64,000 bases of DNA, from NCBI RefSeq assembly GCF_964213995.1, contig NW_027591794.1, positions 1 through 64,000 of the forward strand, read 5' to 3'. The notes under the pieces are model-generated. The model was not told where the DNA came from, did no database searches, and was given only the letters and a program-made list of their open reading frames with translations. Below are positions 1-64,000 of this stretch, piece by piece. Origin of the DNA: Mustelus asterias. Its lineage: Eukaryota. Both the position numbers and the translations under genes were made by a program. How positions within the stretch are numbered: the first letter of the stretch is position 1; each line of letters begins with the position of its first letter.

Positions 1-60
1 AGTGAATAGTGGAGCAGACTCAATGGGCCCAATGGCCTAATTCTGCTCCAAGATCTTCTC
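1..60 (+). mobile_element. CR1-type LINE 3' tail fragment
   Basis: ggagcagactcaatgggcccaatggcctaattctgctcc matches the CR1 3' hairpin tail seen at 3315-3360 and 18240-18290. Confidence 0.7.
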
Positions 61-94
61 ATCCTTTGGCTCTCTGCTGTGAATAATGACACTT

Positions 95-460
95 TTTTAA
101 AATCAGGCTGTGTAACCGGTTAAAGCTCTTTCCACAGTCAGTTCACTGGAACACTCTGACTCGGGTGTGTGTGTGTCTCGGTGCTTTTCCAGTCACACTG
201 ATGTTTGAAATCTTTCCTCACCGCCAAAACAGAAAAACATTTCTCCTTCCACATTTAAAGGTCGATGATATTCAGGTTCTGATGAATTGAGTGACTCGAT
301 CAGCTCTTGATGTGATGTTTGGTTTCAGTTTCCCATCTGCAATTCATCGCCCTTGTGGACCTTGTAAAAGACATTGACAGAGTCAGTATCATTGTCAGCA
401 CAGGATAGAAAGTCAGAACAGACAATTCTCATTTCCATGGAATATTCTTTTCTCTTTTGT
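95..460 (-). pseudogene. ZNF gene remnant (intron end plus decayed-finger leader only; finger array absent)
   Basis: Reverse complement aligns by eye with the leaders at 32220-32600, 36760-36950, 45190-45450 and 59360-59620. Confidence 0.8.
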
Positions 461-497
461 TTCCCCAATCTTGTGGTCCAATCAAACTTCCATCTCA

Positions 498-910
498 ACT
501 AAACCAGAACTTTGTTTCCAGTGTCTATGAGACACTCTGTACCCTGAGTTGTGGGAGGTATCGAGTGTTGCAGTCGACACTGCACGGTTCTTCTCCAGGA
601 CCACACGAGCATGGACAAGACCACGGAAGAGAGGCCAACAGCCTAGTTACCCCATGCTGATCTACAAATCACTGTTTTAACCAGCCCCAAGAGAGCAGGT
701 CCAGGAAAAGGTCCTCTGACCTCCCAAGCCTCCTCCACATGGGAAGCCAATGATTAGGAGCATGGGGCAGAATAGAAGTGTAACTAAAAGTGGAGAAGCA
801 GCTCCTTCAGGGACTGCAACCTCTCACACTGAATATGTACATGGTTCATGGACTCCTGCAAACATCAGCTGCAGGCTGGGAGCGGGTGAAACTGTTTAGA
901 CACCTGTTGC
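498..910 (-). mobile_element. Tx1/L1-clade LINE ORF2 C-terminal relic
   Basis: Minus-strand pieces ESMNHVHIQCERLQ, MLLIIG, GRSEDLFLDLL, LGLVKTVICRS, PLFRGLVHARVVLEK, ECLIDTGNKVLV* resemble the Tx1 ORF2 C-terminus; stops and frameshifts present. Confidence 0.75.
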
Positions 911-922
911 CCAGTTTGCTGG

Positions 923-1190
923 GAGGCACAGTGACACAGTGGTTAGACCTGGCTTCAGTTCCCGGATTGGGTCACTGTCTGTGTAGAGTTTGCAGATTAT
1001 CCCTGTGTCTGTGTGGCTTTCCTTCAGGTGCTCAGGTTTCCTCCCACAGTCCGAAAGATGTGCTGGTTAGGTGCACTGGCCATGCTAAATTCTCTCTCAG
1101 TGGACCCGAACAGGCGCCGGAGTGTGGCGACGAGGGGATTTTCACAGTAACTTCATTGTCGTGTCAATATAAACCTACTTCTGACACGAA
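923..1190 (+). mobile_element. HE1-like tRNA-derived SINE (variant tail)
   Basis: ggcacagtgacacagtggttag head and ggtttcctcccacagtccgaaagatgtgctggttagg core shared with many copies in the window. Confidence 0.8.
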
Positions 1191-1279
1191 TTGATCTTTC
1201 TCTACAGATTCATTATCCTGTCAATGTAAACCTACTTCTGACACGAAAGATCAATGTTAACTCTAATGTGCTGGAAACT

Positions 1280-1690
1280 AGGACCCGGTGGGAACTGTAA
1301 AATCTCAGCCCCGCCCTCACTATTGCGCAACGAAGACCCTGGCGCATGCGCCTCTCGCTGATCCAAGATAGCGGCCGTTAACCTGGACTTGGGCCTCCGG
1401 GCGGAAAAAGATCCGGAGCTGCAAACACGGAAGCGCAGAGTCTCAATCGGGGTTTGAGGCGTCCACCAGGTGTTTAGAAACTCTCCCTATCCAGAGCCGG
1501 CTCCATCGCTCCCTCAGAGTTTCCGCTGCCTTCCCCGTGGCAAAGAGACAAAAAGAGAGACTCACCCCATCGCCATAACTGACGGTGCGCATGCGCCAAA
1601 TCTGGTAATTCTGCGCCTGCGCGGTGCCCTCCTCAGGTGTCAATAGGGGACATTCACCACCGCGGCGAATGCTGGGTAAACCCTCCGTCA
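1280..1690. promoter_or_regulatory. CpG-island, probably bidirectional promoter (P1)
   Basis: CpG-rich; NRF1-type GCGCATGCGC at ~1342 and ~1587; YY1-like caagatagcggcc; minus-strand donor gtgagt at ~1560-1565; lies between the minus ZNF remnant and plus ZNF-A. Confidence 0.65.
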
Positions 1691-1814
1691 TTGAAAGTCG
1701 TTATTGTTGACTGGTGATCTTTTTGCTGTGATGTGGAGATTGGGAGGAGGGTCGGAAAAGCTGTGCACAGATCCTTCATTCATCAGAAAGAACAGAAGTG
1801 GGAACTGGTGGATA

Positions 1815-2720
1815 ATTTTGATTTATTATTGTCACATGTTATGGTTTACAGTGAAAATTATTATTTCTTGTGCACTGTACAGACAAAGCATTCCATTCAT
1901 AGAGCAGATAGGAGAGAAGGAAAGAAAAGGGTGCAGAATGTAGTGTTACAGTCATATCTAGGGTGTAGCAAAAGATCAACTTAATATAAGGCAGCTCCAT
2001 TCAAAATTCTGATGGCAGTAGGGATTAAGCTGTTTTTGAGTCAGTTGGTACCTGATCTCAGACTTTTGTATCCTTTTTCCCAATGGAAGAAGGTGGAAGA
2101 GAGTATGTCTGGAAACATAGAAACATAGAAACCCTACAGTGCAGAAGGAGGCCATTCGGCCCATCGAGTCTGCACCGACCACAATCCCACCCAGGCCCTA
2201 CCCCCACATATTTTACCCGCTAATCCCTCTAACCTACGCATCCCAGGACTCGAAGGGACAATTTTTAACCTGGCCAATCAACCTAACCCGCACATTTGGA
2301 GTGTGTGGGGTTCTTATTTGATTTGATTTATTATTGTCACATATATTAGTGGACAGTGAAAAACATTATTCCTTGTGCACTATACAGACAAAGCATACTG
2401 TACATAGGGAAGGAAAGGAGAGAGTGCAGAATGTAGTATTACAGTCACAGTTGGGCTGTAGAGGAAGATCAAATTAATAAGAAGTAGGTCTATTCAAAAG
2501 TCTGATGGCAGCAGGGAAGAAGGTGTTCTTGAATCGGTTGGTACATGATCTCAGACTTTTGTACCTTTTTCTTGCCAGAAGAAGGTTGAAGAGAGTACGT
2601 CCGGGGTGTGTGACATTCTCGATTACGTTGGCTGCTTTTCCGAGGCAGCGGGAAGTGTAGATGGAGACAATGGATGGGAGGCTAGTTTGTGTAATGGACT
2701 GGGCAAATTCCCCAAAGTTT
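1815..2720 (-). mobile_element. Two Rex1/Babar-like LINE 3' ends, with a nested HE1 SINE fragment (2113-2298, minus)
   Basis: ORF 2474-2737 HPGRTLFNLLLARKRYKSLRSCTNRFKNTFFPAAIRLLN; tail aataataaatcaaat on the minus strand. Confidence 0.8.
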
Positions 2721-2869
2721 TCCACAAACAACAGCAAAATCCAACCACTTCAGTCAAATATAAACTCAGAAGCTGGTGTGACTGAGTGAAGTATTTATTT
2801 GAGTAACTGTCAGGATTGTTTTCTCATGGATATTCCAAGTCATTTTCAAAATTGTTCAATTGATTCTAG

Positions 2870-3122
2870 TCGTTGGCTAGACTAGCATTTATTGCCCATC
2901 CTTAATTGCCCTTGAAAAGGTGGTGGTGAGCTGCCTTCTTGAATCGCTGCAGTCTATGTGGCGTAGGTACATCCACAGTGTTATTAGGGAGGGAATTCCA
3001 GGATTTTGATCCAATGACAGTGAAGGAACAGTGACATATTTCCAAATCAAGATGCTGAGTGGTTTGGAAGGGGACTTCCAGGTGATGGCTTTCCCATCTG
3101 TCCACTGTCCTTGTCCTCCTGG
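2870..3122 (-). mobile_element. LINE (CR1/L2-superfamily) 3' end
   Basis: SFTVIGSKSWNSLP...LQRFKKAAHHHLFKGN*; further pieces at 26253-26330 and 56455-56730. Confidence 0.7.
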
Positions 3123-3164
3123 ATTGCAGCGGTCATTGGTTTTGTTTCCTTGTTTTCCTTTCAT

Positions 3165-3380
3165 CTGTGGAATTTGCTACCCAAAGTGCGGTGGATGCTG
3201 GGCAGTGAGTAATTTAAGGAGGAGTTGGACAGATTTTTAATTGGTTATGGGTTGAAAGGTTATGGGAGAAGGCAGGAAAATGGGGATGAGAAGCATATCA
3301 GCCATGATTGAATGGCGGAGCGGACTCAAGGGGCCGAATGGCCTAATTCTGCTCCTATATCTTGTGAACGTATGAACTTG
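3165..3380 (+). mobile_element. CR1 LINE 3' end
   Basis: WNLLP...FKEELDRFL-like coding end and gggccgaatggcctaattctgctcc tail. Confidence 0.8.
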
Positions 3381-3504
3381 CAGGTTTCATACAGATTTGC
3401 AAATAAACAAAAAATTCTTTGAAAGTGGACATTACTGACAAGACCCAGGTATCTGTAATGAATTACTATAATTACTGTAATGAATTTTATTACTATAAAA
3501 TGTC

Positions 3505-4181
3505 ACACTATTTGTAACTCCCACAGTTGCGTGGACCTGCAGAGTTTCACTGGCTGTCTTAGAAACCCTACAGTGCGGAAGGAGGCCATTCGGCCCATCG
3601 AGTCTGCACCGACCACAATCCCACCCACATATTTACTTGCTAATCCCTCTAACCTACGCATCTCAGGACTCTAAGGGGCAATTTTTAACCTGGCCAATCA
3701 ACCTAACCCGCACATCTTTGGACTGTGGGAGGAAACCGGAGTACCCGGAGGAAACCCACGCAGACACGAGGAGAATGTGCAAACTCCACACAGACAGTGA
3801 CCCGAGCCGGGAATCGAACCCAGGACCCTGGAGCTGTGAAGCAGCAGTGCTAACCACTGTGCTACCGTGCCGCCCTATTGTCTGGAGACAATACACATCT
3901 TTTTAGCCTGTCTTGATGCTCTCTCCACTCACATTGTTTCGTCTCTTAAAGACTTGATTAGTTGTAAGTATTTGCATTCCAACCATTATTCATGTAAATT
4001 GAGTCTGTGTCTTTATAAGCTCTGTTTGTGAACAGAATTCCCACTCACCTGAAGAAGGGGCTAAGAGCTCCGAAAGCTTGTGTGGCTTTTGCTACCAAAT
4101 AAACCTGTTGGACTTTAACCTGGTGTTGTTAAACTTCTTACTGTGTTTACCCCAGTCCAACGTCGGCATCTCCACATCATG
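3505..4181 (+). mobile_element. Penelope-like pseudo-LTR with nested HE1 SINE (3560-3875, minus) and hammerhead-like motif (~4045-4083)
   Basis: aaataaacctgttggactttaacctggtgttg...ctccacatc end shared with other copies; CTGAAGA-aggggc-taaga-gctcc-GAAA core. Confidence 0.8.
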
Positions 4182-4847
4182 AATTACTATCACAGACTAT
4201 GACTATCATATGTTACCAATCACCAATTGTCCTTTGTGATGGTGATAGTTGGCCTTCTTCTTGAACCTCTGCAGTCCGTAGGTGCTCCCACAATGCAAGA
4301 GTATTAGAATTTTAACCCAGTCACGTTGAAGGGACAGTGATATTTGTCCAAGTCAGGGAGTTGTGAGGTTTTCCCATGTCGCAGCTGCTCTGGTACTTCC
4401 AGGTGGGGAAGATTGTGGGTTTAGGAGATTCTGCCAAAATCCTGGTTGAGTTGCTGATGTATAAAATCTCTCTCCGTCACCCTCCTCCCGACCTCTCCCT
4501 CTTCACGCATAAAGGCTGGATTCTTGTTGTTGGCTCTGAAGAGGTGGAGGGTTCCTTTCCCTCAGTGCATTGGTAAACAGTTTGAGGCTTTGTCACAATC
4601 CAGCAGCTTTCATATCCACTATTTCCTAGTCCCAATCCCACAATTTACCAGATTAGATCAACTCAGTTTCACATTTTGTCTTTGTATATTTATGGCTTGT
4701 CTCTCATGTTTCCCACTTTCTGTTTTCAATTCATTTTTCAGGGGATTAGAAGGTGAGGAATTACAGAAAATTGTAAATCAAGGATCACATCAAGATCAGA
4801 CAGGGAGCTTTGATTCATCAGGATCTGAACATCATCGGCCTTTGAAC

Positions 4848-6137
4848 ATGGAAGAAAAATGCACCGTTCACAGAGAGGAGACACTGTACATGTGTTCTGT
4901 ATGTGGACAAGGCTTCAATCGATCATCTGGCCTGTCGAGACACAAGCGCAGTCACACCAGGGAGAGACCGTATAAATGTGGAGACTGTGGGAAAGGATTC
5001 AATTATCCAGTTGACCTGCAAAATCACCAACGCACTCACACTGGAGAGAGACCTTTTAGCTGCCCTGTGTGTGGGAAGGGATTCACTCAGACAGCTGGCC
5101 TGTTGATTCACCAGCGCATTCACAGCAGGGAGAGGCAGTTCACCTGCTCCGAATGTGGAAAAGGATTTACTCAGTCATCGGCCCTGCTGATACATCGGCA
5201 CATTCACACAGGGGAGAGGCCTTTCACCTGCTCTGAGTGTGGGAAGGGATTCACAGATTTCTCTGCCCTGCAGAGACACCAGCGAGTTCACACCGTCAGG
5301 AGAGAGTTTTAATGCACTGAGTGTGGAAAGAGTTTTAAAACTCCACGCACACTGCGGGAGCACCAGTACATTCACACCGGTTCCACACCGTTCAGCTGCT
5401 CCCACTGCCAGAAGGGGTTCAGGACATCATTCCACCTTGTGGCACATGAGCGCATTCACACTGGAGAGAGGCCATTCACCTGCTCTGAATGTGGGAAGGG
5501 ATTTAACCGATCATCCAACCTGCAGAAACACCAACGAGTTCACAGTGAAGAGAGACCGTTTAAATGTCCAGAGTGCGGGAAGGACTATAAAAGTTCTGAG
5601 GAACTACGTCACCATCAACGTGTTCACTCTGACGAGAGACCATTCACATGCTCTCACTGCGGGACTGGCTTCAGGCGATCAGGCGACCTCACTGTACACC
5701 AGCGAATTCACACTGGGGAGAGGCCGTTCACCTGCCCTGTGTGTGGGAAGGGATTCACTTGTTTATCCTCTCTCACTTCACACCAACTTGTTCACACAAA
5801 TGAGAGACCGTTCAAATGTTCTGACTGTGAGAAGAGCTTTAAAAGCAGAAAACTTCTGCTCGCACACCAGCGAAATCACTCTGAGGACAAACCGTTCACC
5901 TGCACTGAGTGTGGGAAAGGATTCACCCGGTCATCCACTCTGCTGAGACACCAACAAGTTCACAGTGAGGAGAAGCCGTTCACTTGTTCAATGTGTGGAA
6001 AGGGATTCACCCAGTCACACAACCTGGTGAGACACCAACAAGTTCACAGTGAGGAGAAGCCGTTCACTTGTTCAATGTGTGGAAAGGGATTCACCCAGTC
6101 ATACAACCTGGTGAGACACCAGCGAGTTCACCAGTGA
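4848..6137 (+). CDS. ZNF-A: C2H2 zinc-finger gene, 15 fingers, interrupted by one in-frame TAA (5310-5312) after finger 5
   Basis: Acceptor ttttttcag at 4741; ATG 4848 (MEEK); ORFs 4524-5312 and 5439-6137 are in the same frame and the gap translates [21 protein letters not shown]; AATAAA at ~6284 and ~6356. Confidence 0.88.
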
Positions 6138-6380
6138 TCACAGGGGTGTGATTCTGCTGTTATTGCTGCTGTTAATTGCATCCCAACTAAATTACGTTTA
6201 TACTGATAGTTGGAGTTTTTCTGATGTAAATCGGCCCTGTTGGACTTTTAGAATGCCCCACAGCATCTCTCATTCATGTGTCAATAAATCTTCACACCTG
6301 CAGACCTTGTTTTAAATTTAAATCACTCAGAAACTGTATTGAACTAAAGATGAACAATAAACAGATCACAGTCCAATCCA

Positions 6381-6421
6381 CCCCTGTGTGAATGTGCCGA
6401 TGTATCAGCAGGCCGATGACT
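6381..6421 (-). repeat. 41-nt inverted copy of ZNF-A 5173-5214
   Basis: cccctgtgtgaatgtgccgatgtatcagcaggccgatgact is the reverse complement of 5173-5214 except for one missing G. Confidence 0.9.
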
Positions 6422-6625
6422 AAAGTCTGTTTTGTAACTTCAGGATAAGGATTTGAAAGCTCTGAATGTTGGTTCTCTCATATGTCGGCTGGAGCTATTT
6501 GATAGGCAGGATGTTAATAGCTGTAAACTTGTCAGATGTCGAAAGAATTACGATTGGAGTAAACTCACCCATTTATAACCTCAGTCTCTGGTCCCTATTG
6601 TAATGAACAAGTAACACAGTGGAAC

Positions 6626-6916
6626 AGCGGGATAAATATGTGGGGCTATGGGGATAGGGCCTGGGTAAGATGCTCTGTTGGAGAGTCGGTGCAGATTTGA
6701 TGGGCCCTGTACCCTTGTGCATTTACCCTGCTAACCCCCCCTAACCTACACATCTTTGGATGCTAACGGATAATTTAACATGGCCAATCCACCTAATCTG
6801 CACATCTTTGGAATGTAGGAGGAAACGGAAGCACCCAGAGGAAACTCAGACACAGGGAGAACGTACACAGAAACCCACTGCTGTCAGGCAGCAGTGCTAA
6901 CCACTGTTCCACCATG
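6626..6916. mobile_element. Two tail-to-tail HE1 SINE fragments
   Basis: Plus 3' part at 6626-6707 and minus copy at 6712-6916. Confidence 0.7.
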
Positions 6917-7554
6917 CAGCCCTTCATCTGCTGCTGAATCCCACATCCACACATTACTGCCAGACTTGACAATTTCAACACATTCCTGACTGGTCTCCCA
7001 CATTCTGTAATTTTGAGATAATCCAAAATGTCCCCATGTCTTGCAGACGCTTCCTCCATCTTCACAACCCCCTCTTCTAATTCTGGACCTCTGTGCAGCC
7101 CCTTTGCAATTCCTGCAGCATTGCTGGCCTGCGGACTAATGTATGGTTCAATTCCCATTCCAGCTGAGGTCAGTGTCGGAGCTGTCTCCTCACCCTGCCC
7201 AAGAGTGGATGGTAACGGCAGCCTGCTACTGACACAAACTGCCAGGAAAACAGCTCTGGATGACACATCAGCAGACATTTGGGGTTCCAAATGCTTGAAA
7301 ACTGTTAACCTGTGTGAAATTGATGTGTATTACAGCCTAATTTAAATATAGGATGAGTGTCATTGCTTATTTAGTCACTGCTATAAACAGCGGAATTTTC
7401 ACTTTGTAAACCTCAGCTTGAAGGAATAAAGTGAATAAATTGGGATATTAACTTTTACCATTATCCATCTGAAGCCAATGGACTCCTTTTTCCCCGTCCT
7501 GATGTGACACTGAATCTTCTTCGGTTTGAAGAAGAAACTTAACCTTAGAGCACT

Positions 7555-8040
7555 GGGTGGTACAGTGACACAGTGGTTAGCACTGCTGCCTCACAGTGCC
7601 AGGGATTTGGATTTGATTCCCAGCTTGGGTCACTGTGTGGAGTTTGCACATTTTCCCCATAGAAATCATAGAAACCCGACAGTGCAGAAGGAGGCCATTC
7701 GGCCCATCGAGTCTGCACCGACCACAATCCCACCCAGGCCCTACCCCCACATATTTTACCCACTAATCCCTCTAACCTACACATTTTAGGATTCTAAGGG
7801 GCAATTTTTAACCTGGCCAATCAACCTAACCCACACATCTTTGGACATGTCTGTGTGGACTTCCTCCGGGTGCTCCGGTTTCCTCCCACAGTCCAAAAGA
7901 TGTGCTGGTTAGGGTGCATTGGCCAAGCTGAATTCTCCCTCAGTGTACCCGAACAGGTGCCGGAGTGTGGCGACTCGGGGATTTTCACAGTAACTTCATT
8001 ACAGTGTGAATGTAAACCTTATTGTGACTCATAAATAAAC
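7555..8040 (+). mobile_element. HE1-like SINE with nested minus-strand HE1 (7658-7846)
   Basis: tRNA-like head ggtacagtgacacagtggttagcactgctgcc; core resumes at ~7847. Confidence 0.8.
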
Positions 8041-8427
8041 GTTACTACTGGCCTCAGTACCCGAGACCTGGCAGGATGGCAAGAATGGCCTGGGGCTCCA
8101 GTGAGGTGTACTGGAGGCGCCGCAGTGGGCAAGAGGTGACACCGGGAGGGGGAGGAGCAGCAGCTGGGAGGCCTACAGCGACCTCTGGTGGACAGGAGGG
8201 GATGATGTGGAGATGCCAGCGTTGGACTGGGGTGAACACGGTAAGAGGTCTTACAACACCAGGTTAAAGTCCAACAGGTTTATTTGGTAGCAAATACCAT
8301 TATGGTTAGGTGCATTGGCCATGCTGAATTCTCCCTCAGTGTACCCGAACAGGTGTACCCGACTCAGGAGAAACCTGACAGTTTAAAAGTGATGTGGAGA
8401 TGCCGGCGTTGGACTGGGGTGAACACA

Positions 8428-8523
8428 GTAAGAAGTCTCACAACACCAGGTTAAAGTCCAACAGGTTTATTTGGTACCAAATAAACCTGTTGGACTTTAA
8501 CCTGGTGTTGTGAGACTTCTTAC
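8428..8523. repeat. Perfect 96-bp palindrome of Penelope terminal sequence
   Basis: Two 48-nt arms centred on ttggt|accaa (8475/8476). Confidence 0.9.
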
Positions 8524-8790
8524 AAGAGGGGAAACAGCAGCAGTGCAGTCTGCGCAAAAGCTTCCCCAGTTCAGCTGATCAGAGAGACTGGGAACCTCTT
8601 CAAATGTAAACTTCAGCTTCTCACATTCACCCCCATTCATCCCTCTCTCCCTCCATCCATCTCACTCTCCCTCCCTTCTCCATCCCTCCCTCTCACCATC
8701 CATCCCTTTCTATCTCCTCCCATCCCTGTAAGTTTCAGGGCAATCCTCCATATTTTAAAAGGACTCAGGAGAAACCTGACAGTTTAAAAG

Positions 8791-9366
8791 TGATGTGGAG
8801 ATGCCAGCATTGGACTGGGGTGAACACAGTAAGAAGTCTCACAACATCAGGTTCAAGTCCAACAGGTTTATTTGGTAGCAAATACCATAAGCTTTCGGAG
8901 CGCTGCTCCTTCGTCAGATGGAATGGAAATGTGCTCTCAAACAGTGCACAGAGACACAAAAATCAAGTTACAGAATACTGATTAGAATGCAAATCCCTAC
9001 AACCAGCCAGGTCTTAAAGGTACAGACAATGTGGGTGGAGGGAGCATTAAACACAGGTTAAAGAGATGTGTATTGTCTCCAGACAGAACACCTAATGAGA
9101 TTCTGCAAGTCCAGGGGGCAAGCTGTGGGGGTTACTGATAATGTGACATAAATCCAACATCCCGGTTTAGGCCGTCCTCATGTGTGCGGAACTTGGCTAT
9201 CAGTTTCTGCTCAGCGACTCTGCGCTGTCGTGTGTCGTGAAGGCCGAGAACGCTTACCTGAAGATCCAAGGCTGAATGCCCGTGACTGCTGAAGTGCTCC
9301 CCAACAGGAAGAGAACAGTCTTGCCTAGTGATTGTCGAGCGGTGTTCATTCATCCGTTGTCGTAGC
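8791..9366 (-). mobile_element. Penelope-like element 3' part (GIY-YIG C-terminus, pseudo-LTR, hammerhead-like motif ~8885-8921)
   Basis: LRQRMNEHRSTITRQDCSLPVGEHFSSHGH...EQKLIAKFRTHEDGLNRD; minus-strand ccatCTGACGAaggagcagcgctccGAAAgcttatgg. Confidence 0.88.
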
Positions 9367-9760
9367 AGTTTAAAAGTGGCCAACTCTGGCTGCTGGCTGA
9401 TAAAAACCTCCCAGAAGGCTCGGCAGGACAAACATAACCTGTCGGTGGGCTGTGCGAAGAGAAAAAAAGGTGTGAGCCCCCTGAATATGCAAGTGGCCAA
9501 AAAGGCAGACACACCAGTGATCGAATCATCAGAAGGACAAAGGACAGTAAACAGACCAGCAGGGAGTCTATGGCCACAGAAATCGGCCCATCCACAGAAG
9601 ACATTGAAATAACGACCCACGGGGGGTCAAGGCAGTTCCAGCCTTTTGTGTGTGGACTTGACTAAATTAAACTGAAACTGCCGGTGATCGAAAGCCCCAT
9701 TGTCCTTGAAAATCACCTACGGGGGCAGGGAAGGTGTTTTTGTTAAATTGAGCTGAGAGT

Positions 9761-10247
9761 CAAACAAGCAGAACCAAGCTCTCTTCCAGAATCGCAAGCA
9801 ATGACACAGACAAGCAGGACCAAGCTCCCTTCCAGAATCGCAAGCAGTGACACAGACAAGCAGGACCAAGCTCTCTTCCAGAATCGCAAGCAGGGACACA
9901 GACAAGCAGGACCAAGCTCTCTTCCAGAATCGCAAGCAGGGACACAGACAAGCAGAACCAAGCTCTCTTCCAGAATCGCAAGCAGGGACACAGACAAGCA
10001 GGACCAAGCTCTCTTCCAGAATCGCAAGCAGGGACACAGACAAGCAGGACCAAGCTCTCTTCCAGAATCGCAAGCAGTGACACAGACAAGCAGGACCAAG
10101 CTCTCTTCCAGAATCGCAAGCAGGGACACAGACAAGCAGGACCAAGCTCTCTTCCAGAATCACAAGCAGTGACACAGACAAGCAGGACCAAGCTCTCTTC
10201 CAGAATCGCAAGCAGTGACACAGACAAGCAGAACCAAGCTCTCTTCA
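9761..10247. repeat. 46-bp minisatellite, about 10.5 copies
   Basis: Unit gacacagacaagcaggaccaagctctcttccagaatcgcaagcag(g/t). Confidence 0.95.
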
Positions 10248-11169
10248 GTTTCGACCCTGCACTAAGACATTTGAGCCGACCACAAAGGAACCCCTTTTAG
10301 AATTGTGAGTATCCCAGCCAACCTTGCGAAGCTCCCGAGGATAGGATAGAGGTTGAGGCAAGGGATGGGGTGGTGTATTGTAATTTTAAAGTTCAGTAAT
10401 ACGTTGTACCCATTAGCATTTCTCCCATAGTGTAGTATAAAGTATAAGTTTTATTCATGTGTGGTGGGGTATTGAAGAGGTTGATTTTATTGTTAAATAA
10501 ATCACTGTAAGTTTTGAAACTCATTTGGAGTTTGTCTTGCCTCTTGTTCTCTCATCAGTGCACTCTGACGAGGTCACAGTTTCAATATCCCTTACCATAA
10601 ATCCGGAGTCTAGAACCGAGGGTGATCTGAGTGATTCGAACCCGCTCACTCAAGGGAGACTGCTGGTCAGGAGATAAAGAACAGAGTCTCTCTGTTCTCT
10701 CTCTTGGAGACCTACTCGAGTGGAGTGGGTGCAGGGTGGCCATTGTCCCACTGACAAGGGAGAGAATCACTCAGGCCTTGGTGGTGGTTTTGGGATGGCT
10801 GTGTGATATAAGTATGAGGTTACCGGTCAGGTATAAACGGTGAGCCTGGTTCAGCGCTCTCTCCTGCGGAGTTGCCCCAGTGCAGCATTCCCCAGCCTTT
10901 GAAATTTCAAGGCCTGTAAGGGAGAGACACTCGCAGCTATCGGCAGACCCTCAAACATCGGCCTGTAAGTGGAGTAACAAGGAAGATCCCGCTACATCCC
11001 TCCCTCCAATAAGAACCATTCACTGAGCACAGCAGTTTCAGCCTCATTCCCACAGTCTGTATTCCAGCCTTTATCACATCCACTCTGCTCCCAGATACTT
11101 TACACCATTCGATATTACAATTCAAACGTTATAATCTCTACAATTTACTATTTGTGCAAGGAGATGAGG

Positions 11170-11495
11170 GCGGCATGGTGGCACAGCGGTTAGCACTACT
11201 GCCTCACAGCGCCACGTACCTGAGTTCAATTCCTGGCTTGGGTCACTGTCTGTGCAGAGTCTGCACATTCTCCCTGTGTCTGCGTGGGTTTCCTCTGGGT
11301 GCTCCGGTTTCCTCCCACAGTCCAAAGATGTGCTGCTTAGGTTGACTGGCCATGCAAAATTGACCCCAGTGTTAGGAGGATTAGCAGGTTAAATATGTGG
11401 TGTTACGGGGATAGGGCCTGGGTGGGATTGTGGTTGGTGCAGACTCGATGGGCTGAATGGCCTCCTTCTGCACTGTAAGATTCTACGATTCTATG
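11170..11495 (+). mobile_element. Full-length HE1 SINE
   Basis: gggcggcatggtggcacagcggttag head, core, CR1-like tail gggctgaatggcctccttctgcactgta and attcta repeats. Confidence 0.9.
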
Positions 11496-11504
11496 AGTTC
11501 ACAA

Positions 11505-11775
11505 AATTAAAGTTAAAAGTTAAATTTATTTATTAGTCACAAGTAAGGCTTACATTAACACTGCAATGAAGTTGCTGTGAAATTCCCCGAGTCGCCACAC
11601 TCCAGCACCTGTTTGGGTCAATGCACCTAAACAGCGCATCTTTCAGACGGTGGGAGGAAACTGGAGCACCCGGAGGGAACCCACACAGACACGGGGAGAA
11701 CGTGCAGACTCCACACAGACAGTGACCCAAGCTGGGAATTGAACCCGGGTCCCTGGCACTGTGAGGCAGCAGTGC
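11505..11775 (-). mobile_element. HE1-like SINE (variant tail)
   Basis: Same core; tail cacagcaacttcattgcagtgttaatgtaagcc on the minus strand. Confidence 0.8.
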
Positions 11776-11837
11776 AGACAGACAGTCAAGAAATCATCAA
11801 TTCCACTCCCACCCGGAGCTATGGGGATATATTCAGA

Positions 11838-12292
11838 GTAACAGTTTTAACAACACCAGGTTAAAGTCCAACAGGTTTATTTGATAGCAAATACCATTAG
11901 CTTTTGGAGCGCTGCTCCTTCGTCAGATGGAGTGGAAATCTGCTCTCAAACAGGGCAAAGAGATGCAAAATCAAGTTACAGAATACTGATTAGAATGCAA
12001 ATCTCTCCAGCCAACCAGTTCTTAAAGATACAGACAATGTGAGTGGAGGGAGCATTAAGCACAGGTTAAAGAGATGTGTATTGTCTCCAGACAGGACAGC
12101 CAGCAAGTCCAGGAGGCAAGCTGTGGGGTTTACTGATAGTGTGACATAAAGCCAACATCCCGGTTTAGGCCGTCCTCATGTGTGCGGAACTTGGCTATCA
12201 GTTTCTGCTCAGCGACTCTGCGCTGTCGTGTGTCGTGAAGGCCGCCTTGGAGAATGTTTACCCAAAGATCAGAGGCTGAATGCCCATGACGC
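11838..12292 (-). mobile_element. Penelope-like element 3' part
   Basis: Near copy of 8830-9290; HDTRQRRVAEQKLIAKFRTHEDGLNRD. Confidence 0.85.
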
Positions 12293-12319
12293 ACTTCAGC
12301 GGTCACGGGCATTTGTCAG

Positions 12320-12870
12320 GAGAGAAAAGTGCTGACGTTTCGAGTCCAGATGACCCTTTGTCAAAGACTGACCTCTGATGAATTGAGAGAGGGAGGTGGA
12401 GAAGAACAAAATGAAAGATCTGCAAACTGACTAAATGTTTCACGGCCCAAGACCAAAACGAGTGGTAATTGAACAAGTAAAGACACAAAAGATGTTCTGG
12501 ATGAGGTGTGAATAGCTGGTGAGCGATAGTCTGAATGTAAAGTAAACAAGAGGGAAATGAGGTGAAAAAAGCAGCAACGAAACACAGAACACAATGGGGG
12601 GAGAGATTGTGGTGTAAAATTGTTGAGCTCAGTTTTGTTCTGAAGGCTGTAAAGTGTCTCTTTCAGTTGCGAGAAATAATATTATATTTCCCAGTTCCGA
12701 TGACAGGTCACATTCAGTCTGTTTCTCTCTCCACAGAGGCTGCCTGACTTGTTGAGTATTTCCAGCCAAAAGAGAAAACGCTGGAAAATCTCAGCAGGTC
12801 TGGCAGCATCTGTAAGGAGACAAAAAGAGCTGAGGTTTCGAGTCCAAATGACCTTTTTGACAAAAGCAGC
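12320..12870. mobile_element. Fragments of a second Penelope-like family
   Basis: Minus-strand hammerhead-like ttgacaaagggtcatctggactcgaaacgtc; gctggaaaatctcagcaggtctggcagcatctg motif also at 13660-13830, 30965-31040, 46405-46510, 47550-47755 and 62830-62905. Confidence 0.65.
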
Positions 12871-12876
12871 AATTTG

Positions 12877-13031
12877 CTGTGAACTGGGCCGGGTTGGGGG
12901 TTTGAGTGACAGTCCTGGGGCGATATCAGGACAGGAACAGCCACAGATTCCCCCTTTTCCCTGGGACGTTTCACTGGAGCTGTGTTGGTGAGTGTTTGTA
13001 ATCTCTGTCTCACTGTCTCGGTAATGGGGGC
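12877..13031 (+). repeat. ~155-bp dispersed duplicate, copy 1 (contains 5' splice site ttg/gtgagt)
   Basis: Close match to 14094-14248. Confidence 0.85.
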
Positions 13032-13132
13032 AATTTCCAGCGTTTTCCGTTTGATGTCAACCAGAGAATGTGTAAGAATTGTCACACCCGAAACAGATGT
13101 CTCTTACTCAGGACACCCCAGCTCGGGTCTCG

Positions 13133-13200
13133 TTGGGGGGGCGGGGGGAGTTGGGGGCGGGCGGGGGGGGGGGGGGGGGGCGGGGGGGGCGGGGGGCGCG
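13133..13200 (+). repeat. Poly-G tract (G-quadruplex-capable)
   Basis: Multiple runs of 5 to 17 G. Confidence 0.8.
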
Positions 13201-14093
13201 GAGCGGTGGGTAACGTTCACAATTTTGTGTTTATGTCTGGTGCGAATAATACTTTGGATTAAACGGAGAAGTTTTTTAAACTGAGGAGAGTAACTGCATT
13301 TGGGCGCTGACTTTAAACAACATTAACAAGCCCGGGCTGCTGGAGAAACATTTAGGGATTTGTGAGCAGTCAGTTCCGGCTGGTTTGAAGTGAAATCCTG
13401 TCGGTGCTGCGGCAAATCTGAACTCAAACCAGACAAACTGGAACCGCTGGGTTAGAGATTCCGGGTGTTGGGATGTGGAGGCTGGGGGAGGGGGAGATGG
13501 CGCTAAAACTCTGAGGCTGAGTTTCGAGCGGGATGTGAGCGGGATAAAGGGAAGGAATGACAGGGTTAATGTGGGAGTCAGGGACAATAGCAGAAGGTGG
13601 GAAGCTCTGGAAACGAGCACGGAGGGTAAAGGCCATCAAAGAATGCGTGTTTAAATGAAGATAAAAGCAAAATACTGCGGATGCTGGAATCTGAAACAGA
13701 AAATGCTGGAAAATCTCAGCAGGTCTGACAGCATCTGTGGAGAGAGAATGGAGTTAATGCTTCCAGTCTGGATGATCACAGATGCGATCAGACCTGCTGA
13801 GGTTTTCCAGCACTTTCTGTTTTTGATTAACTGAAGGTTCAGCAGGGAAAGAAGCAGCGAACTGAACACACTGAACCCAGGGGGAGGGGGTGACCCAGGA
13901 TAAGCTCAGTGAGGCTCTGCAATGTCCATCAACACATCCACATTCAGACCTTAGAGAGCCAAGGGGGAGGGGAAGGAGAAACTATTTGGGGCACAGCAGG
14001 TGGTCACCCCTCCCCCACTCTGTGGTTCCACATCCCTCCCACACCTGGACAGGGTTGGCTCAAGGTGTAGGAAGCTGCAAGCTGAGAGGCTGA

Positions 14094-14248
14094 GCTGTGA
14101 ACTGGGCCGGGTTGGGGGTTTGAGTGACAGTCCTGGGGCTATTTCAGGACAGGAACTGCCACAGGTTCCCTCTTTTTCCTCGGACGTTTCAGTGGAGCTG
14201 TGTTGGTGAGTGTTTGTAATCTCTGTCTCACTGTCTCGGTAATGGGGG
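14094..14248 (+). repeat. ~155-bp dispersed duplicate, copy 2
   Basis: Close match to 12877-13031. Confidence 0.85.
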
Positions 14249-15399
14249 TGGGTTGTAGATTGCTGTGAGTGTTAGACTAAATAACCTCTCCTCATGCTGC
14301 CAGTTCCAGTCTGCAGACTCCATTTCTCAGTCCAGTTTGCTGCTCCGTCTCTGTCTCTCTGTACTTTGCTGCAGTGCTCCACATTCTGAGCAACATCCAG
14401 CCCATTGTTATCACCCGAAATTTGCGGCAAACTCCCTTCACTGTGGCACAGTGGTTAGCACTGCTGCCTCACTGAGTCTGGGTTCGATTCCAGCGGTGGA
14501 TGACTGTCTCTGTGGAGTTTGCATAGTAAGAAGTCTCAGAACACCAGGTTAAAGTCCAATAAGTTTATTTGGAATCAAAGCAAATTACTGCGGATGCTGG
14601 AATTTGAAACTATGTTCTGTGGAACATCGTTTCCTCACTTGTTCCTGTGCAGCAGTAAATCCTCATCCTGAACACTTTCCCTCCTCCCTGTCCTGCAACC
14701 AACTCCCACACTGACCAACCAGCTCATATTTCAATGGGCCTCCAGCGGGTGTTTGACTCCACTGTGCCAGGCTGCATGGTGTATGGGCGCTGTTTCACCC
14801 ATAAGATGGATGTGTGCAGCACCCTCTTCCAACTGTTCTGGCTGCCAACCAGCCCCTGTCCACCCACACAGTTCCAGCAGCACCGCACACAATACTGCTC
14901 ACCTGCTCCGACAGACTCATGAAGGATGTCCTTTCATTTTCTCTGAGAGAGTTGGTCAGCCTGGCAAACCCAGTGTGAAATATCTTCACAAATCTTTTCT
15001 CCCACTCTCTATTCTGGCTGGGTTCAGTTCTCTTTTGTACAGAGTGAAAATAAAATCAATTATTTTCTCTCCTGGTCACCGCAGGGAGCTGCAGCTTTTT
15101 ACTGGGGGTGTTGGGGCCTCCAGCGGGTGTTTGTGAATCCTCCCCGCCCACCTCCCAGGGTTTCCTTCCTTCCCAGAGATCAGAGTCCTCATTGATTTGA
15201 GGCCAAAGTGTAACCTCTTATTTATTGTCCCCCTCCCCCATCCTCTGATGTGAACCATCCTCCAGTGGCTGAGCCAGGATGGGGCCGTTAACCTGGGCCT
15301 GTTCCCGGGAGGGAGGGAGGGAGGGAGAAGCCCCGCAGCTGCAAACCAGGGAGCTGACAATGATTCTGAAGGGTTTGCGGATCCACAAAGTGTTTCCAA

Positions 15400-15855
15400 A
15401 TCCTCCCAGCCACCGCCTAACGCTGACTCCGCTTCTCCGGGACAAACAAGCGCCAAGGACAGCAATGACACTGCGCATGCTCCACATCACAATGCCCAGG
15501 GGCTGATTGACGGCAGCTCCGGACCAATAGGAAAAGGGGCCGGGGCTGGAGGACTGAGCGGGAGCGGCTGGTCCTCCAACCAATCAGAGTGAATGAGGGG
15601 CGGGACCTGAAGCATGCGCAGTGCGGGTAATGGCGACGGACAGACGGATGGTTTTAACTCGGAAGCGAGATCAATACGAGGTAGAGGGCGGCGTGCGGGG
15701 AATGATAAATGTGGCGGGTGGGTGGAGAGACTTTGTAAACATGTTGTTCAAACCCAAACCCCGGAAATGAACTTCCCGGTCCCCCCCTTTGTACCAAATG
15801 GAGCGGCAGCTTGTAGTGTTAGACCCGGGCTGACTGCCGCCATTGAGGCTGCATG
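15400..15855. promoter_or_regulatory. CpG-island promoter/first exon (P2), paralogous to 56860-57180 (inverted)
   Basis: tgcgcatgc and gcatgcgca NRF1-like sites, two CCAAT boxes, ggggcgggg GC box, atggcg start region, possible donor gag/gtagag. Confidence 0.75.
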
Positions 15856-18298
15856 TGAATGGAGGAAGAGTTCTTAGAATGCTGTCGGGATAGTTTCCTT
15901 GAACAGCATGTTACGGAACCGACGAGGGAACGAGCTATTTTGGATCTGGTATTGTGTAACGAGGTAGGTAGAATTAAGGATCTTATTGTGAAGGACCCTC
16001 TTGGGTCTAGTGACCACAATATGGTCGAATTTCTGATTCAGATGGAAGAGGAGAAAGTTTGGTCCCAAACCAGTGTCCTCTGTTTGAACAGAGGGAAATA
16101 TGATAGGATGAGGGATGAATTGGCTAAGGTAGACTGGGAGAGCAGGCTGGCAGGTAGGATAGCTGAGGAACAGTGGAGGATTTTTAAGGAGATCCTTTTC
16201 AGTTCTCAGCAAAAATATATTCCAGCAAAAAACAAGGATTGTAAGAAAAGGGAGAACCAGCCGTGGATAACGAAGGAAATAAAGGAGAGTATTAAAATAA
16301 AAACAGCTGCGTACAGAGTGGCCAAAAATAGTGGAGAAACAAGTGATTGGGAAAAATTTAAGAAACAACAAAGAGAGACTAAGAAAGCGATAAAGAAAGG
16401 AAGGATAGACTATGAAGCTAGGCTAGCAATTAATATAAAAAATGATAGTAAAAGTTTTTATAAATATATAAAAAGGAATAGAGTGGCTAGAGTGAATGTT
16501 GGACCCTTGGAGGACGAGAAGGGGGAGTTAATAGTGGGAAATGAGGATATGGCTGAGTCTTTAAATAAGTTTTTTGTGTCGGTCTTCACGGTGGAGGACA
16601 CAAATAGTTTGCCAAATATTAACGATAGAGGGTTGGCAGCAGGAGAAATACTTAATACAATTAATGTAACCAGAGAGGCAGTGCTGGGTAGACTAATGGG
16701 ACTGAAGGTGGACAAGTCCCCGGGTCCGGATGGAATGCATCCCAGGGTATTGAAAGAAATGTCAGAGGTAATAGTGGATGCGTTAGTGATTATTTATCAA
16801 AACTCGTTGCATTCTGGGGTAGTGCCGGTTGATTGGAAAACGGCTAATGTTACGCCGCTGTTTAAAAAAGGAAGGAGACAAAAGGCGGGTAACTATAGGC
16901 CGGTCAGCTTAACGTCTGTAGTAGGGAAAATGCTGGAATCCATTATTAAAGAGGAGATAGCAGGGCATCTGGATAGAAATGGTTCGATCAATCAGACGCA
17001 GCATGGATTCATGAGGGGAAAGTCGTGCTTGACGAACATGTTGGATTTTTATGAAGATGTGACTAGGGCGGTTGATGGAGGAGAACCGGTGGATGCGGTG
17101 TTTTTGGATTTCCAAAAGGCGTTTGATAAGGTGCCCCATAAAAGGCTACTGAAGAAGATTAGGGCACACGGAGTTGGGGGTAGTGTGTTAAAGTGGATTG
17201 GGGACTGGCTATCCGACAGGAAGCAAAGAGTCGGAATAAATGGGTGTTTTTCCGGTTGGAGGAAGGTAACTAGTGGCGTGCCGCAGGGATCGGTACTCGG
17301 GCCGCAACTATTTACCATTTATATAGATGATCTGGAGGAGGGGACGGAGTGTAGGGTAACGAAGTTTGCAGACGACACAAAGATAAGTGGAAAAGTGAAT
17401 CGTGTGGAGGACGGAGAAGATCTGCAGAGAGATTTGGACAGGCTGAGTGAGTGGGCGAGGATATGGCAAATGGAGTATAACGTTGAGAAATGCGAGGTTA
17501 TACACTTTGGAGGAAATAATAACAAATGGGATTACTATCTCAATGGAAACAAATTAAAACATGCTACCGTGCAAAGGGACCTGGGGGTCCTTGTGCATGA
17601 GACGCAAAAGCCCAGTCTGCAGGTACAACAGGTGATCAAGAAGGCAAATGGGATGTTGGCCTATATTGCGAAGGGGATAGAATATAAAAGCAGGGATGTC
17701 TTGATGCACCTGTACAGGGCATTGGTGAGGCCGCAGCTGGAATACTGTGTGCAGTATTGGTCCCCTTATATGAGGAAGGATATATTGGCATTGGAGGGAG
17801 TGCAGAGAAGGTTCACCAGGTTGATACCGGAGATGAGGGGTTTGGATTATGAGGAGAGGCTGAGGAGATTGGGTTTGTACTCGTTGGAGTTTAGAAGGAT
17901 GAGGGGGGATCTTATGGAGACTTATAAGATAATGCGGGGGCTGGATAGGGTGGAGGCGGAGAGATTCTTTCCACTTAGTAAGGAAGTTAAAACTAGAGGA
18001 CACAGCCTCAAAATAAAGGGGGGTCGGTTTAAGACAGAGTTGAGGAGGAACTTCTTCTCCCAGAGGGTGGTGAATCTCTGGAATTCTCTGCCCACTGAGG
18101 TGGTGGAGGCTACCTCGCTGAATATGTTTAAAGCGCGGATGGATGGATTCCTGATCGGTAAGGGAATTAAGGGTTATGGGGATCAGGCGGGTAAGTGGTA
18201 CTGATCCACGTCAGATCAGCCATGATCTTATTGAATGGCGGGGCAGGCTCGAGGGGCTAGATGGCCTACTCCTGCTCCTATTTCTTATGTTCTTATGT
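15855..18298 (+). mobile_element. Young CR1 LINE insertion
   Basis: Open ORF, many CpGs retained, 3' hairpin tail ending (ttcttatg)2. Confidence 0.93.
15859..18204 (+). CDS. CR1 LINE ORF2 (end of APE endonuclease plus reverse transcriptase), 5'-truncated, uninterrupted 781 aa
   Basis: LDLVL...GSSDHN, KSPGPDG, NYRPVSLTS, FLDFQKAFDKVPH, GVPQGSVLGP, KFADDTK, WNSLP motifs. Confidence 0.95.
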   Translation: MEEEFLECCRDSFLEQHVTEPTRERAILDLVLCNEVGRIKDLIVKDPLGSSDHNMVEFLIQMEEEKVWSQTSVLCLNRGKYDRMRDELAKVDWESRLAGRIAEEQWRIFKEILFSSQQKYIPAKNKDCKKRENQPWITKEIKESIKIKTAAYRVAKNSGETSDWEKFKKQQRETKKAIKKGRIDYEARLAINIKNDSKSFYKYIKRNRVARVNVGPLEDEKGELIVGNEDMAESLNKFFVSVFTVEDTNSLPNINDRGLAAGEILNTINVTREAVLGRLMGLKVDKSPGPDGMHPRVLKEMSEVIVDALVIIYQNSLHSGVVPVDWKTANVTPLFKKGRRQKAGNYRPVSLTSVVGKMLESIIKEEIAGHLDRNGSINQTQHGFMRGKSCLTNMLDFYEDVTRAVDGGEPVDAVFLDFQKAFDKVPHKRLLKKIRAHGVGGSVLKWIGDWLSDRKQRVGINGCFSGWRKVTSGVPQGSVLGPQLFTIYIDDLEEGTECRVTKFADDTKISGKVNRVEDGEDLQRDLDRLSEWARIWQMEYNVEKCEVIHFGGNNNKWDYYLNGNKLKHATVQRDLGVLVHETQKPSLQVQQVIKKANGMLAYIAKGIEYKSRDVLMHLYRALVRPQLEYCVQYWSPYMRKDILALEGVQRRFTRLIPEMRGLDYEERLRRLGLYSLEFRRMRGDLMETYKIMRGLDRVEAERFFPLSKEVKTRGHSLKIKGGRFKTELRRNFFSQRVVNLWNSLPTEVVEATSLNMFKARMDGFLIGKGIKGYGDQAGKWY

Positions 18299-18337
18299 GG
18301 GAGGCCGGCAGGGATTGTGATCGGAGAGTGAAGCCAT

Positions 18338-18413
18338 AACGTCACAATGGAATGGGTGGGAGTGTGACGTCACAATGGAATGGGTCAGAGTGTGACGTCA
18401 CAATGGAATGGGT
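18338..18413. repeat. 28-bp tandem repeat (~3 copies) carrying CRE palindromes
   Basis: gtgacgtcacaatggaatgggt at 18364 and 18392, partial copy at 18339. Confidence 0.85.
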
Positions 18414-18472
18414 GAGGGTTCCAGATGAGCTGAGACTGGGCTGGAGTCGGGCGATGGCACTGACATGTGACC

Positions 18473-18765
18473 CGGTGGCACAGTGGTTAGTGCAGCTGCC
18501 TAACAGCGCCAGGGACCCGGGTTCAATTCCAGCCTCGGGTCGCTGTCTGTGCAGAGTTTCTACATTCTCTCTGTGTCTGTGTGGGTTTCCTCCGGGTGTT
18601 CCGGTTTCCTTCCACAGTCCAAAGATGTGCCGGTTAGACGGATTGGCCATGATAAATTGCCACTTGGTATCAGGGGGATTAACAGGTAAATATGTGGATA
18701 GGGCCTGGATGGGATTGTTGTCGGTGCAGGCTCGATGGGCTGAATGGCCTCCTTCTACACTGTAC
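18473..18765 (+). mobile_element. HE1 SINE
   Basis: Head, core and tail as at 11170-11495. Confidence 0.85.
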
Positions 18766-18799
18766 TTTATTATTCATTATTATTAATTAATTACTATTA

Positions 18800-19100
18800 A
18801 TGCTTCTATGAATGAAAGTGGTCTTGATGATGATGTGACATGTGGCTGGAAGCTCATGTTGGGATGCACTATTTCATCCTGGTTGTGAACAGCCTGGTTC
18901 AGCCTCAGACAGTTGCCAGGAGGAGAGATAAAGTTGTTGGCAAGGGAGTGGAGTTTGTAGTGGGGACTGAACACAATGGGTTCAGTCTTCCCAGTATTTA
19001 AATGAAATAAATTTCTGTTCTTTCAGTACTGGATGTCAGACAAGTCAGGATGGTGTGTGGGTTGGAGAGGAACTTGGAGCTGATGGTGTTCACAGGGTTT
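18800..19100 (-). mobile_element. Old L2-like LINE fragment
   Basis: Similar to 50700-50960 (ttcagcctcagacagtt...aatttctg...cagta). Confidence 0.5.
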
Positions 19101-19194
19101 GGAAATTCTGTCAAAGTTCCTGTTGAGTTGTAGATGTATAAAATCTCTCTCCTCACCTCCGGCCTCTCCTCCTTGTCTCTGTTTCCACTCAGAG

Positions 19195-19583
19195 TGTGGA
19201 GATGCCGGCGTTGGACTGGGGTAAGCACAGTAAGTAATCTCACAACACCAGGTTAAAATCCAACAGGTTAATTTAGTAGCATAAGCCACAGGCTTTCGGA
19301 GCGCTGCCCCTTCATCAGGTGAGTGGGAGTTCTGTTCACAAACAGGGCATATAAAGACACAAACTCAATTTACAAGATAATGGTTCGAATGCGAATTTAC
19401 AGGTAATCGAGTCTTAAAGGCACAGACAATGTGAGTGGAGAGAGGGTTAAGCACAGGTTAAAGTGATGTGTATTGTCTCCAGCCAGGACAGTGGGTGAGA
19501 TTTTGCAAGCCCAGGCAAGTCGTGGGGGTTACAGATAGTGTGACATGAACCCAAGATCCTGGTTGAGGCCGTCCTCATGTGTG
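19195..19583 (-). mobile_element. Penelope-like 3' part with hammerhead-like motif (~19288-19323)
   Basis: Minus strand cacCTGATGAaggggcagcgctccGAAAgcctgtg. Confidence 0.85.
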
Positions 19584-19830
19584 ATTGACAGATCCATGCT
19601 CATTGCTTCCTGTCCTGGACGCAGAGAGCTGAAAATCTCCATGCAGGCTGCCAGACAGATAAATGTCTACATTACTGGAGTAAAAATGTGTGGAATATAC
19701 AGACCAAATTCACTTCATTCCCTACAGTTGCTGCAAGTCCCCAATTTCCCCCAGAATGAGAAAAGAAATGGAAAGGGGGAAACATTGATTTCCTCCCAGA
19801 TGTTGCCCAGAGGAGGAAGTTTCACTCTGA
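19583..19830 (-). pseudogene. Remnant 5' exon/intron of a minus-strand ZNF gene whose coding exon is not present
   Basis: Close match to 32701-32930, upstream of ZNF-C. Confidence 0.7.
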
Positions 19831-20300
19831 AGCTCATTGGACAACTTGCGCATTGTGACGCCACGATAGAGTCCTCCCTGAATCAGCCAAGAGGAATCAC
19901 TCTGCTCCGCGGTGATGTCTCCGGGTTCCAGTGCGCAGGCCCGGGCGCGCGGACCCGGGAGCCCCGCCCCCACCCATTGTTCCCCTCCCCCAACACCACA
20001 TCGAGCCAAGGTTTCCAGGCACCGGCTGACGGCCCTGGCCAGAGCGAGAAGCCGCTCGGTGAGCTCCCCCTCCCCCCGGCCCGGGACTGCGCATGTGCGA
20101 GGGAGAGGGGAAGCTGCGCATGTGCGGGGGAGAACCCACCCTCTGATCTTCATGCTGAGGTGTTGACCAATGGGAAGAGTTGGAGGACCGGAAGGACTCC
20201 GGTCTTCCAGCTAATCAGAGCGTGGACTTTGTGTGAATGAAGATTGATCTTCAGACAGACTCAAACTTCCTACCCTTAAAAGAGGCCAACATTTGTGAGT
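19830..20300. promoter_or_regulatory. CpG-island bidirectional promoter and ZNF-B exon 1 (P3)
   Basis: Two tgcgcatgtgcg NRF1-like sites (~20087, ~20115), CCAAT ~20167, donor gtgagt ~20295; paralogous to 34760-35140. Confidence 0.75.
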
Positions 20301-20655
20301 GAAACACTTTCTTTTCAACCCCCTTTCCATTTCTTTTCTCATTCTGGGGAAATTAGGGACTTGCAGCAACTGAAGGGAAAGGAAGTGAATCCAGGGAAGG
20401 TGCAGACTCTGGAAAGGTTGGCCCAGGTCTCTCTCTCTTTTCAGCTTTTGGGGAATGAGAGAGGAAAGAATGTTCCAATGAAATTGTCTGTTCTGAATTT
20501 CTATCCTGTACTGACACTGATGACTTTTGTAAACTCATTTTACAGGACATTGAAAGAGGAATCACAGGCTGAAATCTCAAACGCCACGTCTCGATCTGAC
20601 AGAGTCATATTCCTTGGGACCTCAATATCATCGGACTTTGAATCCAGAAGGAGAA

Positions 20656-20703
20656 ATGATTGTCCAGTCTGTCGATTTGAAAAGATTTGAAATGTCAGTG
20701 TGA
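20656..20703 (+). promoter_or_regulatory. 15-codon uORF (MIVQSVDLKRFEMSV*) in ZNF-B leader
   Basis: ATG and TGA positions shared with paralogous leaders at 240-193, 32381-32334 and 59480-59527. Confidence 0.6.
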
Positions 20704-20896
20704 GTGAAAATGCATCAACACACTGCCACACTCGAGTGAGTGTGTTCCAATGCACTGACTAAAGAGCTTTAACCAGTTACACAGTCTGAATAAATATCAC
20801 ACCATTCACAGCAGGTAGAGACTGTAATCTTGTTCTGTGTGTGGATGAAGTTTCAACTAATTGTCCACTCAAGAGAGAGGTAAGGACACCTGCACC

Positions 20897-22921
20897 ATGG
20901 AGAAACCATGGAAATGTGCGGACTGTTGGAAGGGATACGGAACCCCATCAGAGCTGGAAACTCATCGGCGCAGCCACACTGGAGAGAGGCCGTTCATCTG
21001 CTCTCCGTGTGGGAAGGGATTCAGTCAGGTTTCCAGCCTGCAGAGACACCAGCGAGTTCACACTGGAGAGAGGCCATTCACCTGCTCTCAGTGTGGGGAG
21101 GGATTCACTCAGTCATCTCACCTGCAGACACACCAGCGAGTTCACACTGGAGAGAGGCCATTTACCTGCTCTCAGTGTGGGAAGGGATTCACTCGGTTAT
21201 CCAGCCTGCAGATACACCAGCGAGTTCACACTGGAGAGAGGCCGTTCACCTGCTCTCAGTGTGGGAAGGAATTCACTCATTTATCCAGCCTGCAGTCACA
21301 CCAGCGAGTTCACACTGGAGAGAGGCCATTCACCTGCTCGCAGTGTGGGAAGGGATTCACTCAGTCATCCCACCTGCAGACGCACCAGCGAGTTCACACT
21401 GGAGAGAGGCCATTCACCTGCTCGCAGTGTGGGAAGGGATTCACTCAGTCATCCCACCTGCAGACACACCAGCGAGTTCACACTGGAGAGAGGCCATTCA
21501 CCTGCTCGCAGTGTGGGAAGGGATTCACTCAGTCATCCAGCCTGCTGACACACCAGCGAGTTCACACCGGGGAGAGACCATTCACCTGCTCTCAATGTGG
21601 GAAGGGATTTACTCAGTTATCCCACCTGCAGACACACCAGCGAGTTCACACTGGGGAGAGGCCATTCACCTGCTCTCAATGTGGGAAGGGATTCACTCAT
21701 TTATCCAGCCTGCGGACACACCAGCGAGTTCACACTGGGGAGAGACCATTCACCTGCTCTCAGTGTGGGGAGGGATTCACTCAGTCATCCACCCTGCAGA
21801 AACACCAGCGAGTTCACACTGGGGAGAGGCCATTTACCTGCTCTCAGTGTGGGAAGGGATTCATTCAGTTATCCAGCCTCCAGAGACACCAGCGAGTTCA
21901 CACTGGGGAGAGGCCATTCACCTGCTCTCAGTGTGGGAAGGGATTCACTCAGGTATCCAACCTGCGGGCACACCAGCGAGTTCACACTGGGGAGAGGCCA
22001 TTCACCTGCTCTCAGTGTGGGAAGGGATTTACTCAGTTATCCAACCTGCAGACACACCAGCGAGTTCACACTGGGGAGAGGCCGTTCACCTGCTCTCAGT
22101 GTGGGAAGGGATTCACTCGGTCATCCGACCTGCAGGCACACCAGCGAGTTCACACTGGGGAGAGACCCCCATTCACCTGCTCTCAGTGTGGGAAGGGATT
22201 CACTCGGCCATCCAATCTGCAGACACACCAGCGAGTTCACACTGGGGAGAGACCGTTCACCTGCTCTCAGTGTAGAAAGGGATTCACTCTGTCATCCCAC
22301 CTGCAGACACACCAGCGAGTTCACACTGGGGAGAAATCCCCATTCACCTGCTCTCAGTGTGGGAAGGGATTCACTCGGTCATCCAATCTGCAGACACACC
22401 AGCGAGTTCACACTGGGGAGAGGCCATTCACCTGCTCTCAGTGTGGAAACGGATTCACTCAGTTATCCAGCCTGCGGTCACACCAGCGAGTTCACACTGG
22501 GGAGAGGCCGTTCACCTGCTCTCAGTGTGGGAAGGGATTCACTCGGTCATCCGACCTGCGGGCACACCAGCGAGTTCACACTGGAGAGAGGCCATTCATC
22601 TGCTCTCAGTGTGGGCAGGGATTCACTCAGTTATCCAGCCTGCGGACACACCAGCGAGTTCACACTGGGGAGAGGCCGTTTACCTGCTGTGTGTGTGGGA
22701 AGGGATTCACTCAGCTATCCAACCTGCAAACACACAAGCGAGTTCACACAGGGGAGACGCCGTTCACCTGCTCTCAGTGTGGGCAAGAATTCACTCAGTC
22801 AGCCGACCTGCAGAGACACCAGCGAGTTCACACTGGGGAGAGGCCGTTCACCTGCTCTGTATGTGGGAAGGGATTCAGAGTTTCATCCGAGCTGCTGAGA
22901 CACCAGCAAGTTCATGAGTGA
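20897..22921 (+). CDS. ZNF-B: intact tandem C2H2 protein, 24 fingers, no KRAB/SCAN/BTB seen
   Basis: accATGg start MEKPWKC; 84-bp repeats with HTGERPF linkers; acceptor ttttacag ~20546. Confidence 0.93.
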
Positions 22922-23169
22922 TGACAGGGGTTGGATTCTGCTGTTATTGTTTCTGCTCTCAGTTGCCTCCAGGACTGCATTTTGTTCATTCTCACAGTTG
23001 GTCAATGGGAAGGGTCAGAGGGTTTCTTTGTGCTGGACTGGCTGGTCTCAGCCTCCAGTGGCCTGATGCTCTTTGAGTCTTTTTGCGAATAGCTGGTTTC
23101 AAATGTCATAAGGATCACAGAGTGACAGGGTGTCAGGAAGTTTAGAGATATTTAGTCAGAAGAAAACAG

Positions 23170-24224
23170 AAGTTGGCAGTGCAAAGGTACATTTCTGAAT
23201 GGAGGGCTGTGACAAGTGACATTCCTCAGGGATCAGTGCTGGGACTTTTGCTGTTTGTAATATATATAAATGATTTGGAGGAAAATGTAACTGGTTTGAT
23301 TGGTAAGTTTGTGGACGACACAAAGGTTGGTGGAATTGCAGATAGCAATGGGGACCGGCAGAGGATACAGCAGGATATAGATCAGTTGGAGACTTGGGCG
23401 GAGAGATGGCAGATGAAGTTTAATCCGGACAAATGTGAGGTAATGCATTTTGGAAGGTCTAATACAGATGGGAAATATACAGTAAATGCAGAACCCTTAA
23501 GAGTATTCATAGGTAGAGGGATCTGGGTGTACAGGTGCACAGGTTATTGAAAGTGGCAATGAGGTGGAGAAGATAATCAAGAAGGCATATGGCATGCTTG
23601 CCTTCATCGGCCGGGGCATTGAGTTTAAAAATTGGCAAGTCATGTTGCAGCTTTATTGAACCTTAGTTAGACCGCACTTGGAACCTCGTGTTCAATTCTG
23701 GTCACCACACTACCAGAAGGAAGTGGGGGCTTTGGAGAGGGTACGGAAAAGATTTACCAGGATGTTGCCTGGTGTGGAGGGCATTAGCTATGAGGAGAGG
23801 TTGGAGAAACTTGGTTTGTTCTCACTGGAGCAATGGAGGTTGAGGGGCGACCTGATAGAAGTCTCCAAGATTCTGAGGGTCATGGACAGAGTGGATAATC
23901 AGAAGCTTTTTCCCAGGGTGGAAGAGTCAATTACTAGGGAGACAGGTTTAAGGTGCGAGGGGCAAGGTTTAAAGGAGATGTACAAGGCAGGTTTTTTACA
24001 CAGAGGGTGGTGGGTGCCTGGAACTCGTTGCCGGGGAAGGTAGTGGAAGCAGATACGATAGTGACTTTTAAGATGTGTCTTGACAAATATATGAATAGCA
24101 TAGGAACAGAGGGATATGGTCCCCGGAAAGGTAGGGGGTTTTAGTTCAGACGGGCAGCATGGTTGCTACAGGCTTGGAGGGCCAAAGAGCTTGTTTCTGT
24201 GCTGTAATTTTCTTTGTTCTGTTT
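23170..24224 (+). mobile_element. CR1 (HER1-like) LINE 3' part, decayed
   Basis: IPQGSVLG, KFVDDTK, VQFWSPHY, WNSLP in several frames; 3' tail present. Confidence 0.9.
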
Positions 24225-24259
24225 GGAACATCCCAGATGTCCATCCAATTTCCTTTTTA

Positions 24260-24540
24260 ATTGTTTATTTTCTCCACTTCCTCCACCCTCGTAGGCAGCG
24301 AGTTTCAGGTCATTACCATTCGCTGCATCAGAATATTCTTCCTCACATCCCCCCCCCGCCCCGCCCCGTCCCTTGCATCTCTGACCCAAAACAAGAAATC
24401 TGTGTCCCCCTCGTCCTTGTCCCATCAGCTAATAGGAACAGCTTTTCTTTGTCCACCTTATCTAAACCTGTCAGAATCTTGTCCACCTCTATCAAATCTC
24501 CCCTCAACCTCCTTTGCTCCAAGGAGAACAACCCCAGCCT
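24260..24540 (-). mobile_element. Older CR1 fragment
   Basis: LGLFSLEQRRLRGDLIEV. Confidence 0.75.
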
Positions 24541-24740
24541 GACATTGACAATAAAGAACAAACTAACAGAATATGTTACTGTCTGAAATCAAATGGGAAT
24601 GTTTAACTTCTGTTTTAAAGATATTGTGAATATATTGTCCTGGATAATAAAGGAATTGGAATAACTCACCTTGGGTGTGGTTGAATGAAATATATCAATC
24701 TGATATCCACCTACAGTCTAGTGAAAGTCTGGAATATGTA

Positions 24741-26252
24741 CAAAGAACAATACAGCACAGGAACAGGCCCTTCGGCCCTCCAAGCCTGCACTGATCATGC
24801 GCTCCTAACTGGACCATCCGTTTGTATCCCTCTATTCCCAGTCTGTTCATGTGGCTATCGAGATAAGTCTGAAATGATCCTAGCATGTCTGCCTCAACCA
24901 CCTTGCTTGGTAGTGCATTCCAGGCCCCCACCACCCTCTGTGTAAAATACGTCCCCCGCATATCTGTACTGAACCTTGCCCCCCTTACCTTGAACTTGTG
25001 ACCCCTTGTGTTTGTCATTTCTGACCTGGGAAAAAGCTTCCAACTGTTCACCCTATCTATGCCCTTCATAATTTTATAAACTTCTATTAGACCGCCCCTC
25101 AACCTCTGTCTTTCCAGGGAGAACAACCCTAGTTTACTCAATCTCTCCTCATAGCTAATACCCTCCATACCAGGCAACATCCTGGTAAACCTTTTCTGCA
25201 CACTCTCCAAAGCCTCCACGTCCTTCTGGTCGTGTGGCGACTGGAACTGGACGCAGTATTCCAAATGTGGCCGAACCAATGTTCTATATAACTGCAACAT
25301 CATGTGCCAACTTTTATACTCTATGCCCCATCCAATAATAGCAAGCATGCCATATGCCTTCTTCACCCCCCTTTCCACCTGTGTTGCCACCTTTAAGGTT
25401 CTGTGGACTTGCACATCGAGATCCCTCTGCGTGTCTATACTCCTGATGGTTCTGCCATTTATTGTATAGCTCCCCCTGCATTAGATCTACTAAAATGCAT
25501 CACTTCGCATTTATCTCGATTAAATTCCATCTGCCATTTCTCCGTCCAATTTTCCAGCCTATCTACATCCTGATGAATTCTCTGACAATGTTCATCACTA
25601 TCCGCAACTCCAGCAATCTTTGTGTCGTCCGCAAACTTACTAATCAGACCTGCTACATCTTCTTCCAAATCATTTATATATATCACAAACAGCAGAGGTC
25701 CCAGTACACAGCCCTGTGGAACACCACTAGTCACAGACCTCCAATCAGAAAAAGACCCCTCCACTGCTACCCTCTGTCTTCTATGGCCAAGCCAGTTCTG
25801 TACCCATCTCGCTAGTTTGCCTTTGATCCCGTGAGATTTAACCTTTTGCACCAGCCTGCCATGAGGGACCTTGTCAAATGCTTTACTAAAATCCATGCAG
25901 ACGACATCCACGGCCCTTCCCTCGTCAGTCCTTTTTGTCACCTCCTCAAAAATCTCAACCAAATTTGTGAGGCATGACCTCCCTCGCACAAAACCATGTT
26001 GTCTATCGCTAATGAGATTATTCAGTTCTAAATGTGTACAGATCCTATCTCTAAGAATCTTCTCCAACAATTTCCCTACCACGGACGTCAAGCTCATTGG
26101 CCTATAATTACCCGGGTTATCCTTGCTACCCTTCTTAAATAACGGGACCACATTTGCTATTCTCCAATCCTCTGGGACCTCACCTGTGTCCAATGAAGAA
26201 ACAAAGATTTCTGTTAGAGGCCCAGCAATTTCATCTCTTGTCTCTCTCAGTA
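24741..26252 (-). mobile_element. CR1 LINE 3' half with one frameshift
   Basis: ORFs 25459-26277 and 24695-25414 carry RT motifs DFSKAFDKVPH, GVPQG, KFADDTK. Confidence 0.92.
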
Positions 26253-26369
26253 ACTGGAAGTCCCTTCCTAACAGCACTGTGGGTGTACGTACACCTTAGG
26301 CATTGCAACAGTTCAAGAAGGCACCCTTGGGGTTGACCATGGCCAAGGCAGCTACATACAGCCACATAT

Positions 26370-27845
26370 TCTGTTATAATTGAAGGACTGCAGATTGAAT
26401 GTGAGGCATTGTGGGACTGGACTATCTTGACCATATTCCTGTGACTGCCCGGAAATTCATGTGTCTGTTTTAGTTTATAATTGAGGATTTCTGGGAATAA
26501 GTTAATTGTGGAAATATTAAGCATAGCCTGGAGGAATTTGGAATAACTGAGAGTTTTATCCCCAGATAAAGAACAAAGATTTTGCTGGTGGTAATGTGTT
26601 TGGGATTTTAAATCACCAAAGACAAGATGTTGCCTCTAAAATCAGTCATTGTAGGTTAGCTTAAAAAAGGTGAAGTTATCATGAAGGATCTTGGATCTTA
26701 TTTTAATCAAGGAGTTGTGAGCTTGTAGTGCTCTGTCGCTTTAAGAAGCTCCAGCTGCGAGAGAGAATGCTGAGGATTCATTGTTTGAAATTTATGAGCT
26801 GTGAGAATCTGCGTGTTTTGTTTGTTTTATGTGGATGTTTGTAGATGTGTTTTATCATTGTTTTGGGCTACATTTGTTCAGGTTTATCTTTCTGGAGAAT
26901 TAACCTTACCGTGAGTCTTTAATTAAAGGCATTTTTGGAAGTTTAAAAACAGGATCACAAGAATGCTTAAGTAATTAATTTTGGTTATTGTTGTTGTAAA
27001 GCACATGTTAAGTTTCTCTGTGTGTGGATGATATTTGTGGGATGAACGCTTCAAGCTTTGAGGTTTTCTGTCTGTGATTTAAATCAAACAGATTTTTAAA
27101 AAAGGAAGTGTGATCAATAAAACCTTTTTTTGTTCAGAAGTTATGAACCTGGAGCCATATTTACTGGCCAGAGACAGGATTCCAGTATATTTTACTAAAC
27201 ATGTGGGAATTTTAATCCAGATACAATTCACCCATGTGAGAATGAGAGTTTTAATTTGTAATGATTATTTAAAATTTGACACATGTGAAATGATTCTGAC
27301 CAATCCTGTGTTGGATTGATCTTGGGTTAAACTTCCTGTCAGGTCCAAAGATTTATTCCTGACGCAAGTAACACAAAGAAAAGGAAAATTCTGGAATTGG
27401 ATACTGAAGAAAAGAGTTTAAAAAGAGAGATTATTAAATAGAAATGTTGCCAGACCACGTGGTCATTAGATTAAAACAAAGGAAGAGTGCTGACGTCCAT
27501 TTGAGAACTTTTAATCCACCCCATTTCTAACTAAGGGAGTCTATGTACAAAGAAAGCCCAAGAAAGACCCCCCCAAGGGGGGTCTGGAAAGCATCATGAT
27601 GGGGGCACCTGTCCATGAGATGATCACAAAGCCCCATAATGCCCAGATACTAATTTTATTGAACCTATAATGTATGTAATCTATCACCATTCTGATTGGA
27701 TCGTGTCCAGCCGGGATGGGCTGAGTAACTGGATAAGAATTGATGATATTCTGTGTTGGGTGGAGTTGCACATGGTCAGCCCCTGTGGCTTCTCCTCGCT
27801 GGCGTAACTCAATAAACTGTTTGTCGATTGAATCAGGCACAACAC
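26370..27845 (+). mobile_element. LTR-like non-coding sequence (possibly two nested LTR pieces)
   Basis: gattgg box, AATAAA at ~27121 and ~27811, ends caaca immediately before the Gypsy integrase; no ORF. Confidence 0.35.
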
Positions 27846-27849
27846 ACTG

Positions 27850-29330
27850 GGTACATTACCACTTCATCCTTGGGAGTGGCCTGATCGGCCGTGGTCCAGA
27901 CTAAATGTGGCCTTTGGGGGGGCCTTTCATGAATCACATGTGTTTGGTCGTTGTAAATGTGCATTCAAAATGGTTGGAAGCACAGATCATGAGTAATATT
28001 CCAGCTCCTGTGACAATAGAGAAGCTCTGTCAAATTTTCACAAGCCCTGGGTTACCAGATTGGCTTGTTTCAGATAACGACACTCTGTTAATAAGTGAGG
28101 TGTTTCAGGAATTCCTGTAAAGGAATGGTCTACGCCATGTGCGTACTGCACCGTTTCGTCTGGCTACAAATGGTCTGCATGATGTGGAGATGCCGGCGTC
28201 GGACTGGGGTAAACACAGTAAGAGTTTTAACAACACCAGGTTAAAGTCCAACAGGTTTATTTCTTCGCAAATGCATTTGTTCGCTCGTGGCATTTGCTAA
28301 CAAATAAACCTGTTGGACTTTAACCTGGTGTTGTTAAACTTCTTACTGTACAAATGGGCGAGCAGAAAGAGCTGTTCAAACTCTGAAGGAGGGATTGAAG
28401 AGAATGGCAGGCGATACTTTAAGAACAAGCTCTCAAGATTTTTGTTCCAGTTTCGCATCACACCACAAGCCACAACCGGACTCTCTCCTGCGGAATTTTT
28501 AGGTAGAAGGTTCAAGTCTCATCTGGATCTGCTTCATCCAGATCTCAGAGCAAAAGTGAGCAGGAGACAAGAGAAGCAGAAGGAGGGACACGACTACCAC
28601 GCCAAAGAGAGGCAGTTCAAACCGGGTGATCAGGTTTACATCAGAAACTTTGGGAGTAACCAAAGGTGGTTACCGGGAATAATTTTAAACCAAAGTGGTC
28701 CAGTATCTTGGGTGGTGAGACTGTAAAACGGAAGAGTTGTTCGCAGACACCAAGACCATATTCGCTTGCGGTGTGACCCTGAGTCAGGAACAGTTTCAGA
28801 GTCAGCAACCATTACTGAGAACATGGCAGAGGGTCATGCTGCTGTGGATGTTCACCAGGAAATGGGTCCAGCTTTGCCAGTTGACTCTGCTGTGGGAGTG
28901 GAAGAGGAATGTTCATGTACAGATTCTCAAACTCCCTCTTCACCTCCCATTCCAGAAACACCATTACAAGATTTACCAGTGGTATTGTACAGGTCGCAAT
29001 GCAACCACAAAGCTCCTGACAGACTTCCGTATTGTTAAAGACATTACTTTGTTGTATTTCTGTCCTGATGGGGGATTGAAATTTAAGGGGAGGAGAAGTG
29101 TTACAGAGTGATCTTCTCAACCTCTCTCCCTTCTGTGCACGTGCGGACTTTGGGTGGGGTTTCAGTCTGCAAGTCCAGGCTGGTTCCAATGCTCCTGTTC
29201 CCTTTTGTTTACCACTGTTTTTTAAACTTTGTCTTTAATTTATATAAAGAACATCCTGCTTTTAACAATGCATTTGACTACCTTATTTGTGGACTGAAGT
29301 TCCCACAATTGTAAAACAGCCAGATTAGTT
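27850..29330 (+). mobile_element. Gypsy LTR retrotransposon 3' part (integrase, polypurine tract, start of 3' LTR at 29099)
   Basis: LHPWEWPDRPWSR, GPFMNHMCLVVVNVHSKWLE, LVSDN, RITPQATTGLSPAEFLGRR, RNFG..WLPGII; aaggggaggagaag followed by tgttac. Confidence 0.88.
28179..28349. mobile_element. Penelope terminal inverted-repeat insertion inside the Gypsy integrase
   Basis: Inverted arms ~28217-28261 and ~28302-28349; tacaaatgg duplicated on both sides. Confidence 0.8.
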
Positions 29331-29532
29331 AAATGGACAGCTTGAACTGTAAAACAATTAAAGAATAAATGATTCATTAATACAGATGTTAGGCTAGAAA
29401 TGTAAATTTGAACACAAAAGTTCTTAACTTTTAGAATTATAAACATAATAAGAATGGTTAAAATGCTGTGGGAATTATAAGATATTGCCTTCTGATGCCA
29501 ACAGAATGGAAAAAACATAACAAGACTTGTTA

Positions 29533-29990
29533 GGGTGGCCCGGTGGCACACTGGTTAGCACTGCTGCCTCAGCGCCAGGGACCTGGGTTTGATTCCCGGC
29601 TTGGGTGACTCTGTGGACTTTGCACGTTGTTCCCGTGTCTGCCGGGTTTTCTTCCGGGTGCTCTGGTTTCCTCCCACAGTCCAAAAGATGTGCTGGTTAG
29701 GTGCATTGACCATGCTAAATTCTCCCTCAGTGTAACCCAAACAGATGCCAGAGTGTGGTGACTCGGGGATTTTCCCCGGAACTTCATTTATTAGTGTCAC
29801 AAGTCGGCTTACATTAACACTGCATTGAAGTTACTCTGAAAACCAGCATGTCTTTCGGACTGTGGGAGGAAACCGGAGCACCCGAAGGAAACCCACGCAG
29901 ACACGGGGAGAATGTGCATACTGTGACCCAAGCCGGGAGTCGAACCCAGGTCCCTGGCGCTGTGAGGCAGCAGCGCAAACCACTGTGCCC
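29533..29990. mobile_element. Two tail-to-tail HE1-like SINEs
   Basis: Plus copy 29533-~29790 and minus copy ~29790-29990. Confidence 0.8.
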
Positions 29991-30569
29991 TACAGAGAGG
30001 TGTTGGGAGCTGTTGATTTTACAAGTTATCCATGGTTTCGGAGCCATCACTTCATGTCCTGGTCTGAAAAGGATAGAGAGAAATCTGTTCATAAGATCTT
30101 GGAGCAGAATTAGGCCATTCGGCCCATCGAATCATTCGATCATGGCTGATATGCTCCTCATCCCTAGTTCCTGCTTCTCCCCATAACATTTCATAAGTTC
30201 ATACATTCAATTGTTAAAGCTGAGCTTTCTCCTTTTACTGTTAATCGATACTTTCCTTTTTTATCTTTCTAACTTGTTACATTTTTAATGGTTAATAAAC
30301 TTCCTGAATTCACCATTTAAAGTATTCTTTCGAGCCACATGGTTAAGTCACTGGAACCTGGTGTGATTTACAGTTATGGAGTTATTGTAAACAAGAGAAT
30401 CTCATAAGTCTTAGTTCAAATAAATCACCATTCTCACAAATGGAATGCTATCCTTTATTACGAGAGAAATTGAACATTGAAGTAAAGATGTTCTGCTTCA
30501 GTTATACAGGGCGTTGCTGAAACTGCATCTTGAACACCGGGTGCAGTTTTGTCTCCAATTAAACAAAGG

Positions 30570-30888
30570 ATCGTAGGATCCCTGCAGTACAGACAGAGGC
30601 CGTTCTGTCCATTGAGTCTGTACCAAACAGCATCCCACCCAGGCCCTATTCCCATAACCCCACACATTTACCCTGCTAATCCCCCTGACACAAGAGTCAA
30701 TTTAGCATAGCCAATCCACCTAACCCGCACATCTTTGGACTGTGGGAGGAAACCGGAGCACCCGGATGAAACCCACACAGACATGGGGAGAACGTGCAAA
30801 CTCCACACAGACAGTGACCCAGGCTGGAATTGAACCTGGGTCCCTGGTGTTATGATGCAGCAGTGCTAACCACTGTGCTGCCGTGCTG
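30570..30888 (-). mobile_element. HE1 SINE nested in a short CR1 fragment (30480-30945)
   Basis: Complete head, core and tail. Confidence 0.85.
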
Positions 30889-31303
30889 TCCCATTTTATA
30901 AATACCATGGAAGCAGTTCAGAGGAGGTTTCCTAGATCGATTCCCAATCCAGCAGTGTGAAATGTTAACTCTGTTTCTCTCTCCACAGATGCTGCCAGAC
31001 CTGCTGCGTTTTTCCAGTTCTTTCTGTATTTATTTCAGATCTACCTGTAGTGGGGGGAAAAACACTATTTACTATCCAGGATAAAATAAATGTCCTTCAT
31101 CAGCTTTTGTGGATCATTTCAGTGGAAATGTGCTCTCCCAGGCTCAAAGAGCATCAGCCCACTGGAAGCAAAGTCGAGCGATCGGCCAGTCCAGCAGAAA
31201 GAATCTCTCCTACCCTTCCACTTCACCAACTATAAGAATAAACATGGTTCAGTCCTGAATGTGATTAATGGCAGGAATAACAGCAGAATCCAACCCGTCA
31301 TCA

Positions 31304-31396
<93 letters not shown>

Positions 31397-32143
31397 TCAC
31401 TGGTGTTGCCGCAGGTGGGATGATGTTCTAAATCTCTTTGTGCAGTGAGAGCAGCTGAACGGTCTCTCCTCAGTGTGAATGCGCTGGTGAATCATCAGTT
31501 CCCGAGAGCTTTTGAAACCACTTCCACAGTCAGAACATTTAAAGGGTCTCTCATTGGTGTGAGTGAGATTGTGGTTCAGCAGGCTGGATGACTGAGTGAA
31601 TCCCTTCCCACACACAGAGCAGGTGAACGGTCTCTCCCCAGTGTGAATTCGCTGGTGTATCCGCAGGTGGGATGATGTTCTAAATCTCTTTGAGCAGTGA
31701 GAGCAGCTGAATGGTCTCTCCCCAGTGTGAATGCGCTGGTGAATCATCAGTTCCCGAGAGCTTTTGAAATCACGCCCACAGTCAGAGCATTTAAAGGGTC
31801 TCTCATTGCTGTGAGTGACTTTGTGTTTTGACAGATTGGATAACTGCATAAATCCTTTCCCACACACCAAGCAGATGAATGGTCTCTCTCCAGTGTGAAC
31901 GCGCTGGTGTTTCTGCAGATCGGGTAAATGAGCGAATCCGTTCCCACACTCAAAGCACATGAACGCTCTTTCTCCAGTGTGAACCAGCCGATGTCGCTGC
32001 AGATGATATAACCGAGTGAATCTCTGCCCACACACAGAGCAGATGAATGGCCTCTCCCCAGTGTGAATACGTCGATGAATTTCCAGGTCACAGGGGGCTC
32101 TGTATCTCTTCCCACAGTCCCCACATTTCCACGGTTTCTCCAT
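31397..32143 (-). CDS. ZNF-C: C2H2 protein, 8 complete fingers, cut by a premature TGA in finger 9
   Basis: accATGg at 32143 (MEKPWKC); stop cag-TGA-gtt where paralogues have cag-CGA-gtt; one more finger and the family stop/3'UTR follow (~31300). Confidence 0.88.
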   Translation of the reverse strand: MEKPWKCGDCGKRYRAPCDLEIHRRIHTGERPFICSVCGQRFTRLYHLQRHRLVHTGERAFMCFECGNGFAHLPDLQKHQRVHTGERPFICLVCGKGFMQLSNLSKHKVTHSNERPFKCSDCGRDFKSSRELMIHQRIHTGERPFSCSHCSKRFRTSSHLRIHQRIHTGERPFTCSVCGKGFTQSSSLLNHNLTHTNERPFKCSDCGSGFKSSRELMIHQRIHTEERPFSCSHCTKRFRTSSHLRQHQ

Positions 32144-32958
32144 GGTGCGGGTGTCCTTGTGACTCTCCAGGTTAAACAATCAGTTAAATCTCACACAGAA
32201 TGTGGGTACAGTCTCTCCCTGCTGTGAATGCTGCGATGTATTTTCAGGCTGTGTAACTGGTTAAAGCTCTTTCCACACTCAGTTCACTGGAACACTCTCA
32301 CTCGGGTGTATCTGTGCCTTGGTACTTTTCCAGTCACATTGATATTAAAGGCCCGTTGATGCAGACAGAACAGGGAAACATTTCTCCTTCTAGATTCAAA
32401 GGCCGATAATATTCAGGTCCGGATGAATTGAGTGAGGGTGTCGGATGCTGATGTGATGTTTGTTTCAAGATTTTGGTCTGTCAATCCTCACCTCCTCATA
32501 TCCTGAAACGAGTTTGAAAAATTCATCAATGTCAGCACAGGATAGAAATTCAGAACAGACAATTCCAGTTTCTATGGAACATTCTTCCTCTCTCATTCCC
32601 CAAAAGCTGTAAATCTCCATCCCACACACTCTCCCTCCATTCTCACTCTGCTGTATCTAATATTCACCCTCCCAATTCTCCTGAAGGTGCTGATTGAGGC
32701 TGATTGACAGATCCATGCTCACTGCTTCCTGCCCTGGACACAGAGAGCTGGAAATCTCCATGCAGGCTGCCAGACAGATATATGTCTATCTGACTGGACT
32801 AACAATGTGTGGAATGTACAGACTGGATTCACTTCCTTTCCCTTCAGTTGCTGCAAGTCCCCAATTTTCCCCAGAATGAGAAAATAAATGGAAAGGGGGA
32901 GAAAAGAAAGTGTTTTACTCACAGATGTTGGCCTCTTTTAAGGTAAAAGAAGTGGCTT

Positions 32959-33029
32959 TGCCTTGTTCGGGAATCGAACCCAGGCCTCCCGCATGACAGG
33001 CAAGAATTCTACCACTGAACCACCAATGC
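32959..33029 (-). tRNA. tRNA-Gly(GCC)-derived pseudogene with anticodon changed to GTC
   Basis: gcattggtggttcagtggtagaattcttgcctGTCatgcgggaggcctgggttcgattcccgaacaaggca; A and B boxes intact, two acceptor-stem mismatches and a T-stem mismatch; ttctttt downstream. Confidence 0.88.
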
Positions 33030-33143
33030 ACAGGGCAGAGAAAACTGCTCAGTTCTTTCAACCAGTGCTTTCACATGCAAAGAAATGTTGATGATTTGCA
33101 GCAGCAAATTCAATGCTGCTAACACACACAACAACACTGTTGG

Positions 33144-34375
33144 TTTCTTTTTGTTTATTACAAATACGTTAATACAAAACAATTACAAATACACAAAGAA
33201 CAAATGTGAAAAAAATACATTACCAATGGCTAAACGCCATCCATTTATCAGTTACTACCTTCCATTTCGGAAGGGTTCATCGTCAATTACAGTTTTCCAG
33301 GGCATTGCCCTCAAAATACACCTCCATTTACAAATCATAATCTACAAATCTACAAACATTAACACAACACTACAACTGTACACAACAAAAAAAATAAACA
33401 CTGAAGCATAAGGGCACCGTCCCCTGGGTTTGTCCACCTGCCGGGGGATGCAACCCTCCAGTGGTACTCACATCCGGGGGTTACACCTTACGGATGTTCA
33501 GCCGGAGGGGGGAAATGGGGGAAACCACCCCGCCTACTCAATCCGGAATCCCTTCCGGAATTTCAGCCGGGGCGGTGGGAGAGTCTCTCCAGGGTACTCA
33601 GTTCAGGCCTGCCTTCCCAATTTTTCTCCCGGAGAATAAAAATCCCTCTGGTGTTACTATGTCCGGGGCTTCACCACCCAGAACTTTCCCCAAGTGGATG
33701 TCACACCCCCCGGGGGTGACTTTATCCAGGGGGGGGGATGCCCCCCAGGCCACAAATAACGCAAGAAAATAGACGGGGGCCGGAACAAACCACCAACTAC
33801 CATAACAGGAAAACCACATATTACAATAACAAACAATCCATGAACAACCATACAATTGTGAAACATTTCGGAGACATCGCCTTCCAGAGCTTCGCCCATC
33901 AACATTCCACCGTCCGAAGTCGACAACGCTCAACTACAGTCCTCCAAAGTCCACCACTCCGGGCCAGATCTTCCAAAATCACACTCACTGGGGCTGCACC
34001 GTCTGGGGTCACACCTTCCGCGGCTGAACCTTCCGAAACCATAGTTCCCAAATGGCTCCTCCCTGGCTTGGGCCCTCCGAGACTGCATCCACCCGGGCCA
34101 CGCCTTTCAAGGCACAGGAATCCCAGCGAGAGCAGCATTCAACAAGCCCCAGCCGAAACAAAAAGTTCTTGCACAAGTCACGAACCCAAGCACTTGGAAC
34201 AGAAACTTCACGCCGACCAAGGCGTTCCTCCCAGCGGCCACATTTCCAAAAGCTCACCGCAAGGCGCGCATTAAGCCCGCCTTGAACTCCTTATCCTCTG
34301 CCCGCCCCCTGCCTGGAGCACACCATACTGGCCAACACGCAAAGCGAACGGCCAATATGGTGGACTGGCTGGACA
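33144..34375 (-). mobile_element. Probable 5'-truncated Tx1-like LINE with long structured 3'UTR
   Basis: Minus frame LNARLAVSFWKC...RREVSV...FRLGLVECCSRW weakly resembles Tx1 ORF2 C-termini; GU-rich spacers; AATAAA (33159-33154) followed by caaaaagaaa. Confidence 0.45.
33252..33750 (-). other. Array of hairpins, five carrying a UGAA...AGUA motif
   Basis: Motif copies at 33252-33279, 33454-33509, 33524-33576, 33590-33611 and 33647-33682; G-U pairs and a GGGA tetraloop favour the minus strand. Confidence 0.6.
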
Positions 34376-34389
34376 ATCCAATCTTTCCC

Positions 34390-35140
34390 ACTCACAGAGG
34401 TTGGAGACAGGAGGAAGATTGAATCTATCTGAAGCTCAATCTTTGTTCAGAGAGAGGAGGAGGATGAGCAGCAGTTTGTTGGACAAACAATGGAGGAACA
34501 TTCGTGCAGCCATTGACACAAGGCCCGGACTCTGACTGGCTGGAGGACCAGGGCTGATCCGGTCCTCCACGCATTGCCATTGGTCAATCTGCCGCATGTA
34601 GACAATAAGGGGCGGAACCCGAGCCCACGTGGGGGTGGGCGGGGCTTTGACCGCCAGCCGCACTGAGCTGGTGTCCAATCCGCAGTGTGCTGCTTCTGTA
34701 ACCAGTGATATTGCTGCCAATGGGACACTGCGTGCTGGGAACGCCCCTCTGAGTCATTGTGACGACTCAATCCAACAGCAATCACTCTGCTCCGCGCCAA
34801 CATCCTTGGATCCCAGTGCGCAGGCCCGGACGCCCGGACATGGGAGCCCCGACCCCACCCTTTGTACCCCCCTCCCCCGGCACCTCCTCGAGCCAAGGTT
34901 TCCAGGCACCCGGCCCTGAGGGAGAGGGGAAACTGCGCATGTGCAGGGGAGAGCCCGCCCCCTGACCTTCACGCTGAGGTGTTGACCAATGGGAAGAATT
35001 GGAGGACCGGAAGGACTCTGGTCCTCCAGCCAATCACAGGACGGGCTTTGTGTGAAAGAAGATTGCGCTTCAGACTGACTGAAACTTCCTCCTGTTTGTT
35101 TATTTGGTTTGACCTTAAAAGAGGCCAACATCTGTGAGTA
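34390..35140. promoter_or_regulatory. CpG-island bidirectional promoter with first exons for ZNF-C (minus) and ZNF-D (plus) (P4)
   Basis: Donors gtgagt at 34395-34390 (minus) and 35134-35139 (plus); tgcgcatgtgc, several CCAAT and GC boxes. Confidence 0.75.
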
Positions 35141-35214
35141 AAACACTTTCTTTTCTCCCCCTTTCCATTTCTTTTCTCATTCTGGGGGAAATTGGGGACT
35201 TGCAGCAACTGATC

Positions 35215-36510
35215 ACAAGAAATAGAAGCAGGAGAGGCCACCAGGCCCTTCAAGCGACCCTGCCATTCAGAACAATCCTGGCTGATCGATGCCGGCCTCC
35301 TTTTGTGAGCCATTTCCCCATCGCCCTCTATTCCTCAATCTATCAAATATTTATCCACCTCCATTTTAAATATTTCTAATGATTCAGCCTCTACCATCCT
35401 TTGGAGCAGAGAATTCCAGAGATTCACCACCCTCAGCGAGAAGAAATTTCTCCGCACCTCAGTTTTAAATAACTGGCCCTTTAACTTCATAGAAACATAG
35501 AAACCCTACAGTACAGAAAGAGGCTATTTGGCCCATCGAGTCTGCACCGACCACAATCCCACCCAGGCCCTACCCCCATATCCCTACATATTTACCCGCT
35601 AATCCCTCTAATCTACGCATCCCAGGACACTAAGGGGCAATTTTAGCATGGCCAATCAACCTAACCTGCACATCTTTGGACTGTGGGAGGAAACCGGAGC
35701 ACCCGGAGGAAACCCACGCAGACACGAGGAGAATGTGCAAACTCCACACAGACAGTGACCCAAGCCGGGAATTGAACCCAGGTCCCTGGAGCTGTGAAGC
35801 AGCAGTGCTAACCACTGTGCTACCATGCCGCCCCTTGTAGCGTGTTCTCTTCCTCTCGTGAAAATATCTCACCATCTACTCTATCAAGCTCCCTCAGGAT
35901 CTTATACAGATTTACAGATGCACCATAGCAAGCATTCTTTCTGGTTGTATCACAGTTTTAATGTGGCTCCTGCTCTGCCCAAGACCGCAAGGAACTACAA
36001 AATGTCGTGAATGTAGCCCAATCCATCACGCAAACCAGGGCCCCCCATCCATTGACTCTGTCTACACTTCCCACTGCCTTGGCGAAGCAGCCAGCATAAT
36101 CAAGGACCCCACACACCCCGGACATTCTCTCTTCCACCTTCTTCCGTCGGGAAAAAGATACAAAAGTCTGAGGGCATCTACCATAAAAAGGCATTTCATA
36201 GAAACCCTACAGTGCAGAAAGGGGCCTGCTGCTGTCAGACTTTTGAATGGACTTACCTTGCATTAAGTTGCTCTTTCTCTACACCCGAGCTATGACTGTA
36301 ACACTACATTCTGCACTCTCTTGCTTCCTTCTCTATGAATGGTATGCTTTGTCTGTATAGTGCGCAAGAAACAATACTTTTCACTGTTTGTTAATACGTG
36401 CGACAATAATGAATCAAATCAAATTATATGTTTGAATAAAGTCATCCTCACTCTTCTAAACTCCAAGGAACACAGACCCAGACTATTTAGTCTCTCGAGA
36501 CAGGACAACT
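35215..36510. mobile_element. Nested cluster: minus CR1 3' end containing HE1 (35487-35833, minus) and Rex1/Babar (35905-36422, plus)
   Basis: HE1 complete; Rex1 SIIKDPTHPGHSLFHLLPSGKRYKSLR. Confidence 0.8.
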
Positions 36511-37054
36511 CTATTTGTTCTGACCTCGCTGTCCAGGACAGGAAGCAGTGAGCATGGATCTGTCATTCATCCTGAATCAGCACCATCAGGAGTGTTGGGT
36601 GGCTGAATGTTAGATCCGGCAGCGTGAGAATGGAGGGACAATGTGTGGGATGGAGATTTACAGATTTTCATTAATGACAGAGGAAAGGATGTTCCCATAG
36701 AAGCGAGAATTGTCTGTTCTGACTGTGATGTTTTTTGTAAATTGTTTTTAAAGGATATCAGAAGAGGAGGAATCACAGACAGAAATCTCAAATGTCACAT
36801 CTCGATCTGACAGAGTCACGATCTGTCGGCTTTAAAAGATTTCAAACATCAGTGTGATTGGAAAAGCACCGAGACACACACACACCTGAGTGAGAGTGTT
36901 CCAGTGAACTGACTGTGGAAAGAGCTTGAACCAGTGACACAGCCTGAAGAGATATCACACCATTCACAAAAAAGAGCAACTGTACCTGTGTTCTGTGTGT
37001 GGATGAAGCTGCAACTGATCGTCCAACCTGGAGAGACACAAGGACACCAGCACC

Positions 37055-38068
37055 ATGGAGAAACCATGGAAATGTGGGGACTGTGGGAAGGAATTCAGGT
37101 TTTCGTCACAACTGGAAATCCATCAGCGCATTCACACTGGGGAGAAGCCATTCACCTGCTCTCAGTGTGGGAAGGGATTCACTCAGTCATCCCACCTGCT
37201 GACACACCAGCGAGTTCACACTGGAGAGAGGCCATTCACCTGCTCTCAGTGTGGGAAGGGATTCACTCGGCTATCCTTCCTACAGTGCCACAAGAGAGTT
37301 CACACTGGAGAGAGACCATTCATCTGCTCTCAGTGTGGGAAGGGATTCACTCAGTCATCCCACCTGCAGACACACCAGCGAGTTCACACTGGAGAGAGGC
37401 CATTCACGTGCGCTGAGTGTGGGGAGGGATTCACTCGGCTATCCTTCCTACAGTCCCACAAGCGAGTTCACACCGGGGAGAAACCGTTCACCTGTTCTCA
37501 GTGTGGGGAGGGATTCACTCAGTCATCCCACCTGCGGATACACCAGCAAGTTCACACCGGGGAAAAACCGTTCACCTGCTCTCAGTGTGGGGAGGGATTC
37601 ACTCAGTCATCCCACCTGCGGATACACCAGCAAGTTCACACCGGGGAAAAACCGTTCACCTGCTCTCAGTGTGGGGAGGGATTCACTCAGTCATCCTCCC
37701 TGCTGATACACCAGCGAGTTCACACCGGGGAGAAACCGTTCACCTGCTCTCAGTGTGGAAAGGGATTCAGTTATTCATCCCACCTGCGGGTACACCAGCG
37801 AGTTCACACTGGGGAGAGGCCATTCACCTGCCCTCAATGTGGGAAGCGGTTCAGTGATTCATCCCATCTGCGGAGACACCGACGAGTTCACAGCGGGGAG
37901 AGGCCGTTCACCTGCTCTGTGTGTGGGAAGGGATTCACTGATCCATCAACCCTGCAGAGACACCAGCAAGTTCATACTGGGCAGAAGCCATTTATCTGCT
38001 CCAAGTGTGGGAAGAGATTCCCTCTCTCATCCCAGCTGCTGACACACCAGAGAGTTCACACTGGGTAG
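37055..38068 (+). CDS. ZNF-D: C2H2 protein, 12 fingers up to an in-frame TAG
   Basis: accATGg MEKPWKC; stop replaces the linker Glu (ggg-TAG-agg). Confidence 0.88.
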
Positions 38069-38569
38069 AGGCCATTCACCTGCTCCGTGTGTGGGAAGGG
38101 ATTCACCATGTCAGCCAATCTATTGAGACATCAGCGGGTTCACACTGGGGAGAGGCCATTCACCTGCTCTCAGTGTGGGAAGGGATTCAGTGATTCATCC
38201 GCTCTGCAAATACACCAGCGCATTCACACTGGGGAGAGGCCATTCACCTGCTTTCAATGTGGGAAGGGATTCAGTCAGTTATCCAACCTGCAGATACACC
38301 AGCGAATCCACACTGGGGAGAGACCATTCACCTGCTCTCACTGTGGGAAGGTCTTCTCTTGGCTTTTCAAACTGCAGACACACCAGCAAATCCACACTGG
38401 AGAGAAACCGTTCACCTGCTCTCAATGTGGGAAGATATTCAGTGATTCATCCTCCCTGCAGAAACACTGGCGAGTTCACACAGAGTAGGGGTCGTTCACC
38501 TGCTCTCAACGTGGGAATGGAATTGCTTACTCATTCCATCTGCTGAGACACCAGCGAGTTCACAAGTGA
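38069..38569 (+). pseudogene. Five intact plus one decayed finger downstream of the ZNF-D stop
   Basis: ORF 38087-38488 is in frame with 37055; second TAG at 38486-38488, then a frameshift; family stop/3'UTR at ~38567. Confidence 0.8.
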
Positions 38570-39035
38570 TTCCAGGGTTTGGATTCTGCTGTTATTGTTT
38601 CTGCTCTCACTTATGTCCAGGACTGCATTTTGTTCATTCTCTCAGTTGGTCAACGGGGAGAGTCAGAGGGTTTCTTTCTGCTGGACTGGCCGGACTCACG
38701 GCTTTGCCTCCAGTGGGCTGATGATCTTTGAGCCTGGGAGAGCACATTTCTTGTCTTCAAATTTCACAAGGATCACAAGAGTGAAGCACGTTTGTCAGTT
38801 CAAAGATATTTCATTCGTAATTCTGTTTGGAACCCCACTGAAGTATGTGACATTGCCATGGAGATGGGCTGTGGTACTTATATGGTTCTTTTGTTTAATT
38901 TATCGGGATGTTTCTCACAGAAGAAAACTAATATATGAGATCCTGTATCTGAGATGGATTGGGAAACTGCATCAAAAGGTATAATAGGAGACAGGTAATA
39001 GCTAATATTTCAGGGATTATTATATGTTGATGAGA

Positions 39036-39260
39036 GGGTCAGTTAGCTCAGTTGGCTGGATGGCTTGTTTGTGGTGTGGAGTGGTACCAACAGTGCAGGT
39101 TCAACTCCCGTACTGGCTGAGGTTACACACAAATGCCCCACCTTCTCAACCTTGTCCCTCATTTGATGTGTGGTGACCCTCAGGTTAAACCACCACCGGT
39201 CAGCTCTCTCTCAAAGCGGAGATCAGTCTGTGGTCCTCTGGGACTTTGACCACTTTCATT
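39036..39260 (+). mobile_element. tRNA-derived SINE (non-HE1 family)
   Basis: A-box tagctcagttgg, B-box ggttcaactcc, then a non-tRNA body. Confidence 0.6.
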
Positions 39261-39289
39261 TCACATATATATAACAAATATAGATTCCT

Positions 39290-40560
39290 TTAAGGAACAA
39301 AAATCCAATGGGAAAAGTGAAGCAACTATGGCTTACAAGAAAAGTTAAAGATTCAATTAGATCCGTGGAAGAGACTCAAAGTGGCCAAAATATTCATAAG
39401 GCCAAGGATTGGGAACTTGTTTTAGAATTCAACAAAGAAGGACCAAGAAACTGATAAAGAAAGAGAAAATTGAATATGAGTGCAAACGAGCGAAACATAA
39501 AAACTGATTGAAAAAGCTCCTATCGGTATGTGAAAAGGAAAAGATTCACAAAGACAAATGTGGGTCCATTCCAGGCGGACACAGGAGAGTTTATAATAGG
39601 AAATAGGAAAATGGCAGAGAAACCAAACAATGTGTCTGTGGAGATAGTGGATACACTGGTGGTCATCTTTCCAAATTCTATAGATTCTGGAATGGTTGCT
39701 GCAGATTGGAAGATGGAAAATGTAACCCCACTGTTTAAGGGGAGAGAGAGAAAATGGGAACCACAGACCTGTTAGCCTTAAACTGTTTTCCCTCAGTAGG
39801 AGGGAAAATGCTACTATCTATTATAAAGGATACTCTTGGACACCCAGATTCCTCTGAATCTCAGAGCTCTGCAATTTCTCACCATTTAGATAATAAATCT
39901 TTTATTCTCTCAGCCAAATTTGACAATTTCACATTTTCCCGCACTATATTCCATTTACCATATCTTTTCCCACTCACTTTTCTGCATCACTTTGTATCTC
40001 CTTACCACCTCTTCACGACTTACTCTCCTGCCTATCTTTGTATCATTGGAACATAGGAGCAGGAGCTGGCCATTCAGCCCATCGAGCCTGCTCGACCATT
40101 CAATCCAATCAGGGCTGAACATCCACTTCAAGGCCTTTTCCCCCACACTATCCCCATATCCCTTTGTGATATTGGTATTTAGAAATCTATCAATCTCTGC
40201 TTTAAAAACACTCAATGACTGAACTTCCACAGCCCTCTGGGGTAGAGAATTTCAAAGATTCACAACCCTCTGAGTGAACCCGAACAGGTGCGGAGTGTGG
40301 CAGTGAGGAGATTTTCACAGTAACTTCATTTCAGTGTTAATGTAGGCCTACTTGTGACAGTAATAATGAACTTTTAAAAAATAAATATCTCCCCTGAGAC
40401 TGGACCTAAGTGGATTCCCCTTTATTTGGAAATTGTGTCTCCTGGTTCTCGACTCCCCAGGGAAAACATCTCATCTGCACCTCCCCTGTCTATCCCTTTA
40501 AATATTTTGTAAGTTTCAATGAGATCACCTTTCATTCTTTGAAACACCAGAGAATGCAGA
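39290..40560. mobile_element. Decayed CR1 fragments on both strands
   Basis: KTNVGP, DWKMENVTPLFK (plus); FKAEIDRFL, RMKGDLIETYKI (minus). Confidence 0.75.
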
Positions 40561-40564
40561 CTCG

Positions 40565-41101
40565 GCAAGCCCAGGCAAGTCGTGGGGATTACAGATAGTG
40601 TGACATGGACCCAAGATCCCAGTTGAGGCCGTCCTCGTGTGTGCGGAACTTGGCTATCAGTTTCTGCTCGGAGATTCTGCATTATCGTGTGTCTTGAAGG
40701 CCGCCTTGGAGAACGCTTACCCGAAGATCAGAGGCTGAATGCCTGTGAGTGTTCCCCGACAGGAAGAGTACACTCCTGCCTGGTGATTGTCGAGCGGTGT
40801 CTTTTCATCCATTGTTGTAGCGTCTGCATGGTCTCAAAATCTCACTAACTGTCCTGGCTTGAGACAATTCACACCTCTTTAACCTGTGCTTAACCCTCTC
40901 TCCACTCGCATTGTCTGCACCTGTAAAGACTTGATTACCTGTTAAGACTCACATTCCAACCATTATCTTGTAATTGAGTTTGTGTCTGTATATGCCCTGT
41001 TTGTGAACCCAATTCTTCACTCACCTGAGGAAGGGGCTGCGCTCTGAAAGCTTGTGCTACCAAATAAACCTGTTGGACTTTAACCTGGTATTGTGAGACT
41101 T
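40565..41101. mobile_element. Penelope-like fragment in inverted arrangement, hammerhead-like motif ~41022-41056
   Basis: Minus GIY-YIG tail 40565-40830, then plus pseudo-LTR with cacCTGAGGAaggggctgcgctctGAAAgcttgtg. Confidence 0.8.
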
Positions 41102-41104
41102 AAT

Positions 41105-41428
41105 GATGCCGAGGAAATACGGCATGTCTGCCATGACTCTCACCAACTTTTACAGATGCACCATAGAAAGCATTCAAGTCTGAGATCACGTACCAACCGA
41201 CTCAAGAACACCTTGTCTGCTGCCATCAGACTCTTGAATGGACCTATCTTGCATTAAGCTGATCTTTCTCTTCACCCTAGCTATGACTTTAACACTATTT
41301 ACTGCACATTCTCCTTTCCTTCTCCCTGATGTACTCTATGAACAGTATGTTTTTTGTCTGTATGTTGTGAAAGAAACAATACTTTTCACAGTATCCCAAT
41401 ACAGGTGATAATAATAAATCAAATCAAA
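41105..41428 (+). mobile_element. Rex1/Babar-like 3' end (internally deleted)
   Basis: LTNFYRCTIESI joined to RSRTNRLKN; aataataaatcaaatcaaa tail. Confidence 0.75.
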
Positions 41429-42074
41429 GACGTTACCACTGAGTCACCTTCTTCCCTAATTGGAGGAGGGCAGGGAGCTCGGAGGTTGTGGGGCTGGTGG
41501 AGGTTCCAGAGACTGTCTATCATGGAGAAAGTGGCTGCCTCCATGGAGCTTCAAGCACGGCTCTGACTTGCCTCCAAGCAGGTCATGACCATAAACTGTA
41601 AACTTCCAGCCCTTGTCCATTGTTACATCCCGAGGACCAGCTCCCCCTCTCTCTGGCTTTGTGCTGATTGTCGATCCGGCTGGGAGCCACTGGGTGGATG
41701 AGTGGGTGAAGGAATGTTCAGTGAACATGAAGGGGGTTGTGTCTGATTCCCCATTTTTGTTCTGTTCACTTTTCCAATATTTATTTATTTTCATTTTTAA
41801 CCGAAAGATATTCAAGTTGTAACACTGAGATCCAGAGGAGTTTAAATCTGTTAAAATCAATCCCATCCTGTACACAGGAGGACTGGACTGGCCCCAACTT
41901 TTTATGGTATCAATAAACACAGATCTTACAAGATGTTTATCGGGGGAATTGTTTTTCTGTGAGACCAGGGACAGTCAAACTCTGTCCCAAAGTTCAGATT
42001 AGAGCCTTGAGCCTGGGCTATGGGGCCACACACATGGAGCCCCGTTCCCAGATGTCCTTTCCCAGTTGTCCTTC

Positions 42075-42310
42075 ACCCATGATTTAAATCACTCCACCAT
42101 TGGTGGCCGTGCCTTCAGCTGCCTGGACCCTAAGCTCTGGAATTTCCTCCCTCAACCTCTCCACCTTTCCACTTCACTTTCCTCCCTAAAGACTCTCCTT
42201 ATAACCAATCTCTTTGGATCATCTGACGCAATATGTCCTTTTGTTCCTGTGTAACTGCTTAGGATATTTTATGTGAAAAGCACTACATTAATATAAGTTG
42301 TTGTTGTAGT
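42075..42310 (+). mobile_element. L2-like LINE 3' end
   Basis: STIGGRAFSCLDPKLWNFLP; tail ataagttgttgttgt. Confidence 0.75.
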
Positions 42311-42592
42311 TCAGTGAAATCTGATCACTTACTGAGTGAGTGAGTTTGTATAAATGTAGCTCAGATGGACACAGTTTGTTAGAACAGACCTGGGGAGAAG
42401 GAAGCTCTGACCTAACCACTGGACCTTTTGTTCCAACTTGCTTTTACACCCTGAAGCTAAATGTTTTCCAGTCACACTGGCTGTCTACAGAATAAATCTG
42501 AAATTTTAAACACCCCCCCCCCCCCTCCTTAAATAAGAAAAAAAAACAATATAAATACATTGATATCAACTGCATGGCTATCATTGCAACAT

Positions 42593-42770
42593 TTTTTTAT
42601 TCATTTGTGGGATATGGTCGTCGTTGGCTGGCCAGCATTTATTGCCCATCCCTAGTTGCCCTTGGTGGGCATTTAAGAAACAACCACATTGCTGTGGCTT
42701 TGGTGTCACATGTAGGCCAGACCAGGTAAGGACGGCAGATTTCCTTCCCTAAAGGACATTAGTGAACATA
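42593..42770 (-). mobile_element. SINE 3' half (same family as 50181-50528)
   Basis: Reverse complement of ttcactaatgtcctttagggaaggaaatctgcc... Confidence 0.7.
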
Positions 42771-43015
42771 CATGCAGATATAGGAATTAGGAGGAGTCAG
42801 CTACTTGGCCCCTTGAGTCTGGCCTACCATTCAATAAGATAATGTCTGATCTGATTGTAACCTCAACTCCATATACCCACCCACCCCGATAAATTTTCAC
42901 CCCCTTATTTATTGTTACGATCCTTGACCAGACCCCGGGATGTGAGGGGAGATCCAGTTAGGGACAATAAACACTTTGATTGAAATAATGGTTGCGATTC
43001 AAGACACTTGACAAG

Positions 43016-43327
43016 TGGCACGGTGGCACAGTGGTCAGCACTGCTGCCTCAGCACCAGGGGCCCCAAGTTCGATTCCCGGCTTGGGTGACTGTCTGTGTG
43101 GAGTTTGCGCATTCTCCCTGTGTCTGTGTGGGTTTCCCCCGGGTGCTCCGGTTTTGTCCCACAGCCCAAAGGTGTGCTGGTTAGGTGGATTGGACATGCT
43201 AAATTGCCCCTTAGTGTCAGGGGGACTAGCTAGGGTAAATGCATGGGTTATGGGGATAGAGCCTGGGTGAGATTGTGGTCGGTGCAGACTCGATGGGCTG
43301 AATGGCCTCCTCTAGGGATTCTATGAG
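43016..43327 (+). mobile_element. HE1 SINE
   Basis: Head, core and tail present. Confidence 0.85.
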
Positions 43328-43379
43328 TCTAACAAGTGAATAAAGGCACAAGATTCCACAGATTCTGGAGCAGGACTGG

Positions 43380-43570
43380 AGGGGGCACTCCGCTCCCTCT
43401 CGGTCCTCCAGCCCGCCCCTCATTCACTCTAGTTGGTTGGAGGACCAGCCGCTCCCGCTTGGTCCTCCAGCTGCTCCCTCTCGGCTCTCCAGCCAACCAG
43501 CGAATCCTCTCTCTTCATTGTTGTGGAATCATAACCTGGAGCAAAGGCCCAACTGAGAAAAGGTGATTAT
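43380..43570 (+). promoter_or_regulatory. Partial P2/P6-family promoter, probable exon 1 of ZNF-E
   Basis: cccgcccctcattcactct..ttggttggaggaccagccgctcccgc is the inverse of 15555-15603; possible donor aag/gtgatt ~43562. Confidence 0.5.
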
Positions 43571-43789
43571 TTCTGGATATTTAAAATCAGTAATAAAGTC
43601 ATTAAAGTTGATTTGTTGTTGTGAGCTGCATAATTTGTTGGGATGAGAGTGAAGGAATGGACCAACAGCCTGAGTCACCAGTTTAAGGACAGGAGGAGAG
43701 AGAATCAGACTGAATCTGGAGCAATGAGCAGAGAGGGACAGGAGTGTGTGGGACACAGTTACAGATCTGGGGAAGTATATATGGGGGAA

Positions 43790-45100
43790 CTATAAGTATA
43801 CAAAGAGGAAGAGAATAGCTAAAGTAAATGTTGGTCCTTTAGAGGACAATACTGATGATGGGGAACACAGAGATGGCAGAGACACAAACCAATATTTTGC
43901 CTCTGTCTTCATGGTAGAGAATCATGAAGATTTTCCAAAAACTATCGTTAATGTAGAGGAACTTGGTACAATAACCATCACTAGGGAGACAGTGTTGAAT
44001 AAACTAAAAGGATTAAAGGCAGATAAGTCTCTGGGGCCTGATGGCCTGCACCCTCGGGTATTAAAGGAGGTGGCAGCAGAGATAGTGGATGCATTAGTTG
44101 TGATATTTTAAAATTCCTTGGTTTCTGGTAAGGTCTCGGTGGATTGGAAACACGCTAATGTGATGCCTTTATTCAAAAAGGGAGAGGGAAAAAAGTAGGA
44201 AAGCAAAGGCCAGTTCGCTTGACCTCTGTAGTGAGGAAGTTGCTGGAATCAATCGTTAAGGAGGAGATGAATGAGCATTTGGAACGTCAAAGCTCAATCC
44301 ATTGTCAGCATGGTTTTATTCAGGGTAAGTCATGTTTGACAAACTTGCTTGAATTCTTTGAGGATATAACCAGCAAGGTGGATAGTGGGGAACCTGTGGA
44401 TGTGGTATATATAGACTTCCAGAAGTCGTTTGACAAGGTGCCACATAAAAGACCGATCCAGAAGTTGAGATCGCAGGGGATTGGGGGTATTGCACTAGAT
44501 TGGATTGAGGATTGGCTCACTGACAGAAAGCAGAGGGTCGGGATAAATGGGTCCTTCTCTGGCTGGCAAAATGTAACTAATGGGGTGCTGCAGGGGTCAG
44601 TCTTCAGACCTCAACTCGACAATCGATATAAATGATCTGCAACCAGGGACAGAGTGTAACACAGCAAAATTTGCGGATGACACTAAAATAGGTGGGAAAG
44701 CAGTCAGTGAAGAGGATATAAAGATTCCACAGATGGATATAGATAGGTTAGGAGAATGGGCAAAAGTTTGGCAGATGGAGTTTAGTGTGGATAGGTGTGA
44801 GGTTATCCACTGACAGAAAAAAATGGAAAGGCTAATTATCTAAATGGAAAGCAGATTCAAAATGTGTCCAGGCAGAGGGATCTGGGTGTCTATGTTCATG
44901 AATCACAGAAAGTCGGTCTGCAGGTGCAGCATGTCATAAAAAAGGCAAATGGGATGTTGGTATTTATTGTAAAGAATCTGGAGTATAAACAGGTGGGGAG
45001 GTGGATTTGAGACCAGGGAGAGATCAGCCATGATCTGATTGAATGGCGGAGCAGCTCGAAGAGCTGAGTTTACCAACTTCTGCTCCTAATTCCTCTGTTC
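43790..45100 (+). mobile_element. Decayed CR1 LINE
   Basis: KSLGPDGLHPRVLKE, DFQKSFDKVPH, KFADDTK in shifting frames; 3' tail ~45020-45100. Confidence 0.88.
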
Positions 45101-45189
45101 CCTTGAAAGCTTCCACAGAAACTAGAATTGTCTGCTCTGAATTTCTGTCCTCTATTTACACTGATAACTTCTGTAAACTCCTTTTACAG

Positions 45190-45803
<614 letters not shown>

Positions 45804-48399
45804 GGGATTGGATTCTGCTGTTATTGCTGCTGTTAATGACAACCAGGCCCTTTCATTCTGACAGCTGGAGTTTGTTTATACTCAGTAACTAGGCTGGAGT
45901 TTAATATTCTGGATCTAGAGCTGATTGCGTTCTCTGGGCTGCAGTGTCCCTTTAAGAACCTCTGTCTGCGACCTTTCCCCATAATTCAGCAACTCGCATC
46001 AGAAATTAATTTACGAACAGGATTCTGAACTTCTTACTTCAATCCCAAATTGATCTTCGGTACAAACTTTACAATTCAGTGTCTGAGAGGTTCCACTGAT
46101 TAACATCTCCAATTAAAATGCTGATTAATCCTTGCTGACAATTCTTACTGATCTGCACATTACACACAGTCACACCTCCATTATCCACCAGAAAGAAGGG
46201 GAATGGAAATTGGTGGAGAATCGAGAGATCCCAAATGTTACCCCTCCCGTCTGGTACAGAATTCCCCTCAGCCCGGGAGTGGAGACAAGTTCAATCCAAG
46301 TAACGGACTGTAAGAAATTGTTATCTAATAACTTTATAAAATTTTCAGAATATTCTGGATTATAGAAGTAGCTCACTCTCTGTCTTATGAAGAAAGCTTC
46401 CATCGCAGCTCTGACGAAGGGTCATCCAGACTCAAAACATCGGCTCTATTTTTCTCCCTCCAGATGCTGTCAGACCAGCTGAAATTTTCCAGCATTTTCT
46501 GTTTTTGAAACACAGGACAGGCTTGTTATCTCTGCCAAGGACAATGTCGCGAGACCCTGAAACAAGAGATTTATAACCCTGATACAATCGGATCTCATGA
46601 CCCGTACATAAACCAGCTGCCTGTGTGAAGTTTAAAACAGGCTCTTGAGAGCAAAGGGATTTTGAAGTGATCCGTACTGCCTTCAGCCCAATACCCACAC
46701 TCTGGTTCACACCAGTAAACCATTCAGAGGAGACTGCAGCCACCAGCTACAGAGACCAGCACTCTCTCTGGGACTGGTAAACCATTTTTACCTGCCAGTT
46801 TGTGGGTTTTTCCTGTTTATTTGGCTTCTGCATCATATTCAAACTGTTGCTTCTCAATGAAATACTTCAAATCACTTCTGAGCTCAACACCCTTTTTGGG
46901 GAATCTGTGATTTGCGGAGCTAAATCTTACAAGTTCGGAGTGGGATCAGTCTTCGTTAAACATGAATGGAGAAGTTCCTAAGTGAAGCCAGGACTATACA
47001 ATGGCACTGCCTCATTACAGGGAATGACTGATAGATAATCTGACAGAGAAAGTCTGACAGGCCGGGGCTGAGAGATATCCTGGGGATTGGAGAAGGTGGT
47101 GATGGGGATTACGAGTAAATCCTATATAATTGGATTTCTAAACCAGTTCAGAAAGGTGAAATTAAGTTGAAGAGGGTCCAGTATCCGTTAGAAAATATCC
47201 ACAAGGTGGATGCAGATGAACAGGGAGCTGGAGAATATTTAAAGTCCGTGCATGAAGTTTTGTTTGAACCAGATGTATTGACAACATGTCAATAATTTAA
47301 AGTTGTGTGAGATGACCTGCACGGTGGGGAGGATGAATCAAAGTTGATCGTTATCACATTTACTGGAAAAGGTTTTATAGTTATTCTTAATGGCAGCTGA
47401 AGGGTTTGTGTTGCTGATTCTGATCATTCAAGTAGGTTTACTATGTTATCCATGGGATGTCATCAAAAAATGAGGAAAACAAGCTCATAGTTTAGAAATA
47501 GTGAGGTTAGTAAGAAATTAGTGAGAATTCAGTAAGATATTCCTTTTCAAAAATAGAAAATGGGAAAATCTCAATAAGTCTGACAGCATCTGTGGAGCGA
47601 GAATATAGCCAATGTTTTGAGGCAGGGAGTCAGTCAGACTCGAAACATTGGCTCTATTCTCTCTCCACAGATGCTGTCAGAAGTGTTGGAATTTTCCAGC
47701 ATTTTCTGTTTCTGTTTCAGATTCCAGCGTCTGCAGTATTTTGCTTTTATTTCCTTCTCAAGGTGGGGAGATCTGTAAGGAATCACTGTGTGATAAAATA
47801 TTTAGCAATGTATTGAATATTATAGGAATATCTCTTTCTTATCAGGAAAGCTTCCTGGGTCGACAAACATAGGACAGTGTCGGCCTATTATATCTGCCAA
47901 GGACATGTCACTGGCACAGAACCTGAAACAAGACAAACTTGATGGGGTTCAGGAGTTCTCAAAACCCACATGTAAACCAACTGTCTGAGTAAAGATTAAA
48001 CAGGATGTCCGAGCAAGTGATGAGCCACAAAATGACTTAATGGACAATGGAAATAGCAGGGATTACCTTGAATATCTGCCCCTGACTGATGGACAATTGA
48101 GTGAGTGACAAAAAACTCACAGAAATTTGATTTATATAAAGGGCATTTGAGAGGGAAAAATCACAGACAGCAGAGAGCTTCTCAAAGTGATCCATCCATC
48201 CACATTTGTTCCTCTTCATTGGAAGTGTGAGTGAGGTTTGTAGATGTGGCCTAATGTACAAAACAATGAATGATGACACTTCAAACTGGAAAGTTCCACT
48301 CAACCCCCCGAACCAACAAATGGAGTGTTTGTTGCCATGGCAGCTGAGTGCATTCTGCGTTTCCATATCTCCATCCTGGATTTTTTGCTGATTATTTTA

Positions 48400-48900
48400 A
48401 AGTTGTGTTCTGCAGTTACCAACCATCCTGCCAATGGATACAGTTTCTTCCTGTGTCGATGAAAACTCCTCAGAAGTGTCCACATCTCTATTAAATCACT
48501 CCTTAACCTTCTCAGCTCTAAAGAGAACAATCCCAGCTTCTTCAGTCTCTCCACAGAACTGAAATCCCACATCCCTGATACTATTCTGGGAAATTTTCCC
48601 TGCACCCTCTCAAAGCGTTGACATCTTTCCCAAAGTGAAATTTAGAACTCAGAATTTAACACTATTTCAGCTGAGGATTAATCCTTGATTTATAAAGATT
48701 CACAATGACTGCCTTGCTTTCGTAATCCATGTCTCCATTAATAAACCGAGGACTCCATTAGTTTCATATTTAAACAGCTTGATCAACTTGTCCTGTCGCA
48801 GTCAAGCATTTGTGTACATCCACTCCCAGGTCACAGTGTTCCTGCATTCTGTTTAAAGTTGTCCCATTTAGTTTATTCTGCCTCTCCACATTCGTCCTTC
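48400..48900 (-). mobile_element. Old CR1 fragment
   Basis: ERLKKLGLFSLELRRLRSDLIE. Confidence 0.7.
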
Positions 48901-49217
48901 CAGAATTCACCATTGAATATGAATCACTTTGGGATGTTCTGAAAGGTTCTAAATGAACACAAGAAATTTATTTCTCTTTCACAGCTGATTTAAGATTGTA
49001 GATTTTGCTTCAAAGATTAAATAGGGATTGATTTCAGAGTTAATTAATTGACTGATCAGGAACAATTTCAGCTGGGCGTCAGTGAATCGAGAGGAAAGAT
49101 TCCAGACAGCGGATCTTCAAGATCCACAACAGGCCCAACAGTTCAATCAGCTCCAGTCTCAGCTCAAGAGCGCTCGACAACTCAACACACAGTCCACAGG
49201 GGAGTTCCCCTGCTGTA

Positions 49218-49505
49218 TAGAATCGTAGAATCCCTACAGTGCAGAAGGAGGCCATTCAGCCTATTGAGTCTGCACCAACCACAATCCCACCCAGACCCTA
49301 TCCCCGTAACCCCACTCTGCAAATCCCCTGACACTAAGGGTCAATTTAGCATGGCCAATCAACCTATGGACTGTGGGAGGAAACCGAGCACCCGGAGGAA
49401 ACCCACATAGACACGGAGAGAATGTGCAAACTCCTCATAGACAGTGACCTGAGGCTGGAATTGAACCCAGGTCCCTGGCGCTGCTAACCACTGTGCCACC
49501 GTGCA
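49218..49505 (-). mobile_element. HE1 SINE
   Basis: Head, core and tail present. Confidence 0.85.
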
Positions 49506-49607
49506 GTGGGACCAACATTTGTGTTTTAACTAACATCACCATGGATTGATCAGTTGGACTGATTGCTGTTTGTGGAATCTTACTGTGTACAAACTGACTG
49601 CTGGGAT

Positions 49608-51490
49608 CAACAACAACTTGTATTTATAGAACAGGTTTAATGTAATAAAACGTCCCAAGGTGCTTCAGAGGAATTTTGTAACAAAATACTGAGTCACACT
49701 GGGAGTCAGTGAATTGAGAGGAAAGATTCCAGACAGCGGTTCTTCGAGGTCCACTACAGGCCCACAGCTCAATCAGCTCCAATCTCAGCTCAGGAGAGCT
49801 CAACAACCCCACATACTGTCCAAAGCTTGATAGGAGTGGGAGATTTTAATGAGAATCTTTAATCAGGAGGGAGGGAATGGAGGGGCGGAGAGGTTTAGGG
49901 AGGGAATTTCAGAACTTCACACCAGGACACAGCTATGAATGGTGGAGTAATTAAAATCAGAGATGATCAAGTGGCCAGAATGAGAAGAGCACAGATATCT
50001 CAGAGGGTGTGTTATTGGAGATTAGAGATTGGGAAGGACAGGCCGTGGAGGGATTTGAAAACAAGGATGCAAATGTTAAAATCAATGCATTACCTGATGT
50101 GGACCCGAAGTAGTTCAGTGAGCACAGGATGTGATGGTGAACAGCACACAGGCAGCAGAGTTTTGGATAATCACAAATGTGGGGAGGCGATGGGCTGGTG
50201 GTATTGTCGCTAGACTATTGTCAATGTTCTGGGGACCCCGGTTCGAATCCTGCCACTGCAGGTGGTGGAATTTTAATTCAATAAAAAATATCTGGAATTA
50301 AGAATCTACTGATGACCATGAAACTATTGTCGATTGTCGGAAAAACCCATCTGGTTCACTAACGTCCTTTAGGGAAGGAAATCTGCTGTCCTTACCTGGT
50401 CTGGCCTACATGTGACTCCAGACCCACAGCAATGTGGTTGACACTCACCTGCCCTCCAGGGCCAATTAGGGATGGTCAATTATTGCTGGCCAGCCAGCGA
50501 TGCCCACGGTCCACAAATGAATAAAAAAGACATGTTTAATGTGGGGGTTGGGGTGAGTGAGAGAGGCTGGTCAGGAATGGATTGGAATCATCCAGTTTAA
50601 GGGTAACACGGGTATGGATGAGGGTTTCAGCAGCAGGTGGGGTGGAGACAGGCGACATTATGGAGATTGAAATATCTGGGATCAGTGATGGGGTGGAAAT
50701 GTGGTCAGAAACTCATCTTGACATCAAATCTGGCACGGAGATTGTGAAGAATGTGGTTCAGCCTCAGACAGTTCCCAGGGAGAGGGATGGACTCAGTAGT
50801 TAGGGAATTGTAGTGGTGACTGATCTTCCCAATTTTTAACTGGAAGGAATTTCTGCTCATCCAGTAGTGTACGTGGGATAAGCAGTTTGTTAATTTAGTA
50901 ACAGTGGAGGAATGGAGGGGGATGGGGGTGAGGTCAAGCTGGGTGTTGTCAGTGTACAGGTGAAAACCAACACGGTGCTTTTGGATGATGTCACCTAGTG
51001 GCAGCTTGTAGATGGGAAATAGGAGGGGCCAAGGGTAGATCCTCAGGGGACACCTAGTTCAGGGGGTTTGGAGAGGAAAAGGAGGTTGGAGAGGAGGTCA
51101 AAGATTGTTTTTTCAGAGTGTGTGGTGACAATGGATTTAAAGGTGAGAAGGCGAGGACTAGAAGAGAATGAGAACTGTAAACAGTCTTGATTAATATGGA
51201 GGAGGTGAATGGTCAACAGCTTCGTAGGAATAAGGTCAATGGAACATAGTGGGGGGTGGGGGAAGGGGGGGGGAATGTCATGGACAAGCTGAGGTCTGAC
51301 AGGACATAAGGGAGAGATGGGAGGGAAACTGGAAAAAGATGCGAGTTCCAGACTTAGTGGAGGACAGTTTGGCCGAGTGTGAGAGGGAAGCAGCAGAGGC
51401 AGCTGATCAGATTGCCTCAATCTTAGTGACAAAAAGCTTTGAGCTCCTCACACTTGTTGTTGGAGGTGAGGATGGAGGAGACAGGGGAGG
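49608..51490 (-). mobile_element. Old L2-like LINE fragments (3' tail at 49608-49675)
   Basis: Minus tail gaagcaccttgggacgttttattacattaaa..ataaatacaagttgttg; CSIDLIPTKLL, LPFLSK-like and GVP*GS pieces. Confidence 0.65.
50181..50528 (+). mobile_element. Full-length tRNA-derived SINE sharing its 3' tail with the LINE at 2870-3122
   Basis: B-box ggttcgaatcc; tail caattagggatgg.caat..tgctggcc; A-rich end. Confidence 0.75.
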
Positions 51491-51689
51491 GGGTGAGAAT
51501 TTTAAAAGGAACTAACTTCTAACAGCTATTAAAAAGATTCAGCACAGTGTACTTTACACAAACTATTTTTTCAAAGCAAAAATATTAGCCCCTGTAACTG
51601 GGCTGGAGTTTAGAAATAGGAGCAGAAACAGACCCAATGAACACGGTTCAGTCCTGGATGTGATTCACAGCAAAATCCAGTCACTGTAG

Positions 51690-52445
51690 TTACACATGAA
51701 GTTGCTGGTGTCTCAGCAGGTAGGATGACCGAGTGAATCCCTTTCCACATTCGGAGCAGGTGAATGGTCTTTTCTTGGTGTGAGTGCGCTGGTGTACAGT
51801 GAGTTCAGATGACTGCCTGAACCCAGCCCCACAGCTGGAGCACCTGAACGGTATCTCGTCAGAGTGAACTCGCTGATGGCAAATCAGATCCCAGCGTCTT
51901 TTATAACACTTCCCACAGTCCAGACATTGGAAAGGTCTCTCGTCAGAGTGAACTCGCTGATGGCACATCAGATCCTCAGAACCTTTAAAGCCCTTCCCAC
52001 ACTCCTGACATTTAAATGGTCTCTTGTCTGCGTGAACTCGCTGATGTCTCAACATGTTGGATGAATCAGTGAATCCTTTCCCACACTTGGGGCAGGTGAA
52101 TGGTTTCTCCAAAGCGTGAACTCGCTGGTGCTTCAACAGGTTGGATAAATCATTGAATCCTTTCCCACACACAGTACAGCTGAATGGCCTCTCCCCAGTG
52201 TGAACTCGCCGGTGTCTCAGCAGGCTGGATAAATCACTGAATCCCTTCCCACACTCGGAGCAAGTGAAAGGTTTCTCAGCGTTAGTGCGTTGATGGATTT
52301 CCAGCTCAGATGGGGAACAAAATGACTCCTTCCAAGTGTGAAGACATTTATGTTGCGACAAGCCTGAGGATCGACTGAAGCCTCGTCCACACACAGAACA
52401 GGTGTACGGTTTCTCCCCACTCTGAACGGTGCTTTTTCCTTCCAT
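51690..52445 (-). CDS. ZNF-F: C2H2 protein, 8 complete fingers plus one internally deleted finger
   Basis: Acceptor ttttatag at 52555; ATG 52445 (MEGK); first finger RSSGLS as in ZNF-A. Confidence 0.88.
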
Positions 52446-52961
52446 GTTCAATACTCGATGATATTCAATTACAATAACTTGGGCAACTTTGTCAGATCCT
52501 GATGTGATGTTTGGTTTCCCGTCTCCCGAATACAAACCTTCCCCTTTGAAGACCCTATAAAACTGATTTAAAACAGAAAAGAGTGAGTGAGAGAGAACCC
52601 ACAAAAACAGGTTGTGAAATGGAGCTGAATGAATGCAGTAATTTGTGGGGCCGGCACTGGGAAAGAGTGACCATAAAAACTGCTGGATTGTCATATAAAA
52701 CACAACTGACTCACTGATGTTCTTCAGGGAAGGGAAGCTGCCACACAGTCTGGGTCTTCACAAGACTCTGTCCTCTTTGAGGGGAGGAAAGTGAGAGAGG
52801 ATTTGGGAGCAGAACAGAGGAGAGGGATTTTATATTTGTACAAATAAACCAGGATTTTAACAGATTCTCCTAAGACCAGGATATCCACACTAACTCCCTG
52901 TTGCGCCTTGATTGTCGTCATTGTCAACAGTCCCTCAATTTGAGGATGATATTTATCATCA

Positions 52962-53948
52962 TCGAATCCCTACAGTGCAGGAGGAGGCCATTCGACCCAT
53001 TGAGTCGACACTGACTCTCTGACAGAGTACTTTACCCAGGCCCTCTTGCCCACTCAAGACATTGGTAAGGCCCACACTTGGAATACTGTGTACAGTTCTG
53101 GTCACCCTATTATAGAAAGGATATTATTAAACTAGGAAGAATGATTTACTTGGATGCTAACGGGACTTGGTGGTTTGAGTTAGAAGGAGAGGCTGGATAG
53201 ACTGGGACTTTTTTCTCTGGAGCGTAGGAAGCAGAAGGGTGGTCTTATAGAGGTCTATAAAATAATGAGGGGCATAGATCAGCTAGATCGATAATATCTT
53301 TTCCCAAAGGTAGGGGAATCTAAAACGAGAGGGCATAGGTTAAAGGTGAGAGGGGAGAGATACAAAAGGGTCCAGAGGGGCAATTTTTTCACGCAGAGGG
53401 TGGTGAGTGTCTGGAACTAGCTGCCAGAGGTAGTAGTAGAGGCGGGTACAATTTTGTCTTTTAAAAAGCGTTTAGACAGTTCCATGGGTAAGATGGGTAT
53501 AGAGGGATATGGGCCAAATGCAGGCAATTGGGACTGGCTTAGGGGTTTTTAAAAAAAGGGCGGCATGGACAAATTGGGCCGAAGGGCCTGTTTCCATGCT
53601 GTAAACCTCTATGATTCTATGAGCTATCCCCGTAGCCTCACAGATTTATCTTAGCCAAGTCCCCTTATCTCCACATCTTGGGAAACTAAGGGGAAATTTA
53701 TCATGGTCAATCCACCTAACCTGCACATCTTCGGACTGTGGGGGGGAAACTGGAGCACCCGGAGGAAACCCACACAGATGCGAGGAGAACGTATGAACTC
53801 CACAGAATTTCACAGTAATTAATTTGCAGTGTTAAAGTAAGCTTACTTGTGACACTAATAAATAAATTAACTTAAGTCACCCAAGCCAGGAACGGAAACT
53901 GGATCCCTGGCACTGTGAGGCAGAAGTGCTAACCACTGTGCCACCGTG
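52962..53948. mobile_element. Minus HE1 SINE split by a plus CR1 3' fragment (53060-53621)
   Basis: HE1 tail 52962-53045, body 53625-53948; CR1 LEYCVQFWSPYYRKDI. Confidence 0.8.
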
Positions 53949-54029
53949 ATGCTCGCGTCTACTTAGGGTCGTGAGTTTCACCATGGTTCTTCATGTGACT
54001 GAACAAACCCACAGATCTATAAATACTTA

Positions 54030-54203
54030 GCCAAAAAGATGTCCGGATTAGGTGGATTGGCCATGCTAAATTGTCCCTTACTGTCAGGGGGACTAGCCAG
54101 GGTAAATGTATGGGGTTATGGGGATAGGTCCTTGATGGGATTGTAGTTGATGCAGCCTCGATGGCCAAATGGCCTCCTTCTGCTCTGTAGGAATTCTATG
54201 ATG
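54030..54203 (+). mobile_element. HE1 SINE 3' half
   Basis: Core end and tail. Confidence 0.75.
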
Positions 54204-54310
54204 CTAGGACGTTCCATGAGGGAGTGGGATTCGGAGAGCAGGATTTGTTTCCTTTTCTTTCCTGCGCTGCCACCGCTCTGTCTGATCAATAAGATAGTGG
54301 GACTCAGAGA

Positions 54311-55263
54311 GCAAAGAACAAAGAAAAATACTGCACAGGAACAGGCCCTTTGGCCCTCCAAGCCTGCACCGACCATGCTGCCCAACTGAACTAAAATCCC
54401 TTATCCTTCCGGGGATCATATCCCTCTATTCCCATCCTATTCATGTATTTATCCAGATGCCCCTTAAAACTCACTATCGTATCTGCTTCCATTACCTCCC
54501 CCGGCAGCAAGTTCCAGGCACCCACCACCCTCTGTAAAAACCTTGCATCGTACATCTCCTTTAAACCTTGCCCCTCACACCTTCAACCTGTGCCCCCCAG
54601 TATTTGACTCTTCCACCCTGAGAAAAAGCTTCTGACTATCCACTCTGTCCATGCCCCTCAATCTTGTCGACTGCTATCAGGTCACTCCTCAACCTCTGTC
54701 GTTCCATTGAGAACAAAACCAAGTTTCTCCAACCTCTCCTCGTAGCTAATGCCCTCCACACCAGGCAACATCCTGGTAAATCTTTTCTGTACCCTCTCCA
54801 AAACCTCCACACCCTTCGGGTAGTGTGGCGACCAGAATTGAACACTAGATTCCAAGTGCTGCCTAACTAAGGTTCTATAAAGCTGCAACATGACTTGCCA
54901 ATTTTTAAAACTCAATGCCCCGGTCGATGAAGACATACGCATGCCGCATGTCTTCTTGACTACCTTCTCCACATGCGTTGCCACTTTCAGTGACCTGTGT
55001 ACCTGTACACCCAGATCCCTCTGCCTATCGATACTCTTAAGGGTTCTGCCATTTACTGTACATTTCCTATCTTTATTAAACTTTCCAAAATGCATTACCT
55101 CACATTTGTCCGGATTAAACTCCATCTGCCATCTGTCCGCCCAAGTCTCCGACCGATCTATATTCTGCTGTATCCTCTGATGGTCCTCATCGCAATCCAC
55201 AAATCCACCAAACTTTGTGTCATCCGCAAACTTACTAATCAAACCAGTTACATTTTCTTCTAA

Positions 55264-55305
<42 letters not shown>

Positions 55306-56385
55306 CAGCAAAGGTCCCAGCACTGATCCCCGATGAACGCTACTTGTCACAGCCCTCCATTCAGAAATGCACCCTTCCACTGCTACCCTCTGTCATCTAT
55401 GACCAAGCCAGTTCTGTATCCACCTTGCCAGCTCACTCTGATCCCATGTGACTTCACTTTCTGCACCAGTCTGCCATGGGGGACCTTGTCAAAGGCCTTT
55501 CTGAACTCCATGTAGACAACATCCACTGCCCTACCCTCATTAATCATCTTCGTCACTTCCTCGAAAAACCCGATCAAGTTAGAGAGACCTGACCTCCCCT
55601 TCACAAAACCAGGTTGCCTCTTGCTAATAAGTCCACTTATTTCCAAGTGGGAGTAAATCCTATCTTGAAGAATCCTCTCCAATAATTTCCCTACCACTGA
55701 TGTAAGGCTCACCGGCCTGTAATTACCTGGATTATTCTTGCTACCCTTCTTAAACAAAGGAACAACATTGGCTATTCTCCAATCCGCTGGGACCTCCCCT
55801 GTAGCCAGTGAGGATACAAAGATTTCTCTCAAGGTCCCAGCAATTTCCTCCCTTGCTTCTCTCAGTATTTTGGGGTATATCCCATCAGGCCCTGGGGACT
55901 TGTCGACCTTAATGTTTCTCAAGAGTCCCAATACCACCTCCTTCTTGATCTCAACATGACTCAAACTATCTACACACCCTTTCCCGGATTCATCACCCAC
56001 CAAGTCCTTCTCTTTGGTGAATACTGACGCAAAGTACTAATTTAATACCTCGCCCATTTCCTCTGGCTCCATGCATAGATTCCCTCCCTTGTCCTTGAGT
56101 GGGCCAACCCTCTCCCTGGCTACCCTCTTGCTCTTTATATATGTATAAAAAGCCTTGGAATTTTCCTTAATCCTGCTGGCCAATGATTTTTCATGACCCC
56201 TTTTATCCCTCCTCACTCCTTGCTTAAGTTTCTTTCTAATTTCTTTATATTCCACACTTGCTTTGTGTGTTCCCAGCCTCCTAGCCTTGACAAATGCTTC
56301 CTTTTTCTCTTTGACTCAGCTCACAATATCACTTGTTATCCAAGGGTCCCAAAACTTGCCATACTTATTCTTCATCCTTACAGGG
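54311..56385 (-). mobile_element. CR1 LINE, 5'-truncated and frameshifted, with (TA)n expansion at 55266-55302
   Basis: KSPGPDG, NYRPVSLTS, KFADDTK, VQFWSPHY; 3' tail. Confidence 0.92.
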
Positions 56386-56734
56386 TTTATGCAGTTTGAT
56401 GGACAAGTTGTCTCCATTCTGAACAATGGGGAACAAGTTCCTCTCACCGAAGCTCAGTGGCAGCCGTGTGTACTATCTACAAGACGCACTGCAAGAATTC
56501 ACCAAAGGTCCTTAGACAGCACCTTCCAAACACACAACCACTTCCATCTAAAAGGACAAAGGCAACAGAGGCATGGGAACACCACCAGCTGCAAACTCCC
56601 CTCCAAGTCACTCACCATCCTGACTTGGAAATACATCGCAATTCCTTCGCAGTCGCTGGGACAAAATGCTGGAATTCCCTCCCTACCAGCAGTGTGGATG
56701 TACCTACACCACATGTACTGCAGGGGGTTCAGGT

Positions 56735-57260
56735 CACAAAGGTCGCCGCTCCTGCGCCCTGCTGCCCCCTACAAATATGGCTTCCGCGCCTGCCCGCTGC
56801 GACACTTCGCCCCTGACAAAGATGCCGGCCGCACATGCGCACTGATGGACATTGCCAACGACAGATTGGCGGCCGTCAGCCCAGGCCCAACACGACAAGT
56901 TGCCTCCAATTTGGTACCAACAGGACGCCCGAGAAGTTATTTTCCGAAGTTTGGATTTGAACAACATGTTTACGAAGCCTCTCCACCCACCCACCACATT
57001 CATCGCTCCCTGCGCGCCGTTCTCTACCTTGAACTGATCTCGGCTCCAAGTTAAAACCGTCCGTCCGCCGCCATTACCCGCACTGCGCATGCTTCAGACC
57101 CCTCCCCTATTCACTCTGGTTGGAGGACCAACCTCTCCCGCTCAGTCCTCCAGCCCCGCCCCCTTTCCCTAATGGAACTAGCGGCACCGCCTCAACACCC
57201 AACACAACGGCAGCTGCAGCGCTTTCTCCCGGGGCCAGGCCCCAGTGGACAAATGTGGCT
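56735..57260. promoter_or_regulatory. CpG-island promoter (P6) between divergent ZNF-F and ZNF-G
   Basis: Inverted paralogue of 15525-15845; tgcgcatgc, GC box, gcacatgcgca. Confidence 0.75.
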
Positions 57261-57284
57261 TCAGGAAGGAAATGCAGCAATGGG

Positions 57285-58832
57285 TTTGATTTGATTTATT
57301 GTCACATGTATTGGGATACAGTGAAAAGTATTGTTTCTTGCGCGATATACAGACAAAGCATACTGTTCATAGAGTACATAGGGGAGTAGGAAAGGAGAGA
57401 GTGCAGAATATAGTGTTACAGTTACAGAAAGGGTGAAGAGAAAGATCAGATTAATATGAGGTAGGTCCATTCAAAAGGAGGAGGCTTTGGAGAAGGTACA
57501 GAAAAGATTTACCAGGATGTTGCCTGGTATGGAGGGCACTAGTTATGAGGAGAGGTTGGAGAAACTTGGTTTGTTCTCACTGGAACGATGGAGGTTGAGG
57601 GGCGACCTGACAGAAGTCTACAAGATTATGAGGGGCGCAGAATCATAGAAACCCAACAGTGCAGAAAGAGGCCATTCGGCCCATCGAGTCTGCATCAACC
57701 ACAATCCCACCCAGGCCCTACCCCCACATCCCTACATATTTACCCATTAATCCCTCTAACCTACGCATCTTGGGACACTAAGGGGCAATTTTAGCACGGC
57801 CAATCAACCTAACCTGCACATCTTTGGACTGTGGGAGGAAACCCACGCAGACACGAGGAGAATGTGCAAACTCCACACAGACAGTAACCAAAGCCGGGAA
57901 TCGAACCCGGGTCCCTGGAGCTGTGAAGCAGTGGTGCTAACCACTATGCTACCATGCCGCATGGACAGAGTGGATATCAGAAAGTTTTTCCCAGGATGGA
58001 AGAGTCACTTACTAGGGGACACAAGTTTAATGTGTGAGGGGCAAGGTTTAATGGAGATGTATGAGGCAGGTTTTTTACACAGAGGGTGGTGGGTGCCTGG
58101 AACTTGCTGCCGGGGGAGATAGTGGAAGCAGATATGACAGTGACTTTTAAGGGGCATCTTGACAAATACATGAATAGGATGGGAATGGAGGGATATGGTT
58201 CCCGGAAGGGTAGGGGGTTTTAGTTCAGTTGGGCAGCATGGTCGGTGCAGGCTTGAAAGGTCGAAGGGCCTGTTCCTGTGCTGTAATTTTCTTTGTTCTT
58301 TGTTTGTAAAAGTCTGGTGGCAGCAGGGAAGAACCTGTTCTTGAGTCAGTTGGTGTGTGACCTCAGACTTTTGTATCTTTTTCCCGACGGAAGAAGAGAG
58401 AAAAGAGAATGTCCAGGATACGTGGGGTCCTTGATTATGCTGGCTGCTTTTCTGAGGCAATAGGAAATGTAGACAGTGTCAATGGATAAGAGGCTGATTT
58501 GCGTGATGGACTGGGCCACATTCGCACCCCTTGTAGCTTCTTGCGCTCTTGGTCAGAGCAGCAGCAATACCAAGCTGTGATATAGCTGGATGGGATGCTT
58601 TTTGTGGTGTCCCTGTAAAAATTGGTGAGAGTCGTAGCTGACATGTTGGCATGTCGAATTTCCTTAGCCTCCTGAGAAAGTCGAGGCGTTGGTGGGCTTT
58701 CTTAACTAAAGCAGCAGTTTCGAGGGACCAGGACAGGTTGTTGTGATCTGAACACCGAGAAACTTGAGCTCTCAACCATTTCCACTTTGTCACCGTTGAT
58801 GTAGACAGGGCGTGTCTTCCACTACATTGCCT
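57285..58832. mobile_element. Three-level nest: minus Rex1/Babar containing plus CR1 (57476-58302) containing minus HE1 (57637-57960)
   Basis: Rex1 LVKKAHQRLDFLRRLRKF and tail; CR1 reading resumes at atggacagagtg after the SINE. Confidence 0.85.
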
Positions 58833-59357
58833 GAAATTTTGTATATATTCCAGTGGTAGTTGGAAGAAGTCCATGCTGACTCTCTGTACATCAATCCACT
58901 CAGTCCCATTTCCCCTCCATAACTCTGTTCCCTTTTTAATTCCTTCACACCTATCTGATTTATTTTTCAAATCATTGATCATTTCTGATTCCACCATGCA
59001 CAGAAGCAGTGAGGTCAGGTCGTGACCACTCGTGAATAGAATTGGTCCTCACATCTCCTTTCTATTGCTGATCAATGATATGTTTAGTAATGTGGACATT
59101 GGGTAGCCGCCTGCATGAAGATTTTCAGGTCTCTTTGTACTGGACAGGAGCATGGGTCTGTCAATCAGCCTGAATCAGCACCTTCAGGAGAATTGGGAGG
59201 GTGTGTATGAGGTACAGCAGTATGACAATGGGGGGAGGGTGTGTGGGATGGAGATTTACAACTTTAGGGAATGAGAAAACAAAGAATATTCCATGGAAAC
59301 TAGAATGGTCTGTTTTGAATTTCAGTTCTATACTTACACTGATAACTTCTATAAACA

Positions 59358-60538
59358 GGATATTAGAAGGAGAGAATTTACAGACTGAAATCTCACACCA
59401 AACGTCACAACAAGATGTTACAAAGTCACTGGATTCATCAGGACCTGAATATAATTGCCATTTGAATGTATGAGAAGAAATGTTTGTTTGTTCTGTCTGT
59501 GGGAAAAGATTTCAAACATCAGTGTGACTGGACAAGAATGGAGACCCCACACACTTGAGTGAGAGTGTTCCAGTGAACTGACTGTGGAAAGAGCTTCAAC
59601 CAGTAACACAGCCTGAAAAACGTCACCCCATTCACAGCGAGGAGAAACTGTACACGTGTTCTGTACTTGGATGTGGAATCGACTGATTATCGAAAGGACA
59701 CTGGCACCATGGAGACACCATGGAAGTGTGGGGACTGTGGGAAGGGATTCCAGTGCCCATCTGCACTGGACACACTGGCGAATTCATACTGGGGAGAGGC
59801 CGTTCACCTGCTCCGTGTGTAGGAAGGGATTCAGTATATCAACCACCCTGCTGAGACACCAGCGAGTTCACTCTGGGGAGAGGCCGTTCACCTGCTCTGT
59901 GTGTGAGAAAGGATTCACTCAGTTATCCAGCCTGCTGACGCACCAGCGAGTTCACACCGGGGAGAGACCTTTCGCCTGCTCAGACTGTGGGAAAGGATTC
60001 AGTGATCGTTCCACCCTGTGGAGGCACCAGCGAGTTCACTCTGGGGAGAGGCCGTTCACCTGCTGTGTGTGTGGGAAGGGATTCAGTCATTCATCCACCC
60101 TGCAGACACACCGTGTCACCCACACGAATGAGAGACCGTTTAAATGCTCTGACTGTGGGCGTAGCTTCAAAAGCTCTCAGACTCTGATGGGCCACCAGCG
60201 CATTCACACTGAGGACAGACCGTTCAGCTGCTCTTACTGCGTGAAGAGATTTAGAACATCATCCCAACTGCTAATACACCAGCGAGTTCACACTGGGGAG
60301 TCACCCTGTGTGCGGGAAGGGTTTCAGTCATTCATCCACCCTGTTGGCACACCAGCGAGTTCACACTGGGGAGAGGCCATTCACCTGCTCTGTGTGCGGG
60401 AAGGGATTTACTCAGATCTCCAATCTGCTCACACACCAGCGAGTTCACACTGGGGAGAGGCCGTTCAGCTGCTCTGACTGTGGGAATAGATTTAAACGGT
60501 CGTCTCACCTGCTAAGACACCAGCGAATTCACAAGTGA
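59358..60538 (+). pseudogene. ZNF-G: frameshifted C2H2 gene (~10 fingers)
   Basis: ATG 59709 (METPWKC) is out of frame with downstream fingers (shift ~59772); second shift by deletion at ~60300; family stop and 3'UTR. Confidence 0.85.
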
Positions 60539-61842
60539 TTACAGGAGTTGGATTCTGCTGTTCTTGCTGCTGTTGATCACATCCAGGACTGAACCATGTT
60601 CATTCTGACAGTTGCTGAAGTGAGAGGGTCGGAGGGTTTCTTTCTGCTGGACTGACCAACCTCATGGCTTTGCTGCCAGTGGGTCGATGCTGTTTGAATT
60701 TGGGAGTGCACATTTTACTGTGATGATCCACAAACACGAGGTAAATCTAAAATAAATACATTTGTCTCTGTTCCAGTGAGTCTACAGCACAGGGCCAGGC
60801 CAGTCGGCTCAATTGGTCTGTGTCAATATTTATGCTCCACATGAGCCTCCACCCACCCCCCTCTTCATCTCCCCCCATCAGCATATCCTTCTATTCCTTT
60901 CTCCCTCATTTATGTATCTAGCTTCCCCTTCAATGTATTCATGCTGTTCACCTCAACCACTCACTGGTAGCAAGTTCCACATTCGCGTCATCTTCCTCAT
61001 CTCTGGAACCATTGTGGGGTAAATCTCCTCTCGATTCTCTCAAGGACCCTCACATCCTTCCTAAAGTGTGGTGACCAGAACTGGGCTCAGTATTCTGTTG
61101 TGGCCTCACCAGAGCTTTAGAAACTATCAGAATAAATTCCCTGCTTCTGTTCTCAATTCCCCGATTTCTGAAGTCCAAGATCCAAAATGCTCCAAACAAG
61201 AATATCAGACCTTTTTGCTTAACATAAAAAGCATTTTAACAACATTCTTAAAGTGGCTAAAGAAGATTTTGTCCAATGAAGGAACAGAAAGAAGCCATTT
61301 TGACCTTGCTCTCTCCAAAAGAGAATCCAGAATGTTTGAGTCTGGGAAGTGGAGTTAAAAATGAAGCTGCAGCTACAACAGAGCAAGAAGAAGACATTTC
61401 AATGTGGAATTGACTGGAATATTCTCTCTGGATTTAAACAATGGAGGAGCTACAAACATGGAAGAAAGTGAAGTTCAAAATGTGAACTCTGAACAGACTG
61501 TTTTCAGAATTGGAAATCCACAACTGAACAGCAATGAGGATTGTCCTCTTGCAGAAGAAACTATAATTAGTAAAAATTACTATAATTATTGAAAGAAGAA
61601 AACTTTCAGAAAACACTACAAGCAATAATATTTTCCATCTTCAGTGGAGTGAGATTCCTGGACATGGAACCCAGCAGTGTGCTGTTACCAAGCTGGACTT
61701 GTGAATGTGAAGTGGACAATGGAGGGATTATTATGTCTATTGCAGGTTATAAGATAGATCAACAGAGGAAAACAGTGGATTTAGGAACAGGAGTTGGCCA
61801 TTTGGCCCTTTGAGCCGGCTCCACAATTCGATTAGATCATGA

Positions 61843-63070
61843 CTGTTGTTAAGATATACAGTATGTTTTACATTGTAATATTCTAATTGGGATATTATAG
61901 AGTGATACATTTTCATTTCTTCCTGGGAATATGTTGTGAAGATCTAGTTTAATAATTCATGTGTTTCAGAAATATTAATTTTGGATTTTTAAAAAAATGT
62001 AACAACTGGAAAACCTGGTTTCAGAATCTGATAAAAACACCCTGAGGGAATTTGCAGTCACAAGGTGTGGCCCATATTGGTTTGAGAAGTCAAAGCTCGA
62101 AGGGTAAGAACAAGTGTAACACGGCAGCTGGGCTCTTTTAGCTGGAGACATTGGGTCTGACAACTGTTTTTCCTGTCTTTGTTCGAGAGGGGAATTCTTC
62201 ACGCAGACCTCAAGAAAAAAGGTTTGGTTCTGAAACTAAAAGTTAATTAATTTAAACATCTTTTGGACATCCCTCCTGGTCTGGTACCATGAGGATAAGT
62301 GATTCAGGATGGTGTGGGTTGGATTTCTTGATGTTTTTCACAGAAAGCAGGCAGTCTGCAGTTAGCTTGGGAGCTGTGGGACCGGGAGCTGTGAACCAGC
62401 TGTGGGAGCGGGAGCTGTGAACCAGCTGTGGGAGCAGGAGCTGTGAACCAGCTGTGGGAGCGGGAGCTGTGAACCAGCTGTGGGACCGGGAGCCGAGGAG
62501 GTCATTAGGAACCATGGGTGTTCCTATTGTATCAATCTCTCAGCAAGAAGGCAGTAAAGCCCATGCTTGGATTGAGAAGTCCATGTTTTGAGTCAATTTT
62601 GAAATCACAAAGGAAAGTTGGAGAGTTGTTTAGCCGAAAGCTAATAGAAGGATCCTCATGAAATCTTGGAGCCTGGAGAATAGCTGGAATACTGAGGAGA
62701 ATTAAAGTTAATTCTGGGAGCTTTGACATACCTTTGGGATTTGTCCCAGGAACAGAAGTGAATGTACATTCAAGATATTAAGTATAAGGGCATTCTTGTC
62801 CAGGAGTAAGGGTTAAAAAGTACAAAAAAGGAAAAATGCTGCAAAATCTCAGCAGGTCTGGCAGCATCTGTAGAGAGTGAAAACAGAGTTCATGTTTTGA
62901 GTCAGAACTGAGTTTACAGCATAAATCTTTACAAAATATGATTCATCGAGCTGGTTTTTAATATTCTGTTTATATTCAGTAAAGTTTGATTTTGTTTAAA
63001 AACCTGGAATCTTGTGATGGGTGTTTGGATTTCTCACTGAACGTTAATGTTCTCGACCCGAATTATAACA
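61843..63070 (+). mobile_element. Solo-LTR-like element
   Basis: Starts tgtt, ends ataaca; agtaaa signal ~62978; internal tandem repeat; no ORF. Confidence 0.45.
62368..62492. repeat. 26-bp tandem repeat, about 4.5 copies
   Basis: Unit ggagctgtgaaccagctgtgggagcg. Confidence 0.9.
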
Positions 63071-63129
63071 ACACACAATATTTCAAAACAATTTGAAAAA
63101 TAAAAACATGATGGTCTTTATTTTGTACA

Positions 63130-63845
63130 AAGTATTACACTATAAGACACCCCTCATCGAGGATCTACAATAATTTCTTAGCTCGAGCACCAGTGAAACA
63201 ATCAGACAATAAATGAATAAAAATTGTACTAATTGTCATCCCTTCTAAATCAGGAGGACTATCCCCAGCACAGAGGGTCATTTGGAATTTTTCCCACAGA
63301 CCAATTAACAGGGATTATACTCTCCAACCACCTGAAGTGAATTCTTTACATGAATCGTCCAGGCCGGTGCAGTTGTCAACTTGCAGTTTGGCTGATCAGC
63401 TGAGATTTCCTGCAGCATTTCATCGATCACCGTGTGATTCCTTTCACAGAGTCCATCACTGAAAGGACTTTCAGCTGCCGTGTTCCTGACCAGAATGTTC
63501 ATGTTTTCACACACGTCTCAAAACTCATCATTCAGAAACTGAGCTGGTGCCACAGCTCCAGCCCCAAGGGCCAAGGGAAGGTTCACTGTTGGGATGTGAT
63601 GGCATCCTCCAATAATTTTTATACATTGTACACTTTGCACTAGTCTCTTGTATGAGTCTCAGATACTCTTTATCAACTGCTCCTGCATCTTGAAGCAAGA
63701 CTTTTAATCTTTGGCAAAAAGTGTGAACAAATTGTCTGTGTAGTTTTAAGATAATTTGCATCTTTCCCTTTGATTTTTATCAAAGCTATCATTATTCCTT
63801 CTAAAACATTCAGATTGGAAACTTCATGTATTTTTAAACATTCTC
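63130..63845 (-). mobile_element. LTR-retrotransposon integrase relic (Copia/GalEa-like)
   Basis: LKLHRQFVH zinc-binding region and RNTAAESPFSDGLCERNHTVIDEML core motif. Confidence 0.6.
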
Positions 63846-64000
63846 TGTCACCACGTTATAATCCTGACCGTCTTATGGTGAAGGAGGAAACTGGTTCCAA
63901 TCTTTACTTGGTATAGATTTATTCACAGAGTGAAACATTACTGGTATATAACTCCTAATACCATTCCATGCTCTGTCAGTAAGTGTCTATATGTGCTCAT

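Follow-up and report, generated by a model that had tools for sequence, protein, structure and literature searches.

The leader that stands before a subfamily of tandem zinc-finger (ZNF) genes in sharks is probably a fossil: three N-terminal fingers that died, carrying an upstream open reading frame (uORF) that was inherited with them and is incidental, in a cassette that was copied in a burst and has drifted since. We read the retention of the uORF's start and stop codons, at low power, as indistinguishable from inheritance, and within the leader a block of 60 nucleotides in the second dead finger alone departs from drift and needs its own explanation. The anatomy is real and shark-wide, among genes that represent one variant of the usual tandem ZNF type.

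The window (the whole stretch of DNA that we analyzed, 64,000 nucleotides) holds seven arrays of C2H2 fingers joined by TGEKP-type linkers, ZNF-A to ZNF-G, and one further leader copy, R, at its left edge; this is a shark tandem C2H2 zinc-finger cluster. ZNF-B (main frame 20897–22921, plus strand, 674 amino acids) has 24 C2H2 fingers, all 24 matched as zf-C2H2 stretches in Pfam, and, alone among the copies with a leader, keeps its finger frame uninterrupted. ZNF-C (31397–32143, minus strand, 248 amino acids) meets a premature stop in finger 9; ZNF-D (37055–38068, plus strand, 337 amino acids) stops after finger 12 of 17; ZNF-E is a pseudogene; and the main frame of ZNF-G, which begins at 59709 and reads METPW, is frameshifted in finger 1 and ends after 37 codons. 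About 75 nucleotides from the edge a repeat has inserted into copy R, so the rest of its gene may lie outside the window. ZNF-A (4848–5312, plus strand, MEEK start, without dead fingers 1 and 2, stop after 154 amino acids) and ZNF-F (51690–52445, minus strand, MEGK start, 251 amino acids) are of a short-leader type, and in both the frame is open from acceptor to ATG (4743–4847, plus strand, in A; 52553–52446, minus strand, in F, where shifts compensate for one another); relatives showed no conserved coding domain upstream.

The 24 fingers of ZNF-B (20897–22918) are near-identical except at the DNA-contact positions, a uniformity pointing to recent tandem amplification within an old gene. A Pfam scan of ZNF-B found no effector domain, and KRAB is absent among the 25 of 29 Pfam families listed for it, as it is for the exon start of ZNF-A; nor did Pfam find KRAB in the relatives P0060 and P0078. 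Between ZNF-A and ZNF-B lies a 781-codon reading frame without zinc fingers (15859–18204, plus strand), parts of which match other repeats of the window.

The leaders occupy 20546–20896 in ZNF-B, 36754–37054 in ZNF-D, 45190–45552 in the pseudogene ZNF-E and 59359–59708 in ZNF-G (all on the plus strand), and 32144–32502 in ZNF-C and 76–361 in copy R, which the repeat insertion cut short (both on the minus strand). The ZNF-B leader follows a ttttacAG acceptor and is made of an old linker and three decayed C2H2 fingers, as the preliminary description of this DNA had proposed: with TGA translated as X, Pfam weakly recognizes zf-C2H2 in each of the three former fingers (E values of 1.5e-4, 6.8e-5 and 3.4e-5), the matches all falling just below the curated cut-off. 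A late in-frame stop precedes the main start in five copies (TAA at 20858–20860 in B, 39 nucleotides ahead of the main ATG; 32182 in C; 37016 in D; 45515 in E; 59684 in G), and the main start itself lies inside a former linker, as ATG in B, C, D and G and as ACG in E (45553). ZNF-A and ZNF-F start instead at ttgaacATGgaa (4848 and 52445), where the other copies read cca, cta, gtg or gta. The earlier proposal that the subfamily had turned its N-terminal fingers into a translational control leader survives in part: the first three fingers are dead, and selected control is the part that we could not uphold.

Position 20546 is the first base after the acceptor, which A and F have by homology, and the leader is therefore probably the start of the last exon. 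A putative promoter, first exon and donor (GTGAGT, 20295–20300) of ZNF-B, drawn by consensus, occupy 20088–20300 on the plus strand, a stretch common to D (34918–35212) and in part to C (32943–32823). The exon-1 donor and the first ~100 nucleotides of the intron are 93–97% identical among copies (20274–20394, 32943–32823, 35108–35212 and 19708–19808) whose leaders are ~78% identical. What look like back-to-back promoters lie at 19580–20300 and 34410–35210, where B and D each have a second, minus-strand exon-1-like copy just upstream; the copy at 19808–19582 has no finger array nearby. Directly upstream of the exon-1 donor block of C sits a degenerate tRNA-like element (32958–33030, minus strand; Asp-GTC by ARAGORN, 41.8 bits in Rfam), the sole tRNA-like match of Rfam in the window, the body of which we take to resemble tRNA-Gly.

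The coordinates and peptides first given for the six uORFs all hold. In ZNF-B the 15-codon uORF (20656–20703, plus strand) begins one residue ahead of the F-x-C in dead finger 1, and its TGA sits within the helix of that finger; uORFs of the same length stand at 32334–32381 (minus strand) in C, 59480–59527 (plus strand) in G and 240–193 (minus strand) in R. In the leaders, then as AUG in the RNA, such a start and an in-frame stop precede the main start. ZNF-D lost the original ATG to a deletion and has a replacement at 36792, a site that is ACG or ACA in the other copies, in frame with the TGA at 36855–36857; ZNF-E kept its ATG (45309), and its stop has changed to GGA (45354), so that the frame runs on to 45392. 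A uORF in all six copies, as originally claimed, exists under a loose definition only, and the exact 15-codon form is found in four of six; moreover, "all six" takes in a pseudogene (E), a frameshifted gene (G) and an edge-truncated copy (R). Likewise, the ends of the uORF are common, as had been said, and free variation between fixed ends is not what lies between them: the peptides derive by decay from a single ancestral one, nearly unchanged in G.

Other upstream ATGs are present as well, for a total of 5, 3, 2, 6 and 6 in the complete leaders of B, C, D, E and G. The second one in D (37003) opens an out-of-frame reading frame across the main start. It belongs to a second common upstream ATG ~40–52 nucleotides before the main start (20845, 37003, 59671), which is ACG in E and looks CpG-derived; in G, the ATG at 59671 opens a frame of 268 codons that runs through the downstream fingers and could circumvent the frameshift of that gene.

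Are the two ends of the uORF kept better than they need be? The upstream ATG is kept in all five copies where the site exists, and the stop in five of six. Retention against neighboring triplets is the check that the preliminary description had itself proposed, and it shows no clear excess: B, C, E, G and R jointly cover 256 leader triplets, of which 47 survive as well as the ATG (in all five) and 130 as well as the stop (in at least four). Comparing the start codon with other triplets is the test used in PMC7889888, and by it the start codon here does not rise above the rest. Neutral simulation at the observed rates agrees, giving ATG in at least five of six copies with P=0.19 and the stop with P=0.33; at least four exact uORFs come with P=0.031, a loose uORF in all six with P=0.065, and the most flattering joint test (at least four exact and a loose one in six) with P=0.009, all of these tests being post hoc, with the uORF chosen from three consensus ATGs and the joint definition fitted to the data. 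Of arbitrary triplet pairs 45 nucleotides apart, 18 of 152 survive in at least four of six copies. ATG and stop retention is thus not clearly above chance.

The six leader copies form a star tree, with end branches of 0.11–0.17 changes per site and inner branches of at most 0.014, none well supported. Pairwise identity is 0.766 for the leader, 0.765 for the intron end, 0.71 for the 3'UTR (four copies) and 0.706 for the uORF body, which falls below the leader mean and shows no purifying selection on the peptide. The exact uORF is present in broken G and truncated R and absent from D, with its 12 readable fingers. Six copies give little power, so selection on the uORF is unproven, not excluded.

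How old is the lesion? The named leader or linker relatives are shark proteins, from Pristiophorus, Heterodontus and Carcharodon, and relatives of the finger arrays include Heptranchias and Mustelus. The linker that opens the exon occurs in 22 of the 301 proteins compared; by inspection, 13 of them belong to the leader type and 8 to the A/F type, and the remaining 1 is in another frame. P0056 and P0060 of Pristiophorus, P0078 of Heterodontus and P0240 share the M and stop precisely at FQTSV, the Pristiophorus and Heterodontus models with the common ending ...EGEMFVCS..G.RFQTSV*, and P0239 of Carcharodon terminates at the late stop. Pristiophorus belongs to the squalomorphs and Heterodontus to the galeomorphs, and since both groups carry the upstream ATG and its stop, the two predate the split between Squalomorphii and Galeomorphii. 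Across the 13 leader-type relatives the residue at the upstream ATG is M in seven and I or K in three, with three more set aside for a gene-model join on the site; the stop is kept in four, read as W in two, deleted in one and uninformative in six. A bias towards open frames in this external set leads to an overcount of ATG and stop losses, and the set can date the lesions and cannot test selection.

Other searches added little. A search with a read-through of fingers 2 and 3 gave 45 matches from 47 candidates, mostly generic ZNFs, with two sharks, one of them informative; a short-protein search gave 4 matches from 26 candidates and no new relative. We considered and rejected the idea that a conserved coding exon further upstream extends the frame of the uORF: the sequence ahead of the linker differs among gene models, and Pfam matched nothing in P0060 and P0078. 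The models P0004, P0046, P0048 and P0056 fuse the leader with neighboring ZNFs, repeats or histone H2A, and names and exon structures of the leader family in public models are unreliable.

The history that we favor, as probable, would run as follows. In an early shark, stops and a frameshift would have killed the first three fingers of a founder gene, and translation of that gene would have moved to a start in the linker ahead of finger 4. The cassette—first exon, intron end, leader, fingers and 3'UTR—would then have been copied in a burst, each copy drifting by ~11–17%. The upstream ATG would be a Met codon left over from dead finger 1, and the TGA would be a lesion of the founder, both inherited rather than independently kept. 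Substitution in cartilaginous fish is slow (PMC8455134), and long passive survival is therefore plausible.

What would such a leader do in a cell? Scanning, leaky initiation and reinitiation after a short uORF belong to the general mechanism of translation. The short first exon is probably spliced to the leader acceptor, which would place the leader in the mRNA. The upstream ATG has a moderate context (a purine at -3, no G at +4), the main start a strong one (accATGg), and 182–197 nucleotides separate the uORF from the main start. Some scanning ribosomes would start at the upstream ATG, make 15 residues and reinitiate at accATGg, and others would leak past; the result would be a passive dampening of output, tolerated by these genes, and it would differ between copies because their other upstream ATGs differ. 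Against the fossil reading we count the four exact uORFs and the joint test (P=0.031 and 0.009), the lack of any frame-shifting indel inside the 48 nucleotides in five of six copies, the retention of the leader in all six (it is deleted in none) and a block that is not drifting freely.

The main start has its own irregularity. An EKPW-type motif matched 31 times among the collected proteins, and at leader-type starts the residue is M in 11, T in 7 and I in 1, a tally made by inspection (a stricter script tags 7, 5 and 1) that leaves out 2 ambiguous rows and 10 of other type. Set against random loss of ATG, T is over-represented (P=0.003, relatedness ignored). In relatives the main start is nearly always M or T, a pattern noted for the window starts at 20897, 32143, 37055, 45553 and 59709 and the proteins P0048, P0062, P0082, P0095, P0170, P0179 and P0202. 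The main start may be a CpG-containing ACG that turned to ATG repeatedly, or ACG may be tolerated as a start; if either is true, the ACG of ZNF-E is not itself a lesion.

The block is where drift fails. It begins ~30 nucleotides past the uORF stop, at 32244–32303 (minus strand, one mismatch) in C, 36888–36947 (plus, two) in D, 45387–45446 (plus, one) in E, 59557–59616 (plus, two) in G and 103–162 (minus, two) in R; the copy in B (20734–20789, plus) is the most diverged, with four substitutions and a 4-nucleotide deletion. Mismatches number 12 in 356 cells of the block against 317 in 2091 in the rest of the leader, which makes the block about four times less diverged than the remaining leader, and none of 20,000 column permutations did as well. 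The low divergence also shows at non-CpG columns alone (11/338 against 241/1832) and separately in each of the six copies, the pairwise identity of 0.934 exceeds that of the best 60-nucleotide windows of the 3'UTR (0.844) and the intron (0.867), and a full match occurs at six places only in the window. The block is not coding, because D and G gained stops in it and B lost four nucleotides.

Does selection hold the block together? We consider it possible, and offer it tentatively, that the block is a selected cis-element acting at the nucleotide level, an idea compatible with a relic uORF. By analogy its most likely form would be a site for a DNA-binding factor that marks the last exons of the family, with a site for a small RNA or an RNA-binding protein as the alternative. 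The low divergence, the permutations, the identity beyond the best intron and 3'UTR windows and the exclusion of coding constraint all speak for it, as do the relatives that stay close: P0004 (Heterodontus) differs at 2 of 18 codons, P0181 at 0 of 11 with the stop read as W, and P0297 at 2 of 20 by inspection, its uORF region being much diverged. There is also a precedent in mammals, where motifs of ZNF274 lie in ZNF last exons (PMC4939920). Less comfortably, the block is damaged most in B, the sole intact gene; among relatives, P0239 of Carcharodon has no block excess (3/18 against 5/28) and P0046 differs at 3 of 13; and neither a stable RNA structure (z from -0.09 to +1.86, covariation term +0.53), nor an Rfam family (a chance AniS match in leader E, E=1.2, was the only one), nor a pairing partner was found, pairing with the conserved intron stretch after the donor being weaker than shuffles in three of three genes. 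A selenocysteine reading of the Cys-to-TGA codon (UxxC) was rejected, the frame holding other stops and frameshifts, as were a U12 branch point and an IRE, both by eye against consensus motifs.

That recent gene conversion homogenized the paralogues, leaving a tract without function, strikes us as rather unlikely. A codon for Cys in B, P0004 and P0239 is TGA in five of the six otherwise star-like copies, the block is directly preceded by a run of AC dinucleotides, and the exon-1 donor region is likewise homogenized (94–97%). Conversion, however, requires that tracts on both strands end at almost the same points in all six copies; relatives from other orders stay close to the block at the protein level, and Cys in external proteins is expected from their open-frame bias.

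We think it quite improbable that the uORF is a selected control element, tuning reinitiation or nonsense-mediated decay (NMD), with its position kept and its peptide free. The ATG stands in five of five copies and the stop in five of six around one of the least conserved parts of the leader (0.706), which is the pattern reported for functional uORFs in PMC7889888; the simulation leaves a weak excess (P=0.03 and 0.009), and the same ATG and stop occur in squalomorph and galeomorph sharks. A short uORF followed by a spacer of ~190 nucleotides suits reinitiation. Yet retention is not above that of neighboring triplets and arbitrary pairs do as well in 18 of 152 cases, the uORF was chosen post hoc, it is kept in dead copies and lost in several relatives, and the set of other upstream ATGs differs from leader to leader. 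Equally unlikely is it that the leader or its uORF is missing from the mature mRNA, through an alternative acceptor or an internal start site, and so irrelevant: the models P0070, P0095, P0170 and P0048 do join the linker straight to the HKD.. linker or to later fingers, joins that may be gene-prediction artefacts bridging stops, whereas the acceptor is common to A and F, and an internal sense-strand acceptor appears in one of six leaders (G, 59637) in a crude pyrimidine scan that also failed on the main acceptor of B, D, G and R.

How does the leader compare with what is known? Vertebrate tandem C2H2 clusters (PMC10547256) also have clustered paralogues, fingers in one last exon, many pseudogenes and birth-and-death evolution; unlike them, the proteins scanned here show no effector domain (KRAB, SCAN or other), and the N-terminal fingers are dead and upstream of the start. 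Shark members are auto-annotated "zinc finger protein 239/271/850-like." The words "shark," "cartilaginous" and "uORF" are absent from the main text of PMC10547256, and no description of the leader was found in a search, at the level of abstracts, of the open-access literature on shark ZNF clusters and ZNF uORFs.

For the uORF, the closest known systems are those conserved in position with a free peptide (PMC7889888). Reinitiation of the GCN4/ATF4 type is of this kind. Such uORFs share with ours a short AUG-initiated frame, a free peptide, a long spacer and a strong main Kozak context; they differ in that start retention here is not above that of other triplets and that a paired inhibitory uORF common to the copies is absent. 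For the block, the nearest analogy is the ZNF274 system, in which ZNF274, TRIM28, SETDB1 and ATRX bind motifs in ZNF 3' exons (PMC4939920): there, too, a nucleotide motif lies in finger-derived last-exon sequence throughout a ZNF family, yet that is a mammalian KRAB system on coding fingers and this is one non-coding 60-nucleotide candidate block. Control of ZNF coding regions by miR-181a (PMC2978345) offers a second analogy of family-wide control through finger-derived sequence, with many short coding sites there and one long leader block here.

Put at its boldest, the idea would be that of a shark-wide ZNF subfamily in which a selected 60-nucleotide element, lodged in a dead finger of the non-coding leader, directs a DNA-binding factor or a small RNA to the whole family, so that KRAB-less ZNFs are co-regulated or heterochromatinized together, and in which the uORF and a CpG-switched ACG/ATG start set a low, tunable output; we regard this as doubtful, and as worth stating. 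More plainly, the leader is a clean example of how inherited start and stop codons mimic a conserved uORF, and it matters for annotation, since automated models in several sharks mistranslate its frames or bridge its stops. If the block is functional, it would give a handle on the co-regulation of a large KRAB-less zinc-finger family in cartilaginous fish.

Follow-up and report, generated by a model that had tools for sequence, protein, structure and literature searches.

A young non-coding retroposon of Mustelus asterias ends in an array of GAA/AGUA hairpins predicted to fold as bulged-G modules

Anatomy of the retroposon

The array of GAA/AGUA hairpins on the minus strand of the window (the whole stretch of 64,000 nucleotides that was analysed) almost certainly forms the 3′ portion of a retroposon of approximately 1.25 kb that is young, non-coding and present in many copies. 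The insertion and its surroundings are made up of the following features.

34390..34404, minus strand: 5′ copy of the 15-bp target-site duplication; it includes the GTGAGT splice-donor consensus and, judged by this consensus, is likely the donor at the end of ZNF exon 1
33144..34389, minus strand: retroposon body, non-coding, approximately 1.25 kb, delimited by flank comparison; no Pfam or Rfam match
34272..34389, minus strand: head, likely captured host sequence; other sequences take its place in other subfamilies
33144..33847, minus strand: 3′ unit with the hairpin array, often tandem-duplicated; variants are 78–89% alike
33144..33159, minus strand: 3′ terminus of the element, A-rich and with AATAAA
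32958..33030, minus strand: tRNA-like gene, anticodon GTC, past the end of the element and ahead of the 3′ duplication; probably flank that was copied along
32932..32944, minus strand: 13-nt 3′ end of a Tx1-clade LINE
32917..32931, minus strand: 3′ copy of the target site
31397..32179, minus strand (the element's own strand): reading frame for C2H2 zinc fingers, belonging to the host gene

In the genome (3.68 Gb), matches to the array region are mostly 97–100% identical (72 matches, with the best 40 of 367 candidates scored). Searched with two hairpin patterns, the genome gave 367 and 424 matches; the controls gave 2 and 1. Target-site duplications in 14 arrays measure 15 bp in four (two of these at unrelated sites), 11–13 bp in two and 9 bp in two, and none is clear in the remaining six. 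Dispersed copies keep the 3′ end intact and are truncated on the 5′ side. Full and half units are often stacked, with the target sequence between them, and the subfamilies place differing heads before a common core. The duplications, the 5′ truncation, the AATAAA and A-rich end and the stacks together give the anatomy of a non-autonomous retroposon that moves by target-primed reverse transcription, an anatomy described for SINEU in the consulted part of PMC4494074. Organisms D and E also carry the element.

The element has no recognisable protein. The longest sense frame over six variants is 125 aa, no frame has a Pfam match, and none was found for a 184-aa antisense frame either. A reverse transcriptase of its own also appears to be absent, Tx1 ORF2 being unmatched in the common upstream part of old copies. 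The initial annotation knew of no described element of this kind, and an Rfam search likewise returned no family for the array or the element body; the tRNA was the sole match at gathering level, and at E values up to 10 nothing credible fell within the element. A classical SINE was rejected: Rfam gives no tRNA, 5S, 7SL or snRNA head, and the tRNA sits past the 3′ end. A Penelope pLTR or a retrozyme was also set aside, as no hammerhead was found within the element at E values up to 10. In the consulted part of PMC11167929, the terms 'loop E', 'E-loop', 'sarcin' and 'AGUA' each have 0 matches. At least 120 matches to one hairpin pattern on viral contigs were taken as chance, with one match at each of the 80 loci listed.

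Locus L048 has the tRNA-like gene in the same place as the window does, after the element and before the 3′ duplication. This gene and the 13-nt LINE end are likely the product of read-through RNA copying with a template switch, and swapped heads and co-copied flanks in general likely come from the copying of read-through RNA. Genes for tRNA also lie beside the element and LINE ends at L005, L016, L048, L162 and window positions 32958–33143, and at L162 a tRNA fragment is fused directly to the LINE 3′ end.

An older subfamily (L363–L377) has a common 5′ extension of approximately 0.9 kb, for which a matching 3′ terminus was not found; its start has what we take to be a resemblance to a Harbinger-type terminus. 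We considered whether these old copies ride in a DNA transposon. A 3′ inverted repeat is absent in 15/15 and the 3′ flanks differ; we therefore class them as a subfamily whose head is approximately 0.9 kb long. A further subfamily (L095–L097, L034) both carries and inserts at a repeat of approximately 230 bp with CCAAT and TATA boxes, and at L097 another Tx1-like 3′ end adjoins the TCC site that it uses. Elsewhere in the window, a 46-bp tandem repeat occupies 9764–10246 (10.5 copies, 97% match).

Target site and Tx1 LINEs

Among 44 distinct non-tandem 3′ junctions, 30 start with CCA and 11 with TCC. One conserved ZNF-type site, CCAACATCTGTGAGT, accounts for 17 of the 44. It holds a splice-donor consensus and, in the window, is followed downstream by a zinc-finger frame in the same orientation. 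A donor consensus with such a frame downstream suggests that the insertion likely lies in intron 1. By the same consensus, the target is likely the exon-1/intron-1 junction of clustered zinc-finger genes.

The 3′ end of a LINE adjoins the same 15-mer 333 times, compared to 0 for the control. The ORF2 of the LINEs at this 15-mer is mostly 81–92% identical to that of a young family with endonuclease and reverse transcriptase domains. The young family has an intact 1304-aa frame, and its ORF2 is 48% identical over the full length to Xenopus Tx1 ORF2. We regard the retroposon as very probably driven by a LINE of the Tx1 clade. Two findings stand against naming that LINE: ORF2 is intact in 0/13 sampled LINEs at the CCAACA site, and 24/28 junctions of the intact young family are at TCT, a site that lies slightly upstream in the same exon. 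Because of this TCT preference and the 0/13 intact copies at the CCA site, the young family cannot simply be assigned as the present driver. No LINE with the tail of the element was seen among the loci fetched, of which the top candidates were scored, so that the ends in common with an autonomous LINE that would mark an internally deleted LINE (HAL1/Bov-A type) did not turn up in this set. In none of the 15 old copies or of the 20 + 20 + 20 regions fetched is an ORF attached to the tail.

Several Tx1 families occur around these sites. Two short Tx1 3′ ends in the window, at 35112–35139 (plus strand) and 32917–32944 (minus strand), adjoin the same 15-bp site; these sites are opposite-facing zinc-finger gene starts approximately 2 kb apart. 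At L121 (2147–6058) a very young Tx1 family has a TCT insertion in the same first exon. This family has many intact 1304-aa ORF2 frames genome-wide, often in tandem pairs of approximately 7 kb. Several copies of a Keno-like family (L051–L072) are followed on the 3′ side by what we take to be U2 snRNA. In the 3′ UTR of this family, an RGUA-6 nt-GAA motif lies inside a hairpin in 19 of 21 matched copies (4 AGUA, 15 GGUA), with the spacing of the sarcin-ricin loop but lacking the closing pair of that loop; related motifs may be in use in Tx1 tails. At G000:C24:44820143-44932907, a Keno-like LINE end stands beside this presumed U2 sequence in every one of approximately 15 identical tandem units of 8.0 kb. 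Matches to zf-RVT, tried as an autonomous parent, were rejected: they belong to the Keno-like family beside U2, and the tail is different.

The hairpin array

All five segments reported in the initial annotation were located at their places on the minus strand, and the spacings of 60, 60 and 70 hold, with AGUA starting at 33658, 33598, 33538, 33468 and 33256. The hairpins, one of them with revised limits, are as follows.

33647..33682, minus strand: H1; GAA 33672–33670, AGUA 33658–33655; without an inner stem
33586..33635, minus strand: H2 (revised); GAA 33626–33624, AGUA 33598–33595
33524..33576, minus strand: H3; GAA 33564–33562, AGUA 33538–33535
33454..33509, minus strand: H4; GAA 33499–33497, AGUA 33468–33465; pyrimidine mismatches beside the motif
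33247..33284, minus strand: H5; GAA 33278–33276, AGUA 33256–33253

The array of five GAA/AGUA hairpins on the minus strand stands above chance, but one of the five had been mis-registered and the closure is canonical in three only. The hairpin placed at 33611–33590 takes its GAA at 33604, which is GGA in older copies. The GAA at 33626–33624 is retained in 173 of 176 distinct copies and yields the longer hairpin 33635–33586; folded as segments, the two give −16.8 kcal mol−1 (33635–33586) and −3.4 kcal mol−1 (33611–33590). The 176 copies were obtained from 248 extracted blocks, of which 191 were distinct and 15 were dropped by length. H1 is intact in 134 of the 176 and is gone from one lineage, a successful one. 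Most of the hairpins had been described as closed by an outer stem; the minimum-energy fold of the window copy has neither H1 nor the outer stem of H5. The outer stem of H5 differs among lineages, with two double changes.

The frequency of the motif was compared with dinucleotide-shuffled sequence. A loose scanner (GAA, at most 40 nt, AGUA and an outer stem of at least 4 bp) finds four motif hairpins on the minus strand and none on the plus strand, and four were reached in 0/2000 shuffles. None of the 238 other bins of the window reaches three by this scanner. Of the genomic DNA fetched elsewhere, 3915 bins lack the element; one of these bins reaches four hairpins and four reach three. With a strict scanner, which requires canonical closure and an inner stem, one of the five hairpins (H3) passes, and 35/2000 shuffles likewise give one. 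In older copies, H2–H4 have the common core GAA-NN-UCCGG…CCGGA-NNN-AGUA. They look like duplicates, so the hairpin count is not independent evidence. From the presence of this core in older dispersed copies, the array likely grew by duplication. An upstream hairpin at 33695–33745 (minus strand) reads AGUA first and UAA second in older copies, and resembles a permuted sixth unit with the 3′ half followed by the 5′ half.

Both strands of 33240–33790 were folded. The stability is modest, with z of −1.98 for the minus strand and −1.37 for the plus strand, and z is −2.24 for 33440–33760. The argument that G-U pairs favour the minus strand did not hold, as a strand bias was not detected: transitions that pairing would tolerate and those that would disrupt it do not clearly differ in frequency (C>T 12/37, G>A 8/37, A>G 3/14, T>C 5/14). 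It is the polarity of the element that favours the minus strand.

In the sarcin-ricin loop, the arrangement is AGUA-C-GAGA-G-GAA, with AGUA first and the tetraloop two bases away. In domain II of the HCV IRES, GAA precedes AGUA in the loop-E motif. The hairpins of the array have AGUA opposite GAA within a helix, as in a loop-E or bulged-G motif. A canonical pair closes the sheared A-G side in H1, H3 and H5, and is lacking in H4 and most H2 copies; H2 has A-C beside the motif and, in one lineage, A-U. H3 is the closest fit to the canonical bulged-G geometry. The sarcin-ricin order with an adjacent tetraloop is not present: the order in the hairpins is reversed, and the inserts are 11–25 nt. A decoy for proteins that bind the sarcin-ricin loop or loop E, another option of the initial annotation, would thus have to work without the sarcin-ricin arrangement. 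From these letters we predict that the GAA/AGUA hairpins fold as repeated bulged-G (loop-E) modules. Like the bulged-G motif of 5S rRNA and the sarcin-ricin loop, as described in the consulted part of PMC2919703, they place AGUA opposite GAA between two helices. Unlike that motif, GAA comes first here and there is no sarcin-ricin tetraloop, the closing pair is missing in 2/5, and there are five modules per RNA (PMC2919703, same part).

Conservation and role of the motif

The suggestion that the array is a retroelement RNP signal agrees with what was found, as the hairpins make up the tail of a mobile retroposon and the letters of the motif persist from lineage to lineage. The motifs likely keep the RNA fit for copying. 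The chances that they do so by binding a protein in a retroposon RNP seem to us even, from sequence.

The bulged-G loops could also be architectural, splitting long helices into stiff stacked segments without a specific protein partner, and would in that way stabilise the RNA or conceal it from double-strand sensors. We consider this unlikely. It would account for the pairing of 94% of the stem cells of H3 and H4 across lineages, far over the 31–62% of slid controls, and for the tolerated loss of one unit; the consulted part of PMC2919703 calls the GUA/GA miniduplex intrinsically rigid, which also suits such a role. However, seven identical letters are kept in five hairpins that differ in length and sequence, and this exceeds what a mismatch needs. 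The stems had been expected to covary if the main, protein-binding reading is right, and the test counts against this: H3 and H4 have 0 double changes (score reached by 315/500 shuffles) and H5 has 2 double-changed pairs (57/500), in a test whose power is low because divergence is low. The stem rows leave out the inner helix of H2 (5/55 pairs), and the motif-column tests are unaffected by this. In alignment A1, 2/19 rows (L198, L203) are offset and span H3 only in part.

Conservation was then counted on the motif letters, with p values that are all optimistic because the lineages are related. Between old and young lineages, 0/35 motif letters changed compared to 61/413 other positions (p 0.005), and 0/33 compared to 43/360 with gaps and CpG removed (p 0.018). 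Over four lineages the counts are 4/35 and 137/413 (p 0.004), and with gaps and CpG removed 4/32 and 86/332 (p 0.066); the exceptions come mostly from the loss of H1 in one lineage. A per-column test over the 176 copies gave p 0.05–0.12. In organism H, 73 contigs over H1–H4 show two majority differences, neither of them within the motif. The array might still be a neutral by-product, in which one hairpin of an ancestral tail was duplicated and carried along and its conservation is chance among few related lineages. The core common to H2–H4, the negative covariation and strand-bias tests and the conservation tests that were not significant are in line with this. Yet the motif is kept although the lineages are 82–87% alike in the array region; in H1–H4 alone, over three lineages, 0/26 motif letters differ compared to 33/166 others (p 0.005); and both halves of the motif stay while loops, linkers and stems vary. 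A neutral by-product thus appears improbable.

Decay within old copies was measured in nine of them, after 3/12 were dropped for poor alignment. Private changes affect 19/305 motif letters (6.2%) and 252/3392 others (7.4%; p 0.49). The motif is kept between lineages and decays at the background rate in old copies, which indicates selection while the element is copied and not after insertion. We consider it probable that this selection acts at the RNA level. Among the sequencing runs, none of RNA was listed as carrying the element; one contig in the presumed-RNA run X19 is no evidence of RNA, and X11 gave nothing.

At the DNA level, transcription-factor sites in the tail of one copy might drive transcription of the next stacked copy. 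Stacks are indeed common, and H2 of older copies holds CCGGAAGTG, which we take to resemble an ETS site. We find this very unlikely, as CCGGAAGTG is missing from young lineages whereas GAA and AGUA persist, and as conserved letters opposed across stems of varied length suit RNA. That the array is retained by the host to regulate zinc-finger pre-mRNA from within intron 1, which the initial annotation had offered as one reason for its existence, is hardly credible in spite of the shared strand and the many copies at the ZNF-type site, since 27/44 junctions are at other sites, some of them unrelated, and old copies outside ZNF introns decay at the background rate; the host may still put single copies to later use, because the old copies scored lie outside such introns.

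Proposed mechanism

We lean, by a little, towards the following chain as a whole: a transcript that ends at AATAAA, bulged-G hairpins, protein binding, and copying by Tx1 ORF2 at CCA/TCC sites. It would start from the element as it is found, at a 15-bp site with a splice-donor consensus and upstream of zinc-finger exons on the same strand. Transcription would come from the host promoter or from read-through of an upstream copy, and the AATAAA of the element would end the RNA. The rigid bulged-G hairpins would then recruit an RNA-binding protein, encoded by the host or by Tx1, and so substitute for the common 3′ tail that the element is missing. Tx1 ORF2 would nick the target and reverse-transcribe the RNA, a step suggested by the duplications, the truncations and the common site. 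Each insertion is seen to leave the site restored, and stacks build up.

A more specific version is tentative and in our view doubtful: in the germ line, the array of 5S-loop-E mimics would attach to a 5S-RNP protein of the host and thereby bring the element to new Tx1 ORF2. TFIIIA and ribosomal protein L5 may be the partners. If this is true, the 5S-RNP route would parallel that of Alu through SRP9/14 but rely on another RNA motif, and its user would be a passenger hiding in the first intron of zinc-finger genes.

Relation to known elements and significance

The closest comparison is to SINEU-1, -2 and -3 of crocodilians, which, in the consulted part of PMC4494074, are non-autonomous retroposons discussed alongside target-preferring Tx1 families; SINEU-3 has a 16-bp duplication. 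The present element is like SINEU in its tandem copies that sandwich the duplication and in 5′ extensions derived from flanks, and like SINEU-1 in that a LINE with the same 3′ end was not found (PMC4494074, same part). It is unlike SINEU, as described there, in having no U1/U2 head (no Rfam match), in its target at the zinc-finger gene start, and in its body of repeated GAA/AGUA hairpins. It resembles SVA (the MAST2-headed subfamily) and Arabidopsis Sadhu in being non-coding, in its length of approximately 1–2 kb, in not being a classical SINE and in a head that was likely captured from a host promoter region; like them it also seems, from the loci fetched, not to be a deleted LINE (PMC4494074, same part). 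Unlike SVA, whose described driver is L1, it is site-preferring, stacks in place and carries an array of structured motifs. The co-resident LINEs are like Xenopus Tx1L, Kibi, Koshi and Keno in endonuclease, reverse transcriptase and target preference; unlike these families, the element itself has no recognisable protein and no match to their 3′ UTR (PMC4494074, same part).

Searches of the open-access literature turned up no retroposon with a loop-E array, and the conserved multivalent motif is the novel, testable part of the element. The family offers a compact test of how a LINE enzyme picks up passengers without a common 3′ tail, a step that to our knowledge is accounted for only in Alu. 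The element is young and has five copies of one predicted three-dimensional motif that is kept between lineages; its genome also provides an intact Tx1 ORF2, and the 15-bp target is defined. Should a 5S-RNP protein prove to be the partner of the motifs, mimicry of an rRNA motif would join the routes by which retroposons hijack the host. If it does not, the element would still be a passenger of Tx1, uncatalogued by all appearances, whose copies stack in the first introns of zinc-finger genes.
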